DNA of 36,637 nucleotides from a virus, in IMG/VR virus record IMGVR_UViG_3300045988_143860, positions 1-36,637 of that record; one strand, written 5' to 3'. The translations under genes were made by a program, and so were the position numbers. Numbering within the stretch: position 1 is the first letter of the stretch; every line of letters starts with the position of its first letter. Positions 1-36,637 of this stretch are shown here, piece after piece. The notes beneath the pieces are model-generated. The model saw only the letters and a list, made by a program, of their open reading frames with translations. It ran no database searches and was not told the origin of the DNA.

Positions 1-55
1 TCCCCCCATCTCCACATTTACCCCGCTGCCTCGTTGAGGTGGCGGGGTTTTTCGT
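1..55. repeat. attL: left copy of 55-bp direct repeat (att core)
   Basis: nt 1-55 = nt 36583-36637, 55/55 identical. Begins TCCCCCCATCTCCA, laid out like a T-stem 3' strand + 7-nt acceptor 3' strand + discriminator of a tRNA/tmRNA. Confidence 0.9.
21..52 (+). terminator. Intrinsic terminator inside the att repeat (probably the terminator of the targeted host RNA gene)
   Basis: CCCCGCTGCC (21-30) pairs with GGTGGCGGGG (38-47): 10 bp including two G:U, 7-nt loop, then TTTTT (48-52). Duplicated at 36603-36634. Confidence 0.6.
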
Positions 56-100
56 TGTCCTGATGCGGAATACTCCCCGTCCGTAATTGTGTGTTTGTTT

Positions 101-177
101 GTGGTTTATAGTGGTTTTTATTGGTTTCGTGTTGCACGTGGGTTGCACGACAAGTTGCACGCCAGAACTCGTGCAAC
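101..177. promoter_or_regulatory. Helically phased repeats between att core and int: candidate integrase arm-type / bending sites
   Basis: TGGTTT at 102-107, 112-117, 122-127. GTTGCACG at 131-138, 142-149, 154-161. Inverted CGTGCAAC at 170-177. One more GTTGCACG near attR (36512-36519). Confidence 0.45.
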
Positions 178-195
178 AAGACAAAAGGGGGAGCC

Positions 196-1350
196 GTGGG
201 CAAGCGTCGAGGGTTCGGAAACATCCGCAAACTGCCATCCGGCAGGTTCCAAGCGTCATACCGCGGCCCCGACGGTAACCGCCACAACGCGCCCATCACT
301 TTTGAGCGAAAACGGCAGGCAGAGCAGTGGCTCGCCACCGTCCAGGCCAGCATTGCCACTAGCACATGGCAGAGCGAAGAAGACCAGAAGCGGGAGCGCA
401 CATCGCGCCTCCAAGCAGAGCAGGCCGCACAATTGACATTCACCGACTGGGCGGAGCGCTGGCTATCCTCACTGGAGAGTATCGGCAGGGCTAAGAAAAC
501 GATCCAAACCTACCAGTACCGCGTGAAACAACTTCGGGAGATTTTCGGAAGTACCCCCATCGTCCTTATCACCCCGGACGACGTGCAAGACTGGTACAAC
601 CAAAGCATGAAAGAGCGAGGCCAAGGCGTCACACGACCCCTCTACATGACGCTATCTTCATGCATGGGCGCGGCAGTCAAGGCCGGGAAGCTCTCCCAGT
701 CTCCGTGTCGTGTAACAGGCGGACAACAGTACAAACCAGTCACAGACGCGCACCGCCAAGTGGCCACACCCAGCGAGGTACTAACATGCGCCGACAACAT
801 GCCACCAAGACTGCGCCTTACTGTCCTACTGGCAGCGTGGTGTGCACTACGCGAAGGCGAGATCATCGGACTCAAGCGCAAGGACTTCACGCTAGGGGAC
901 TCGCCCGTGGTGCGTGTCGAGCGACAAATACAATACCTTGCGGGTCGTGGCCCGGTAGTAGTGCCACCGAAAAGCGAGACAGGCAGGCGCACAATCAGCA
1001 TCCCCGCGGCACTCGTGCCAGTCATACAAGAGCACTTAGACGAGTGGGCGACACCAGGCGCAGAAGGCTTGGTGTTTCATCGTGAAACCGACTTATCCAT
1101 GCCGGTGCATCCAAACACGCTGCGTGGCGCATGGAACAAGGCGCGCGCGTCGGCGGGTATCCCGTGGTTCAAGTTCCACGACCTGCGCCATACGGGGTTG
1201 ACCGTATATGCGCAACAAGGCGCAACGCTCGCTGAGCTTCTGTATAGGGGTGGCCATAGTGATGTTGAGGTGGCCTTGCGGTATCAGCATGCGACGGCTG
1301 AGAGGGATAGGGCTCTGACTGGCCTCATGGACACCCATATCATCGTGTGA
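196..1350 (+). CDS. int: Tyrosine integrase (site-specific recombinase)
   Basis: ORF 121-1350. Likely true start is GTG 196, preceded by AAGGGGGAG (185-193), giving VGKRRGFGNIRKLPSGRFQASYRGPDG. Motifs ALREGEI (Arg I), HDLRHTG (HxxR), GHSDVEVALRYQH (catalytic Tyr). Confidence 0.95.
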   Translation: MGKRRGFGNIRKLPSGRFQASYRGPDGNRHNAPITFERKRQAEQWLATVQASIATSTWQSEEDQKRERTSRLQAEQAAQLTFTDWAERWLSSLESIGRAKKTIQTYQYRVKQLREIFGSTPIVLITPDDVQDWYNQSMKERGQGVTRPLYMTLSSCMGAAVKAGKLSQSPCRVTGGQQYKPVTDAHRQVATPSEVLTCADNMPPRLRLTVLLAAWCALREGEIIGLKRKDFTLGDSPVVRVERQIQYLAGRGPVVVPPKSETGRRTISIPAALVPVIQEHLDEWATPGAEGLVFHRETDLSMPVHPNTLRGAWNKARASAGIPWFKFHDLRHTGLTVYAQQGATLAELLYRGGHSDVEVALRYQHATAERDRALTGLMDTHIIV

Positions 1351-1364
1351 CTGGGCATATGCGG

Positions 1365-1409
1365 AAAACCGCCCTCACAATCCACACGGGAAAGCGAGGG
1401 CGGTTTTTT
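1365..1409. terminator. Bidirectional intrinsic terminator between convergent int and lysis cassette
   Basis: AAAACCGCCCTC (1365-1376) is the exact reverse complement of GAGGGCGGTTTT (1396-1407). A-run on one side, T6 on the other, 19-nt loop. Confidence 0.7.
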
Positions 1410-1429
1410 CTGATTCCCGGTCGGGCGAG

Positions 1430-1903
1430 TCAGTGTTTGTGCGAGGATTCTAGGCACTCTAGGCGCGTTTCCAACCTTTCGTGTGTTTTCTCAGCCGACG
1501 CGGTGAGTGCGCGTACGTCGAGTCTGAGGCCGTCGATTTGGTCTTCTGCCCGCTGGTCTCGTCGTTCGCGACTGCGAGCATCTTCCATGTGGGCGCGTTC
1601 GATTTCGTTGACTTTCCGCATGAGGGTTTTCATGCCTGCGCGTACTTCGTCTAAATCGTCCCGCAAGTGGGTGCCATGACTGTTAGTGACTCCTTCGCGT
1701 GCGCCCCGTGCTTCGGTTTCCGCCTTGGACGCGCTTTCGGAGATGTCAGCCATCTGGGTTTGTAGACTCAGGATTTTACGGTTGACCCACGCGACAGCCC
1801 AGCGGATGAAAGCCCCGAGCAGAGTAAGGAAAGCAACAACAAGGGCGGCGATCCCGGCGACTACTTCCTTACTTGTGAGGACTTCAACGATCGGCTCATT
1901 CAC
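1430..1903 (-). CDS. Membrane-anchored coiled-coil protein, last gene of the lysis cassette (function unknown)
   Basis: N-terminal TM helix VVAGIAALVVAFLTLLGAFIRWAVAWV followed by a long charged helical region. 4-nt overlap with the holin ORF. Confidence 0.6.
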   Translation of the reverse strand: MNEPIVEVLTSKEVVAGIAALVVAFLTLLGAFIRWAVAWVNRKILSLQTQMADISESASKAETEARGAREGVTNSHGTHLRDDLDEVRAGMKTLMRKVNEIERAHMEDARSRERRDQRAEDQIDGLRLDVRALTASAEKTHERLETRLECLESSHKH

Positions 1904-2256
1904 TCACTCACCCGCTCATCGTGTTTACCCTTGGGCATTCCGCCGGGGGTGAGCATGCCTACCCATTCGAGCAGTGATTCTCCTCCGATTTTCACGTGGG
2001 AGAGGATTTGGTAGACCGTCCAGAAGATGCCGAGCAACGCCGAAAGCTGAGCCACCAAATACTCGACGCCCGCCGGGTATTCTGAGGTCGCCCAAATCCC
2101 GATCGACAACACGGTGGCCGCGACGCTGACGAGAATAATACGGCGTTTGTGCGTCCACCACGGCTTATCCAACGCGGCCTGCACCAAAGGCCAAATGATG
2201 CCCACGACCACGGTTGTGATGAACGGGTCAACAGCGAGAGTTTTCAACGATTCCAT
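1900..2256 (-). CDS. Holin-like membrane protein
   Basis: 118 aa, three hydrophobic segments, charged C-terminus (KGKHDERVSE), immediately downstream of the endolysin. Confidence 0.7.
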   Translation of the reverse strand: MESLKTLAVDPFITTVVVGIIWPLVQAALDKPWWTHKRRIILVSVAATVLSIGIWATSEYPAGVEYLVAQLSALLGIFWTVYQILSHVKIGGESLLEWVGMLTPGGMPKGKHDERVSE

Positions 2257-2269
2257 TTATTCAGTCCTT

Positions 2270-3136
2270 TCAGGGTTTGACTCCGAGGGCTTTTGATCCA
2301 GCCCACGAGTGATTGAGCGCAATCTGCATAGCCTTCACGGTCTCGGCGTCCCACGTTTTAGTGACGGGAACCCGGTGGCCTGCGGGGATACCGGAGTAGT
2401 TCCACCACGTTTGAAAAGCGCCAATCGTGATCGGCCCGTCGAAACCATCTACGGGAATACGATCCACGCCGGTAGCGGCTTTAAGCCTGTAGGCGTCGAG
2501 CGCCCACGATAGGAAGTATTGGAGTGCCCTGACTGCGGTCGGCTCCCACGGGGCGTTTGCTGGTACAGCGAAGACTTGCCGGAAACGCTTGGCGGTGTGT
2601 GCTCCCCATATGCCGTCTTCTTCTAACTCCCACGATGAAGACGAGGAGACCCCGGTGTATTCGGGGCGGATAACCGCGATCACCGAACCAAGATTGCGAG
2701 TGCGCCGATACACGCCACCCCCGTTGGACTGCGAGCCTGACGCGCCAGACGACGTGTTGCCTTCGATCGTCTGATAGTAGGAGCCGTAGTTGCGCTCCAC
2801 GAACCCGACGTGGTCTGCGACCCCGTCTCCGTCCCAGTCAAAACAGGCTAGGTCACCGGCCTGTGCGTTGGCTTTAGCGACGAGTCTGCCGAGGTTGCGG
2901 GCAGCTGTAATCCCACTGGGCACATACGCGAAATCCCCGCCCGGCGGGGTCATTCCCACCTGACGCAAAACCCAGGTCACGAACATTGCACAATAGGGGA
3001 CTCCGCTGGTACCGAAGTAGGCGCCGTGTCGGGTCGCGTAGTCGCGCCCGTATTTGGTTCCTTCCTGTGGGTCAGTCCACCGCGAATATCCGAGCTCGCC
3101 GCGCGCCACATTGAGTGCTTGTTCAACGGTTGCCAT
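2270..3136 (-). CDS. Endolysin: N-terminal CHAP/NlpC-P60-type domain plus C-terminal wall-binding-like domain
   Basis: GVPYCAMFV (catalytic Cys), DHVGFVE (His), EGNTSSG. Ser-rich linker, then a Trp-rich C-terminal half. Confidence 0.85.
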   Translation of the reverse strand: MATVEQALNVARGELGYSRWTDPQEGTKYGRDYATRHGAYFGTSGVPYCAMFVTWVLRQVGMTPPGGDFAYVPSGITAARNLGRLVAKANAQAGDLACFDWDGDGVADHVGFVERNYGSYYQTIEGNTSSGASGSQSNGGGVYRRTRNLGSVIAVIRPEYTGVSSSSSWELEEDGIWGAHTAKRFRQVFAVPANAPWEPTAVRALQYFLSWALDAYRLKAATGVDRIPVDGFDGPITIGAFQTWWNYSGIPAGHRVPVTKTWDAETVKAMQIALNHSWAGSKALGVKP

Positions 3137-3243
3137 CAGTCGGCCTCCTCTTCAACGACGTTTTCAACGACCGGGTGCGGGTCAGGCTCACCGTCACCAA
3201 ACTCCGGCATCTGGCTCATCAAAACCTCTTCATCACTAGCCAA
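3136..3243 (-). CDS. Possible unlisted 35-aa acidic ORF translationally coupled to the endolysin
   Basis: TTG start 6 nt after GAGGAG. Peptide MASDEEVLMSQMPEFGDGEPDPHPVVENVVEEEAD. Its TGA overlaps the endolysin ATG (TGATG). Hand-counted third-position GC about 63%. Confidence 0.3.
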   Translation of the reverse strand: MASDEEVLMSQMPEFGDGEPDPHPVVENVVEEEAD

Positions 3244-3328
3244 TGGTTTCTCCTCACTTGAGTTTTTGGGTATAAGAAAACCCCGCACCAACCGGGCGCA
3301 GGGGTACATGCTTAAGATTCGAGGGAGC

Positions 3329-3631
3329 CTATTCAGCCTTTTTAAAAGTCAGCGCGTGAAGAATATGCGCGTCAGTGACGTAGGCAGGGTTCACGCCGGG
3401 CTTTGGAGGAAGAGCGTCCAAGGCTTCGTCATACTTGCTTTGCGCATACTCGAAAACGCTCGCGATCGTGTTATCCCCAGTGTCGTCCACCGGTTTCGTG
3501 ACCAGCTGATCCCATCCGGCTTCCACTTCCCCGGCTGTCATGCCGAGGGTCGCGCCAAGGGCTTTCGCCCGGTTGAGAAGATCCTGATCGCGCGTCGCGT
3601 TGATGATTGAAGCAGAAGATGGTGAGGCCAT
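3329..3631 (-). CDS. Hypothetical protein downstream of the tail fibre
   Basis: 100-aa ORF with RBS GGAAGGAAAG upstream of the ATG. No recognisable motif. Confidence 0.6.
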   Translation of the reverse strand: MASPSSASIINATRDQDLLNRAKALGATLGMTAGEVEAGWDQLVTKPVDDTGDNTIASVFEYAQSKYDEALDALPPKPGVNPAYVTDAHILHALTFKKAE

Positions 3632-3646
3632 TTTTCTTTCCTTCCG

Positions 3647-4375
3647 TTAGTACTTGATGATGAACAATCCGGCAAAATAGGGTGGCATGTTGTTGTGAGG
3701 CTTCCCCCCACCAGTGGGGAGGGCAACGGCGGACGCGGGGTCTGTCGTCGATGTTCTATAGGACATGAGGTCCCATTTGTTACCGTTTTGTGCGTCAGTT
3801 TTGAACAGGTTGAGGCGTTGACTATGAGCGTTGCCGGGTGCGAGTTCGTGCCCATGGCTTGGCATCTCGTTAATAGTGAGCGTATGAGTGGCCTCACCGC
3901 CCGTACTCCCGCGCGCGTAAGCAGTGGAAGACCCGAGGAAGAAACGCCCCCGCATGTCCGGGACCGTGAACGAAGACCCGCTACCCGTAAAACCTAAAGC
4001 AGCCGCGAGCCTCGGATACGTTGCTTTCGGATATGACGAGCCGTCGCATTCAAGCCACCCCTGCGGGGCTGACACGCCAGCATACAAGCTCATCACACCA
4101 GCCGGAGTCGAGTCACCGGTGGTGGTTCCGTCCCCGGTTTGGGCGCTACCAATGACGAACACACGCCGTTGGACGGATAGAACCCAAACGCGGTAGCCCA
4201 CCTGCAATGCCCCGGCCAGGTTGACCGGGGATACCGGCAACACCTGAGTCTCACCATCAAACTTGATCCTGAGAGGGTTTACGTTGGTCACAGTCGCCCA
4301 CCTGTAGGAGGCTGTTTGGTCGAGCTGGTGGCGGATCCTCGCAATCTGCCCAACCAGATAATCCAACGTGCTCAC
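3647..4375 (-). CDS. Tail fibre / receptor-binding protein with phage tail-collar domain
   Basis: Collar signature GWLECDGSSY..YPRLAAALG..FTVPDMRGRF..GGEATHTLTINEMPSHGH in the C-terminal half. Confidence 0.8.
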   Translation of the reverse strand: MSTLDYLVGQIARIRHQLDQTASYRWATVTNVNPLRIKFDGETQVLPVSPVNLAGALQVGYRVWVLSVQRRVFVIGSAQTGDGTTTGDSTPAGVMSLYAGVSAPQGWLECDGSSYPKATYPRLAAALGFTGSGSSFTVPDMRGRFFLGSSTAYARGSTGGEATHTLTINEMPSHGHELAPGNAHSQRLNLFKTDAQNGNKWDLMSYRTSTTDPASAVALPTGGGKPHNNMPPYFAGLFIIKY

Positions 4376-5424
4376 AAGTCAACAACCTCCCTCAGAGTTG
4401 TTTTCACCAGCGCAACCGGTGAAAGCTGGTATTCGATTTTCTGAATCACACACCGAGCCCGATGCCCCTGAGAAACAAACCTCACCGCCTGGTTCGTTTG
4501 AAGATCAAGCGGAATATGCTCAATCTGCAAAGAGGCCGACGGAGTTGACTTATCGATCAACACCTGCCGGGCTTTCTTCGTCAACGTGGCTTGGTCAGCC
4601 GCTTCAACGCCTTCTTCGGTGTAGACGATCCATCTTCCGCGCGAAGCATAGGAGAGCGGATTATTAGGGTCTTCGTTCGTTGCCACCCCCACCAGAGCGG
4701 GGGTATCGTCAGACCCTTGCCCGACAAGCACAACCTTGTTCGGGACTTCCGCTAAATCCTGATCACGCGACCACGAAGCCGAATGAACCGACTCTTCACC
4801 TTCGACGAAATCAAACACGGTTGGACGCTGAGCCGGGCGAACGTAGGGTTCCACGTGGAAAATCCCGTACCCATCACACCACAGGCTCCAATAGCCCGCC
4901 GCGTCTAAAAGTTCGTTGACGATTGTTAAATACGGTGTTCCTGGGTCCCAGGTCATGGCCGACAACGCGGTGGCCGATGAGGCGGTGATTGCGAGCTGTC
5001 GCGCGTCGGCTTTCGCTTGCACGCTGAGCAACGAAGCCACAGTCTCAACCAGGTTCGCCCCGGCAGGCACCGAGAAGGTTGCTTCAGTCTTCGACTCATC
5101 TAGAATCGCGAGTTTTGACAGAAGGTCAACATCCCAGCTGACCCCAGTTTCCGAATATGAATCAGTCGGCGACGTTAAGAGGAAAACCCCTAGAGGCCAC
5201 CCCTGGGTGCCGGTTGGCTGATAGTCGATTCTGACCCGTTGGGAAAGCCAGTCGATCCCCTCCGTTGTTTTGGTGATCTGGAGGCTTCCTGACGATTTCA
5301 ATCTTGTGGCTGAAGACACCGTGACCGACCCGCCCGTCACGCCGTCTAACACCCTGATTTCCTGGTCTTGAGAATCGAGGAGTCGGACAACATATTCAGC
5401 CTGGCGATGAGAATATGCGCTCAC
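4372..5424 (-). CDS. Minor tail protein (Tal/Gp37-like position)
   Basis: 350 aa with 4-nt overlaps to both neighbours. Sits between the Dit-like protein and the fibre. Call is by synteny. Confidence 0.65.
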   Translation of the reverse strand: MSAYSHRQAEYVVRLLDSQDQEIRVLDGVTGGSVTVSSATRLKSSGSLQITKTTEGIDWLSQRVRIDYQPTGTQGWPLGVFLLTSPTDSYSETGVSWDVDLLSKLAILDESKTEATFSVPAGANLVETVASLLSVQAKADARQLAITASSATALSAMTWDPGTPYLTIVNELLDAAGYWSLWCDGYGIFHVEPYVRPAQRPTVFDFVEGEESVHSASWSRDQDLAEVPNKVVLVGQGSDDTPALVGVATNEDPNNPLSYASRGRWIVYTEEGVEAADQATLTKKARQVLIDKSTPSASLQIEHIPLDLQTNQAVRFVSQGHRARCVIQKIEYQLSPVALVKTTLREVVDL

Positions 5425-7592
5425 TTACTCACCTCCTCCAACGAGGCGCTGACGCTCCAGACCCCGCCGACGGTGCGTGAAAGATCCACGTCTTTCATCG
5501 AACAGTAGACGCGGTTCCCGTTCGGATCACGGTAAAGGAAAGGCGCGGGAAGATAGGCGAGGTCTTCAACCCGCGAGCGCACGTCAGCCGATGAATCAAG
5601 CAGGGTTGCCGATAGGCTGATTTGCCGTTGGCGTTGCCTGCCCGATAGTTCTACGCCGTGTGTTCTGCCCGCGAAGTATGCGAGTGTCCTGTTCACTAGG
5701 CCGAAAGATGTTGAGTATTTCGGGTCCCAGTTGAGGGCGACCACGGTCTGAAAGCCGGGGCCTCCGGCAAGCCACATGGCTTGTGAATCCGAAACAACGC
5801 TCACGGTCGTAGACGACGAAGACGGTAAAGCCGTGGTGGCGGTGACTCGGTAGAGGGTTGTGCCGTTTGATAAACATTCCGCGTCGGTGATCGACCCGCC
5901 TGCGGGGACTTCGCCCGCGACCGTCTCCCATGTCACGCCGTTGTCGATACTGCGCTCAACGCTATTAGAAACAACCTCCGGCTTGCCTTCGGCGGTCGGG
6001 TTCGTGATACGCAAGGCGGTTGACCCCGTTTCACTGTCCCATGCTGTTTGAACCGTGGGGACGGCGGGAGAGGGGAAGTCGGTCGTGAAACTGAACGACG
6101 CAGGGTTGCTATACAAGCCGTCGCCAGAACGAACAACGACGGTCAGCGTGTATTCTGTCGCGTTCTTCAGAGCAAAAGGCAACTCATACGAGCGCACGGC
6201 ACCGTTGATTACTGCCTTGTGAACAACACCCCCACCCCGTGTGCTGACGGTGAGGGTTGCGCCTGCCTGCGCGTGAGATTGTGCCTGATAATACGACCAG
6301 CCGACAGTGAGGCGAGAAACCTTCACGGGGGAAGCGTTCGGGGTAGTGATCGACGCGCCCGGCTTATCAGCAATCGCGAGAACACTAACAGCAGACCACG
6401 GGGAAGCCCCGGATTCCTGTCCGGAAAGATACGCGCCCCAGGTTCTAACTTGCCACTCAACTTTCCCAGCAGGGAACGTCAGATTTTTATGCTGGTCGCC
6501 GTTCGTGATCGTGAGTGTCGTCCACTCCCCGTAGTTCACGCGGTAGCGTAGTTGTGCGCGCGTTTGGGCGGAAGAATCAACCGGCGAATGCTTCCACGAT
6601 AATTTCACGGTTCCGGGAACAAACGTTCCTGTCGGCGACAAACTTGCCGGGGGGTTAGGCGCTGTCAACAGTTGAACAGTGTTCGACGGGGAGGAAACCC
6701 CGGACGAAACACCAGACGCAATATGCTTTACCGTGTACGTGTGAGTGTGTGAAGCGCTCGGGCCATCATGCGTCCACTGATAGCTGGTTTGCCCAGAAAC
6801 CACGTTAACGTTTCCAACCAGAGTCCCGTTGTCGTACACCTCAAAACCGGTGCCGTCATATGGGGCTGACCGCTCCCACGAAACACTGATCGAACCGCTA
6901 GCATTCTTAACGGCAGTCACGTTCGCCGGGGCGGTGGGGGTCGTGTAAATCCAATTAGAGTCCCCGGCCTGCGACCAGACGCTCCCGTTACTCGCCCACA
7001 CGCGATACTGGAACGCGTCATTCGCCTTCAACGTCGGGTCAGTCCACGACCGGGCGGACGATGAGAGGGTCGCGACCCGCACCCAATCGGGTGAAGCTGC
7101 TGACGTGCGTTCAATGCCGAAAGCCCTGACCGGCTTCGACGCGGTAGTCTGAACCGCCCAGGATAGGTTGGCCTGCGAATCGTTCGCGCGAGACGCAACA
7201 ACATTCGTCGGCGTGTTCGGGGTTTCATACGGGCGCTTCGGCAGAGTCAAATAGGCGGTAACACTGGGATTGCCACCGTTGAAAATAGGGCCTAGAGAGG
7301 CGCTGAAAGCAATGGTCCTGGATTCACCGTAGTTGAGATTAGCCCACGTCGTTTCAGCCTTCACCGTCTTATAGGTAGACGTATTGCTTGGCGAGTAAAA
7401 GTGGACGGGAACATCCCCGGAAATGAAACCGCTCCGGTGAAGCGTCGAATCGTAATTGAAACCGTAGCCGTCCGACCAGAGGGTGTACGTCGCGTCAACC
7501 CACACCCACCCGTCAGCGGGATTACCTCGCCACGACACACTGATACCGACAGCCATATACCCCGACGTAGCCGACCACGTAGTCGCCGCCAT
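5421..7592 (-). CDS. Minor tail protein with FN3-like repeats and a C-terminal distal-tail (Dit)-like region
   Basis: 723 aa directly after the tape measure. FN3-like segments (PTAPANVTAVKNASGSISVSWERS; PNPPASLSPTGTFVPGTVKLSWKHS). Confidence 0.7.
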   Translation of the reverse strand: MAATTWSATSGYMAVGISVSWRGNPADGWVWVDATYTLWSDGYGFNYDSTLHRSGFISGDVPVHFYSPSNTSTYKTVKAETTWANLNYGESRTIAFSASLGPIFNGGNPSVTAYLTLPKRPYETPNTPTNVVASRANDSQANLSWAVQTTASKPVRAFGIERTSAASPDWVRVATLSSSARSWTDPTLKANDAFQYRVWASNGSVWSQAGDSNWIYTTPTAPANVTAVKNASGSISVSWERSAPYDGTGFEVYDNGTLVGNVNVVSGQTSYQWTHDGPSASHTHTYTVKHIASGVSSGVSSPSNTVQLLTAPNPPASLSPTGTFVPGTVKLSWKHSPVDSSAQTRAQLRYRVNYGEWTTLTITNGDQHKNLTFPAGKVEWQVRTWGAYLSGQESGASPWSAVSVLAIADKPGASITTPNASPVKVSRLTVGWSYYQAQSHAQAGATLTVSTRGGGVVHKAVINGAVRSYELPFALKNATEYTLTVVVRSGDGLYSNPASFSFTTDFPSPAVPTVQTAWDSETGSTALRITNPTAEGKPEVVSNSVERSIDNGVTWETVAGEVPAGGSITDAECLSNGTTLYRVTATTALPSSSSTTVSVVSDSQAMWLAGGPGFQTVVALNWDPKYSTSFGLVNRTLAYFAGRTHGVELSGRQRQRQISLSATLLDSSADVRSRVEDLAYLPAPFLYRDPNGNRVYCSMKDVDLSRTVGGVWSVSASLEEVSK

Positions 7593-7605
7593 AAACGCTC
7601 CTTAC

Positions 7606-10299
7606 TTAGATTCCTACAAGCTCACGCAAAGACGCGCGCGACGCTATGGCCGTAGCCCCGTCCACGACAGTCCCGGCTTCGACGCGCATACGGCCAATCA
7701 ACCGGTTGTCCGCGTCCTTAACCACCAGATACTCAGGCGACACATAGCCACCAGCGACGCTCCCGGAAGACAGGGCAGGCGAGAGCGCCGCCGAAGCAGA
7801 AAGGCTCGCCGTGAACCCGCCGAGGCTCCGGCGCACGTTCTGATACTGATCCTCCAAACCACGCTGGAAACCCTGAATAACGAGACGACCAGAATCCCGC
7901 AAAATGACCTTGTCAAGGTCAGCGGGACCCTTCCACGAGGGGAGCAAGCTTGTCAGCGACCCGAGGACGTTCTTAACAGCACCAAACGCGTTCTTAATAC
8001 CATTAATAAACCCGTCGATGATTTGGCGGCCAGCACCAATCAACCATGAGCCCGCAGACGAGAAAACGCCCATAATACGCCCAGGAATACCGGTAATAAA
8101 CCCCATCATCCGGGACACGCCAGAACTGACAGCCGAAGCAATCCCGCTCCACGCCTTCGATACCAAACTAGACACCGCATTCCACGCCGAACTCCAAAGA
8201 CTAGAAACGAGACTCAGCGCCGAAGAAATGACTGAGTGCACTACGTTCATAGCGCCCGTGATCAGCCCTGTAATCACACCAAAAACGCCGGAAACAAGCC
8301 CCTGCATACCAGACCAGACTTGACTCCAGTCACCGTTAATGACCCCGAGGACTATGTTGATCACGCCCTGGACGGCGGTCATAGCGCTTTCGATAATGGT
8401 CCTTACCGCATCGAAAACAGTCTGTACGACGGGCATTAAGGCTTGAATTGTCGGAATGAGGATGGCCGCAATCAGCGATATCAACGGTGCCATGGCTCCG
8501 ATAATTTGCGTGATCACCCCAATAATCTGAGCGATAATCGGGGTTAACTGTTGAATCATCGGCAACACGGTCGCCAGAACAATGTTGATGATCTGGCTCA
8601 CAGGCGGGATCAACGCCGAAACAACACTCATAATTGCCGTGATCAAAGGGCCAACAGCAGGCAAAACACCCTCAATAAATGAGCCGACCGCGAGCGCCAC
8701 CGACGAAATTATCGGAGCCAAAGCATCACCCAACATTTGAGCCAGTCCGCTGATAGAAACCATAATCTGATCCACCACCGGGGCGAGCGACTGGAACACC
8801 CCGCCGATCACGGTAAACACGGTCCCGAACGCCTGCTGTAAAGCGGTCGAGTTCGCCACCATTGACGCAAACAAGCCGATAATCAACCCAGCCGGGCCAC
8901 TGACCGCACCAAAAGCGCCACCAATACCGGGGATAATTTGCGACAGTAAAGTGCCAAGCGAACCCGCCAAAGCCCCAATAATCGGGAGGAGGCCACTAAA
9001 CGTCCCGGAAAACTGAGACAACCCGCCACCGCTTAACCCGCCAGCAATCGCATCAAAAACGCTCGTGACCTTATCCGCAAGCGCCGTCATTGCAGACGTT
9101 AACGGGCCTTTAAACGGTGCCATGACAGCCTGGAGTCCGCCTGTGATCGCGGCTTCCAGGTTGCCCCACGCGCCCTCGAACGTGGATGTTGAGGTCGCTG
9201 CTTCTTGGGCGGCCTCCTGGAACCCAAGCGAGGTAATCGCCTCATTGAACTCATCGGCGGTGATCTCACCGTTTTCCATAGCTTTCTGGAAATCGCCCGT
9301 ATAGGCTCCTGCTTCCAACAAGGCTTGCTTCAATGGTCCTGCCGCGCCGGGGATCGCGTCGGTGAGCTGACGCCAGTTCTCCGTCATCAACTTGCCCGCG
9401 CCAGCCGTCTGAGTAATCACCAGACCAACAGACTTAAACGTTTCCTTGTTACCGCCAGCAACAGCGTTGAGGTTGCCAGCCGCCTCAGCGAGCCTGTCAT
9501 AGCCTTTCACACCGTTAGAGGCGAGCTGGGCGGTGATGTTCTGAATGTCAGAAAGGTCGTAGACGGTTTTGTCCGCGTATTCTTTTGTGCTCTTTGTCAG
9601 CGCGCTGATCGCGGAGGAGTCTAAGCCCGCGAAGTTTAGTGTGGACTTGAATTTATCTGTTGCGTCAGAGGCGCGAATAGCTTCGCCAGAATATGAGCTA
9701 ATGAAGCCAATGGCGGCGGTCAGTCCTGCGCCTGCCAGCAGTCCTGCGGTGCGGAATGCGTCGCCGAATGACTGCTTGATACTGGCTCCAACGTTGCGGG
9801 CCGTCTGACCGAGCGTTTTCATGACAGCTTGCGAACGCGTCAAAGCCTGAGTGTTCGCCGCCTTCTCTTGAGCCTGTCCTACGCCTTCAAGCGCCCTCTT
9901 GACAGCAGTTGCCGCAGCTTTTTCTTGGGCGAGAGCATTCTTAACATTCAAAGACGCTTGAGCTGCTTGGGACGAGTCCTCGCCATACTTTTTAATTGCT
10001 TCAGCGAGTTTCTTGTTCGCGATCTCCGTCTGAGCCGCAGCACTTGCCTGCGCTTTCTGCGCCTCTTTTACCCTGCTCATAGCCGTCTGGACAGCCTGAG
10101 CCGCTGAAGCGGCGGCTGTACGAGACTCAGCCATAGCGCTCTTGACATTCGAGACGAAACCCCGCGTCGATTTCACACCGAAATCTTTGGGCAACACTGA
10201 TCCAGAAACGCTTGAGAGTTCAGACGATAAAGCGCGGGCGGTTCCCTTAAAACTGGGAACAACATTCAGCCACGCAGTTCCAAGATCGATCCCTGCCAT
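7606..10299 (-). CDS. Tape measure protein
   Basis: 897 aa, Ala/Gly/Ser-rich, N-terminal coiled-coil, central hydrophobic Gly-rich repeats. Follows the G/GT chaperone pair. Confidence 0.9.
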   Translation of the reverse strand: MAGIDLGTAWLNVVPSFKGTARALSSELSSVSGSVLPKDFGVKSTRGFVSNVKSAMAESRTAAASAAQAVQTAMSRVKEAQKAQASAAAQTEIANKKLAEAIKKYGEDSSQAAQASLNVKNALAQEKAAATAVKRALEGVGQAQEKAANTQALTRSQAVMKTLGQTARNVGASIKQSFGDAFRTAGLLAGAGLTAAIGFISSYSGEAIRASDATDKFKSTLNFAGLDSSAISALTKSTKEYADKTVYDLSDIQNITAQLASNGVKGYDRLAEAAGNLNAVAGGNKETFKSVGLVITQTAGAGKLMTENWRQLTDAIPGAAGPLKQALLEAGAYTGDFQKAMENGEITADEFNEAITSLGFQEAAQEAATSTSTFEGAWGNLEAAITGGLQAVMAPFKGPLTSAMTALADKVTSVFDAIAGGLSGGGLSQFSGTFSGLLPIIGALAGSLGTLLSQIIPGIGGAFGAVSGPAGLIIGLFASMVANSTALQQAFGTVFTVIGGVFQSLAPVVDQIMVSISGLAQMLGDALAPIISSVALAVGSFIEGVLPAVGPLITAIMSVVSALIPPVSQIINIVLATVLPMIQQLTPIIAQIIGVITQIIGAMAPLISLIAAILIPTIQALMPVVQTVFDAVRTIIESAMTAVQGVINIVLGVINGDWSQVWSGMQGLVSGVFGVITGLITGAMNVVHSVISSALSLVSSLWSSAWNAVSSLVSKAWSGIASAVSSGVSRMMGFITGIPGRIMGVFSSAGSWLIGAGRQIIDGFINGIKNAFGAVKNVLGSLTSLLPSWKGPADLDKVILRDSGRLVIQGFQRGLEDQYQNVRRSLGGFTASLSASAALSPALSSGSVAGGYVSPEYLVVKDADNRLIGRMRVEAGTVVDGATAIASRASLRELVGI

Positions 10300-10318
10300 A
10301 GGGCGCCTCCCACTCTAA

Positions 10319-10711
10319 TTAGTTCTCATGAAGTCGCTTCAACAAATCGTCCAGCTCGCCGGGGTCAACAGTTTCGAATGTGTCCTCAGACAAGTCCACA
10401 TCGTGCGAGGGGAAAAGTAGGTCATACATTGAAGGTGGACGGTGCCTGCCCTTCATGCCGTCCTTCGTGTTCTGCCACACCAAGATGCCCAGCCGGTCAA
10501 CAGCAAGCGCCACAAGTTTTTGGAGGCTCGTCTCAAACGTGTCACCAGCCTGCATAATCCGATGCGTCCACGATTCGGGTTGTCTCAGCATGGCAATAAA
10601 TAGTGAGGCGGCCTGAACAGGAGGCAAACTACGCCAGTCAAGCACCCCATAGAAGCGAGCAAAATCCGCGTTCAGCTCATCAGGATGCTTACGCCAGACA
10701 CTGATGAGCAT
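10319..10711 (-). CDS. Tail assembly chaperone, T part (expressed as G-T fusion by -1 frameshift)
   Basis: In the -1 frame relative to the upstream ORF. Its ATG overlaps the upstream TGA (TGATG). Slippery heptamer lies 6 nt upstream of that stop. Confidence 0.65.
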   Translation of the reverse strand: MLISVWRKHPDELNADFARFYGVLDWRSLPPVQAASLFIAMLRQPESWTHRIMQAGDTFETSLQKLVALAVDRLGILVWQNTKDGMKGRHRPPSMYDLLFPSHDVDLSEDTFETVDPGELDDLLKRLHEN

Positions 10712-11088
10712 CAGGAATTTGGGGCCAAGCTCTCCATCAGCTCACGCATAAACTCCACGCCCTCCACCAGATCAACATGCCCGTCATCTCCTCGCAAGCA
10801 GTCGAACACTTCACGCATCCGATCGGCTCCGACAAGGAAACGAAGAATACGAGGCAACGCCGTAGGATTCTCATCCTCAACCTGCGCCAACAGATCTAAG
10901 AACTCAAGGTCAGCCAACACCTTCGGATTAATTGTCAGCTCAAGCCCGCGCACAACAATCCTGCGAGGCAACCCCACCGGCTCAGGCATCAGATCCTCAG
11001 ACACCCCCGGCACCTGGCCTGCCACCTCAGCCTCAGCTTCAGCAAGCATCTCCTTCAACGCCTCAACATCAGCCCGTGTTGTCATCAT
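10711..11088 (-). CDS. Tail assembly chaperone G
   Basis: 125-aa acidic protein between major tail and tape measure, ending ...LAPNS with CCCAAAT just before the stop. Confidence 0.7.
   Translation of the reverse strand: MMTTRADVEALKEMLAEAEAEVAGQVPGVSEDLMPEPVGLPRRIVVRGLELTINPKVLADLEFLDLLAQVEDENPTALPRILRFLVGADRMREVFDCLRGDDGHVDLVEGVEFMRELMESLAPNS
10717..10723 (-). other. Candidate -1 programmed ribosomal frameshift heptamer C CCA AAT
   Basis: Zero-frame GCC CCA AAT TCC TGA. The heptamer fits X XXY YYZ. After a -1 slip the reading CCC AAA TTC CTG ATG CTC.. is the frame of ORF 10319-10711. Confidence 0.55.
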
Positions 11089-11137
11089 TCTCCACTCTCT
11101 GCTTCACGCGCGTTCTTCTCAGACCATGAAAGGAAGA

Positions 11138-11179
11138 CCCCTGCTCTGGGAGAAGGACGACAAAAGACCAGAGCAGGGG
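11138..11179 (-). terminator. Hairpin terminator/attenuator downstream of the major tail gene
   Basis: CCCCTGCTCTGG (11138-11149) and CCAGAGCAGGGG (11168-11179) form a perfect 12-bp stem with an 18-nt loop. T-rich run follows on the - strand (rc of 11128-11137). Confidence 0.6.
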
Positions 11180-11193
11180 CGAACAATTAAGAA

Positions 11194-11748
11194 TCAGGCG
11201 GCGGTCACATGCTCGTAGGCCGTATTACCGTCCGCATCGGGATAAGCAGTCAAAGTGACCTCGTAGCCGATCGCCTCACCATCTTGGTAAGCAATCTCAC
11301 CCACCTCAGTGATCTGCGCATTCGGGACAACAATCCGCTTGACACGCCCACCGGTCAGCAACATCTCAAAGACGTAAATCTTGCGATCCAGAACACTCCC
11401 GTTGTGCTTAACTGTCAGCACACCAGCAGAGTCCTTGACATTCTTATCGCCGTAGACTTCCTTCAACACATCCACGTCGAGAACCTGAATAAACGTCCAC
11501 TTGAACGTTTCCGTCCGGCTCGTCGGCGTTGTCAGAACCGTGTCGCCGCCCCACGCCTTCAGATCCTCTGTATCCGTCTCAACACTGTTGGTCAGACCAT
11601 CTTCTGAGACATACCCGAGGTTCTTAAACGCTTGATCGAGCTTCGCGGTCGCATCCTGTGGGATCTGGGTGCCGACAGGTGCTGCGAACACGGCCCCCGT
11701 CGCACCCGGTTTACCAACAGAAACCTTTGTCGAATCATTTTTTGCCAT
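11194..11748 (-). CDS. Major tail protein
   Basis: 184 aa, RBS AAAGGAA, immediately upstream of the chaperone pair and followed by a strong hairpin. Typical size and position. Confidence 0.8.
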   Translation of the reverse strand: MAKNDSTKVSVGKPGATGAVFAAPVGTQIPQDATAKLDQAFKNLGYVSEDGLTNSVETDTEDLKAWGGDTVLTTPTSRTETFKWTFIQVLDVDVLKEVYGDKNVKDSAGVLTVKHNGSVLDRKIYVFEMLLTGGRVKRIVVPNAQITEVGEIAYQDGEAIGYEVTLTAYPDADGNTAYEHVTAA

Positions 11749-11762
11749 TGTGAATGTTCCTT

Positions 11763-12134
11763 TCAGGAGTTCATGAGAGTGAGATTGAGTGTGAGTTGGT
11801 AGCGTGCCGCGCGAGAAAGCGGGTCTGGGAAGTTATACAAACTGGAAACTTTGCTTTCTGCGACAGTGTTTTCAAGAGGGAGAACAGTTGTGAACAGTGT
11901 GGCCAGCTGGTCGGCAAGGATCATGGCTTGAGACCTGCTCCCAGCCCATGCCTGGACAGCGAGCATCGGGTGATCCATGTGGAGGCCACGAACACCGCCT
12001 ACACGTTCGACCGTGATGAAACGGTCTGGACGTTTTTCTGGCACATCCCCGTAAGCACGCGCTCCAGTCTGGCCGACAATGGTCTGAGTGTTGAGGAAAT
12101 TGATCATGAACGCTTCAGGAGACACGAGCCTCAC
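11763..12134 (-). CDS. Tail terminator-like head-tail joining protein
   Basis: 123 aa directly upstream of the major tail. Call is by synteny. Confidence 0.5.
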   Translation of the reverse strand: MRLVSPEAFMINFLNTQTIVGQTGARAYGDVPEKRPDRFITVERVGGVRGLHMDHPMLAVQAWAGSRSQAMILADQLATLFTTVLPLENTVAESKVSSLYNFPDPLSRAARYQLTLNLTLMNS

Positions 12135-12348
12135 CCGCAGCTTTCAGGAGTGTGTTGTGGTACGCGTTCTTTGTTTTTGCCTGGATGGTTTCGGCTCTAA
12201 CTGCCCCGTGAGGCCGGTCAGTCCAGATCACGTCACCCACGAAACCATCACCAGCCGCGATAGCGATCCTGTTGGTCGTATCCTCCACGAGTGGCTGAGT
12301 TATCGCAGCGAGATTATCGAACTTAATAAACAGTTTGACTTTCCCCAC
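12115..12348 (-). CDS. Small head-tail connector protein (77 aa)
   Basis: Only the C-terminal part of track ORF 12115-12561 looks protein-like. GTG at 12346-12348 preceded by GGAGGGATAAAGCC gives VGKVKLFIKFDNLAAITQPLVEDTT... The N-terminal extension is Arg/Cys/Ser-rich junk overlapping ORF 12353-12691. Confidence 0.5.
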   Translation of the reverse strand: MGKVKLFIKFDNLAAITQPLVEDTTNRIAIAAGDGFVGDVIWTDRPHGAVRAETIQAKTKNAYHNTLLKAAGEARVS

Positions 12349-12352
12349 GGCT

Positions 12353-12691
12353 TTATCCCTCCACTGTCTGAACACGCACCGGCATGCTCCACATGCCGGG
12401 AGTATTCGCCAACGTGTACGGCTTCGGATCACCAACAACACTGAATTCTTCGCCACGCACCCTGACGCGCTTATTGCGCAAGCTCCCGATAAAAGACTTC
12501 GGGAAATGCAGCTGGAGGACGACCTTGGTCCCGTCCGGTTGCACCGACGACACGACATCACTCGTATCTGCCGGAGCTACCAGGACATTCCTGACGGTCG
12601 CCTCCACCTGCCATGAGCGCACCGGGTTGTTCAGCGCGTCCCGACCGGCATCGATGTAAGCCCACACCTCCACCGTCTCCCCGCGGATCAC
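12353..12691 (-). CDS. Head closure / head-tail adaptor protein
   Basis: 112 aa in the connector block between capsid and tail genes, overlapping its upstream neighbour by 4 nt. Confidence 0.55.
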   Translation of the reverse strand: MIRGETVEVWAYIDAGRDALNNPVRSWQVEATVRNVLVAPADTSDVVSSVQPDGTKVVLQLHFPKSFIGSLRNKRVRVRGEEFSVVGDPKPYTLANTPGMWSMPVRVQTVEG

Positions 12692-13116
12692 GGTGCCACC
12701 TCATTAGAGTCGAGCAGATCCACCTCGAAAGCGCCCACAGGCGCAAGCCCGAGGCGACGACGATGTACACGCGTGAATGACAGGCTCCCAGCAGGCGTCG
12801 AAAACGTCGCCGACTGCGTATAGGGGCCTGCAGTCATTGACGCCTGAGACGACCCAAACTGTGGCCCGAAACCGCCGTCAGACACCGAGCGGATCATGTA
12901 CGAGACCATGTCGCACACGACATCCGTCGCAGTATCAGCCCTCACGGTCCCAGCAGCGATCAGCGCCTCGATATCGTACCCATCGGCGGCGAGCTCGTCA
13001 CGGACGATCCGCGACGCTCGAGCCAAGTAGGCGGCGACACGATCCTGATGCTCGACAGGGACGCCACCGTACCGGTCGACGTAGTCATCCTCTGTCGCGA
13101 GAGTGAACGGCTCCAT
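12688..13116 (-). CDS. Head-tail connector (gp6-like) protein
   Basis: Probable ATG at 13114-13116 after GGTGAGGA (the track starts at GTG 13125). N-terminus MEPFTLATEDDYVDRYGG... resembles gp6-like connectors. Confidence 0.55.
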   Translation of the reverse strand: MEPFTLATEDDYVDRYGGVPVEHQDRVAAYLARASRIVRDELAADGYDIEALIAAGTVRADTATDVVCDMVSYMIRSVSDGGFGPQFGSSQASMTAGPYTQSATFSTPAGSLSFTRVHRRRLGLAPVGAFEVDLLDSNEVAP

Positions 13117-13125
13117 TATCCTCAC

Positions 13126-13272
13126 CTATCCCTTCCGGGCAGTCCTCCGCTTCGGTGCAGGAGTCGACTCCTGCACTTCGTCGAAGGGCTTCCATTCGGA
13201 ATCGAGGGTGGCCGCCAGCGTGTCAGACACGTTGATGACCACCCCCGACACGGAGTTGATCAGACGCGGCAT
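13126..13272 (-). CDS. Unlisted 48-aa ORF between capsid and connector genes
   Basis: Its ATG overlaps the capsid TGA (TGATG). Peptide MPRLINSVSGVVINVSDTLAATLDSEWKPFDEVQESTPAPKRRTARKG. Hand-counted third-position GC about 79%. Confidence 0.5.
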   Translation of the reverse strand: MPRLINSVSGVVINVSDTLAATLDSEWKPFDEVQESTPAPKRRTARKG

Positions 13273-14198
13273 CAGAGCTTGTCCTCGATGACCGCGAAGC
13301 GGTTCACGAAGGCGTACCAGCCGTAGACGATCTCGAGGCGGAGCGCGACCTGGTTCTTCCTCTTGAGGTCGCCCTGCCCGTCCGGATCACCGAAGCGGAT
13401 CAGTTCGATCGGGAGGTCACGCTGGATGCCCCAGCGGATGCCGTTCTGGAAGTCGCCGACGATCGCGCGGACCTTCGTGTCGGTCGCTTCCGGCGTGCCG
13501 GAGACCGTGTCTCCGACTGCGGTCGGGACGCCCATGAATGAGGTGATGTCGGTGCCGAGCCCGATCTGCGGGTAGCGCAGATCCGACGTCGCACCCGAGC
13601 CGTCCTTGCGCTTGAGGTTGGCGAGCGTCCACGTGAACTTCGGGTCGAAGGCCGCGCCGGTGACCATCGCCGGATTGAGGGAATCGGCGATGATGAGGCC
13701 CGCGGCGGCACGGAAGTCGTCGTCGATCTCAGCGGTTCCAGCACCGATCTCGACGCGCTTGGTCGTCGCGCCGATGTAGTTGGTCCACGTCGAGATTTCA
13801 GCGCCATTCAGCGGGTTGATCCGGTGGTAGACGCCGAGGTCGAGGGCGCGCGAGAGGGCGACCATTCCAGCGTCTGCGAGTTCCTGCAGGACGTTTAGCT
13901 GGTAGTCCTCGTCAGCCCATTCAACCTCGTTGGAGAACCGCATCGTGACCTGCGCCTTGTGAGGGACTGCGGTCACGGACCCGAACGAGCCCTTCGTCGA
14001 GCCCTTGTCGGCGTTCTCCTCGACGAACTCCGCGCGGGGCAGATCGTTGAAGGTGAGGATGTCGGCCTTGCCGAAGCGCATCGGCTCAGCGCCGGAGAGC
14101 TTCGCGACGGTCGAGGTGCTCATGGTCTTCTTGACCATGCCGTTGAGGATTTCGCGCGGCATGAGGACCTGTGCGCTGGTGGAATCGAAGATTGCCAT
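13272..14198 (-). CDS. Major capsid protein (HK97-fold type)
   Basis: 308 aa immediately after the scaffold gene. Size and position typical. No prohead protease present. Confidence 0.88.
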   Translation of the reverse strand: MAIFDSTSAQVLMPREILNGMVKKTMSTSTVAKLSGAEPMRFGKADILTFNDLPRAEFVEENADKGSTKGSFGSVTAVPHKAQVTMRFSNEVEWADEDYQLNVLQELADAGMVALSRALDLGVYHRINPLNGAEISTWTNYIGATTKRVEIGAGTAEIDDDFRAAAGLIIADSLNPAMVTGAAFDPKFTWTLANLKRKDGSGATSDLRYPQIGLGTDITSFMGVPTAVGDTVSGTPEATDTKVRAIVGDFQNGIRWGIQRDLPIELIRFGDPDGQGDLKRKNQVALRLEIVYGWYAFVNRFAVIEDKL

Positions 14199-14218
14199 TG
14201 TTCACTCCTTACAGTGAG

Positions 14219-14674
14219 TCAGTTGCCGAAGAGCTCGTGGACGAGTCGTTGCTCGGCGGTGAGGGATGAAGTGGGCGCGTCCCCCTGCTTGGGGAGGATC
14301 GGCGCTGACGGCTTGCGGACGAAGTCCTTGAGGGCTTCACCGTGAGCCTGGAGTTCTTCCAGGGTGTTCCCTCGCAGGAGTTCTGCGGGGACGCCTGTCT
14401 CCTCGGAGACTTGCGACCGCCACTGGGCGCGCTGCTGGTCGGCCTCGATCTGGTCGAGGCGCGCCTGCGCCTGTGCGAGCTTCGAGGCTGTGTCATCGGC
14501 CTGGGCTGCCTTCGCCTTGAGATCGTCATAGTCCGCGTACTTGCGGCGCTCACGCTCGAGGCGCTTGCTGATGATCTGGTCGAGAGCTTCTTGACTGGTG
14601 ATCGCCTCGAACTCGGGACCCTTCGCCTCATCAGGCGTCGCCTCGCCGCTGTCGGACGTTGACTGGTCGGTCAT
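14219..14674 (-). CDS. Scaffolding protein
   Basis: 151 aa, acidic N-terminus, long helical charged repeats (AQAQARLDQIEADQQRAQW), directly upstream of the capsid gene. Confidence 0.7.
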   Translation of the reverse strand: MTDQSTSDSGEATPDEAKGPEFEAITSQEALDQIISKRLERERRKYADYDDLKAKAAQADDTASKLAQAQARLDQIEADQQRAQWRSQVSEETGVPAELLRGNTLEELQAHGEALKDFVRKPSAPILPKQGDAPTSSLTAEQRLVHELFGN

Positions 14675-14744
14675 CGTGTCTCCTTAATCCGTTTTCGGGC
14701 CGTCGCCCACTGCTTCCCGCTGAACCCCAGCGGTCAGGGAGGCA

Positions 14745-14778
14745 TAAGAAAACCCGCCAACCGGAACAGGAAGGCGGG
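14745..14778 (-). terminator. Hairpin + T-run downstream of the putative immunity gene
   Basis: CCCGCC (14753-14758) / GGCGGG (14773-14778), 14-nt loop. On the - strand it is followed by TTTTCTT. Confidence 0.4.
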
Positions 14779-14809
14779 CTGGTGTATGCGGTTTGGTGGG
14801 TATGCGAAA

Positions 14810-14835
14810 CCCCCACTGTCTCCGGACCGTGGGGG
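14810..14835 (-). terminator. Hairpin immediately after the stop of ORF 14847-15182
   Basis: CCCCCAC (14810-14816) / GTGGGGG (14829-14835), 12-nt loop, TTT follows on the - strand. Confidence 0.4.
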
Positions 14836-14846
14836 TGTGGTTGGGG

Positions 14847-15182
14847 TTAAGCCGTGCGTGTGCTACGCGCTCGCAACTGCTGGTCTAGGAACAGTAACAC
14901 CCCTTCAAGGTCGTTCTCCTCGTAATCCCGCTCCCACTCGGGGAGGAGCGATTCAACGGCTTCGAGTAGATCATCGGACACTCGGATGTTGTCCTCTTGG
15001 ATCTGCCAGCACACGTCCTCTAACGCACCGAACTCGTCATCTGATTCACAGTAGCGGACCAAGCCGTCACGACGTTTCTGCCCAGAGGGGCCAACGCCCT
15101 CGAACCATTCTTCAAGCAGCCGATAGAAAAGGTCTCGCGTGAACCTCGCGGCCTCTCTGGGATCCTGTTGCTGCGCGTACAT
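14847..15182 (-). CDS. Small acidic protein, putative immunity protein for the upstream MuF-toxin
   Basis: 111 aa, helical and acidic, 17 nt after the toxin-domain ORF, followed by two hairpins. TAGAAT lies 7 nt upstream of its ATG. Interrupts the otherwise canonical portal-MuF-scaffold-capsid order. Confidence 0.5.
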   Translation of the reverse strand: MYAQQQDPREAARFTRDLFYRLLEEWFEGVGPSGQKRRDGLVRYCESDDEFGALEDVCWQIQEDNIRVSDDLLEAVESLLPEWERDYEENDLEGVLLFLDQQLRARSTRTA

Positions 15183-15199
15183 GGCGTTAATTCTACCCT

Positions 15200-16483
15200 T
15201 CAGGCCTCTGGGAATATAGAAGCAACTCGATATCCGCTCTTTCGTCGCTTTACGTGGACGATCACCGAAACACCACGGAATGTGGCGGTGACGTCTCCAA
15301 AGACTCCGTCACTCCATGCTGTTCGGAGCACGTGTTCAGCCGCCTTTACAACATCCTCTTCAGTCCACCCCTCGGGCAATGTTGGGCGGGATGCGATCCA
15401 TCCGTAGCCGTGGAGGTGGCCACCTTTGATCTCGGGTCCAACGCGCTCGGAGTACAGTGCATGGTTGAGGCTCTTCGCGTCGAGTGCAGGCAGGTCATTA
15501 GGCCAGTTTCTTGGGCGTTGGTATGGATTTCGCGGCGGGACTTTCGCTCCTGAGGCGCGAAGGTCCGGGTCGGCATTGTAACGGGTGATGATCTCGTTGC
15601 GGTGGGTGTCGTACTTGCTCAGATCCACCGTCCCATCCCCGCCACCTTTTCCGCTTCGCACCTTTCCCAACTGGAGCCTGCGAGGGATTTTCGACATGCC
15701 TCGCCCGGTGCCGTCCGAACGTCCTTGGTCCCCGATGCCATCCTTATACGCATCAGGGTGGAGACGACGCATGACGGCCAAGAGAGTATGCGAGTCGTTG
15801 GGGTCTTCGCCCATGTTCATGACGGCCTCACGCGCCTGTTGATAGCGGTCATACATGGCGTCAGGGTCGTACCCGTCAATGTGGGCCTTCTTGCGGTCCC
15901 ACGAGGGGACGATCTCACAGTCACAATCGTGGTGAAACTCGTTGCCGCTACCCTTAATGCCAGCCAACTTTTCCGACAGGTACACCCACCCGCGCGAGGC
16001 GAGCATCGCGCAGAACGCGCAGGTCTTCGCACCGCGCGGAACGCGCGCATAACGCGGCTCGGCAGGATCGAAAGCGACGTTGCGGGCGATCGTGTCCCGG
16101 CTGGCGTATTTGACCCACATTTGCGTCGCCGACGCTAGCGCGCCGAGAACCCTGTCAGGCTCACCAAGCCACAATGGGCCGACGATCGCGCGCGTGGACG
16201 CCTGGACCTGAGAAGCCGGCACACCGTCAGAAATCGTCGGCGAATATGCGGGCAGGCCCGGTGTTTTCGCTCGCTGCTCCTCCCACCACTCGACCGCCGC
16301 GACCGCCGCGACATTCCCGTAGGTTGCGACAAGGTCAGGGAGGAAGTCGAGGAGGGCCTGACGACACTCTGCAGGATTCGATACATCCAGACCGCGCCAG
16401 AACCTCGAGAGGTCCCGCTGAGCCAGACGCACGGCCTCGTCAGTCCCACGCGAGAGTCTTGAGACTGCTCGGCGATCCATCAT
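15200..16483 (-). CDS. MuF-like head morphogenesis protein fused to a C-terminal EndoU-like toxin domain
   Basis: N-terminal ~250 aa are typical of actinophage MuF-like minor capsid proteins (VPRGAKTCAFCAMLASRGWVY...FHHDCDCEIVP). A Gly/Arg linker follows. C-terminus: NHALYSERVGPEIKGGHLHGYGW..LPEGWTEEDVVKAAEHVL...GVSVIVHVKRRKSGYRVASIFPEA, resembling bacterial EndoU nucleases. Confidence 0.72.
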   Translation of the reverse strand: MMDRRAVSRLSRGTDEAVRLAQRDLSRFWRGLDVSNPAECRQALLDFLPDLVATYGNVAAVAAVEWWEEQRAKTPGLPAYSPTISDGVPASQVQASTRAIVGPLWLGEPDRVLGALASATQMWVKYASRDTIARNVAFDPAEPRYARVPRGAKTCAFCAMLASRGWVYLSEKLAGIKGSGNEFHHDCDCEIVPSWDRKKAHIDGYDPDAMYDRYQQAREAVMNMGEDPNDSHTLLAVMRRLHPDAYKDGIGDQGRSDGTGRGMSKIPRRLQLGKVRSGKGGGDGTVDLSKYDTHRNEIITRYNADPDLRASGAKVPPRNPYQRPRNWPNDLPALDAKSLNHALYSERVGPEIKGGHLHGYGWIASRPTLPEGWTEEDVVKAAEHVLRTAWSDGVFGDVTATFRGVSVIVHVKRRKSGYRVASIFPEA

Positions 16484-17865
16484 GCGACCTCGGGTTCAGT
16501 CCCGGCCAGACGATCAAGGACTCCTACGGCGGCGCTGCGACGGCGCTCGACCTGTATCTGGTCGATTTCCTGCTGCGTGAACCCGGCTCGCCGCATGCCA
16601 ACAGTGGTTTCTGGGATCTCCGGCATCGCCTGAGCGATCTTGACGATGAAGTCCGAGGAGGCCTGGGGGGAAACGTAGCGTGCGGGCGTCCAGTTGATCG
16701 CGAGTTTCCACGACTCGGCGGGCGGCTCAGACAATCCATCGCGGACCATGACGATGTCGTCGACGACGCGGCGCAGTGGGTCAGCGAAAAGCCTCCACTG
16801 GTATTCGGCCTCGTCAGACAATGCATGCTCCGCGGCCTGCATCGCATCTGCCGACGCGGGATTGTCCGCGAACAGGCCGACAGACGACTGGGGGAGTCCG
16901 GTCGCTGCGCAGAAGTTCTGCGCAAGCTGGCGGTACATGGACAGGTGAGGGTCCATGTTCATTTGCGTGAACTGTCCGACCTCAGGCCTGTCGCCTTCCT
17001 CGTTGACGGTCAGGCCAAGGATTCGGCCCGTGATTGCCGTCCACCGCTCCATGTCTTTGTACACCTTCTCGTCCGCCCCCAGGATGTATCGCTGCGGGCT
17101 GGAGAAGAACTCGGCGGAGGTCTCAGTGCGTACGAGAGTACGGATCGCCGCGTCAGTCAGGTACCTAACCTCTCTGGTGATCCTGGAAGACCCGAAGGGC
17201 CTGGACAGTTGAGGGTTGTAGGCGAGCAACTCGACGAGGACTCGCCCCGTCGGATTCTCCAGGCGCTCCATTGACCATGAGCTGCCAGATCGCTCGAGGA
17301 CGATCGTCCACTCAGGCAGGTAGAGAGTCGCTGACGAGGGCGCGAACGACTTCGGGTTCGTGTAGTCCGTTGAGGACTCGTTGATCGCAAGCGCCGCAGA
17401 CAAGCGACGCAGCCTGCGATCCCACACGCCCGTCGTCCACCTCGCATCGCGCGCCTGCACCATCACCGCAGGCTCTCCACGCGACGTATCGCCAGCGGCG
17501 ACAGTGATAAACGCGCATGAGGACTTGTAAGCCGAGTTGATCGCCTGAATCAGCTCGGTGTCGAACTGATTACGGACGAGGATCTCGCCGACCTCAAACG
17601 GGTCAAGCTGACCAGACAGGGAATAGCCCTCGAAGACATGCTTGCGTGCGAGAGCATTGACGGCTTTCTCCGGCCACCCGAGAGCCGCACGAACCTTGCT
17701 CATCTGCGGCGGAATCGAGATCCCGAGGTCGGTGAACGTGCGGTGACCGTCGTAATAGACGTTCAGGAGCTCATTCTTCACCGCCTTCGCATCAATCCTC
17801 TTCCACATGGCATTGAGGACCGACTGCTCGGCCTCTGTCAGACCCTTCATGACTGGAGCACTCAC
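16480..17865 (-). CDS. Portal protein
   Basis: 461 aa between large terminase and MuF-like gene, with 4-nt overlaps on both sides. Confidence 0.9.
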   Translation of the reverse strand: MSAPVMKGLTEAEQSVLNAMWKRIDAKAVKNELLNVYYDGHRTFTDLGISIPPQMSKVRAALGWPEKAVNALARKHVFEGYSLSGQLDPFEVGEILVRNQFDTELIQAINSAYKSSCAFITVAAGDTSRGEPAVMVQARDARWTTGVWDRRLRRLSAALAINESSTDYTNPKSFAPSSATLYLPEWTIVLERSGSSWSMERLENPTGRVLVELLAYNPQLSRPFGSSRITREVRYLTDAAIRTLVRTETSAEFFSSPQRYILGADEKVYKDMERWTAITGRILGLTVNEEGDRPEVGQFTQMNMDPHLSMYRQLAQNFCAATGLPQSSVGLFADNPASADAMQAAEHALSDEAEYQWRLFADPLRRVVDDIVMVRDGLSEPPAESWKLAINWTPARYVSPQASSDFIVKIAQAMPEIPETTVGMRRAGFTQQEIDQIQVERRRSAAVGVLDRLAGTEPEVA

Positions 17866-19352
17866 AGTACGTACATCCCCTTCCTATCCCCGTCGCCTCG
17901 CGGCCTCCGCTTGGACGTTCGCACAGCCCAGAGCGCCGCAGACACGGCCTCCATCGGCGTCTCATCACCGTCACTCGTCGACGCCGTCCACCCCCATGAG
18001 CCGTCACGCCCACGCTTCTCCTTGTCACACACCGACACCGACCGCTCGAGAGCGTCATCAGGCGGCGCTACAGGGTGAGTGACCGACTTGTCGCGGACAG
18101 CGTCCAAGAAGAGCGCGTTGGCCGCAAAATACTCGCGCGTCCCCATAATGTGCACGACACGCCTTGGCACCTTGCGCTTCAGCAAGGCATCCGCGAGGGC
18201 CTGGCTTCCAGCGCCGCCGAGGAGGGCGATCATGCTCGTCGTCTTCCATCTGTCGGCCAGCCAGTCGGCGACAGCGGCGACACCGGCGTCCGTGCGGCCC
18301 GAGAAGGCATCGATCAGCTCGACGTGTGCCCCGGTGTCTGTGCGGACAGCTCCCGCGAGAGTCTGGCGCAGACCATCAGCAGAAAAGGCGATCGCGAACG
18401 TCCTGACACCGTCGCCTGGCGGTTCACTGACCGCTGTCTCCTCCCACTGGAGTGGAGTGATGAGGCGACTTGCGCCCGCATCGTCCGCCCAAATCCCGAG
18501 GCGATCCTGCTCGAACTTCTCCTTCGTGTACGTCTCGAACTCACCCTGGACGACATCGTGATTGATGAACGCATTCCATGATGGATTCGCTGTCCACCGC
18601 GTGTACTCGGAGGCTGGATCGTAGTCAGGTGATGTCTTGTCAGCCGACCACTCGATCCACGCTGTGGACGTTGACTCGCCATTGATTGCCGACCGTCGGA
18701 CCGAGTCGAAGGTGTAGCAATCATCCTCTTCTTGTGGTGGCGTACCGACGAGCCACACCTGCGGGTTCTCACGCGCCGACATTGTCGAGTTGATCGACGT
18801 CCACGCGCGCGACCCAAGGATCTGCGCCTCGTCCAAGAGCAGACAATCCGACGAGAAGCCTTTGCCTCCAGCGCCGGACCGTGCCTTGAACTTCACCTTC
18901 GATCCGTTCGTGAAGCGGATGGACTCCCTGCCGAACGCATTCATGATCCCGTTCCTTGGGATGCGGTTCCGCAGCCACTGGTTCTCGTCCCTCTCGATGA
19001 CTTCCATCATCTTCTCGAAGGTCTCGCGCGCCGTGTCCTGCTGGTGCGCCGAAATCACGATCCGCCGCTCACAAAAGACCAGCGCACCACCAAAGGAACG
19101 CCAGATAAGGATCTCCGTCTTCCCGTTCTGGCGGGCGATCGACACTCCGACGCGCTTCGCCGCCCACGTCCCATCCGACCGTTCCCCAAGAGACGTCTCG
19201 AAAACATGCTCCTGCCAGCCGAGGAGATTCGTTCCACCCATCGCCGCGAGATCGACGACGTCCTGCCATGAATTAGCCCGAGCGCCTCCCGGATGCACCA
19301 GCACCCGAGGTGGAGCCTCGCCGAGCAGCGCGACGGGCTGCAAGTTCGTCAA
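17862..19352 (-). CDS. terL: Terminase large subunit
   Basis: 496 aa. Walker A-like GVSIARQNGKTEI, Walker B LLLDEAQ, C-terminal nuclease-like half. Start uncertain: ATG 19352 overlaps the upstream ORF by 80 nt; in-frame GTGs at 19304 and 19298. Confidence 0.9.
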   Translation of the reverse strand: MTNLQPVALLGEAPPRVLVHPGGARANSWQDVVDLAAMGGTNLLGWQEHVFETSLGERSDGTWAAKRVGVSIARQNGKTEILIWRSFGGALVFCERRIVISAHQQDTARETFEKMMEVIERDENQWLRNRIPRNGIMNAFGRESIRFTNGSKVKFKARSGAGGKGFSSDCLLLDEAQILGSRAWTSINSTMSARENPQVWLVGTPPQEEDDCYTFDSVRRSAINGESTSTAWIEWSADKTSPDYDPASEYTRWTANPSWNAFINHDVVQGEFETYTKEKFEQDRLGIWADDAGASRLITPLQWEETAVSEPPGDGVRTFAIAFSADGLRQTLAGAVRTDTGAHVELIDAFSGRTDAGVAAVADWLADRWKTTSMIALLGGAGSQALADALLKRKVPRRVVHIMGTREYFAANALFLDAVRDKSVTHPVAPPDDALERSVSVCDKEKRGRDGSWGWTASTSDGDETPMEAVSAALWAVRTSKRRPRGDGDRKGMYVL

Positions 19353-19515
19353 GCGGGTCCACCACCTTCTGCGCCTTCACATCCAACGATTCCAACTCCG
19401 CTAATGTCGCCCGGTACTGGGCCGCCAACGAGGACCGGCGATCCGCAGGAGCCTCATCGATCGACTCCCGCAACACGCCCGCCAGCCATTTCAACTCCTG
19501 AACCCGGTCGAGCAT
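19273..19515 (-). CDS. Putative terminase small subunit
   Basis: 80-aa helical protein with a basic C-terminus directly upstream of terL. Call is by position only. Confidence 0.4.
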   Translation of the reverse strand: MLDRVQELKWLAGVLRESIDEAPADRRSSLAAQYRATLAELESLDVKAQKVVDPLDELAARRAARRGSTSGAGASGRRSG

Positions 19516-19518
19516 GAG

Positions 19519-20049
19519 TCACCTCGCAGAGAAACGATCCAGAGTCGTGCGAATGAAGCGCGCCCGCGTATACCGCTCGGCCTTCACTCCGCCGACCATC
19601 ACGTGAGCGCCCGGCCCCTCGGTAGCCTCCACGAACACGTGCACTCCCTCTCCCGACACTGATCGCTCCATGTACACGACAGGCTCCGGGATCCACTCGA
19701 TGAAATCGCGCGCCGTCTCGTCTGAGACATGATCGAGGTCGTAGCAGCCCAGGCCACCACCGAGCATGACGCCGAAGCCGTCACCAGGACCGCCGTCCTT
19801 CACGTCCTTGAAGGAGACCCAGGTTGTCGGGTCCGTCGACGAAGCCGACCTGCCGTTGACACGGATCGGGCGCTTCCCATCAGCTCGCACCCAGCGATGC
19901 GACGAGATCATCAGTTCGGGGAGTCGCTCGCGTCGCAACTTGCGGACCCGTGCTCGCGTCCCGCACTTCGATGAGCAGTAGATGCGCGGGCGTCCGGCGT
20001 GCGCGTGGGCCTCTACTTCGGCTCCACACTCGGGACAGGTTCCGCTCAT
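19519..20049 (-). CDS. Zinc-ribbon + primase-polymerase (AEP) N-terminal-like protein
   Basis: CPECG...YCSSKCG ribbon, then RWVRADGKRPIRVNGRSASSTDPTTW...GFGVMLGGGLGCYDLDHV, resembling the prim-pol DxD region. TAGAAT lies 6 nt upstream of the ATG. Confidence 0.45.
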   Translation of the reverse strand: MSGTCPECGAEVEAHAHAGRPRIYCSSKCGTRARVRKLRRERLPELMISSHRWVRADGKRPIRVNGRSASSTDPTTWVSFKDVKDGGPGDGFGVMLGGGLGCYDLDHVSDETARDFIEWIPEPVVYMERSVSGEGVHVFVEATEGPGAHVMVGGVKAERYTRARFIRTTLDRFSAR

Positions 20050-20217
20050 GAGTCCATTCTAGAATAAACGTTACACGAATGGAAGGGCTAAAACCCTCAC
20101 CGCAAGCAATAAATGCGCAGGTCAGAGCCTAAATGACGCGTTTCCCGTAACCTCTGTGTGTGGAGATCGCTATGCCTCGTGGAGTGACTCCGGGTCGGGG
20201 GAGGGGGATGCCCCCGG

Positions 20218-20529
20218 TCACCATTGGACAAGATTTGTGACGATCGTCACATTAAATGTCGTGTTCGTGTGTCGCTTCGCACGTGTTCGCGATCCTCGCG
20301 ACTGGTTGCACTGTCTGCAGATGGTGCGCCCATTGTCGAGAGTGTTACGTCCGCCGCGCGCCCACGGCGTGATGTGGTCGGGCTCTGCGCTGTTAGGTTG
20401 GCGACTGTGTTCGTAGTCGAGTGCGGTTCCGCAGTCGGGGCAGTGGGTGATGCCAGCGTGTTGGTCGCGTCGCAGTATCTGGGTTCGCCACCGCTTGTGG
20501 CTGGCTGTTCCTGTCCGGGATGTTGTCAT
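20218..20529 (-). CDS. HNH endonuclease (packaging-associated)
   Basis: CPDCG...EPDHITPWARGGRNTLDNGRTICRQCN, a classic HNH/zinc motif. Located upstream of the terminase genes. Confidence 0.9.
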   Translation of the reverse strand: MTTSRTGTASHKRWRTQILRRDQHAGITHCPDCGTALDYEHSRQPNSAEPDHITPWARGGRNTLDNGRTICRQCNQSRGSRTRAKRHTNTTFNVTIVTNLVQW

Positions 20530-20557
20530 TGATGACTCTTCCCTCGGTATGTTTCAA

Positions 20558-20583
20558 CCCCCGGGGCGTGTGGCCTTCGGGGG
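20558..20583. terminator. GC hairpin at the early/late boundary
   Basis: CCCCCG (20558-20563) pairs with CGGGGG (20578-20583), extendable by G:U pairs. T-rich sequence follows on the + strand. Lies between the hicB-like stop and the HNH start. Confidence 0.4.
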
Positions 20584-20621
20584 TCTTGTTGATACAGTTG
20601 TGCCTCGATTCTAGGGGTATT

Positions 20622-21038
20622 TTAGCATTTTTTGATAGCTGCGCGAGGGATTGCCCAGGTGTCGCCGATTTTGGTTGCGGGGATGGTGTGGGCGGTGATG
20701 CGCTGGAGGATGGCCTGGCGTGAGACTTTGAGGAGCTGGGCCGCTTCGGTGACTGAGATGAGTTTGGGCATGGGAATCTCGTTGGCGAGGGTGTCGAAGC
20801 GTTCGGTGGTTTCGATGGTGAGGGCGTCGATGGTGATTCCGGCGCTTGAGGCGATTGCCTGGGTGGTCTGGATCGCCTGTGTGAGAGTGTTGGCGGGGAT
20901 GGTGAGAATGATCTGCCCTTCGTTTGCGCGAGGGTTGGAGACGGTGACGTGGTAGGTGTTGAGTGCTTCGATGTAGTGGTCGATGTCGGTTTCGGTGAGG
21001 TGTCGTGTGGTGATGGTGGCGTTGTAGTTGGTGGGCAT
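20622..21038 (-). CDS. HicB-like antitoxin candidate with C-terminal HTH
   Basis: 138 aa downstream of a HicA-like ORF. C-terminal HTH: ISVTEAAQLLKVSRQAILQRI..G..WAIPRAAI. RBS GAAAGGA. Confidence 0.45.
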   Translation of the reverse strand: MPTNYNATITTRHLTETDIDHYIEALNTYHVTVSNPRANEGQIILTIPANTLTQAIQTTQAIASSAGITIDALTIETTERFDTLANEIPMPKLISVTEAAQLLKVSRQAILQRITAHTIPATKIGDTWAIPRAAIKKC

Positions 21039-21129
21039 TGATGTGTCCTTTCGTTTTGGTAGTGTGGTGTGCGTGGCCCCTCCGGGCCGGGAGGCACTTG
21101 GCTTGCTTCCCGACTCGGAGGGGTTTCCG

Positions 21130-21327
21130 CTATTTCCAGCGGAACCCGAGACGCTTCAAGGGGCGGAGCGAGTTTTGGATGCTGCGCCAGTCGCTGGGTG
21201 TTCCGGAGAAGACTGTGAGGAGTGTGCCTTCTTCGTCGTAGACCTTGATGTGGCCGCTTTTTGCGGTCTGGGTCTTAAAGCCTGCGGCTTCGATTGCCTT
21301 GATGAGCTTCTTGAGTTCCTTGTTCAT
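21130..21327 (-). CDS. hicA: HicA-like toxin (copy 1)
   Basis: 65 aa: LIKAIEAAGFKTQTAKSGHIKVYDEEG..., HicA-like size, Gly-His motif and basic C-terminus. RBS GAGGAGGTG. Confidence 0.62.
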   Translation of the reverse strand: MNKELKKLIKAIEAAGFKTQTAKSGHIKVYDEEGTLLTVFSGTPSDWRSIQNSLRPLKRLGFRWK

Positions 21328-21346
21328 TGTGTTTCACCTCCTCTCT

Positions 21347-21390
21347 GTTTGACAAGTTTATTCTACATCATCGCCTTGTCGTTTGACAAG
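21347..21390 (-). promoter_or_regulatory. Promoter and operator repeats of hicAB-like module 1
   Basis: On the - strand: TTGTCA (rc 21384-21389), 18 nt, TAGAAT (rc 21360-21365). CTTGTCAAAC occurs twice (rc of 21381-21390 and 21347-21356). The upstream copy is part of the palindrome CTTGTC-N4-GACAAG (21375-21390). Confidence 0.5.
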
Positions 21391-22148
21391 CCTATTGGGG
21401 TGTTTCTCTTCACTCGCCCCTCTATCAGGCGTCGCGCGAGGAGGTTTGCGGTGGCAAGGCTGAGGGTCTGTGGGTGGGTATCAGTGAGCGTAAGCCTGCC
21501 GGTGCGAGTCCAATTGTGCACATCATCCTTCGACAAGTCTGGCCATATGGTGAGGAATTGAGCGACGCTCACGCGAATACCGAGGTCAGTGACAGCTTGG
21601 AGGAGGTTCCGGTCTGAGGCTTTGGTTGCTTCGATGTAGTCGGCGACGTCATGGTAGGTGTGACCACGGGGGCATTCGAGGGGGCCTTCTGCTCCGAGCT
21701 GTGTCATGGCTTGGGTGACGGCCTCGGCGCATCCGGTCTCGGGGCAAGGGCCGATAACGCGCGGCGAGTGCCCCGTCATCTTTGCTATGCGCCCATGAAG
21801 GATTGCTAGCTCGTCTGCAAAAACGTCCCAGTCGTCCCAGGTGTCGGCGAGGTGATGTACGTTATCGGCGATGGCGTGGAGAGTGTTGCCTGTGTAGGTA
21901 ATGCCAGTAGCAGTGACCCAGCGTGTAGCCCATGCGACGATTTGCGCATGGGTGCGGATAGCTGCGACTCCATCACTTTCGGCGTCAACACTGGGGGCGA
22001 TGAGGTCACCGAGATCGTAGCCTGCGCCGTGTGAGTGGGTCGTGATGGTGACGCGGGGGCTTGTGAGGGTGGTGATGGTGTCACTAAGAAGGTGCGCCCA
22101 CGTGTCGAGGTCTCTAAGCTGGCGGGCGGCCTGTTTGGGGTTGGTCAT
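21363..22148 (-). CDS. Hypothetical protein (Cys/His cluster, possible C-terminal DNA-binding region)
   Basis: Likely start is ATG 22146-22148 after GAGGAG (MTNPKQAARQLRDLDTW...). The 56-aa Arg/His/Pro-rich extension in track ORF 21363-22316 looks non-coding. Contains CPETGC...CPRGH. Confidence 0.6.
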   Translation of the reverse strand: MTNPKQAARQLRDLDTWAHLLSDTITTLTSPRVTITTHSHGAGYDLGDLIAPSVDAESDGVAAIRTHAQIVAWATRWVTATGITYTGNTLHAIADNVHHLADTWDDWDVFADELAILHGRIAKMTGHSPRVIGPCPETGCAEAVTQAMTQLGAEGPLECPRGHTYHDVADYIEATKASDRNLLQAVTDLGIRVSVAQFLTIWPDLSKDDVHNWTRTGRLTLTDTHPQTLSLATANLLARRLIEGRVKRNTPIGLSNDKAMM

Positions 22149-22303
22149 GCGTGCTCCTCGGGTGTGTTTGCGGTGAATCCGAGCATTCGGGGTGTGCTGT
22201 CGTGGTTGGCGTGTTCGATGAGGGCTTCGGAGCCTGATGGTTCGGGCTCTGGCTCGCGGTCGTTTCGGTCGATGTTGAGGCTGATGGTGAGCGCGATCCT
22301 CAT
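22145..22303 (-). CDS. Unlisted 52-aa acidic ORF coupled to the downstream gene
   Basis: ATG 22301-22303 five nt after GAGGAA. Peptide MRIALTISLNIDRNDREPEPEPSGSEALIEHANHDSTPRMLGFTANTPEEHA. TGA overlaps the next ATG (ATGA). Hand-counted third-position GC about 75%. Confidence 0.45.
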   Translation of the reverse strand: MRIALTISLNIDRNDREPEPEPSGSEALIEHANHDSTPRMLGFTANTPEEHA

Positions 22304-22409
22304 GCTGGTTCCTCATTGATCTTGGTGATTGTGACAGGGGCGTGTGGTTTTGGTTTGTGGTGTTGTTTTGCGCATTGGCCTTTCCTCATTCTTTTGCTGT
22401 ATATACCCC

Positions 22410-22438
22410 TTGACACTGCTGTTAATAGGTGTTAACAT
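22410..22438 (+). promoter_or_regulatory. Sigma-70-type promoter of hicAB-like module 2 (leaderless transcript predicted)
   Basis: TTGACA (22410-22415), 17 nt, TAACAT (22433-22438), then 6 nt, then ATG 22445. Inverted repeat TGTTAA-N6-TTAACA (22420-22437) overlaps the spacer and -10. Confidence 0.6.
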
Positions 22439-22444
22439 TTATGT

Positions 22445-22645
22445 ATGACGAAGCCGATGCCATACCGAAAACTCACCACACTCCTCAAACAAGCAGGCTT
22501 CACTTCACGCCAAGGCAAAGGCGACCACGAAATATGGTCAAACGGGTCTTTCAGTGTTTCCATCACCCAAACCCGCGAAATCTCCCCAGGCCTCACCCGC
22601 AAAGCACTCAAAACAATCGAAGCAAGCAAAAGGAACACAAAATGA
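22445..22645 (+). CDS. hicA: HicA-like toxin (copy 2)
   Basis: 66 aa: YRKLTTLLKQAGFTSRQGKGDHEIWSNG...ISPGLTRKALKTI, a HicA signature. Confidence 0.75.
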   Translation: MTKPMPYRKLTTLLKQAGFTSRQGKGDHEIWSNGSFSVSITQTREISPGLTRKALKTIEASKRNTK

Positions 22646-23010
22646 ACACGATAACCATCACCGCCCGCCCCTGGAGCGGCGGCTGGGAACTGTGGAACGG
22701 CGACGACATCTGGACACAAGTGCGCACTCTTCCCAAAGCCCGCCAGCAAGTAATCGACTACCTCGACACGATGGAAGAAGACGTCGATCACTCCACCTGG
22801 AACATCACTATCGTCCCTGAGATAGAGCAAGCCGCCCAAGTAAAACAATCCATCGAAGCATCTAAAACAGCTGAAGAATCCGCCAAAGCGGCCTCCGTAG
22901 CGTCCCGAAAAGCAATACGAGCGCTCAAAGAGGCCAACTATTCTCTGGCAGATATTAGCTACATTATGGGCTTGTCTCGCTCTCGCGTCTGCCAACTCGC
23001 TAACTCCTAG
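22642..23010 (+). CDS. hicB: HicB-like antitoxin (copy 2) with C-terminal HTH
   Basis: ATG 22642 overlaps the hicA TGA (ATGA), RBS AAGGA. MNTITITARPWSGGWELW...LPKARQQVIDYL, then HTH YSLADISYIMGLSRSRVCQLA. The longer track ORF 22429-23010 overlaps hicA. Confidence 0.6.
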   Translation: MNTITITARPWSGGWELWNGDDIWTQVRTLPKARQQVIDYLDTMEEDVDHSTWNITIVPEIEQAAQVKQSIEASKTAEESAKAASVASRKAIRALKEANYSLADISYIMGLSRSRVCQLANS

Positions 23011-23056
23011 CATCCACCCCTCACAAGTCCATGTCCGGCCTACTACCCGTCAACAG

Positions 23057-23091
23057 GGTGGGCAGGCAACCCAACGGACTACCTGCCCACC
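23057..23091. terminator. Hairpin between convergent hicB-like (+) and ssb (-)
   Basis: GGTGGGCAGG (23057-23066) / CCTGCCCACC (23082-23091), perfect 10-bp stem with a 15-nt loop. Confidence 0.55.
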
Positions 23092-23106
23092 GTTGTCTTG
23101 GTGGTC

Positions 23107-23523
23107 TTAGAACGGCGGGGTGGCGGGGAATTGTCCTTGCTGCCCCTGCGTGGGGTAGGGGGCTTGAGTGTTCGACATCTGCTGATCGCGTTGTTTCTTA
23201 GGGATGAGGGCAATCTTGGGGAAGCGTAGGAAGAGTTTTTCGCCCTTGCCTCCGTCGTTGCGTGTGAATTCTTCACGGGCGAGGGTGCCGGTGGCGATAA
23301 TCCGATCCCCTTTGTGGAGGAGGTCGCCGTAGCGGTCGGCGTCGTCGTCCCAGAGGGTGGCGTTGATCCAGAGGGGTGCGCCGTCGTCTTCCCATTGGTT
23401 GGTGTTTTTGTTTTTGCGTCTGGGTGTGCAGGCGATGCCGAGTTCGAGGAGGGTTTTCCCGGTTTGGGTGTAGCGGATTGTGGGTTCGCTGATGGTGCCT
23501 TCGATGGTGGTTTCACATGTCAT
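23107..23523 (-). CDS. ssb: Single-stranded DNA-binding protein
   Basis: OB-fold-like N-terminus, Gln/Gly/Pro-rich tail ending ...FPATPPF, typical of an SSB C-terminal tip. Confidence 0.85.
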   Translation of the reverse strand: MTCETTIEGTISEPTIRYTQTGKTLLELGIACTPRRKNKNTNQWEDDGAPLWINATLWDDDADRYGDLLHKGDRIIATGTLAREEFTRNDGGKGEKLFLRFPKIALIPKKQRDQQMSNTQAPYPTQGQQGQFPATPPF

Positions 23524-23559
23524 GGTGCGTGTTCTTTCTTCCTGTGTGTTGCGTTCGGA

Positions 23560-24303
23560 TTACCGGTCTTTGAGGTAGTCGTACCGGGTTTTGTCGATAA
23601 CGATTGTTGATTTTTCTAAGTCGATTGACGCGAGGAATGCGACGAGGCGCATGTATTCGTCGTTGCGGTAGGGGTATTCGGCGTATGCGTGGTGATTGCG
23701 CCCGTAGTATTTGTGAGCGTGTTTTTTAATGTGGCGTTCGCATGATTTGCGGGTGAGGAAGAATTGATCTTCTCGGCAGCGTCGCACGGTGTGTACGGGG
23801 ATGATGTCGATTCCGACGTTGATGCCTTGTTCTTGGGCGTAGTTCTTAAGCTTTTCTAGCTGTTCGAAGTAGGTGGCGCAGGGGTCTTCTTCCAGGCATA
23901 GGCGACTGATGAGGTCGTCGAATTCACCTGGATGGTTTTGGGCGAGGTTTTTTACGTCGTCGATCGATTCGAACTCTACGGGGTCACAGTCGCAGTATTC
24001 TCCACAGCAGGGTTCGTGTGCGTCGATCATGAGCCCGGTTTTTTCTAGGGTCGTGTCATAAAGGGTGTGTACTGGATCGAATTCGACGAGGCGTTTAATG
24101 ATTTCGTTTAACGCGCATTTTTCGCCGTCGAGGATGAATATGTAGTCGTCGGCGTTTTCGTGGGTGGTTGACTCCTGGGTTTCATAGGCGATGACGTATA
24201 TTCCGGGTTTGCGGGTGCAGTCGTATTTTGCTCCGTTGTTGATGTCGTCGTTGAGTTCTTTTTGGAATGTGTGGAACCAGTTGGGCAGGTTTGCGATGGT
24301 CAT
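23560..24303 (-). CDS. Hypothetical Cys-rich protein in a lower-GC segment
   Basis: 247 aa with a CCGEYCDCD cluster. A sampled line is about 43% GC against about 65% in a capsid-gene line. No recognisable domain. Confidence 0.65.
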   Translation of the reverse strand: MTIANLPNWFHTFQKELNDDINNGAKYDCTRKPGIYVIAYETQESTTHENADDYIFILDGEKCALNEIIKRLVEFDPVHTLYDTTLEKTGLMIDAHEPCCGEYCDCDPVEFESIDDVKNLAQNHPGEFDDLISRLCLEEDPCATYFEQLEKLKNYAQEQGINVGIDIIPVHTVRRCREDQFFLTRKSCERHIKKHAHKYYGRNHHAYAEYPYRNDEYMRLVAFLASIDLEKSTIVIDKTRYDYLKDR

Positions 24304-24471
24304 CGTGTGTTTCCTTTCAGGGATGGTCGTTAAGGGGTCTAGACGCTGTTCTGACGGGCTTTCAGGTGTCAGACAGGCGTGGCACGTTTAGGGGTTGTTC
24401 GCGCGTTCTAGGTGCCTTACAGCGCGTTTTTGGGGTATGTCTACGTGTGTGGGTCATGGGGTTCCCCTTGG

Positions 24472-24825
24472 TCAGGCGAAGTAGGGGTCGGTCATCTGCC
24501 TGTAGAGATCCTTCGCGACGTCGAGCGTGACCGGGTCGCCCGTGTCGGCCTCGTAGAAGGCTTCAGTCCTGCCTCGGTGTTTGTAAACGCTCATGACGTA
24601 CAGCAGTTCGTAGCCGTCTTCGATGAGGTAGTAGTTCTGGTCGTTGTGCCATTCGTGGCGGACGGTGAGGTTCCCGACGGTGATGGGGGTTTCTGCGTGT
24701 TCGGCGGGGGCGAAGGCTTCGCGGAAGAGGTTGATGAACGGGTCATTCCAGTTGTCGCGGGTGAATTGCTGGGTGTCGCCGGTAAATGCGTTGGTATTTT
24801 CCCAGGGCTTGGGGTCGTGGGTCAT
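24472..24825 (-). CDS. Hypothetical early protein
   Basis: 117-aa ORF co-oriented in the early operon. Confidence 0.6.
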   Translation of the reverse strand: MTHDPKPWENTNAFTGDTQQFTRDNWNDPFINLFREAFAPAEHAETPITVGNLTVRHEWHNDQNYYLIEDGYELLYVMSVYKHRGRTEAFYEADTGDPVTLDVAKDLYRQMTDPYFA

Positions 24826-24830
24826 GGGGG

Positions 24831-25268
24831 TTAGGCCTTTCGGAGTTGAGGGCAGACGTTGCGGGGGCGAGCCTCAAGCTCAGGCGGGGGAGTACGCCCA
24901 ATCGACTGCCACGCGGCAGAGGACGCAGCGTCAAGGTCGAGGCCATCACCCAAGCCCTGCATGAGCGCTTTCTTCCACGCGATCTCCAGATGCGGCTCAT
25001 CCCCGAGGCCGTCTGGGGTCAGCGTCTGGTTATTCAGGGCGTTCTTGATCCGCTGACGGCGGATATCTCTGGATCGGTGATTGATGTCGGCGGGCATGAT
25101 CCAATCCCGCGATTCGGCGTAATGGTCGCGGACGATTGCCAGAGCGTCGGCGAGGGTCAGATTCGGGTCGAGTGCTTCAGCCCATGCGGCGGTTGTTGCT
25201 GGGTCGGGGCGCCGGTTGTCGTAGGCCGCGCACTTGCCGAGGACGACGGCAGCTTCTTGGGGTGTCAT
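24831..25268 (-). CDS. Hypothetical early protein downstream of the replication initiator
   Basis: 145-aa ORF with a 4-nt overlap to the upstream gene. Confidence 0.6.
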   Translation of the reverse strand: MTPQEAAVVLGKCAAYDNRRPDPATTAAWAEALDPNLTLADALAIVRDHYAESRDWIMPADINHRSRDIRRQRIKNALNNQTLTPDGLGDEPHLEIAWKKALMQGLGDGLDLDAASSAAWQSIGRTPPPELEARPRNVCPQLRKA

Positions 25269-26143
25269 GCCTGGATTTCCTTTCTAGGATTTTGGGCGAA
25301 TTGTTGGCCGAGTTCGATCCAGCCTTGGACGCGGTCGCTGGTCGTGTCCTGGGCGGATCGTTTTCCTTGGCGTTGCGGAAGGGGATCGTCTTCCCACCGT
25401 CCGGCGTTGAGCCAGGGGCCTGGGTGTTTCGTGTAGGCGGGGTCGCGGTTGGGGTCGTCGCGGTAGCGGGCTGCCCCGGCGACGATCTCCGCGGGCTTTG
25501 CTCGCCGGATTGCTTTGCGCCATGCCTTGCGCGCCGCCTCTTTGCCTTCGCGTCTGGGGTAGGTGACCCAGAATTTGTCGAAGTCGTGGTTGGTGGTGGG
25601 TGCGGGGATCAGTTCGAAGGTGGTGTCTTGGGGATTGCCTTTGGTACCCCCGTGTGCGGGGGGTATGGGGGGGTATTCCCCTGTTCCCCTGTTCCCCTGT
25701 TCCCCTGTTCCTAGCGGCATTTCGCCGCGAGTTGCGGCAGATTGCGGCGGATTGTCTGACTGTCCAGTGTTTTCGCAGGTGAACAGCAGTTTGCCCTCGT
25801 CTGGCATGGGGAACCTTGAGGAAGTGCCCTCACGCACCCTCTGATGGCGATTCCATGACGGAATTTCGAAAAAAGTGCGTCCGTCAACCTCGTAGAAAAG
25901 CACGCCGAAAACTGCGGCAAGTTGCGGCAAGATGCCGCGAAAATCCGCAAACTCCTCGTGAGACAGGATTGCGAGGTCGTCATTGGGGAAGATCGCGCCC
26001 TCGAGCTCCTTCGGATTGCACGTCCCATGACCGGTGTCATCGGCCCAGCACCACAGTCCGATATAGGCCAGCCTGAGCACCGCTGACGCTTCCGCCGTGT
26101 GGGGGCTGTCGAAGAACTCAGGCTTGATCGTGCGGATCCGCAT
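25265..26143 (-). CDS. Putative replication initiator / replisome organiser
   Basis: 292 aa. N-terminus MRIRTIKPEFFDSPH...LRLAYIGLWCWADDTGHG is typical of phage replication-organiser proteins. A Gly-rich linker is encoded by iteron-like DNA repeats. Basic C-terminal domain. Confidence 0.5.
   Translation of the reverse strand: MRIRTIKPEFFDSPHTAEASAVLRLAYIGLWCWADDTGHGTCNPKELEGAIFPNDDLAILSHEEFADFRGILPQLAAVFGVLFYEVDGRTFFEIPSWNRHQRVREGTSSRFPMPDEGKLLFTCENTGQSDNPPQSAATRGEMPLGTGEQGNRGTGEYPPIPPAHGGTKGNPQDTTFELIPAPTTNHDFDKFWVTYPRREGKEAARKAWRKAIRRAKPAEIVAGAARYRDDPNRDPAYTKHPGPWLNAGRWEDDPLPQRQGKRSAQDTTSDRVQGWIELGQQFAQNPRKEIQA
25676..25711. repeat. Tandem 8-bp repeat (TTCCCCTG x4 plus a partial copy) inside the replication gene
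   Basis: Perfect copies at 25676, 25684, 25692, 25700. Preceded by GGGGGGTAT x2 (25658-25676). TTGCGGC(A/G)G pairs at 25732/25742 and 25912/25922. Confidence 0.9.
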
Positions 26144-26540
26144 CGTCTCCTCCTTCCTCTGTTTTGTCTTCCTCTACTAACGTGAGCGTGATAACGTGCC
26201 AACCCCTTTTGCACCTGCCGGGCGCGCGCTTGAACGTCATCGCCGGGAGGTGCTTGGAGTCGTCGTCGGTGAGCACACCGAAGTCGGTTAGCCCGTCCAC
26301 CAACGCTTTTACTGTCGGATACGCATTAGCGGGGTCTGCCCGCCTGTTGGAGTCGTATTGCACGTGGACGGTGACGAACGCTTTACGCATGGGGAGCAGA
26401 CCATTGCGGCGGGCTTCGAAGTATCCCCGTTGCCGGAGCTGTCTTGTTCGGCTCGCCCGCTGCCTCCAGTGCATTCGGTCGTTACTGCTCAACCATTCGT
26501 TCTTGGGGATTTTTACAATCATTTCCTGTGTGCCGGTCAT
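26118..26540 (-). CDS. rusA: RusA-like Holliday junction resolvase
   Basis: RRADPANAYPTVKALVDGLTDFGVLTDDDSKHL matches the RusA Asp-rich catalytic region. 140 aa. Confidence 0.72.
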   Translation of the reverse strand: MTGTQEMIVKIPKNEWLSSNDRMHWRQRASRTRQLRQRGYFEARRNGLLPMRKAFVTVHVQYDSNRRADPANAYPTVKALVDGLTDFGVLTDDDSKHLPAMTFKRAPGRCKRGWHVITLTLVEEDKTEEGGDDADPHDQA

Positions 26541-26971
26541 GATTCAACGTCCTTGTCTTGGCTGTTTTTCTCCAAACAGTGAGCGCACGCATAGTTCAGC
26601 CGATTGCCTTTGTAAAGTCTGACGGCGTTCTGGTCGAGAACAAGCCGCCCGCACGCGCGGCATTGACTGGCGTAGCCTTGAGATGCGGGCTTGTTGTTGC
26701 GCTCAGCTTTACGGCGAGCCCTGCGTTCGTATAGGTCTTCGCCCGCGAAGATTCCAGCAAAGTCTCGTTCGTCTGTTTCCACCCCTCGGATTTCGAAACG
26801 ATCATTTGTTGTCCGACACTCAACAAACAGTGGACATATGAAACAGATTTTGCGCGCCAACTTTTTAAGATCGGCGGAGTCAGGCCACGATTCGGATTCT
26901 CCAACTTGGGTGCACAAGGCAACGTTTTCAAACGCCGGAACAACCAAATCAATTAACGAATCTAAGTCCAT
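26537..26971 (-). CDS. WhiB-like Fe-S transcription factor with C-terminal Cys-rich extension
   Basis: ALCTQVG..SWPD....KICFICPLFVEC has WhiB-type Cys spacing. Extra CRACG...CAHC ribbon. Confidence 0.72.
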   Translation of the reverse strand: MDLDSLIDLVVPAFENVALCTQVGESESWPDSADLKKLARKICFICPLFVECRTTNDRFEIRGVETDERDFAGIFAGEDLYERRARRKAERNNKPASQGYASQCRACGRLVLDQNAVRLYKGNRLNYACAHCLEKNSQDKDVES

Positions 26972-27285
26972 GCGTTTCTTCCCATCGCGTAATCCGACAC
27001 CGGGCGGACTGGAATGTTCAGCAGGTGCGCCACCTCGATTTCAAGGCGAGCGCCACGCGACTTCTCCCAGTCGGGGAGGAACGCGAGCGCGTCCGCCATG
27101 GTCAACATCCGCAGATCAGCGCGCATATGGTCCTCGTAAAGCGCGGTGTCTGCCAGCCCGTTACTGGTCGGGTTTAACACCTCATACCCGGCCTTCAAAA
27201 GTTGGTCTTCGGCTTTGTTGAATTCATCAATGTTATTGTCTGGGCGTCCCATTATGGGCCCGGAAATGTAAACCTTTTTCGTCAT
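26962..27285 (-). CDS. DUF4406 / nucleoside 2-deoxyribosyltransferase-like protein
   Basis: Likely start ATG 27283-27285 (ATGA overlap with erf). MTKKVYISGPIMGRPDNNIDEFNKAEDQLLKAGYEVLNP. Confidence 0.6.
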   Translation of the reverse strand: MTKKVYISGPIMGRPDNNIDEFNKAEDQLLKAGYEVLNPTSNGLADTALYEDHMRADLRMLTMADALAFLPDWEKSRGARLEIEVAHLLNIPVRPVSDYAMGRNAWT

Positions 27286-27848
27286 GAGCGGCCTGCCTGC
27301 TGTTGGAGGGCGGTGAGAGCTTCGACGCGTGCGCGTATTGCAGTTTGCATGTGCGGGTATTGCTTCCACCATTCGCGCAACTGGTGGATGTCGTCGCAGT
27401 CATAAACCGCGCTTTCGGAGAGTTCTGGCATCGCGGGTTGTGAGGCTTGTTCTGCGTCGTCGTCAGGGTCGCCGGTGATACCCCAGTCGGCTTGCGCTAC
27501 TTGACGTTTCGTGTAGGTGAGTGCTGATCCGAATGCTTGGGGGTTCTGCTGGTGTTCCATCGGCATATTCGACAGGGGGAGAACACTGCCGTCCATGGAG
27601 TAGACGGCGGACTTTAATGCGGGTTGTCCGTTGATTTCTCCGACGCTTTGCGTGTATGCGATCCCGTGGGCTTCACAGGCTTTGCGGATGACATGCAGGG
27701 TTGCTTTGAGGGTGGCGAACCTGTTTTTGAAATGTGGGTTGAAGCCGTCGAGTTCGGGATTGTGACAGTCCCGGAGGGCTCTGGCAAACAGAGCCTCAAT
27801 GCTTGATTCTGGTTTCGCTTCTTGTTTTTCACTCATCGTCTTCTCCAA
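27282..27848 (-). CDS. erf: Erf-family single-strand annealing protein
   Basis: NPHFKNRFATLKATLHVIRKACEAHGIAYTQ and AFGSALTYTKRQ are ERF-family signatures. Confidence 0.72.
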   Translation of the reverse strand: MEKTMSEKQEAKPESSIEALFARALRDCHNPELDGFNPHFKNRFATLKATLHVIRKACEAHGIAYTQSVGEINGQPALKSAVYSMDGSVLPLSNMPMEHQQNPQAFGSALTYTKRQVAQADWGITGDPDDDAEQASQPAMPELSESAVYDCDDIHQLREWWKQYPHMQTAIRARVEALTALQQQAGRS

Positions 27849-28662
27849 ATTCGGTGTTCAAGTACCAAAGGGGCGCGCGCAGCGTGTGCACCCGGTCCCC
27901 GTATCCCGGCCACGTGTTGAAAGTCCGGCAGGTGTCAAACGTGTCAATCGCCCGGCGCATGCGGTCGCGTCCGGCTTGTAAAAACTCCGCGTCCATTTCG
28001 ACGACGCTGACAAGATGAGGCTCCTCAACGCCGACGAGGACATGCAGAAACCGGGGCGCGTTGCCGGTGGCCTGTTCCCACATCGCCCGGTACCACGCGG
28101 CTTGGAGCGGGTAGTCGAGGTTGGCTGCTTGCCTGCGCCATACGCTCGGGTTAGCGTCGCGCGTGGTCTTCACATCCACGAGGGTTCCGTTGGTTTCCCA
28201 GTCGATCCTGCCCCGTAGCCAGACGCCGGTTTTCTCGTCTTGGGTGTAGATGGACTGCTCAGGTGTTCCGGTTTCAAACAACTGGCCCGCCACGCGGTGG
28301 TTTATGACCGCGTCTGCCGCGTTTTGTGCCCGCTGAAAGTCAGCCAACGCGATAGGCACTTCACCGCGTGCGCGGTGTGCTTCCACGTCCTCGCGTGCGG
28401 CCTTGGTGCGCAGGCTGTCGTGTTCGTGCACGTACAGGTTCAATCCCGCGCCTAAGATGAGCGCGTGGACGACGTGCCCGAAATCAAACGCCGTATTCGG
28501 CGCGCTGGGGTGATCCTTGCTCCACTTATATAAGGCGGGGCAATTGAGTAGGCGTTTGGCTTCCGTGGACGAGAGGGAGTCAGCGGGCCCGAACGTGCAT
28601 GAGTGGTAGTCGAGTTCTGGAATGTCCGGGTAGATTCCGGCGGTAAATTGTTTAGCCGTCAT
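27829..28662 (-). CDS. PD-(D/E)xK recombination exonuclease
   Basis: Likely start ATG 28660-28662 (MTAKQFTAGIYPDIPELDYH). Nuclease motif GRIDWETNGTLVDVKTT. Partner of Erf. Confidence 0.75.
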   Translation of the reverse strand: MTAKQFTAGIYPDIPELDYHSCTFGPADSLSSTEAKRLLNCPALYKWSKDHPSAPNTAFDFGHVVHALILGAGLNLYVHEHDSLRTKAAREDVEAHRARGEVPIALADFQRAQNAADAVINHRVAGQLFETGTPEQSIYTQDEKTGVWLRGRIDWETNGTLVDVKTTRDANPSVWRRQAANLDYPLQAAWYRAMWEQATGNAPRFLHVLVGVEEPHLVSVVEMDAEFLQAGRDRMRRAIDTFDTCRTFNTWPGYGDRVHTLRAPLWYLNTEFGEDDE

Positions 28663-28795
28663 AGTCGAGCTCCATTTGCCGGTCGCGCCACTGCTCATAC
28701 TCCTCATCGCTGTAGGCGAAAGGGTCATATTCTTCTTCGTCGTCAAATGCGCGCTCTGGCGGGTCGGTCGGAACATGCGCACCTGGCCAGATCAT
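28652..28795 (-). CDS. Small acidic protein (47 aa)
   Basis: ATG 28793-28795 overlaps the upstream stop (ATGA). MIWPGAHVPTDPPERAFDDEEEYDPFAYSDEEYEQWRDRQMELDYDG. The longer track ORF (to 28951) overlaps the membrane ORF. Confidence 0.42.
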   Translation of the reverse strand: MIWPGAHVPTDPPERAFDDEEEYDPFAYSDEEYEQWRDRQMELDYDG

Positions 28796-29016
28796 CGCTC
28801 GTCCTCCCGGTCGTCCAAACGACGCCCGAAAGCATGCCCCGCACATGTCAAGGCAAGCCCCCCGAACATTAGGGGCAGGCAAATGTTCCACGTCCAGCCG
28901 ACCGGGTTGTCTGGTGCTTTCATTGCAAGCGCGCCGAACATGCCAACGCACGCGCCCACACCCTCAATTAGGGCAACAAGCGTCCGTGTTCTACTGTTTT
29001 GGGTAGGCTCCACCAT
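28792..29016 (-). CDS. Small two-TM membrane protein (paralogue of 30711-30923)
   Basis: 74 aa. Shares the pattern AM..(A/G)(P/L)DNP.GW ... LDD.E with ORF 30711-30923. Confidence 0.55.
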   Translation of the reverse strand: MVEPTQNSRTRTLVALIEGVGACVGMFGALAMKAPDNPVGWTWNICLPLMFGGLALTCAGHAFGRRLDDREDER

Positions 29017-29100
29017 CGTTTTCTCCTAGTGGTTTGGGTAGTAAATAGGGGGTGGGGTTTAGTGGCGGGTTCCTGTTGGCGCAGGAACCATGCCACGCTC

Positions 29101-30513
29101 TTACGCGGCCCCATCTAAGTTTTCGTATTCGAACAATTGCTGGTTTTCGGCCATGATCCGGATTGCGGTCGCTGCCTGTTGTGGGACGACTCCGTTGCCC
29201 AGGGCTTTCAGTTGGAGTTGACGCGATATCCCGATTTCTGGACTCGTCACATGCCCAGGTGGTAGCCCCATCATCCACTCGACAAACGCGGGATTGAGCA
29301 AAGCTCTGCCGGTATTGCCGATCACGGTCGGATCAGGCGCAGACATGCCAAAGGCTTGTTCTTGCACGCGGATTGCGTCTTTGAATTCGCCGAACTTCTC
29401 ATACTTGACCAAGTCATAAAACGACTTCCGCGCCTTGTTGAACCGCTCGCTTTTACGCCCGTCAAGCTGCGAACCTGTCGGAGTGGGAAGAAGATGGGGG
29501 AGCAAAGTATTTAACGGCACTGAATTACGGCGAAGCTGGGAAGCACACGGCGCATCAGCATCTTGCGTCGTCGGAGTTGGCAGAAGATGCTCACACTGGT
29601 CATCAAGCCCGATCGCGTGGTTGCCCTGCTTTTGTTTTTCGGGGTGACGTGACCCGCGGCTCCCAAGATTCGCCGCTGGGGTGGCGAACATTTTCCGTTC
29701 CTCCACCCGACCACCGGTCTGCAATAAGCCATTTTCGACTAGTATCCGAAGATCGCTGACCGTGGTACGCCCAGGACGTTTGCACATGTGGTTCTCGGGC
29801 GTATTCCACGAAAAGGTCGCCGTCGGAGTAGGAAGAAAATTTTCCCCTTCCGCTTCTCCTACAACCGTCGGACGGGCGGTGTTCAACGCCCGATCGAGCC
29901 ACCACCGATCCCCATGCGGGAAACCGACTACGAACACGCGGGCGCGCCGATGGCAGGCGCCGACGTCTGAAGCGCGAAGGCTTGCCCATTGTGCGTCATA
30001 CCCGATTGAGGCCAAGTCCCCCAGAACACGTCCGAGAGCCCTGAGAACAGGTCTGTCTGCCCCGTTTCCCAGACGTCCCTCTCTTTGTTCCATGAGGCTA
30101 AAAGCGTTAGCACTAAGAGCTCCTAAAACGTTCTCCCACACAACCAAGTGGGGTCGGATAGTTCGTACCGCGTTAAACATTGATTCCCACAACCCCGACC
30201 GTGTTCCCGGCTTCATGCCCGCACGAACTCCGGCGACGCTGAGGTCTTGGCATGGCGACCCGCCAGCGATCACATCGACCGGTTCAACGTGAGTCCAATC
30301 GACTTGTGTAACGTCACCAAGGTTTTCAACATTGGGATGGTGGTGTTTCAAGATTGCTTTCGGCCCCGGCTCAATATCGCTCACCCACGCGAGCTCACCC
30401 GAATCCAAAGCCATCTGAACACCAAGGTCGAGTCCCCCGTACCCGGAGAACAGGCTCCCGATCGTGTACGGGCCCCGGCGATGCCCAGACTGAGCAATTT
30501 GGCTGGGGGTCAC
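29101..30513 (-). CDS. dcm: DNA (cytosine-5) methyltransferase, orphan
   Basis: Motif I SLFSGYGGLDLG, motif IV GGSPCQDLSVAG, motif VI WENVLG, motif VIII RRARVFVVG, motif X LGNGVVPQQA. Long variable region. GTG start after GGAGGAG. No adjacent nuclease. Confidence 0.93.
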   Translation of the reverse strand: MTPSQIAQSGHRRGPYTIGSLFSGYGGLDLGVQMALDSGELAWVSDIEPGPKAILKHHHPNVENLGDVTQVDWTHVEPVDVIAGGSPCQDLSVAGVRAGMKPGTRSGLWESMFNAVRTIRPHLVVWENVLGALSANAFSLMEQREGRLGNGADRPVLRALGRVLGDLASIGYDAQWASLRASDVGACHRRARVFVVGFPHGDRWWLDRALNTARPTVVGEAEGENFLPTPTATFSWNTPENHMCKRPGRTTVSDLRILVENGLLQTGGRVEERKMFATPAANLGSRGSRHPEKQKQGNHAIGLDDQCEHLLPTPTTQDADAPCASQLRRNSVPLNTLLPHLLPTPTGSQLDGRKSERFNKARKSFYDLVKYEKFGEFKDAIRVQEQAFGMSAPDPTVIGNTGRALLNPAFVEWMMGLPPGHVTSPEIGISRQLQLKALGNGVVPQQAATAIRIMAENQQLFEYENLDGAA

Positions 30514-30522
30514 TTCTCCTCC

Positions 30523-30714
30523 TTATCGGTTGGTTGCGGGGTGGCTCTCATGATGGTGACCGGGTGGTCGATCCCGTCGGTGAGGTCTGCTTTCGTGATC
30601 CGCATGTAGCCCGGTGGCGCGACGTATGGTGTCTCCCATGACTGTTCGCAATTGCGCCATGCTGTACGGGGTGCGCGTCCGGGTGGAGTCTGAACAGGGA
30701 TATAAACCCATCAC
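30523..30714 (-). CDS. Doubtful 63-aa ORF (frame uncertain)
   Basis: Fits neatly between its neighbours but is Arg/His/Thr-rich. An alternative frame has much higher third-position GC in its 3' half and ends in GTGA overlapping the dcm start. Confidence 0.25.
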   Translation of the reverse strand: MMGLYPCSDSTRTRTPYSMAQLRTVMGDTIRRATGLHADHESRPHRRDRPPGHHHESHPATNR

Positions 30715-30923
30715 TTACCCTCCTGGTCGTCTAAGTGGCGGAACTGGTGGCCGTCGCGGATTGCCCAGAGGGTGAAGAGTCCGGAGATGCTGAGTGATAT
30801 GAGCATTCCGCCAAGTGCGACGGGCATCGGCCACCCACGAGGGTTATCCAATCCCGGCATCGCGAACGCAAAAAACAAGGCGACGACAGCGAAAATGCTT
30901 GCAATAGTCTCTTTCCAACTCAC
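30711..30923 (-). CDS. Small two-TM membrane protein (paralogue of 28792-29016)
   Basis: 70 aa: IASIFAVVALFFAFAMPGLDNPRGWPMPVALGGMLISLSISGLFTLWAI...HLDDQEGK. Confidence 0.6.
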   Translation of the reverse strand: MSWKETIASIFAVVALFFAFAMPGLDNPRGWPMPVALGGMLISLSISGLFTLWAIRDGHQFRHLDDQEGK

Positions 30924-31252
30924 CGGGTTTCACCCCCAACCCCCACACTCGCGTAGGCTGCGACTTCTTCAGGGCGAACACCAACAAAAATCAGCCAAAA
31001 AGGCTTCTCATCAACAGTCGGAACCGGGATATACACTTTCCGGTCATCAGACACACGCACCTCAAACCCGCACCCAGCGAGATAATCCAACGCTTCCAGC
31101 GCCTGACTCTTGTGGTAGAAAACCCACTGGCACGTCGAACAGTCCACATAATCGGTCAGAATCTGGTTGTCCGGCGCAAGCCCCTCATCAGAAAGGCGGA
31201 CAGCAAAGTCATGCACAATCTGAGTGAGTTCCGTATTACGATCACCGTTCAT
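30920..31252 (-). CDS. Hypothetical early protein
   Basis: 110-aa ORF with 4-nt overlaps to both neighbours. Confidence 0.6.
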   Translation of the reverse strand: MNGDRNTELTQIVHDFAVRLSDEGLAPDNQILTDYVDCSTCQWVFYHKSQALEALDYLAGCGFEVRVSDDRKVYIPVPTVDEKPFWLIFVGVRPEEVAAYASVGVGGETR

Positions 31253-31581
31253 CGCGTCTGCTCCTTTGCTTCTTTCTTGACGGCAAGTTCAGCCAAGGCG
31301 GTTGAATACATGACCCACAAGGCGCGGTCGCGGTAACAGGCCCTGTATTCACGGCCTTTGAAAGCGGCGATTCCGCCTCTATTAATGTCGTGGGGCGCCT
31401 GCTGGTGGCGGTCGACGGTCAGGGCTGGGATGGTGACCTCGATCCACTGGTTGGGGTGGCGTCGGCATTCTTCGGCGACGAGGTCCCAGTGGTTGCGTTT
31501 CCTCACGGTCGGGGCGACGGCGGGGAGGGTGGGGAGGACGCGCCCGAACTTGGGGCGAATCGTGGTAGTGTTGTTGTGCAT
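31249..31581 (-). CDS. Hypothetical early protein
   Basis: Likely start ATG 31579-31581 after GAAAGGA (MHNNTTTIRPKFGRV...). The upstream extension in the track lacks an RBS. Confidence 0.6.
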   Translation of the reverse strand: MHNNTTTIRPKFGRVLPTLPAVAPTVRKRNHWDLVAEECRRHPNQWIEVTIPALTVDRHQQAPHDINRGGIAAFKGREYRACYRDRALWVMYSTALAELAVKKEAKEQTR

Positions 31582-31688
31582 CTTTGTTGATCCTTTCTGG
31601 GTCTCGCCCTCCCGTGTTGTCTCACGAGGAGGGCACTTTTTACTTGTCTGATAGGCAGGCTTCAATTCCCGTAAGTGGGAGCTTTCTT

Positions 31689-31898
31689 TTATGCGTATGG
31701 TGTGATCCATTGGTTGAGTTCCTTGCCTCTAATGCGGATACGTTTCCCGGCTTTCACTGCTGGAAGGCTTTTTTCGTCAATCGCTGTTTGGACTGTCCAG
31801 CGGCCTAGACCCAGCCGCTTGCATACGGCGGTGATGCTGTAGTAGTCGTTTGGGTTGAACGCTTCACGCGGATCAGCTGGAAGTTCTTGGCTTGTCAT
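31689..31898 (-). CDS. Excisionase-family HTH protein (Xis candidate)
   Basis: Likely start ATG 31896-31898 after GGAGGAG. YYSITAVCKRLGLGRWTVQTAIDEKSLPAVKAGKRIRIRGKELNQW resembles excisionase/MerR-type winged HTH. Confidence 0.55.
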   Translation of the reverse strand: MTSQELPADPREAFNPNDYYSITAVCKRLGLGRWTVQTAIDEKSLPAVKAGKRIRIRGKELNQWITPYA

Positions 31899-31922
31899 CA
31901 CGCTTCTCCTCCTCTCGATACG

Positions 31923-32537
31923 ATGAAGAAACAAAGAATGGGGGCGCACATGGATATTCCCGCCTGGATATCAGCCATCGCTGCACTCGTTTCATTGATC
32001 GGCGCAGCCTTCTCCTTCTGGTGGAAGAACCTGTCAAAAGAAGCAACGAACGAAGCGCAAGTCGCACGTGATAGAGCAGAAAGACAAGCAACTGCGGCAG
32101 AACGAGAAGCCCAGTCGGCGCGCGACCAAGCCCGCGAAGCGTACCGGCTCAGGATCGTTGCCGAGGAGCAACTCAAAGAAGCACGCAGGCAAGCAGACTC
32201 AGCCGAAGCGCTCGTTAAAGAACTACGAGGGCAACGCGAAGCGGAACGCAACGCCACACCGTGGGCGATTCGCTGGGTGCACGGGGTCGTCTTCACGCTC
32301 GTTAACAACTCAGACGAACAACAGCGAGACGTGAACATCCGCCTGACTCTCGATGATGAGTTCATACAGGACAGGCTCATCGAAGCAGACGACTTCCCCT
32401 GCACGATCGACGCGCAAACAAACCGTGAATTCTGGTACCTTGGCCGACCTGGCCTCCACCCTATCGTGCACATCAGTTGGACCCGCCCAGACGGTCAAAC
32501 GGGTCACTGGGAAATACCTCTTCCCCCTGCGAGGTAG
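31923..32537 (+). CDS. Membrane-anchored coiled-coil protein encoded antisense to the early operon
   Basis: TM helix IPAWISAIAALVSLIGAAFSFWW, about 90-aa Arg/Glu/Ala coiled-coil, about 90-aa C-terminal domain. Start ambiguous (ATG 31923, 31938 or 31950). 3' end overlaps a convergent ORF by 65 nt. Confidence 0.5.
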   Translation: MKKQRMGAHMDIPAWISAIAALVSLIGAAFSFWWKNLSKEATNEAQVARDRAERQATAAEREAQSARDQAREAYRLRIVAEEQLKEARRQADSAEALVKELRGQREAERNATPWAIRWVHGVVFTLVNNSDEQQRDVNIRLTLDDEFIQDRLIEADDFPCTIDAQTNREFWYLGRPGLHPIVHISWTRPDGQTGHWEIPLPPAR

Positions 32538-32862
32538 AAAACGAGCGCACGCGCTCAACCGAAGCCTGACTCTCAGCTTCGCCAGCTGAAATATGCGACG
32601 GGAAATGCGAGAACGCTTCTGTTTGAGCCTGCGGGTCGAGGCGAGTAATCCAGTCATACATGCCCGTATGCTGTGCTCGATCAACAGCGAGCAACCAGAA
32701 GAACATCACCGCAACACTAATGAAAGAGCACGCTGTTATCGGCCCCGGATTCGCGCCCGCACATACAGCCGTCACCATCGATGTGACTGCCAACAACAGG
32801 TGAATCCTCGGAGTGCGAGTAATGATCATATTGTCTAGAACCCACTTGGTAAACGCTTTCAT
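32473..32862 (-). CDS. Membrane protein (two TM)
   Basis: Likely start ATG 32860-32862 after AAGGAG (ATGA overlap with upstream gene). MKAFTKWVLDNMIITRTPRIHLLLAVTSMVTAVCAG... Confidence 0.5.
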   Translation of the reverse strand: MKAFTKWVLDNMIITRTPRIHLLLAVTSMVTAVCAGANPGPITACSFISVAVMFFWLLAVDRAQHTGMYDWITRLDPQAQTEAFSHFPSHISAGEAESQASVERVRSFSTSQGEEVFPSDPFDRLGGSN

Positions 32863-33053
32863 CACGCTTCTTCTCCTTTCCGTTGCGTGGCGTGGGCTAG
32901 TACCTCGACGTCCTGACAAATAAGCGTCAGGGACACTTCCCACACGTCTTGATCAACGTGCTCGACTGTCACAGGACAGGCAGCAACCGGATACTCGTTA
33001 CCGTCCTTGTCGAATAGGACAGTCGTTTCGTTGTTCGTAATGCGCAAACTCAT
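32862..33053 (-). CDS. Hypothetical small early protein (63 aa)
   Basis: ATG 33051-33053 overlaps the cro-like stop (ATGA). MSLRITNNETTVLFDKDGNEYPVAACPVTVEHV... Confidence 0.5.
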   Translation of the reverse strand: MSLRITNNETTVLFDKDGNEYPVAACPVTVEHVDQDVWEVSLTLICQDVEVLAHATQRKGEEA

Positions 33054-33283
33054 TCCGCACTCTCCTTCCGTTGTGTGGAATGGGTGTCGGCGTCGGCGAC
33101 GAGCGCCGATGGTGTGGTGTCGAGTGCGAACGCGAAGGCCCGAATGTCGTCCCATGTGATTGGGGATATGCCTTTGGTCTTGCGGGCGACAGTCTTGGGA
33201 GTCATTCCGAGCGCTTTGGCGAGCGCATCGATGGTCATGCCCTTCCGGCCTTGCGCCGCCCTGATCTCAGCTGCGATGTCCAT
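33050..33283 (-). CDS. Cro-like XRE-family HTH regulator (first gene of the lytic operon)
   Basis: 77 aa. HTH MTIDALAKALGMTPKTVARKTKG. RBS AAAGGAGGA. Divergent from the cI-like gene. Confidence 0.75.
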   Translation of the reverse strand: MDIAAEIRAAQGRKGMTIDALAKALGMTPKTVARKTKGISPITWDDIRAFAFALDTTPSALVADADTHSTQRKESAE

Positions 33284-33333
33284 GCTTCCTCCTTTCAGGC
33301 ATTTTCTACCCCAATTGGAGTAGCTAATAACAG

Positions 33334-33364
33334 AATATAACCCTAATTAGGGTAGGTATGTCAA
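33334..33364 (-). promoter_or_regulatory. Early lytic promoter (PR-like)
   Basis: On the - strand: TTGACA (rc 33359-33364), 19 nt, TATATT (rc 33334-33339). The palindrome CCCTAATTAGGG fills the spacer. Confidence 0.5.
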
Positions 33365-33396
33365 TTTTAGGGTCGTGCGTGTCTCAATTAGGGTAG
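33341..33396. promoter_or_regulatory. Operator repeats of the genetic switch
   Basis: CCCTAATTAGGGTA (33341-33354, perfect 12-bp palindrome), CAATTTTAGGGTC (33362-33374), TCAATTAGGGTAG (33384-33396). A further CCAATTGG at 33311-33318. Confidence 0.6.
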
Positions 33397-33406
33397 TCTG
33401 CGGAGT

Positions 33407-33820
33407 ATGGGCAGGAAGTCGCTTACCGTCGGAGACTTTTCGCGCGCTGTCGCTCGCGCACTGTCGGAGCAAGCAGAGTACATTGGGAAGAGTCAGGCCG
33501 CTATCGCGAGAGAAACGGGAATCTCTCAGAATCGCGTTAACCTCATCATGAGGGCGGAGCGGGCGATCACCGTGGAAGAGACGCGAATTATCTGCGAAGC
33601 GCTAGGCATTTCCGTCCTGAGCGTCCTCCGCGACGCCGAAGCAATGTGGACACGTGATCAGCGCGCCGATAACGTTGTCGACTTCCCGCACACGCAGGAA
33701 GAGAACCTACCCGACTTCACCAAACTCGCCGCACGCAAAGTCACCAACCGCCCAGAATGGGAAAAACGACAAGCCCTCGATGACATTGGCGAAGAAAACC
33801 AAGACCCAGTAGATTCTTAA
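33407..33820 (+). CDS. cI-like XRE-family repressor
   Basis: 137 aa. HTH SQAAIARETGISQNRVNLIMRAERAITVEETRIICEALG. Divergent from the cro-like gene. TAGTCT lies 7 nt upstream of the ATG and there is no usable SD. Confidence 0.8.
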   Translation: MGRKSLTVGDFSRAVARALSEQAEYIGKSQAAIARETGISQNRVNLIMRAERAITVEETRIICEALGISVLSVLRDAEAMWTRDQRADNVVDFPHTQEENLPDFTKLAARKVTNRPEWEKRQALDDIGEENQDPVDS

Positions 33821-33844
33821 GAAGAACAACAGATAGGTTTAACA

Positions 33845-34945
33845 ATGGAGTTCACCGACGCGCTCGCCGCTCTTGCCGAAAAAGTTCGCACTCAGTACGA
33901 ACTGATTGAAACGGAAGAAGCGACAAAGAATGCTTTTATCATGCCGTTCATCTCGACAGTCCTCGGCTACGACGTATTCAACCCGCAAGAAGTCATCCCA
34001 GAATTCACTGCCGACATCGGCGTTAAACGTGGCGAAAAAGTCGACTATGCAATCTGCAACGGTGAGAAAGTCCAGATACTCATTGAATGCAAGAAGATCA
34101 ACGGTCAGTTAAGCCTTGAACATGCGGGTCAGCTCTTCCGATACTTCTCTGTCACCGAAGCAAGAATCGCGATCCTGACAAACGGAAAAGTCTGGAACTT
34201 CTACACTGACCTTGACGCCCCTAACAAGATGGACGATAAGCCTTTCCTTGTTCTCGACCTTGGAGACGTCGATGAAGTCCTACTGCCGGAACTGAAGAAA
34301 CTCACGAAAGATAGCTTTGACCTCGAAAGCATTGTATCTGCCGCAGAAGAGCTTAAGTATCTTGGTGCGATCCGTCGCGCTATCGCTGCTGAATTCAAAG
34401 AGCCGAGCCTCGATTTCGTGAGACTCTTGACCTCACGCGTTTATGATGGTCGATTCACGCCTGCGATCCAGGATAAGTTCCGCCCGCTGGTCGAAAAGGC
34501 TCTCCGTCAATTCCTCAATGAGCGAGTGAATGATCGGATCAAGACTGCCCTCGATGCTGGGGATGGGGCGCCGGTTCCGCTAACGGTTGCTGTTCAAGTG
34601 CCAGTCATGGAAGTCGAAGAAGAGCCAGAGACTGAAGAAGCATCAAGTGACGGTATTGAGACCACAGAAGAAGAACTTTTCGCGTACCGGATTATCAAGG
34701 CGATCGCGTGCGCTGAAGTTGCGCAAGACCGCATTGCGTACCGCGATGTTAAGAGCTACTTCTCGGTGCTCCTTGATGATAATAACCGTAAGCCGATTGC
34801 GCGTTGCTACTTCAACTCGAAGACGCGAAAGTGGATCTCATTCATTGATGAAGACCGGAGCGAAACGCGCTACGAGCTTGAAACCATCGAAGATATCTAC
34901 CTACACGCCGAAGCGATTCGTGAGGCTGTCAGGATGTACCGATAG
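33845..34945 (+). CDS. HsdR_N-type PD-(D/E)xK nuclease-like protein (366 aa), function unknown
   Basis: TEEATKNAFIMPFISTVLGYD...GEKVDYAI...VQILIECKK...ILTNGKVWNFY matches the type I restriction HsdR N-terminal / PD-(D/E)xK pattern. Helical middle, acidic linker, C-terminal ~90-aa domain (RDVKSYFSVLLDDNNRKPIARCYF). Confidence 0.8.
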   Translation: MEFTDALAALAEKVRTQYELIETEEATKNAFIMPFISTVLGYDVFNPQEVIPEFTADIGVKRGEKVDYAICNGEKVQILIECKKINGQLSLEHAGQLFRYFSVTEARIAILTNGKVWNFYTDLDAPNKMDDKPFLVLDLGDVDEVLLPELKKLTKDSFDLESIVSAAEELKYLGAIRRAIAAEFKEPSLDFVRLLTSRVYDGRFTPAIQDKFRPLVEKALRQFLNERVNDRIKTALDAGDGAPVPLTVAVQVPVMEVEEEPETEEASSDGIETTEEELFAYRIIKAIACAEVAQDRIAYRDVKSYFSVLLDDNNRKPIARCYFNSKTRKWISFIDEDRSETRYELETIEDIYLHAEAIREAVRMYR

Positions 34946-34963
34946 TCGTTAGAAGCAGCCTTG

Positions 34964-35071
34964 AAGCTACTCGCTGCGCGTAAAGTCACCAACCGTCCAG
35001 AATGGGAAGCAATTCAAGCGCCTAATGACATCGGCGAAGAAAACCAAGACCCCGGGGACTACGAAAACTAG
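34964..35071 (+). pseudogene. Remnant 3' end of a second, related repressor gene
   Basis: 34970-35052 aligns without gaps to 33725-33807 (69/83 identical). Reads ..LAARKVTNRPEWEAIQAPNDIGEENQDPGDYEN*. The first 13 codons differ from the intact repressor only at synonymous third positions. Confidence 0.6.
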
Positions 35072-35114
35072 CAGTGCAAAAAGGTTTACCCATGGTCTCC
35101 CATACGCTTTACCT

Positions 35115-35513
35115 ATGTGGCACCCGTGGAAAGCCTTGCGTGAAGCAAGCGAGATAGATCTGATCTGGACGGAGAACCTCCCAGACGGCATACTGGGTGC
35201 GACCAACGGAAAACAAATCTGGCTATCACTGAAGCAACTGCAGGTCGAACGCCGATGCACGCTCACACACGAACTAGTACACATCGAACGTGGACACAAA
35301 GGGTGCCAACCGGCGGCAGTCGAAAAACAAGTATGCGCTGAAGCAGCAAGGCGTCTCATCACCATTGACCAGTTGCGCGCGTGGCTCCCATGGGCGCTCA
35401 GCATGGAAGAGCTTGCCGATTGCCTTTGGGTGGATGAGGCTACGCTAAAAACCCGAATGGAAAACCTTACCGCCGAAGAATTGCAGGAACTCTCCATCGT
35501 TCTCAGCGACTAA
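35115..35513 (+). CDS. ImmA/IrrE-family (M78, COG2856-type) zinc metallopeptidase
   Basis: RRCTLTHELVHIERGH (HExxH) with ImmA-like context (ILGATNGKQIWLS; EKQVCAEAARRLI). Track ORF starts at 35025, but those 30 residues are Lys/Thr-rich and overlap the remnant. ATG 35115 has TACGCT 6 nt upstream. Confidence 0.8.
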   Translation: MWHPWKALREASEIDLIWTENLPDGILGATNGKQIWLSLKQLQVERRCTLTHELVHIERGHKGCQPAAVEKQVCAEAARRLITIDQLRAWLPWALSMEELADCLWVDEATLKTRMENLTAEELQELSIVLSD

Positions 35514-35647
35514 CCGCCGAGCTGTAGCGTCGCCCGCAGCCTCATCTCCGCACACGCCTACCGTTACGAGTCGCCACTAAACATTCCGCTCCAGATATCA
35601 TGGGAGCCAAGACGACGAACTCTCCCAACAAGACCCATAAAATTTGA

Positions 35648-36307
35648 ATGTACGCATTTATAGATGACTCCGGCGATGCCGGAATGAAATTCAAGCGAGG
35701 CTCCTCAACACATCTCGTGTTGTCGATGTGCCTATTCCAATCCGAGCAAGCGTGGAAATCAACAGAAACCGCGCTAGCTGACTTGCCTGACTACATGAAA
35801 ACAGTAGGAGAATTTAAACACTCCAAAATGAAAGACCGGCACAAAGAAGCATTTTTCAAACAAATCGAAAACGAAGACTTCTATGTCCGCGCAATAATCG
35901 TCGACAAAACAAAGCTAACAAGCCAATTCCTAGCCAGCCACGCCAACGAGATGAAAACTTACTTTCTGATGCAGCTATTAACCCACACGTGGGGGCAGGT
36001 GCAAGACTGCAAAATCGTCATCGACGGGGCGGACTTACAAGCCTTTGGAATGAAAAGCACTGACTACCTGTTCGAAAAAGCCAACGAAAATAGGAAGATT
36101 AGAGTCGCTTCGGAAGTAATCTGCGCAGACTCCAAAGATTCGTTGGGGTTACAGTTAGCCGACATGGTGGCCGGAACTATAATGGCAGGACTTAAAAAAG
36201 GTCAACCCATGATGGATACTGACAGGTGGCTACAGGTGCGCCAGCGAGCCTACCAGCCTGAAGGCAACTGGTGGTTGTTTAGGAGCCGATCAGGGCAAAG
36301 TAAATGA
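35648..36307 (+). CDS. DUF3800-family protein
   Basis: N-terminal MYAFIDDSGD and C-terminal DSKDSLGLQLADMVAG are the DUF3800 hallmarks. Sampled lines are 37-48% GC. Last gene before attR. Confidence 0.8.
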   Translation: MYAFIDDSGDAGMKFKRGSSTHLVLSMCLFQSEQAWKSTETALADLPDYMKTVGEFKHSKMKDRHKEAFFKQIENEDFYVRAIIVDKTKLTSQFLASHANEMKTYFLMQLLTHTWGQVQDCKIVIDGADLQAFGMKSTDYLFEKANENRKIRVASEVICADSKDSLGLQLADMVAGTIMAGLKKGQPMMDTDRWLQVRQRAYQPEGNWWLFRSRSGQSK

Positions 36308-36511
36308 GCCTATCCATGTGCTTGTCATGGCACGCCACCATACGGAGACTATTCGGCTCAATACTCATTTTAGCGTTGCTAGCACGTTTTGTAAATAGAT
36401 GACTTTTCTTGTCCTACCCCTAGTGTAGGAATAAGGACTGTGGATGATAGGCGTATTGAATGGCTCGAAAGCGTCGCCCGTGTGGCAGGCGTGGGAGCGG
36501 TTGGCGGGCTA

Positions 36512-36519
36512 GTTGCACG
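36512..36519. promoter_or_regulatory. GTTGCACG copy on the attR-side arm
   Basis: Same 8-mer as the three phased copies next to attL. 64 bp left of the attR core. Confidence 0.35.
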
Positions 36520-36582
36520 CTGATTGCATGCGCCACCGCTTCCGTGGCTGTTTGTGCTGGTCAGGGTGGTGTCAGGACTGAC

Positions 36583-36637
36583 TCCCCCCATCTCCACATT
36601 TACCCCGCTGCCTCGTTGAGGTGGCGGGGTTTTTCGT
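36583..36637. repeat. attR: right copy of 55-bp direct repeat (truncated by window end)
   Basis: Identical to nt 1-55. Includes the hairpin+T5 terminator (36603-36634), which here would terminate the + strand cargo operon. Confidence 0.9.

Follow-up and report, generated by a model that had tools for sequence, protein, structure and literature searches.

The DNA analysed here (the window) comprises the 36,637 nucleotides of the IMG/VR virus record IMGVR_UViG_3300045988_143860. The virus is a siphophage whose host lineage is Schaalia (Actinomycetaceae), a human-associated actinomycete, and it is temperate, with a tyrosine integrase gene at 121–1350 and an HTH regulator in the window. The locus of interest lies on the minus strand, where the gene order is portal, a 427-aa fusion protein, a 111-aa ORF, scaffold and major capsid protein. 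The features are as follows.

16480–17865, minus strand: portal gene (ORF call; PF05133 SPP1_portal, E = 4.7e-14)
15200–16483, minus strand: MuF4/VG15-EndoU fusion gene, 427 aa plus stop (ORF call, domain and profile matches)
15833–16483, minus strand: VG15/MuF4-type head-protein domain, residues 1–217 (PF25310, alignment A3, hhalign to Angel gp4)
15527–15832, minus strand: Gly/Arg/Asp-rich linker, residues 218–319 (composition; no family match)
15203–15526, minus strand: predicted compact EndoU-type RNase (toxin) domain, residues 320–427 (family homology, AF2 model)
15461–15463, 15416–15418 and 15218–15220, minus strand: predicted catalytic codons of H341, H356 and S422, respectively
15190–15195, minus strand: TAGAAT, −10-like hexamer (sequence; conservation across loci)
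14847–15182, minus strand: 111-aa acidic protein, candidate cognate immunity protein (ORF call, conservation, co-transfer)
14745–14836, minus strand: two G+C-rich hairpins 3' of the 111-aa ORF, the second at 14751–14780
14219–14674, minus strand: scaffolding protein gene (weak DUF4355 match, position, strong AAGGAG Shine-Dalgarno sequence)
13272–14198, minus strand: major capsid protein gene (its homologue in locus L003 has PF05065 Phage_capsid)

The end of the portal gene and the start of the fusion gene overlap by 4 nt, and the fusion gene is separated from the 111-aa ORF by a spacer of 17 nt, AGGGTAGAATTAACGCC. No match to the region was found by megablast against 50,697 phage records or by an Rfam scan.

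Residues 1–217 of the 427-aa protein match the VG15 family (PF25310) with an E-value of 1e-70. In this domain the motif C155-x2-C158 ... H184-x2-C187-x-C189 occupies invariant columns of alignment A3. A Cys/His cluster of the form CxxC...HxxCxC is typical of MuF-like proteins. Comparison of A3 by hhalign with the N-terminus (first 266 aa) of mycobacteriophage Angel gp4, the published seed of MuF4 (PMC5576092), gave a probability of 98.4% and an E-value of 6e-15. The MuF-like N-terminus that the initial annotation had read in the ORF behind the portal was borne out through this seed and not through PF04233 (Phage_Mu_F), to which Pfam hmmscan gave no direct match of the domain. The hhalign comparison of the VG15 profile with SPP1 gp7 was not significant, and packaging by analogy with that protein therefore depends on the MuF4-to-MuF1 connection, which was made in a published HHsearch comparison (PMC5576092). 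At the level of sequence, the 427-aa protein is a MuF4/VG15-type minor head protein.

The extension on the C-terminal side of the head domain is 210 aa long, of which 108 aa form the EndoU domain. The linker that precedes it had been described as Gly/Arg-rich, in agreement with the 14 Gly and 12 Arg counted in the 102 residues from 218 to 319. For the C-terminal domain, a length of approximately 95 aa and a set of EndoU-like motifs had been proposed; the motifs are present, but the domain extends over approximately 108 aa (residues 320–427), because the conserved WPxDLPxL lead-in belongs to it. When 1.84 billion proteins were searched exhaustively, 73 genuine homologues were obtained at E ≤ 1e-3, a count that leaves out one spurious repeat protein (P0006; 2099 aa, 20 repeats), which was discarded because its match was driven by the repeats; a word-indexed search with the domain returned a single match. 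Most of the homologues form the C-terminus of VG15 proteins of 390–430 aa.

The proposed EndoU relationship was not found by direct search but is supported transitively and by profiles. The C-terminal 106–126 aa of the window protein had no match in Pfam (E ≤ 1), PHROGs or NCBIfam by hmmscan or among PDB sequences by phmmer, and this copy does not reach the gathering score of PF14436 (EndoU_bacteria; 25.3 bits). Nevertheless, PF14436 is matched at E ≤ 1 by 44 of 49 family members (best E = 9e-12), a few of which exceed the cut-off (P0012, 30.6 bits; P0013, 26.4 bits; L037, 26.2 bits), and these matches span just the C-terminal half of the Pfam model. The family profile retrieves 14 PF14436-annotated proteins from 5.8 billion sequences with E-values of 1e-12 to 1e-8 (lowest value 3e-12). 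When the profile of the 49 relatives (A1) was aligned by hhalign with that of 12 PF14436-annotated proteins (A2), whose members score 43–45 bits against the PF14436 cut-off of 25.3, the probability was 99.55% with an E-value of 2.2e-23 over 95 columns, and both histidines were aligned. Neither profile matched any PDB sequence. PF14436 proteins without MuF carry the same domain.

H341 and H356, 15 residues apart, are the only invariant columns among the 49 sequences, and they align with the AHILYGD and GGGH motifs of PF14436 proteins. The column of S422 in the last strand is Ser or Thr in 47 of the 49 and aligns with the Thr of VVTAYP; a semi-conserved Ser/Thr on the terminal β-strand has been described for EndoU-like proteins in a 2026 preprint (10.64898/2026.08.28.747851). 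The window's domain departs from its family at two nearly invariant positions, with Gly replaced by Ser in YGD and Phe by Leu in EFP. A confident AF2 model of the domain (pLDDT 93.6) consists of a helix and a hairpin followed by a helix and three strands, an α+β arrangement with a C-terminal helix and three-strand meander (prediction from the single sequence gave a pLDDT of 50 and was not used). Foldseek of the former model against PDB and BFVD gave no match at E ≤ 0.001, the best weak matches being the CDI toxins 7m5f_C and 6cp9 and RelE (TM 0.3–0.4). The profile homology and the conserved columns provide solid grounds for assigning the C-terminal region as a compact EndoU-family domain with a conserved His-His-Ser/Thr set.

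The acidic 111-aa ORF was confirmed at its position 17 nt downstream, between the fusion and scaffold genes. The predicted pI of its product is 4.25, and that of the RNase domain is 8.3. The ORF is under purifying selection (dN/dS 0.15–0.2), and only three clusters of close homologues were found among 5.8 billion proteins; a metagenome scan with the protein found no relative. As a candidate the acidic protein stands, but profile searches matched it to no Pfam or PHROG family and to no known immunity family. The best lead, MafI (NF033691), was below significance with an E-value of 0.055 and a score of 13.3 bits (cut-off 31); in two homologues its E-value was approximately 0.06, a third lacked it, and it was dropped. 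Nine other toxin alleles have an acidic ORF of their own in the same position (90–105 aa in the eight seen complete), and the small ORFs of different alleles showed no mutual homology by blastp or hhalign. In Rothia phage Spartoi, whose MuF is short, no small ORF follows it. The suggestion that the 111-aa ORF is an immunity gene is supported by this occurrence of an acidic ORF with each allele, by purifying selection, and by the co-transfer and orphan retention described below; it is a candidate immunity gene on these comparative grounds.

The hexamer TAGAAT noted initially is separated by 7 nt from the start codon (ATG) of the 111-aa ORF. Such a spacing suits a leaderless mRNA beginning with that codon, and the ORF has no Shine-Dalgarno sequence. 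The sequence GGGTAGAAT is invariant across five homologous loci, one of them at 81% identity, and four other alleles have TANNNT at −12/−13. Such an arrangement of a −10 box for a leaderless mRNA occurs in just 5 of the 42 genes in the window. A full two-hexamer sigma-70 scan found no promoter, and therefore it is the −10 box by itself that carries the promoter case. Downstream, the hairpin at 14751–14780 is followed by TTTTCTT and is terminator-like. The conserved −10-like box, its leaderless spacing and the missing Shine-Dalgarno sequence support the earlier suggestion that the 111-aa ORF may be expressed independently. Independent expression is not general, since Bifidobacterium-type alleles provide their small ORF with a Shine-Dalgarno sequence and an overlap with the toxin gene.

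Comparison of loci showed that the toxin end is mobile. Up to the toxin, P0001 shares 97.7% identity with P0008 and 36.8% with the window protein; in the toxin part the values are 100% with the window and 53% with P0008. In locus L005, P0001 is followed by the window-type small ORF; in L007, P0008 is followed by a different ORF. The window toxin allele thus found on two backbones is 100% identical in protein sequence across independent samples. These alignments establish the EndoU domain and the downstream 111-aa ORF as one exchangeable cassette. Remnants were also observed. In L003 the same locus encodes a papain-like C-terminal domain and DUF7675, followed by an EndoU remnant that begins at the H356 codon and then by an intact 111-aa ORF. 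In L001 and L012, a 196-aa toxin domain that lacks any delivery domain precedes its immunity gene, DUF7675. A piece of 1973 bp (98.6% identity) adjoins another prophage in the chromosome of Schaalia turicensis UMB0250; it comprises only the toxin gene in truncated form, an intact small ORF and a fragment of the scaffold gene.

MuF toxins were described in 2012 (Zhang et al., PMC3482391) and 2017 (Jamet et al., PMC5576092), and a MuF4-EndoU fusion is known from a Bifidobacterium bifidum prophage (PMC5576092); the locus is therefore a new and well-supported example of a described class. The initial annotation had called MuF toxin/immunity pairs described but functionally unresolved, which agrees with PMC5576092 for their description and with PMC11699363 for their role. 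The sequence features used by Jamet et al. (2017) are present: a MuF N-terminus, a portal-adjacent gene, a toxin extension of at least 100 aa, a small downstream ORF (<150 aa) that varies with the toxin, and both one backbone with several toxins and one toxin on several backbones. With the B. bifidum MuF4-EndoU protein, the window protein shares the MuF4-type N-terminus, the gene position directly behind the portal, the temperate phage context, a C-terminal EndoU domain of approximately 110 aa and the small downstream ORF (<150 aa). It differs from the Bifidobacterium examples in its Schaalia host, in a toxin allele below the Pfam detection limit, in the unrelated sequence of its immunity candidate, and in a small ORF that is apparently a leaderless unit and not translationally coupled. 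The isolated Bifidobacterium phage PMBT6 has an unannotated MuF-EndoU protein whose domain is 41% identical.

Like Apk2 and Bxa (PMC12226406, PMC11699363), the window protein has a MuF N-terminus, a location among head-morphogenesis genes and an adjoining small immunity gene, here a candidate. The immunity proteins of Apk2 and Bxa neutralise by binding (PMC12226406, PMC11699363). Apk2 has a (p)ppApp synthetase as its toxin domain and Bxa an ADP-ribosyltransferase, and in both systems a further immunity protein is an enzyme (PMC12226406, PMC11699363), whereas the window domain is a predicted RNase with a single non-enzymatic candidate. No experimental test of a MuF-linked EndoU is reported in the MuF-toxin literature cited here. 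A closer enzymatic parallel is CdiA-CT(STECO31)/CdiI (PDB 5HKQ), also of the EndoU family, with two histidines approximately 15–17 residues apart and a Ser/Thr near the C-terminus. According to the account given in PMC9086364, its histidines are H187 and H204, 17 residues apart, and it is an antibacterial EndoU neutralised by a small cognate CdiI (Michalska et al., 2018). The metal-independent tRNA anticodon nuclease activity summarised for STECO31 in that source is, by analogy, a likely model for the window domain. STECO31 has two full α/β subdomains, whereas the N-terminal module of the window domain appears strongly reduced in the predicted model, and STECO31 is delivered by type V secretion, whereas the window domain is carried on a phage head protein. 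With SPP1 gp7 (PF04233 Phage_Mu_F), the protein shares a gene position behind the portal and a presumed portal-bound, packaged, DNA-associated role, but SPP1 gp7 lacks a toxin extension and is tied to VG15 only via the published MuF superfamily comparison. Finally, the displaced toxin fragment with an intact immunity gene behind a newly acquired pair in L003, and the delivery-less toxin domain with its immunity gene in L001/L012, resemble CDI/Rhs orphan modules in the form in which PMC5576092 cites them (Poole et al., 2011), except that they lie in a phage head-gene cluster and a prophage remnant and not in a secretion-system locus.

In our view the locus probably serves a temperate Schaalia siphophage as a polymorphic toxin module of the MuF family, with the following steps of delivery and neutralisation. 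Like SPP1 gp7, the protein would enter the procapsid at the portal by means of its MuF domain, and a few copies would thus be packaged. The EndoU domain would act as a metal-independent endoribonuclease, most likely on tRNA or other RNA, and its cleavage would leave 2',3'-cyclic phosphate ends. The RNase would act in any cell without the antidote, after ejection with the DNA or release at lysis. The acidic 111-aa protein would bind the basic RNase domain and block its active site, and would shield the producing cell during assembly. The gene for the 111-aa protein combines a −10 box of its own, placed for a leaderless mRNA, with a terminator-like hairpin, and so lysogens probably produce the protein as well, which may protect them against incoming toxin.

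The same anatomy would suit an injected take-over or counter-defence effector in place of an inter-bacterial toxin. Specifically, packaged MuF-EndoU would enter the newly infected cell and cut host RNA, shutting off translation or destroying defence RNAs to the phage's own benefit, while protection by the small protein would be confined to producing cells at a late stage of infection and to lysogens facing superinfection. MuF-fused effector domains have been proposed as co-injected conflict proteins, as outlined in PMC5512222, a biological role has yet to be assigned to MuF toxins according to PMC11699363, and phage PMBT6 has a tRNA-Tyr gene directly behind its small ORF, which would be sensible if the RNase hits tRNA during infection. 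However, the swapping of alleles together with cognate small ORFs, the orphan immunity genes and the remnant arrays are a signature of conflict between strains and not of a fixed take-over function, and many close relatives do with a short MuF; we regard such an effector as possible but rather doubtful. An addiction or abortive-infection toxin–antitoxin pair, stabilising the prophage and never delivered by virions, would account for the promoter-like element of the small ORF and for the persistence of the UMB0250 piece. It is nevertheless improbable: in every case the toxin forms part of a head protein encoded in the late structural operon, directly behind the portal gene, which would be needless for such a module, and the antidote is a stable-looking acidic protein that is not recognisable as a labile antitoxin of the DNA-binding kind.

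That the C-terminal domain is catalytically dead, or a purely structural RNA- or DNA-binding appendage, with the 111-aa ORF as an unrelated moron or assembly chaperone, would fit the missing direct Pfam match, the two altered positions, the lack of a significant structural match and the family-less small ORF. The retention of both histidines and the Ser/Thr, the identity of the allele in independent samples and on two backbones, and a small ORF that switches with the toxin allele and is absent behind a short MuF make this very unlikely. Some databases point to yet another function: PHROG 193, 13257 and 1752 carry the label "head maturation protease", as do Angel gp4 and Propionibacterium phage E6 gp5 in RefSeq, and the N-terminal domain might then be a capsid maturation protease with the C-terminal part as a cleaved-off pro-domain. 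We consider this extremely improbable, as the window protein matches no protease family, its conserved motif is the Cys/His cluster, Angel gp4 is the MuF4 seed (PMC5576092), and the annotation of Rothia phage Spartoi gp4 names a MuF-like domain.

An extension of the toxin-module interpretation is conceivable, though we hold it unlikely in full. The MuF locus may act as a virus-borne CDI/Rhs locus, in which cassettes are swapped at a junction beside the first catalytic histidine, toxin remnants are left behind, and immunity genes are kept under selection as leaderless, self-terminated, lysogen-expressed morons. If so, the RNase would really be delivered by virions into cells, and lysogens, even strains with prophage scraps such as UMB0250, would be selected to keep immunity against the toxins of related phages; kin discrimination would then be mediated by phage particles.

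Temperate phages of the human microbiota commonly carry MuF toxins, of which only the alarmone-synthetase and ADP-ribosyltransferase types have been studied experimentally. The present locus offers a compact system, a predicted RNase of 108 aa and a partner of 111 aa, with clear catalytic residues to mutate. Nature supplies comparisons too: the toxin occurs on two backbones, a remnant was displaced in L003 while its immunity gene stayed behind as an orphan, and the UMB0250 chromosome retains a scrap with the pair, its toxin gene truncated. A leaderless transcript from 15182 in lysogens is a specific and cheap prediction. The EndoU subfamily of the window escapes routine annotation: the PMBT6 protein and all relatives found are labelled as hypothetical or as "head maturation protease".

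The minus-strand head genes of the window form a standard siphophage head module, listed here with the integrase gene.

Head module and integrase genes of the window.
17862-19352, minus: large terminase, head module gene
16480-17865, minus: portal (PF05133)
15200-16483, minus: 427-aa ORF, its own ATG overlapping the portal stop
14847-15182, minus: 111-aa ORF, 17 nt beyond the 427-aa ORF
14219-14674, minus: scaffold, head module gene
13272-14198, minus: major capsid protein, head module gene
121-1350: tyrosine integrase

Because the window codes for this integrase together with a CHAP endolysin, tail genes and HTH regulators, it represents a temperate phage or prophage. No DNA-level similarity was found among 50,697 phage records. 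The N-terminal domain closest to that of the 427-aa protein comes from Actinomyces phage LC001, which infects Schaalia odontolytica.

Residues 1-217 of this protein match PF25310 (VG15; E 1e-70), and a Cys/His cluster (C155-x2-C158 ... H184-x2-C187-x-C189) forms the conserved core of the VG15 domain. The N-terminus of mycobacteriophage Angel gp4 aligned with a VG15-family profile built from 22 members (98.4% probability, E 6e-15), and SPP1 gp7 gave no significant match in the profile-versus-sequence comparison. Jamet et al. seeded their "MuF4" family with Angel gp4 and used HHsearch to tie it to Phage_Mu_F (PMC5576092). Membership of the domain in MuF4 therefore follows from the present alignment, and its place in the MuF superfamily from that published link. 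Rothia phage Spartoi gp4, annotated as a MuF-like domain protein, is 43% identical over residues 80-246. PHROGs (PHROG 193) and several RefSeq records label the VG15 family "head maturation protease" (for example the PF25310/PHROG 193 proteins NC_012788 gp4 and NC_041894 gp5). A search of the VG15 domain for a protease family gave no match and no detectable signature, and the label is probably a propagated error that masks toxin fusions in MuF4/VG15-type proteins.

The C-terminal domain (residues 320-427) had been read as an EndoU-type nuclease in the initial annotation. The window's own copy matched nothing in Pfam, NCBIfam or the PDB sequences, and a word-indexed search returned only one relative. 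An exhaustive search of 1.84 billion representatives retrieved 74 proteins, one of which was discarded as a spurious repeat protein; most of the others are 390-430 aa long, with VG15 at the N-terminus and the toxin domain at the extreme C-terminus. Among 49 aligned domains, with the consensus WPxDLPxLxAKxWNHILYGx(n)GGHLxGYGWx(5)EFPxxW...RVxS/TxFP, the sole invariant columns are two histidines, corresponding to H341 and H356. PF14436 (EndoU_bacteria) was matched by 44 of the 49 at E <= 1 (best 9e-12). In a search of 5.8 billion sequences, the domain-family profile retrieved PF14436-annotated proteins with E-values from 3e-12 to 2e-8. Aligned by hhalign with 12 such proteins, whose own PF14436 scores are 43-45 bits, the family gave 99.55% probability (E 2e-23), NHALYSE pairing with AHILYGD and KGGH with GGGH. 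EndoU-like proteins carry a Ser/Thr on the terminal strand (2026 preprint, 10.64898/2026.08.28.747851); this is S422 in the window protein, in a column where 47 of the 49 domains have Ser or Thr. The histidines are 15 residues apart, compared with 17 in CdiA-CT STECO31 (PMC9086364). The EndoU assignment thus stands at the level of the family but not as a direct Pfam match of the window copy, which is missed because two near-invariant positions deviate (YGD to YSE and EFP to TLP).

AF2 with the alignment gave a confident model (pLDDT 93.6, pTM 0.85), in which a short helix and a hairpin bearing both histidines are followed by a long helix and a three-strand meander. The model looks like an EndoU whose N-terminal module is strongly reduced. 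Foldseek of the model against the PDB and BFVD found nothing significant, the best weak matches being CDI tRNase toxins and RelE; sequence searches of the PDB detected no solved structure even for bona fide EndoU relatives.

We predict that the 111-aa protein is the cognate partner of the toxin, a reading supported by co-transfer, displacement, constraint and generality of the pair. It is acidic (pI 4.25) versus the basic toxin domain (8.3). No family was found for it in Pfam, PHROGs or NCBIfam, and only three close homologue clusters exist among 5.8 billion proteins. A MafI match (E 0.055) was dropped as it failed to hold up in homologues.

Co-transfer is seen in the homologous protein P0001, a mosaic whose first 129 residues are 97.7% identical to another homologue, P0008, and 36.8% to the window, whereas its last 88 residues (NHALYSE onward) match the window at 100% identity and P0008 at 53%. 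The window-type small ORF lies behind P0001 (locus L005), and a different one behind P0008 (L007). In a further locus (L004) similarity to the window does not continue past the small ORF; the exchange unit is therefore exactly the toxin domain plus small ORF. Gene calling split the MuF-toxin gene of L005 (L005:162-1415) into a 198-aa VG15 ORF and a 217-aa ORF, which may reflect a frameshift or an assembly error; its toxin part still shows 100% identity with the window.

Displacement was found in L003, a contig of Logan SRR30814732 from a closely related phage with another cassette at this locus; it shares 87% identity with the window from 15418 on, capsid genes included. In the stretch compared with window 14847-15418 (L003:1-1373), the last part of a larger protein bearing a papain-like Cys/His domain is followed by a DUF7675 gene and an EndoU remnant. 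The remnant begins exactly at the H356 codon and so lacks H341; beyond it lie an intact orphan 111-aa ORF, scaffold and capsid. A low-G+C phage has a Phage_Mu_F protein whose C-terminus shares 43% identity with the papain-like domain and whose gene is preceded by a portal gene and followed by DUF7675. MuF-Tox-PL1 fusions were already noted in 2012, and DUF7675 is a candidate for an immunity family that goes with papain-like (Tox-PL1-type) domains linked to MuF. The chromosome of Schaalia turicensis UMB0250 (NZ_PKKJ01000001.1) carries 1973 bp 98.6% identical to window 14333-16305, in which the toxin gene is truncated at its 5' end, the scaffold gene is truncated at its 3' end and the small ORF is intact. 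A free-standing gene for a papain-like domain follows, then DUF7675. The whole set (L001:6805-9823 = L012:6002-... = IMGVR_UViG_2808606747_000002), which looks like an orphan toxin/immunity array, has a truncated MFS gene on one side and another prophage's integrase on the other.

The small ORF is under constraint, with dN/dS of 0.15-0.2 in a comparison that included the orphan copy of L003. As for generality, the analysis took in nine more alleles: seven came from IMG/VR, the others from L007, L008 and Bifidobacterium phage PMBT6, whose allele is also that of one of the seven. All nine have an acidic ORF (pI 4.1-4.6) at -10 to +15 nt from the toxin stop, of 90-105 aa in the eight seen complete, that of L007 being cut by the contig end. 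No mutual homology was detectable between the groups of acidic ORFs from different alleles. The short MuF gene of Spartoi runs directly into the scaffold gene, with no small ORF between. PMBT6 is the only one of the 50,697 phage records with the toxin domain, annotated there as "hypothetical"; its toxin gene precedes a 105-aa acidic ORF, directly after which comes a tRNA-Tyr gene (L010:5350-5432 = MK932884.1 19368-19450). Bacterial EndoU toxins cleave the anticodon loops of tRNAs, so this tRNA may, as pure speculation, serve as a replacement or decoy.

The sequence statements of the initial annotation all proved accurate, including TAGAAT ending 7 nt before the small-ORF ATG. The small ORF has no Shine-Dalgarno sequence, while AAGGAG/GGAGG precedes nearly all structural genes of the window. 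Upstream lies GGGTAGAAT, placed for a transcript start at the A of the ATG and invariant across five homologous loci, one of them 81% identical. TANNNT at -12/-13 also occurs in four other alleles, whose small ORFs differ; in Bifidobacterium-type alleles the small ORF instead has a Shine-Dalgarno sequence and overlaps the toxin gene. Only 5 of 42 window genes have the leaderless-type arrangement, among them the integrase and an HTH regulator (33407-33820, plus), where GGGTAGTCT ends 7 nt before the ATG, again without Shine-Dalgarno (window 33390-33409). The same layout of GGGTAGAAT and GGGTAGTCT suggests that the phage has a common class of leaderless promoters expressed in the lysogen. Two strong G+C-rich hairpins lie between the small ORF and the scaffold gene (14745-14836, minus), the second followed by a U-tract (TTTTCTT). 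The folding z-score of the whole region is only -1.7, the terminator count is not above chance, and a two-hexamer scan found no promoter. A terminator within a late structural operon is unexpected; the hairpins may bound a moron-like unit or stabilise upstream mRNA. Taken together, the -10-like box, missing Shine-Dalgarno and hairpins suggest a moron-like unit expressible in the lysogen.

Beyond the observed domain architecture, catalytic-residue pattern and cassette behaviour, a mechanism may be proposed by analogy. The MuF part would let the protein enter the capsid at the portal, as for SPP1 gp7 (cited in PMC5576092); the EndoU domain would cleave RNA, probably tRNA, independently of metal, like other EndoU toxins; and the acidic partner would block the active site, as in other polymorphic toxin pairs. 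The ecological role could be that of a weapon between strains, a take-over factor delivered by injection or an addiction module.

Prediction of MuF-linked toxins dates to 2012 (PMC3482391). The 2017 catalogue lists EndoU_bacteria among the domains and explicitly names a Bifidobacterium bifidum MuF4-EndoU protein whose extension is 113 aa long (PMC5576092). The window locus is a further MuF4-EndoU case beside that protein, a fresh example of the published class and not a first. Compared with these descriptions, the modestly new points are a compact allele that Pfam does not see, a new family of immunity candidates, natural cases of displacement and of orphans at a MuF locus, and the predicted leaderless promoter.

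The phage also encodes a C-5 cytosine DNA methyltransferase (29101-30513, minus; PF00145, E 8e-30). At its lysogeny end, a DUF3800 protein gene (35648-36307, plus) adjoins an HSDR_N-domain protein gene (33845-34945), both possible accessory or defence genes; a DUF3800-IX RNA motif (RF02968, 44 bits) lies at 36296-36364 on the strand opposite to the DUF3800 gene.

What the first reader, a model, noticed from the sequence alone, without database searches (positions are those of the whole stretch)
33845..36307. Lower-GC three-gene cargo block between repressor and attR: candidate lysogen-expressed defence / Xre-COG2856-effector system
Seen in sequence: three + strand ORFs are co-oriented with the repressor and opposed to every lytic gene. 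Sampled lines give about 50-55% GC (366-aa gene) and 37-48% (DUF3800 gene), against about 65% in a capsid line. None has a virion, replication or lysis role. Established knowledge: (1) the 366-aa protein has an HsdR_N-type PD-(D/E)xK core (D in VDYAI, E-x-K in IECKK); (2) the next protein is an ImmA/IrrE M78 peptidase (HELVH); (3) the last has DUF3800 hallmarks (FIDDSGD ... DS..LQLADMVAG). Xre+COG2856 peptidase pairs are known genomic partners of diverse toxin/effector genes. The repressor-to-attP interval of actinophages is a known hot spot for prophage-mediated defence genes. Inference: a protease-gated nuclease/effector module that protects the lysogen or aborts infection. I cannot match this trio to any named system from memory.
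Basis: partly seen in the sequence, partly recalled or inferred. Interest (0 to 1): 0.85.

Follow-up and report, generated by a model that had tools for sequence, protein, structure and literature searches.

The report
Mosaic prophage cargo, not one system

Summary
The window is one complete prophage, bounded by perfect 55-nt att repeats at 1-55 and 36583-36637. All three ORFs and their domain calls hold. A (33845-34945) has an HsdR_N PD-(D/E)xK nuclease domain. B is an ImmA/IrrE M78 peptidase whose true start is probably 35115. C (35648-36307) is DUF3800 with an RNase HII-like fold.

The proposed protease-gated three-gene system is not supported.
- **Independent assortment:** sister prophages 88-98% identical at the DNA level carry A, B and C in different combinations. 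One lacks both A and C.
- **A is autonomous:** it stands alone in 80 of 80 chromosomal loci sampled. In phages it follows the repressor, including self-cleaving cI/LexA-type repressors that need no M78 protease.
- **A looks inserted:** two copies of the repressor's 3' tail (84 nt, 83% identical) bracket it.
- **C has its own partner:** a DUF3800-IX RNA (Rfam RF02968, 36296-36364, minus strand, own promoter) lay convergent to C in all 19 other loci found. This pair also occurs in ICEs and chromosomes, and in either orientation relative to the lysogeny genes.

Best reading: B with the Xre repressor forms the induction switch, and A and C+RNA are separate cargo, probably expressed in the lysogen. 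Their functions remain untested.

The parts
1..55 (.). attL core, a perfect 55-nt repeat of 36583-36637
   Evidence: family D3, 100% identity. It contains a terminator-like hairpin.
121..1350 (+). Tyrosine integrase. In the excised phage it lies directly downstream of the cargo block, across attP.
   Evidence: phrog_1 integrase, E 1.6e-59. In L198 the order B-attP-int is contiguous.
33050..33283 (-). Cro-like HTH protein, divergent from the repressor
   Evidence: HTH_31 at 2e-8 and phrog_4583 at 1.7e-15
33284..33406 (.). Switch region with operator-like repeats: AATTAGGGTAG in three copies (two exact, one 82%) and the palindrome ACCCTAATTAGGGT at 33340-33353
   Evidence: sequence
33407..33820 (+). 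Xre-type prophage repressor (137 aa). Its HTH half varies between sister phages; its ~50-aa C-terminal tail is conserved.
   Evidence: HTH_3 at 1.4e-6. Alignment of sister repressors.
33724..33807 (+). Repeat copy 1: the 3' end of the repressor gene, encoding LAARKVTNRPEWEKRQALDDIGEENQDP
   Evidence: (family D1)
33845..34945 (+). Gene A: a 366-aa orphan nuclease with four regions. HsdR_N PD-(D/E)xK domain (aa 1-140), helical domain (144-238), disordered acidic linker (239-268), and a family-specific C-terminal alpha/beta domain (275-365).
34969..35052 (+). Repeat copy 2: a relic of a repressor 3' end. The reading frame runs to the TAG at 35068-35070 and encodes LAARKVTNRPEWEAIQAPNDIGEENQDPGDYEN*.
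   Evidence: (83% identical to copy 1). Present in all sister loci that carry A.
35115..35513 (+). Gene B: a short ImmA/IrrE (M78) metallopeptidase of 132 aa. The mechanical ORF begins at 35025.
   Evidence: phrog_87 at 1e-19. Homologues are named ImmA/IrrE, and 19 of 22 hit PF06114. HExxH and E70 are invariant.
35542..36494 (.). The C cassette (DUF3800 gene, RNA gene and RNA promoter). It is absent as a unit from sister phage L198 and is present between the repressor and M78 in L014 and L188.
   Evidence: blastn junctions
35648..36307 (+). Gene C: a DUF3800 protein with an RNase HII-like fold
   Evidence: PF12686 at 2.6e-14. AF2 model with pLDDT 89. Foldseek matches to RNase HII at E 7e-6. 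Invariant residues D6, E55, D126, Q169, D172.
36296..36364 (-). DUF3800-IX structured RNA (Rfam RF02968). It is convergent with C and overlaps C's last 12 nt.
   Evidence: 44 bits against a gathering score of 36.8. The same geometry holds in all 19 other loci found. Eight of 19 pairs have compensatory changes.
36367..36395 (-). Promoter-like site TTTACA-17-TAAAAT directly upstream of the RNA's 5' end
   Evidence: 10 of 12 consensus positions. A -35/-10-like pair is visible upstream of the RNA in all five lineages, at the same register in window and L014.
36440..36523 (+). Relic of the 5' end of an L014-type M78 gene (VDDRRIEWLESVARVAGV..., stop after 27 codons)
36583..36637 (.). attR core

Best explanation
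The block is a mosaic lysogeny module made of three functionally separate units, not one system.

(1) B, a short ImmA/IrrE-type zinc peptidase, belongs with the Xre repressor at 33407-33820 as the prophage's induction switch. By analogy with ImmR/ImmA and DdrO/IrrE, a DNA-damage signal activates the peptidase, which then cleaves the repressor. The cleavage site is probably in the repressor's conserved C-terminal tail.

(2) A is an autonomous single-gene module. It has a catalytically intact HsdR_N-type PD-(D/E)xK nuclease domain joined to a family-specific C-terminal domain. It was inserted between the repressor and B by recombination in the repressor tail, which left a duplicated tail. Only 24 nt separate it from the repressor gene, and no + strand terminator is predicted between the repressor and position 36530. 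It is therefore most likely co-transcribed with the repressor in the lysogen. My inference is that it acts there as an exclusion or restriction-like nuclease against incoming DNA, in the way rexAB sits downstream of cI in lambda.

(3) C and the convergent DUF3800-IX RNA form a mobile cassette of about 950 bp: an RNase HII-like protein with its own structured RNA, transcribed from its own promoter. My inference is that the two form a ribonucleoprotein in which the RNA is a cofactor, guide or inhibitor of the nuclease, and that the cassette serves defence or addiction.

Shown here: the anatomy, the family memberships, the independent assortment of the genes, and the linkage of the RNA to C. Inferred: every biochemical activity and every phenotype.
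For: Independent assortment in sister prophages:
- L005 and L007: repressor-A-relic-Fic (-B-AAA_21 in L005; L007 ends at the start of B). L006 and L008: repressor-A-relic-208 aa-394-aa M78 protein.
- L198: repressor tail 98.5% identical, then three other genes, then B (93%), then attP and int. The equivalent of window position 35541 is followed within about 50 nt by the equivalent of ~36495, so this phage is an empty site for C, and it lacks A.
- L197: B-C-RNA at 93.8% identity, without A.
- L014 and L188: repressor-C-RNA-M78-int, without A.

A is autonomous:
- 0 of 80 chromosomal loci have an M78 or DUF3800 ORF within 6 kb, and the commonest flanking gene cluster appears in only 6 of 80.
- In 31 non-redundant phage loci the upstream gene carries HTH_3 in 11 and Peptidase_S24 in 8. 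The downstream gene is highly variable.
- An 84-nt repeat of the repressor tail brackets A.
- The catalytic residues D67, E81 and K83 are invariant, as is Q96-x-x-x-Y100. The fold matches the nuclease domains of DrdV and HsdR.

B belongs to the switch:
- Its homologues are ImmA/IrrE family proteins with invariant HExxH and E70.
- Its GC content (0.544) is near the phage mean, unlike A and C.
- The architecture 'repressor, 0-3 variable genes, M78, recombinase' recurs in L185, L198, L014, Juicebox, EG-TP1 and IPP25.

C and the RNA belong together:
- The RF02968 match in the window is above the gathering score.
- It is also present, convergent and abutting the C stop codon, in all 19 other loci, which represent about 7 lineages: prophages, a Trueperella ICE, and the Arcanobacterium and Schaalia chromosomes.
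- The cassette is inverted relative to the M78 and repressor genes in L187, L190, L191 and L195.
- The outer stem covaries while the core is invariant, even though the C proteins are only 53-88% identical.
- A promoter is found directly upstream of the RNA.
- C has an RNase HII-like fold.
Against: - No expression or phenotype data exist for any of the genes, so the roles assigned to A and C are inferences from position and fold.
- The window's B scores below Pfam's M78 cut-off on its own.
- B is not adjacent to the repressor here. In L197 and L198 a second small HTH protein lies nearer to B, so B's true substrate could differ.
- A DUF3800 gene lies within about 3 kb of an A homologue in 3 of 80 viral loci (L038, L040, L052), two of which (L038, L040) also carry an M78 gene. 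I cannot show that this is no more than expected for genes sharing one hot spot.
- A is unusually well conserved for a defence gene (57-70% identity across orders). This could point to a cellular DNA-metabolism role instead.
- My M78 detection in the flanks used a home-made HMM and may miss divergent members.
Confidence: 0.72

Rival explanations
1. The Xre repressor, the M78 protease, nuclease A and DUF3800 protein C form one protease-gated defence or abortive-infection system, comparable to CapH/CapP-regulated CBASS. In this model the protease releases or activates the effectors on infection.
For: - All four genes are co-oriented, and no + strand terminator is predicted between them.
- HTH plus M78 pairs are known to regulate defence operons (CapH/CapP, bioRxiv 10.1101/2022.04.27.489752, listed).
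- The repressor hits PADLOC capH weakly, at E 0.015.
- L038 and L040 also combine an A homologue, an M78 gene and a DUF3800 gene.
Against: - The genes assort independently among sister prophages.
- A is solitary in 80 of 80 chromosomal loci.
- A follows S24-type repressors in 8 of 31 phage lineages.
- The C+RNA cassette occurs without M78 and in inverted orientation.
- Relics at both cassette edges show that the block was assembled by recombination.
- The DUF3800 genes in L038 and L040 have no BLAST similarity to C and no DUF3800-IX RNA.
Confidence: 0.07
2. A is not a defence gene. It is a lysogeny co-regulator or DNA-damage sensor that modulates prophage induction, for example by processing DNA to generate the signal that inactivates the neighbouring repressor. 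Alternatively it is a cellular DNA-repair or recombination nuclease that phages have captured.
For: - In phages of several phyla A sits immediately next to the repressor, whether that repressor is Xre/ImmA-type or S24-type.
- Accessory genes in pneumococcal lysogeny modules (szaL, spaL) co-regulate induction (PMC12637031).
- A is very well conserved (57-70% identity across Actinomycetota orders) and present in hundreds of chromosomes, which is unusual for a fast-evolving defence gene.
- A is absent from PADLOC apart from a weak match of its nuclease domain.
Against: - Chromosomal copies have no phage repressor beside them and no conserved synteny. So A works without a phage switch and behaves as a mobile accessory gene, not a core repair gene.
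- The Porphyromonas phages carry it next to a HicAB pair among structural genes, in a moron-like position.
- Sister phage L198 has the same switch without A.
Confidence: 0.2
3. C and its RNA form a toxin-antitoxin-like addiction module whose role is to stabilise the element that carries it, with no role in phage defence. The convergent RNA would act either as an antisense RNA against the 3' end of the C mRNA (type I-like) or as a protein-binding antitoxin (type III-like).
For: - The convergent, 3'-overlapping geometry is constant, with 2-18 nt of overlap with the C stop region.
- The RNA has its own strong promoter.
- The cassette travels on prophages, ICEs and islands.
Against: - The RNA core is nearly invariant across lineages and has a covarying outer stem. 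That is typical of a protein-binding structured RNA and not needed for a simple antisense RNA.
- For another DUF3800 motif, Weinberg et al. 2017 report the RNA on either strand and either side of the gene (PMC5737381).
- C is a 219-aa RNase HII-like enzyme, not a small membrane toxin. The RNA is single-copy, not a tandem array.
- DUF3800 also accompanies retrons and CRISPR-Cas loci (PMC7736814, PMC10910872, PMC12669027), which favours an immune role.
Confidence: 0.25

Closest known systems
ImmR/ImmA (ICEBs1, phage phi105, pneumococcal ImmAR prophages) and DdrO/IrrE: an Xre repressor with a COG2856/M78 anti-repressor peptidase
   Same: - An Xre-type HTH repressor divergent from a cro-like gene.
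- A co-oriented short M78 peptidase with HExxH and a downstream Glu.
- The integrase lies downstream across attP.
- The repressor has a C-terminal tail separate from its DNA-binding half.
   Different: - The repressor and the peptidase are separated by an inserted 366-aa gene.
- The peptidase is short (132 aa).
- The window protein scores below Pfam's M78 cut-off on its own.
- Cleavage is untested.
The N-terminal nuclease domain of type I HsdR and type IIG/IIL enzymes (EcoR124I HsdR, DrdV); PHROG 4225 'endonuclease'; COG2810 'predicted type IV restriction endonuclease'
   Same: - A PD-(D/E)xK core with D, ExK and QxxxY motifs.
- Pfam HSDR_N and HSDR_N_2 matches.
- Foldseek matches to 7lvv (DrdV) and 3h1t (HsdR fragment).
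- A full-length match to phrog_4225.
   Different: - No helicase/translocase domain, and no HsdM or HsdS partner.
- It is a stand-alone 366-aa protein with a helical domain and a C-terminal domain found only in this family.
- No member of the family has been characterised, as far as the held literature shows.
Lambda rexAB and other lysogen-expressed exclusion genes co-transcribed with the repressor
   Same: A occupies the position directly downstream of the prophage repressor, on the repressor's strand. The downstream neighbours vary, as expected for a moron hot spot.
   Different: There is no sequence or fold relationship to RexA or RexB. A is a predicted nuclease, and exclusion activity has not been tested.
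DUF3800 genes with DUF3800-I to -XI RNA motifs (Weinberg et al. 2017; Rfam RF02968 for motif IX)
   Same: - The protein matches PF12686 with the canonical N-terminal DxSGD and C-terminal QxxD motifs.
- The RNA matches RF02968 above the gathering score.
- The RNA lies directly beside the gene.
   Different: Nothing essential differs. This is a new instance. What this work adds is that motif IX was convergent with the gene's 3' end in every locus examined, that it has its own promoter, and that gene plus RNA move as a ~950-bp cassette into and out of prophage lysogeny modules.
DUF3800 in retron type VII and the TPR-DUF3800 accessory proteins of Cas12a2/a3 and type VI-F CRISPR loci
   Same: The same domain family with an RNase H-like fold, and an association with a non-coding RNA and with immunity loci.
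   Different: Here there is no reverse transcriptase, no Cas gene and no TPR domain. C keeps the QxxD motif, which Mestre et al. 2020 say the retron-linked proteins lack.

Membership tests
ImmR/ImmA-type switch (Xre repressor + COG2856/M78 peptidase) | An Xre/cI-type HTH repressor in a lysogeny module, divergent from a cro-like gene | tested here: met
   HTH_3 and HTH_31 matches for 33407-33820. The divergent HTH gene is at 33050-33283. Operator-like repeats lie between the two genes.
ImmR/ImmA-type switch (Xre repressor + COG2856/M78 peptidase) | A peptidase of family M78 with HExxH and a third metal ligand | tested here: met
   The window protein scores 16.7 bits, below the Pfam cut-off of 22. 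It matches phrog_87 at 1e-19, 19 of 22 homologues hit PF06114, and H52, E53, H56 and E70 are invariant. A profile of the family gives a weak match to IrrE 3dte at the HExxH region.
ImmR/ImmA-type switch (Xre repressor + COG2856/M78 peptidase) | The peptidase gene is adjacent to and co-oriented with the repressor gene | tested here: inconclusive
   The genes are co-oriented but 1.3 kb apart because A lies between them. A relic of a repressor 3' end ends 45 nt upstream of B's start, which implies that the two were once adjacent.
ImmR/ImmA-type switch (Xre repressor + COG2856/M78 peptidase) | The peptidase cleaves the repressor in response to DNA damage | not testable with these tools
   This needs co-expression and cleavage assays.
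Type I restriction enzyme HsdR subunit | An N-terminal PD-(D/E)xK nuclease domain (HSDR_N) | tested here: met
   PF04313 at 4e-12 and PF13588 at 2e-7. D67, E81 and K83 are invariant. Foldseek matches to 3h1t and 7lvv.
Type I restriction enzyme HsdR subunit | An SF2 helicase/translocase motor and HsdM/HsdS partner genes | tested here: not met
   A is 366 aa with no helicase domain. Chromosomal loci have no conserved neighbouring gene.
Type IV (modification-dependent) restriction endonuclease | A stand-alone nuclease without a cognate methyltransferase | tested here: met
   A is solitary in 80 of 80 chromosomal loci, in variable contexts.
Type IV (modification-dependent) restriction endonuclease | A recognisable modified-base reader domain (SRA, EVE/ASCH/YTH, Mrr-N, McrB-N) | tested here: not met
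   The C-terminal domain has no Pfam match and no confident structural match. The best hits are YkuJ- and PUR-like at E > 0.3. The domain occurs only in this family.
Type IV (modification-dependent) restriction endonuclease | Cleavage depends on DNA modification | not testable with these tools
   A biochemical assay is needed.
DUF3800 (PF12686) | A Pfam match above the cut-off, with the conserved N-terminal acidic motif and C-terminal QxxD | tested here: met
   54.6 bits against a cut-off of 21. D6, S8, G9, D10, Q169 and D172 are invariant.
DUF3800 (PF12686) | An RNase H-like fold | tested here: met
   AF2 model with pLDDT 89.1 and pTM 0.89. The top Foldseek hits are archaeal RNase HII structures at E 7e-6 to 2e-4.
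DUF3800-IX RNA (Rfam RF02968) | A covariance-model score at or above the gathering threshold | tested here: met
   44 bits against 36.8, covering the full model 1-67.
DUF3800-IX RNA (Rfam RF02968) | Located next to a DUF3800 gene, with a structure supported by covariation | tested here: met
   The RNA abuts the C stop codon here and in all 19 other loci. Eight of 19 pairs have compensatory changes.
CapH/CapP-type regulated defence operon | The HTH + M78 pair consistently accompanies the effector genes it regulates | tested here: not met
   A and C each occur widely without M78. PADLOC gives capH only at E 0.015 and nothing for B.
Named anti-phage systems in PADLOC-DB v2 | Proteins match the models of a named system | tested here: not met
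   For A, only the nuclease domain matches a type IIG model (E 1.8e-4, 108 of 1011 positions). B has no match. C matches only the candidate model PDC-M04A at 3.9e-9. DefenseFinder could not be run.
Type III toxin-antitoxin (RNA antitoxin) | A tandem array of antitoxin RNA repeats upstream of an endoribonuclease toxin that processes it | tested here: not met
   The RNA is single-copy, convergent and downstream of C.

The most novel reading that the evidence does not exclude
The ~950-bp cassette at 35542-36494 may be a self-contained ribonucleoprotein immune or addiction module. In this reading the nearly invariant DUF3800-IX RNA, made from its own promoter, is the cofactor, guide or inhibitor of an RNase HII-like nuclease. 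That would give a first functional handle on the eleven DUF3800-associated RNA classes, which have had no explanation since 2017. Independently, gene A could found a new and very widespread family of single-gene, repressor-linked exclusion nucleases with a novel sensor domain.
Probability: 0.35. Interest if true: 0.7.

Novelty: new member of a known kind. Interest (0 to 1): 0.42.

Why it matters
- **A likely misannotation is avoided.** A plausible-looking 'new three-gene defence system' turns out to be three separately exchangeable modules. This is a caution against reading co-oriented genes at prophage hot spots as operonic systems.
- **Two uncharacterised modules become testable.** In temperate phages of several phyla it repeatedly occupies the position just after the repressor. 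The second is a minimal DUF3800 + DUF3800-IX RNA cassette.
- **Natural controls exist.** Sister prophages provide empty sites for both A and C, which are ready-made controls for experiments.
- **Cassette exchange mechanism.** The duplicated repressor tail and the M78 relic show how conserved switch genes serve as recombination linkers for swapping cargo.

Tried and rejected
- **DNA search against phage records.** Megablast of the block found nothing. tblastn of C against phage records also found nothing.
- **Sequence searches of PDB.** A, B and C alone gave no hits. A profile of B gave only marginal matches to IrrE, and a spurious top hit to adenylosuccinate lyase.
- **A's C-terminal domain.** Foldseek against PDB and against viral structures gave no confident match for it. 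Searching the domain alone found it only in A-type proteins, so domain fusions give no functional clue.
- **A as a core housekeeping gene.** Rejected because the flanking genes are not conserved.
- **A as part of a type I or type II R-M system with the prophage methyltransferase at 29101-30513.** Rejected. That gene is on the opposite strand among the early genes, and chromosomal copies of A have no methyltransferase partner.
- **Search with the 19-nt RNA core.** It returned 9 loci. Two of them (L189, L193) share only the 19-mer and not the motif, so I discarded them as chance.
- **tRNA as the integration target.** None was found in the window.
- **One script timed out** and was rerun on a smaller set.
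- **One paper could not be opened.** The 2026 bioRxiv preprint that mentions DUF3800 (10.64898/2026.08.25.746378) was not held.

Full report
**1. What is there**

The window is one complete prophage. A perfect 55-nt direct repeat (1-55 and 36583-36637) marks attL and attR, and a tyrosine integrase lies at 121-1350. Packaging, tail, lysis and recombination genes run on the minus strand.

At the right end, a Cro-like HTH gene (33050-33283, minus strand) diverges from an Xre repressor (33407-33820, plus strand). The region between them carries operator-like repeats. The three ORFs of the finding follow on the plus strand exactly as described.

The block's GC content is 0.505 against 0.574 for the prophage, which puts it in the lowest ~1% of equal-sized windows. 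The genes differ from each other: A is 0.505, C is 0.471, and B at 0.544 is close to the phage average.

**2. The domain calls hold**

- **A.** It matches Pfam HSDR_N (4e-12) and HSDR_N_2, and matches phrog_4225 'endonuclease' over its full length (3e-123). In 39 homologues D67, E81, C82 and K83 are invariant, as are Q96 and Y100. From my own knowledge, that last pair is the QxxxY motif of HsdR/RecB-type nucleases. An AlphaFold model (pLDDT 82.9) shows four regions: a nuclease domain (1-140), a helical domain (144-238), a disordered acidic linker (239-268) and a C-terminal alpha/beta domain (275-365). The nuclease domain matches those of DrdV and HsdR. The C-terminal domain has no confident structural match. 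By sequence it occurs only at the C-terminus of A-type proteins, across 1305 representative clusters.
- **B.** On its own it scores below Pfam's M78 cut-off. It matches phrog_87 'metallo-protease' at 1e-19, its homologues are annotated ImmA/IrrE, and 19 of 22 reach PF06114. H52-E-x-x-H56, E70 and R46-R47 are invariant. The homologues start at MWHPW, so the real start is probably ATG 35115 (132 aa).
- **C.** It is DUF3800 (2.6e-14) with invariant D6, S8, G9, D10, E55, D126 and Q169-x-x-D172. Its model (pLDDT 89) matches archaeal RNase HII at E ~1e-5. This agrees with published predictions (PMC7736814, PMC10910872).

**3.

- **A repeat that brackets A.** An 84-nt direct repeat, 83% identical, lies at 33724-33807 and 34969-35052. 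Copy 1 is the end of the repressor gene. Copy 2 is a relic of a repressor 3' end; its reading frame stops at 35068-35070, 45 nt before B's start. Sister repressors differ in their HTH halves (47-60% identity overall) but share an almost identical tail of about 50 aa.
- **A structured RNA gene.** An Rfam scan finds a DUF3800-IX RNA (RF02968) at 36296-36364 on the minus strand. It scores 44 bits against a gathering score of 36.8 and overlaps the last 12 nt of C. The independent promoter scan places TTTACA-17-TAAAAT directly upstream of it.
- **A second relic.** Positions 36440-36523 hold the first ~18 codons of an L014-type M78 gene, followed by an early stop.

**4. The three genes are not a unit**

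Sister prophages that are 88-98% identical at the DNA level carry different combinations of the three genes.

| Locus | Order of genes |
|---|---|
| Window | repressor - A - relic - B - C/RNA - attR |
| L005, L007 | repressor - A - relic - Fic (- B - AAA_21 ATPase in L005; L007 ends at the start of B) |
| L006, L008 | repressor - A - relic - 208 aa - 394-aa M78 protein |
| L198 | repressor (tail 98.5% identical) - three other genes - B - attP - int |
| L197 | HTH - 137 aa - B - C - RNA |
| L014, L188 | repressor - C - RNA - M78 - int |

In L198 the equivalent of window position 35541 is followed within about 50 nt by the equivalent of ~36495. L198 is therefore an empty site for the C cassette, and it also lacks A.

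- In 80 chromosomal loci, none has an M78 or DUF3800 ORF within 6 kb. The commonest flanking gene cluster occurs in only 6 of 80.
- A also occurs in temperate phages of Corynebacterium, Enterococcus, Streptococcus, Porphyromonas, Fusobacterium, Clostridium, Pseudomonas and Klebsiella. It is usually in the lysogeny module beside the repressor.
- In 31 non-redundant IMG/VR lineages, the gene just upstream carries HTH_3 in 11 and Peptidase_S24 in 8. The S24 proteins are self-cleaving cI/LexA-type repressors, which need no M78 protease.
- The gene just downstream is highly variable: Abi_2, Fic, nucleases, a methyltransferase, M78, integrase and others.
- A same-strand M78 gene is detectable nearby in about 10 of 34 lineages.

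**C and its RNA in other genomes.** C has few homologues (46). Every locus examined carries the DUF3800-IX RNA convergent with the end of C and abutting or overlapping it: 11 loci and 8. Together these represent about seven lineages:
- prophages;
- a Trueperella conjugative element;
- the Arcanobacterium haemolyticum chromosome;
- the Schaalia chromosome.

Further points on the cassette:
- In Schaalia sp. ZJ405 the homologues of B and C lie 0.53 Mb apart.
- In L187, L190, L191 and L195 the cassette is inverted relative to the M78 and repressor genes.
- The RNA core is essentially invariant although the proteins are only 53-88% identical. The outer stem covaries, with 8 of 19 pairs showing compensatory changes.

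**The exact trio.** It was not seen anywhere else. L038 and L040 combine an A homologue, an M78 gene and a DUF3800 gene. There the DUF3800 belongs to a different subfamily, the gene order differs and there is no DUF3800-IX RNA.

**5. How it most likely works**

What is shown: the anatomy, the family memberships, the independent assortment, the linkage of the RNA to C, and the recombination scars. Everything below is inferred.

- **B and the repressor.** Together they form an ImmR/ImmA-type induction switch. A DNA-damage signal would activate the peptidase, which would then cleave the repressor, probably in the conserved tail. The relic shows that a repressor 3' end once lay directly upstream of B. 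The conserved tail and the M78 gene act as homologous 'linkers', and cargo cassettes are exchanged between them.
- **A.** Only 24 nt separate it from the repressor gene, and no plus-strand terminator is predicted before position 36530. It is therefore probably co-transcribed with the repressor in the lysogen. It occupies the position that rexAB holds downstream of cI in lambda. With an intact nuclease site and a private C-terminal domain, its most likely role is as a restriction-like or exclusion nuclease against incoming DNA. A role in modulating induction or in DNA repair remains a live rival. Arguments for that rival are A's high conservation and the pneumococcal precedent for lysogeny-module co-regulators (PMC12637031).
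- **C and the RNA.** They most likely form a ribonucleoprotein, in which an RNase HII-like enzyme uses or is restrained by its cognate structured RNA. Its purpose is unknown. The association of DUF3800 with retrons and with CRISPR-Cas loci and a hit to the PADLOC candidate model PDC-M04A point to immunity. An addiction (toxin-antitoxin-like) role is the main alternative.

**6. Comparison with what is known, and verdict**

Each part belongs to a described family: the ImmA/IrrE M78 peptidases, HSDR_N / PHROG 4225, and DUF3800 with Rfam RF02968. A fails the membership tests for type I HsdR, because it has no motor domain and no HsdM or HsdS partner. It lacks any recognisable reader domain for modified bases, so 'type IV restriction enzyme' is an analogy and not a classification. 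No named PADLOC system matches any of the three genes.

The finding as interpreted, a new protease-gated trio, is not supported. What remains is an informative mosaic holding two uncharacterised but already catalogued modules, with natural presence/absence variants that would make good experimental controls. Interest is moderate, at 0.42.

Noticed in passing
window 1-55 and 36583-36637: Perfect 55-nt att repeats. Each contains a strong terminator-like hairpin (ACCCCGCTGCC...GGTGGCGGGGT followed by TTTTT). The phage therefore seems to integrate at the 3' end or terminator of a host gene rather than in a tRNA; no tRNA was found in the window.
   Followed up: partly
window 33724-33807 and 34969-35052: An 84-nt direct repeat (83% identical) of the repressor's 3' end brackets gene A. 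The relic lies in the same frame as A, after A's TAG stop. It could also be read as a 36-codon ORF from TTG 34961 that encodes a copy of the repressor tail. Whether such a peptide is made, for instance as a decoy for the protease, is unknown.
   Followed up: partly
window 36440-36523: A relic of the first ~18 codons of a second M78 gene of the L014 type lies just after the DUF3800/RNA cassette. It suggests that the cassette arrived by recombination with a phage that had the order repressor-C-RNA-M78.
   Followed up: yes
window 33284-33406: The intergenic switch region has three copies of AATTAGGGTAG (two exact, one 82%) and the 14-bp palindrome ACCCTAATTAGGGT. These are probably repressor and Cro operators.
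   Followed up: partly
window 31887-32537 (+): A 216-aa plus-strand ORF with an N-terminal hydrophobic segment and a long charged, coiled-coil-like region. It sits among minus-strand early genes and gives only weak hits (Rz-like spanin phrog_312 at 4e-4; PADLOC LeoBC at 1e-3). It may be another lysogen-expressed gene.
   Followed up: partly
window 29101-30513 (-) and 27829-28782 (-): A phage DNA methyltransferase (phrog_363 and phrog_116, E ~1e-65) and a RecE/exonuclease VIII-like gene lie in the early region. The methyltransferase could protect the phage genome from restriction. No link to gene A was found.
   Followed up: no
window 25676-25707: A short tandem repeat of TTCCCCTG, four copies, perfect.
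   Followed up: no
L005 7386-8546 and 9114-9938; L006 7276-9076: Sister prophages carry other toxin- or defence-type cargo in the same slots: a Fic protein, an AAA_21 (AbiEii-like) ATPase, and a 394-aa HTH-M78 fusion preceded by an unknown 208-aa gene.
   Followed up: partly
L002 (Porphyromonas phage BK068099) 3248-5065: In Porphyromonas gingivalis phages the A homologue sits next to a HicA/HicB pair among structural genes, not in the lysogeny module. This is a moron-like placement.
   Followed up: no
L193 ~1680 and L189 ~1166: The 19-nt invariant core of the RNA (AGTCTCCGTATGGTGGCGT) occurs in two metagenome contigs that lack the rest of the motif and have no DUF3800 gene. I treated these as chance matches.
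   Followed up: partly

Follow-up and report, generated by a model that had tools for sequence, protein, structure and literature searches.

The window analysed here, 36,637 nucleotides of a viral genome (IMG/VR record IMGVR_UViG_3300045988_143860, positions 1 to 36,637), carries the 3' end of a cI-like repressor gene twice: once in place, and once as a diverged copy in front of an ImmA/IrrE-like metallopeptidase gene, with the gene for a 366-aa nuclease-like protein lying between the two. This arrangement raises the question of how the second copy came to stand there and whether it still has a function. We conclude that the repeat is very probably a genuine recombination scar, formed when the repressor 3' end was displaced as the nuclease-like cargo was placed between repressor and peptidase, and that the resulting tail-cargo-tail unit later moved by homologous recombination.

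A repeat search of the window and alignment of the copies delimited an 84-nt gap-free direct repeat with 83% identity and a spacing of 1245 nt (Table 1). The first-pass annotation had aligned the same segments from their second nucleotide on (33725-33807 with 34970-35052), and a recount returned its 69/83 identities. The copies differ in 10 codons, six synonymously and four non-synonymously; those four that fall within codons 1-13 (LAARKVTNRPEWE), namely GCC/GCT, GCA/GCG, CGC/CGT and CGC/CGT, are without exception synonymous third-position changes, as had been described. The ungapped self-BLAST alignment of the repeat scored 90.9 bits (E = 6e-19); when the window was shuffled 30 times with its dinucleotides preserved, the top self-match reached 36 bits (mean, 30 bits). 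The similarity is thus far above chance. The annotation had named a general repeated element as one finding that would undo its interpretation. A dispersed element of the REP or MITE kind was considered and rejected, because the window holds two copies only, the sequence occurs in relatives solely as repressor 3' ends or remnants, and the substitutions follow codon phase. The right copy closes with its own TAG stop (35069-35071), lies in frame with the 366-aa ORF eight codons past the TAG of the latter, and is separated from the peptidase ATG by 43 nt, one fewer than first counted.

Table 1. Features of the lysogeny region, with coordinates in the window
Feature	Position	Strand	Evidence
Cro-like HTH gene, 77 aa, divergent from the repressor	33050..33283	-	Pfam HTH_31 2e-08, HTH_26 2e-06
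Divergent intergenic control region	33284..33406	.	Read directly in the sequence
XRE/cI-like repressor, 137 aa	33407..33820	+	Pfam HTH_3 1.4e-06; PHROG transcriptional repressor 1.9e-09
Conserved C-terminal tail of the repressor, P94 to end	33686..33820	+	Invariant alignment columns
Left (functional) repeat copy	33724..33807	+	Repeat search, alignment, self-BLAST
Left inner junction: new repressor end ...QDP/VDS-stop (AGTAGATTCTTAA) and 24-nt spacer to the cargo ATG	33808..33844	+	
Cargo gene, 366 aa	33845..34945	+	Pfam HSDR_N 4e-12; phrog_4225 'endonuclease' 3e-123
Right inner junction, 23 nt TCGTTAGAAGCAGCCTTGAAGCT, from cargo stop to remnant	34946..34968	+	Identical in the window and L132-L135
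Remnant of a repressor 3' end: right repeat copy (34969-35052) and resident ending GDYEN-stop (35053-35071)	34969..35071	+	
Spacer 5' of the peptidase ATG, 43 nt	35072..35114	+	
ImmA/IrrE-like metallopeptidase, 132 aa, HELVH motif	35115..35513	+	phrog_87 metallo-protease 2e-19
DUF3800 gene, second accessory gene, between peptidase and integrase	35648..36307	+	Pfam DUF3800 2.6e-14; PADLOC PDC-M04A 4e-09
Tyrosine integrase	121..1350	+	Pfam Phage_integrase 2e-13

In the favoured reading, the window is a temperate phage of Schaalia (Actinomycetaceae), with a lysogeny operon running from the repressor through an ImmA-like metallopeptidase to the integrase. The XRE-type HTH of the repressor was assigned by a Pfam HTH_3 match of 28.7 bits (cut-off, 23 bits), and the control region upstream holds three copies of the motif A(A/T)TT(A/T)AGGGT(A/C)G (about 33344-33356, 33364-33376 and 33385-33397), which are putative operators. 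The peptidase scores below the cut-off of Pfam Peptidase_M78 (E = 0.0067; 16.7 bits, cut-off 22 bits), and a profile search against PDB sequences returned no meaningful match; its HExxH motif is invariant across the alignment of five relatives. An alternative peptidase start at ATG 35025, overlapping the remnant in another frame, was rejected, as the extension is not conserved and the protein of one relative (L001) begins MWHPW. The 43-nt spacer before the peptidase gene is retained in every relative, with or without cargo, except for approximately its first 4-9 nt. In L001, a locus without DUF3800, the integrase gene lies directly 3' of the peptidase gene; in the window, the contig ends are identical over 55 nt (1-55 and 36583-36637), and the integrase gene follows DUF3800 if the contig is circular. 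No tRNA genes were found in the window, and no promoter- or terminator-like sites were detected in the repressor-cargo-remnant interval except one weak promoter match inside the cargo gene.

Relatives were collected by searching IMG/VR, GTDB genomes and metagenomes with the peptidase, the Actinomycetaceae assemblies being species representatives. Their hosts are Schaalia turicensis and, for a relative at 63%, Actinomyces culturomici. Two of the loci have an empty site: L001 (identical to L005, from S. turicensis UMB0250) and L043. In both, a full-length repressor gene, ending ...KLAARKVTNRPEWDAIQALNDIGEESQDPGDYED in L001 and ...EATQALNDIGEESQDPGDYEN in L043 (jointly ...LAARKVTNRPEW(D/E)A(I/T)QALNDIGEESQDPGDYE(D/N)), stops 43 nt before a co-oriented peptidase gene that is 92-97% identical to that of the window, where the same two genes are split by a 1.25-kb cassette. 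The first-pass annotation had postulated an ancestral repressor-peptidase pair, of which the right copy would be a truncated remainder, and had made this depend on finding a relative with an intact repressor beside the peptidase. Because L001 and L043 have exactly this arrangement, the ancestral pair can be regarded as real; the right copy is a truncated repressor 3' end. The remnant differs from the intact tails of L001 and L043 at 7-8 of 102 nt, and the adjoining peptidase gene is 92-93% identical in nucleotides; since both diverge equally from the relatives, the remnant shares its ancestry with the peptidase side. Among 50,697 GenBank phages, BLASTN with positions 33284-35650 found no relative of the whole region and returned only approximately 70% nucleotide matches to the cargo nuclease domain, in phages of Corynebacterium, Pseudomonas, Lacticaseibacillus and Streptococcus; exact-sequence look-ups matched neither the 366-aa protein nor the repressor.

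L043 carries the repressor allele of the window without the cargo. Over window positions 31864-33720, the two sequences differ at 3 of 1857 nt, and only at 33721, at the start of the repeat, do mismatches begin to accumulate. A simple insertion of the cargo into an L043-like parent was rejected, since identity is 99.8% on the left side and only 92% on the right; no sampled relative exceeds 95% identity to the window on the peptidase side, and the direct parent is unsampled. The same asymmetry is what one would expect if, as the last event, a donor with a different repressor allele had contributed its tail and the 366-aa gene and replaced the resident repressor body, leaving only the last 33 codons of the latter. 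The two tail copies of the window also agree with such an allele replacement in being of different allelic type (EKRQALDD in the repressor, AIQAPND in the remnant). We nevertheless consider this course of events rather unlikely: L043 has the same allele next to a remnant-like tail and ImmA gene with no cargo between, the cargo occurs with the same junctions behind three other alleles, and recombination within the conserved tail would account for the data just as well.

These other alleles are found on four contigs, L132-L135, which encode a cargo protein (P0001) 99% identical to that of the window behind repressors that share 60%, 49% and 57% protein identity with that of the window. At the left junction, the window and all four contigs have CAAGACCC joined to AGTAGATT(C/A)TTAA, followed by approximately 24 nt up to the cargo ATG, with one or two substitutions relative to the window and a 3-nt insertion in L134; the repressor thereby ends ...QDP/VDS-stop, unlike the empty-site tails, which end ...QDPGDYEN-stop. 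At the right junction, the TAG of the cargo gene is followed by TCGTTAGAAGCAGCCTTGAAGCT (ending ...CCTTGAAGCT), which is joined to ACTCGC..., encoding SLEAALKL/LAARKV, and all five loci match. As the inner junctions are identical across loci, they arose once. Moreover, given that the L043 allele occurs without the cargo and the same junctions stand behind three other alleles, the cargo moves independently of the repressor body. Variants of the tail are exchanged between the two positions: EKRQALDD, functional in the window, forms the remnant of L132 and L133, and ARRALD(D/S), the functional variant of these two contigs, forms the remnant of L134. The complementary mosaic that a single Campbell-type crossover predicts was searched for in the five cassette copies, and no clean pattern was seen. 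Of the original proposal, in which a different repressor body and the 366-aa gene arrived together, the ancestral pair and the truncated tail therefore stand, and the replacement of the allele is not needed; the mobile unit would be tail-cargo-tail, spread by recombination in the conserved repressor tail.

The history that best accommodates these observations would begin with the state surviving in the empty-site relatives, in which the repressor stop lies 43 nt from the peptidase ATG. A single past illegitimate joining would have set the HsdR_N nuclease-like gene behind a repressor tail and connected the 3' flank of that gene to the LAARKV codons of the resident tail, producing the order tail (...QDP/VDS-stop), cargo, remnant tail (LAARKV...GDYEN-stop) and peptidase. 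Because approximately 130 nt of tail DNA are conserved among heteroimmune phages, the two tail copies could act as homology arms, so that the tail-cargo-tail unit would subsequently have been transferred behind different repressor alleles by homologous recombination, with variants of both copies being shuffled. Either a double crossover or the Campbell-type single crossover of an excised circle may underlie this transfer. The remnant would persist as it is young and as the sequence just downstream of it, before the peptidase gene, must be kept.

Why the tail is so well conserved may be explained by the peptidase. The consensus P..EE.LPDFT.LAAR.VT.RPEW...AL..IGEE.QDP is almost invariant in eight repressors with DNA-binding parts only 39-60% identical. 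In 16 of 28 loci with distant ImmA relatives, AAR[KRTAVG] occurs within the final 45 residues of an ORF upstream (control, 5.9% per ORF); these relatives include ones from Cellulomonas, Janibacter, Nocardioides, Phycicoccus and Ornithinimicrobium, several of the tails end ...GEESQ(D/E)... as in the window, and the gaps between tail ORF and peptidase gene are 30-62 nt or 113-1171 nt. In characterized systems, IrrE cleaves DdrO at L106/R107, 23 residues from its C-terminus (PMC6868357), and ImmA cleaves ImmR at F95-M96 of 127 residues (PMC8960796); the LAAR of the window repressor lies approximately 27 residues from the end. By this analogy, we infer that the tail is conserved since it may hold a recognition or cleavage site of the ImmA-like peptidase, which would explain why different immunity alleles share it and why it is available as a recombination boundary.

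The remnant might have retained a function of its own, as a 36-aa peptide (from TTG 34961) serving as ImmA decoy or substrate mimic, as a TAG-readthrough extension placing the nuclease under ImmA control, or as a cis element for peptidase expression. Although their sequences differ, the five loci with the cassette all have this frame open and in register with the cargo ORF, and the remnant contains the conserved LAAR...GEE.QDP motif. However, the five loci share one junction, so that the common frame amounts to a single one-in-three coincidence. The remnant of the window carries P at a column that is invariably L in the eight intact tails (QAPND versus QAL[DN][DE]); in L133 and L135 it is shortened (GEESQE-stop) and is followed by RmrT/RmrA and not by this peptidase, and in L132 and L134 a SoFic gene intervenes between remnant and peptidase. 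Insertions of the type seen in L002 lack a remnant yet keep the peptidase, and homologues of the cargo protein end at the same residue without a tail. A functional remnant is consequently very improbable in our estimation. Because of the substitution at an invariant column, its truncation or absence in other cassettes and the lack of a promoter-like site in front of it, the remnant is most likely a non-functional, non-coding scar today, which would also serve as a homology arm. The frame is presumably open in the five loci owing to recent exchange with functional tails; an open frame in all five is also what would be expected of a functional peptide. The position in frame after the TAG appears to be a coincidence of the one shared junction, and readthrough is without support.

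To describe the contents of the interval between tail and peptidase, the relatives were compared at this position. It is empty in L001 and L043 and holds HsdR_N alone in the window, HsdR_N with SoFic in L132 and L134 (the second insert lying directly after the stop of the remnant), HsdR_N with RmrTA in L133 and L135, PD-Lambda-1 in L002, L042 and L047, PD-Lambda-5 with DUF3800 in L004, and a three-gene cassette in L003. PADLOC identified PD-Lambda-1 (5e-101), SoFic (2e-54), RmrT (5e-17) and RmrA (7e-70), and in the A. culturomici slot PD-Lambda-5 A (7e-103) and B (4e-108) plus DUF3800. The interval is thus a cargo hotspot holding recognised defence systems. Other insertions at this position have different junctions and are independent. 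In L003, the insert comprises three ORFs and is accompanied by a 36-nt duplication, the remnant of which, GEESQDPGDYEN followed by a stop, is fused in frame to the last ORF (152 aa); in L002, L042 and L047, a 455-aa gene was inserted with no duplication, and approximately 24 nt of the tail end were replaced (...ENQ/IDPYELD-stop). All inserts preserve an intact repressor frame. Between the window and L002, the left flanks are 99% and the right flanks 92-94% identical, around different cro and repressor genes.

Several different cassettes at one position, together with direct repeats flanking the cargo, could suggest that the tail is an att-like site used by a site-specific recombinase, as in an integron-like or satellite-like cassette system. 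We find this hardly credible, given that three or four cassette types have their junctions at different nucleotides spread over approximately 100 nt, with one 84-nt duplication, one 36-nt duplication and one small deletion, that no recombinase gene or domain was found within any cargo examined, and that the repeat is coding sequence with codon-phase substitutions. Since the junctions vary and the cargo lacks a recombinase, illegitimate recombination followed by selection is favoured over a site-specific system.

AF2 modeling of the 366-aa protein (pLDDT 77) revealed an N-terminal PD-(D/E)xK (HsdR_N) nuclease-like domain, a helical middle part, a disordered acidic linker (241-270) and a C-terminal alpha/beta domain; residues D67, E81 and K83 are invariant in 33 homologues. 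A Foldseek search of PDB with the model found restriction-endonuclease domains only, at E values of 5e-3 or weaker, and no match for the C-terminal domain, and PADLOC returned only a weak match of the N-terminal domain to a type IIG REase-MTase (1.8e-4); with matches of this kind, the protein does not qualify as a known defence gene. The family comprises more than 8000 matches at E <1e-20, 360-368 aa in length and named 'type I restriction endonuclease / HsdR N-terminal domain protein'. As alignments with its members extend to the C-terminal end of the window protein, the remnant, despite being in frame, does not belong to the cargo protein.

The genomic neighbourhood of this family bears on whether the cargo is tied to the peptidase. 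In 63 non-redundant IMG/VR loci, the upstream neighbours were mostly repressors, of whatever type (Peptidase_S24, 25; HTH_3, 20; M78, 5), and downstream integrase (10), M78 (2) or defence-type genes such as TIR, Abi_2, DUF3800 and Fic were found. The homologue of Streptococcus phage Javan316 has a regulator pair on one side and the integrase on the other. Corynebacterium phage Juicebox has a repressor, a cargo homologue ('endonuclease', 49% identical) and a metalloprotease in this order, which could point to a functional link instead of a common hotspot.

The nuclease-like protein could itself take part in the repressor/ImmA switch, for instance by sensing DNA damage or infection and activating the peptidase, with its position being selected; the shared gene order in the unrelated phage Juicebox and the ImmA-like genes adjoining homologues in several IMG/VR loci would be in keeping with this. 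Such a role is nonetheless quite improbable, because L001 and L043 have the switch without the cargo, the family mostly follows self-cleaving S24-type repressors and precedes integrases, with few M78 neighbours on either side, and other, unrelated defence genes fill the same slot. From the 63 loci, the family is therefore better seen as a habitual accessory gene of lysogeny operons than as a specific partner of ImmA, and the position of the cargo suggests that it likely acts against other phages or in superinfection exclusion and is expressed from the lysogenic operon. Nothing relevant was retrieved when the literature was searched for the HsdR N-terminal family in lysogeny modules of prophages. 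One can go further and imagine the tail as a universal landing pad, from which tail-bracketed cassettes excise as circles and re-insert by single crossover in heteroimmune phages without any recombinase, the family of approximately 365-aa HsdR_N proteins (phrog_4225) being carried in this way as a single-gene anti-phage defence; we regard this extension as unlikely.

Read as a recombination scar, the repeat marks a narrow slot between repressor tail and ImmA start in Actinomycetaceae prophages, where defence genes accumulate. Position in this slot nominates candidates for defence genes, namely the 366-aa HsdR_N family, the three-gene cassette of L003 and DUF3800, and the LAAR...GEE.QDP tail is a candidate ImmA recognition or cleavage element. 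To our knowledge, no repressor/ImmA pair has been studied in this group. The locus may also serve as a worked example of how a short conserved coding segment could act both as a boundary for swapping immunity modules and as homology arms for the spread of cargo.

Among known systems, the operon resembles ImmR/ImmA of ICEBs1 and IrrE(PprI)/DdrO of Deinococcus, in that an HTH repressor gene precedes those of a small HExxH metallopeptidase and an integrase. The known proteases cut near the repressor C-terminus, where the conserved LAAR tail is found here, its cleavage being putative. In contrast to these systems, the peptidase of the window has only 132 aa and falls below the Pfam M78 cut-off, the pair is split by 1.25 kb of cargo, and the repressor tail has no sequence relationship to the tails of ImmR or DdrO.

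In lambdoid phages, immunity regions are exchanged as modules via short conserved boundary sequences, as formulated in the modular theory of phage evolution. The heteroimmune phages described here likewise share a conserved stretch, the repressor tail, bounding the swapped immunity module; however, this boundary is protein-coding, probably conserved because of a partner protease, and duplicated around cargo. Mycobacteriophages such as BPs have integration-dependent immunity, with attP inside the repressor 3' end, so that there, too, the repressor 3' end is a recombination site altering the C-terminus of the protein. In the present case, both copies belong to a single, presumably circular phage genome with its integrase gene at a distance of 1.6 kb past the contig junction, junctions vary between cassettes, and neither an att core nor a truncation-dependent switch is evident.

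Lactococcal phages carry sie genes between integrase and repressor, and mycobacteriophages carry defence genes beside the immunity cassette. Hotspots of prophage-encoded defence are known from P2 and P4 (bioRxiv 10.1101/2021.01.21.427644). The slot described here resembles them in that conserved flanks, the tail and the peptidase, surround variable contents within an operon expected to be expressed in the lysogen, and differs in lying inside a repressor-antirepressor pair, in its Actinomycetaceae hosts, and in having one cassette with a duplicate of the repressor 3' end on both sides, behind four immunity alleles. Prophage hotspots for defence genes or morons are thus already known, the new details being where the slot lies, in which host group it occurs and that a coding tail has been duplicated; current concepts remain unchanged and are extended to a new host group and a new position.

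In 16 of 28 loci, the repressor paired with this ImmA-like peptidase family ends in an AAR[KRT]... motif, against a control rate of 5.9%; the count was made on the last 45 residues of the ORF upstream of distant ImmA relatives (loci L008-L048). The motif is followed by a charged, proline-rich stretch, in some cases with GEESQ(D/E), and repressors with such ends are spread over many genera of Actinomycetota. This terminus is a candidate for the element that the peptidase recognises or cleaves. In L003, a relative locus with other genes inserted between repressor and peptidase, the 152-aa ORF shows a weak PD-T4-9_C match and continues through a 12-codon remnant of the repressor tail (GEESQDPGDYEN, then the stop). 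Because the remnant's stop ends this ORF, the scar left by the displaced repressor 3' end now forms the C-terminus of a cargo protein.

The spacer preceding the peptidase is conserved between the window and L001, L002, L042, L043 and L047, relatives with and without inserted cargo, and includes AAAGG followed by an out-of-frame ATG. In most relatives this ATG starts a six-codon mini-ORF whose TAA lies just upstream of the start codon of the peptidase (CTTTAACCATG); the window has TAC in place of this TAA, and its mini-ORF reads on. The arrangement is not conserved in L003. The mini-ORF may mediate translational coupling. The divergent cro/repressor intergenic region contains three copies of the motif A(A/T)TT(A/T)AGGGT(A/C)G, the first within the palindrome ACCCTAATTAGGGT, and these are likely operators.

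The window begins and ends with the same 55 nt (100% identity, 101 bits), which is most simply explained as overlap from the assembly of a circular contig. A circular contig would place the genes in the order repressor, cargo, ImmA, DUF3800, terminator-like hairpin and integrase. In L001, which lacks cargo, the peptidase is followed directly by the integrase, and in L004 and L034, unlike in the window, a DUF3800 gene is located within the repressor-ImmA interval. The DUF3800 gene of the window resembles a second accessory slot or cargo. GC content is 0.507 across the cargo, peptidase and DUF3800 gene (34001-36000), versus about 0.55-0.64 in other parts of the phage, a difference that would fit accessory DNA with a different origin. 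Separately, the early-gene region contains a short, perfect tandem repeat of period 8 nt, in which 25676-25703 matches 25684-25711.

Coordinates of features in the window and in L003
Feature	Source	Coordinates	Remarks
Terminal identity	window	1-55; 36583-36637	
Integrase	window	121-1350	plus strand; after hairpin if contig circular
Tandem repeat	window	25676-25711	
cro/repressor intergenic region	window	33340-33400	
Pre-peptidase spacer	window	35080-35117	ATG at 35092
DUF3800 gene	window	35648-36307	Pfam 2.6e-14; PADLOC PDC-M04A 4e-09; between peptidase and integrase
Terminator-like hairpin	window	36602-36630	between DUF3800 and integrase if contig circular
152-aa ORF	L003, Schaalia turicensis ACS-279-V-Col4	5499-5957 (= L006/L028)	last ORF of three-gene insert

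The same gene order as in the window is found in an unrelated actinophage, Corynebacterium phage Juicebox (L051, NC_048070.1 27667-30270), where transcriptional repressor gp34, 'endonuclease' gp33 and metallo-protease gp32 follow one another, and gp33 is 49% identical to the 366-aa protein of the window over its full length.
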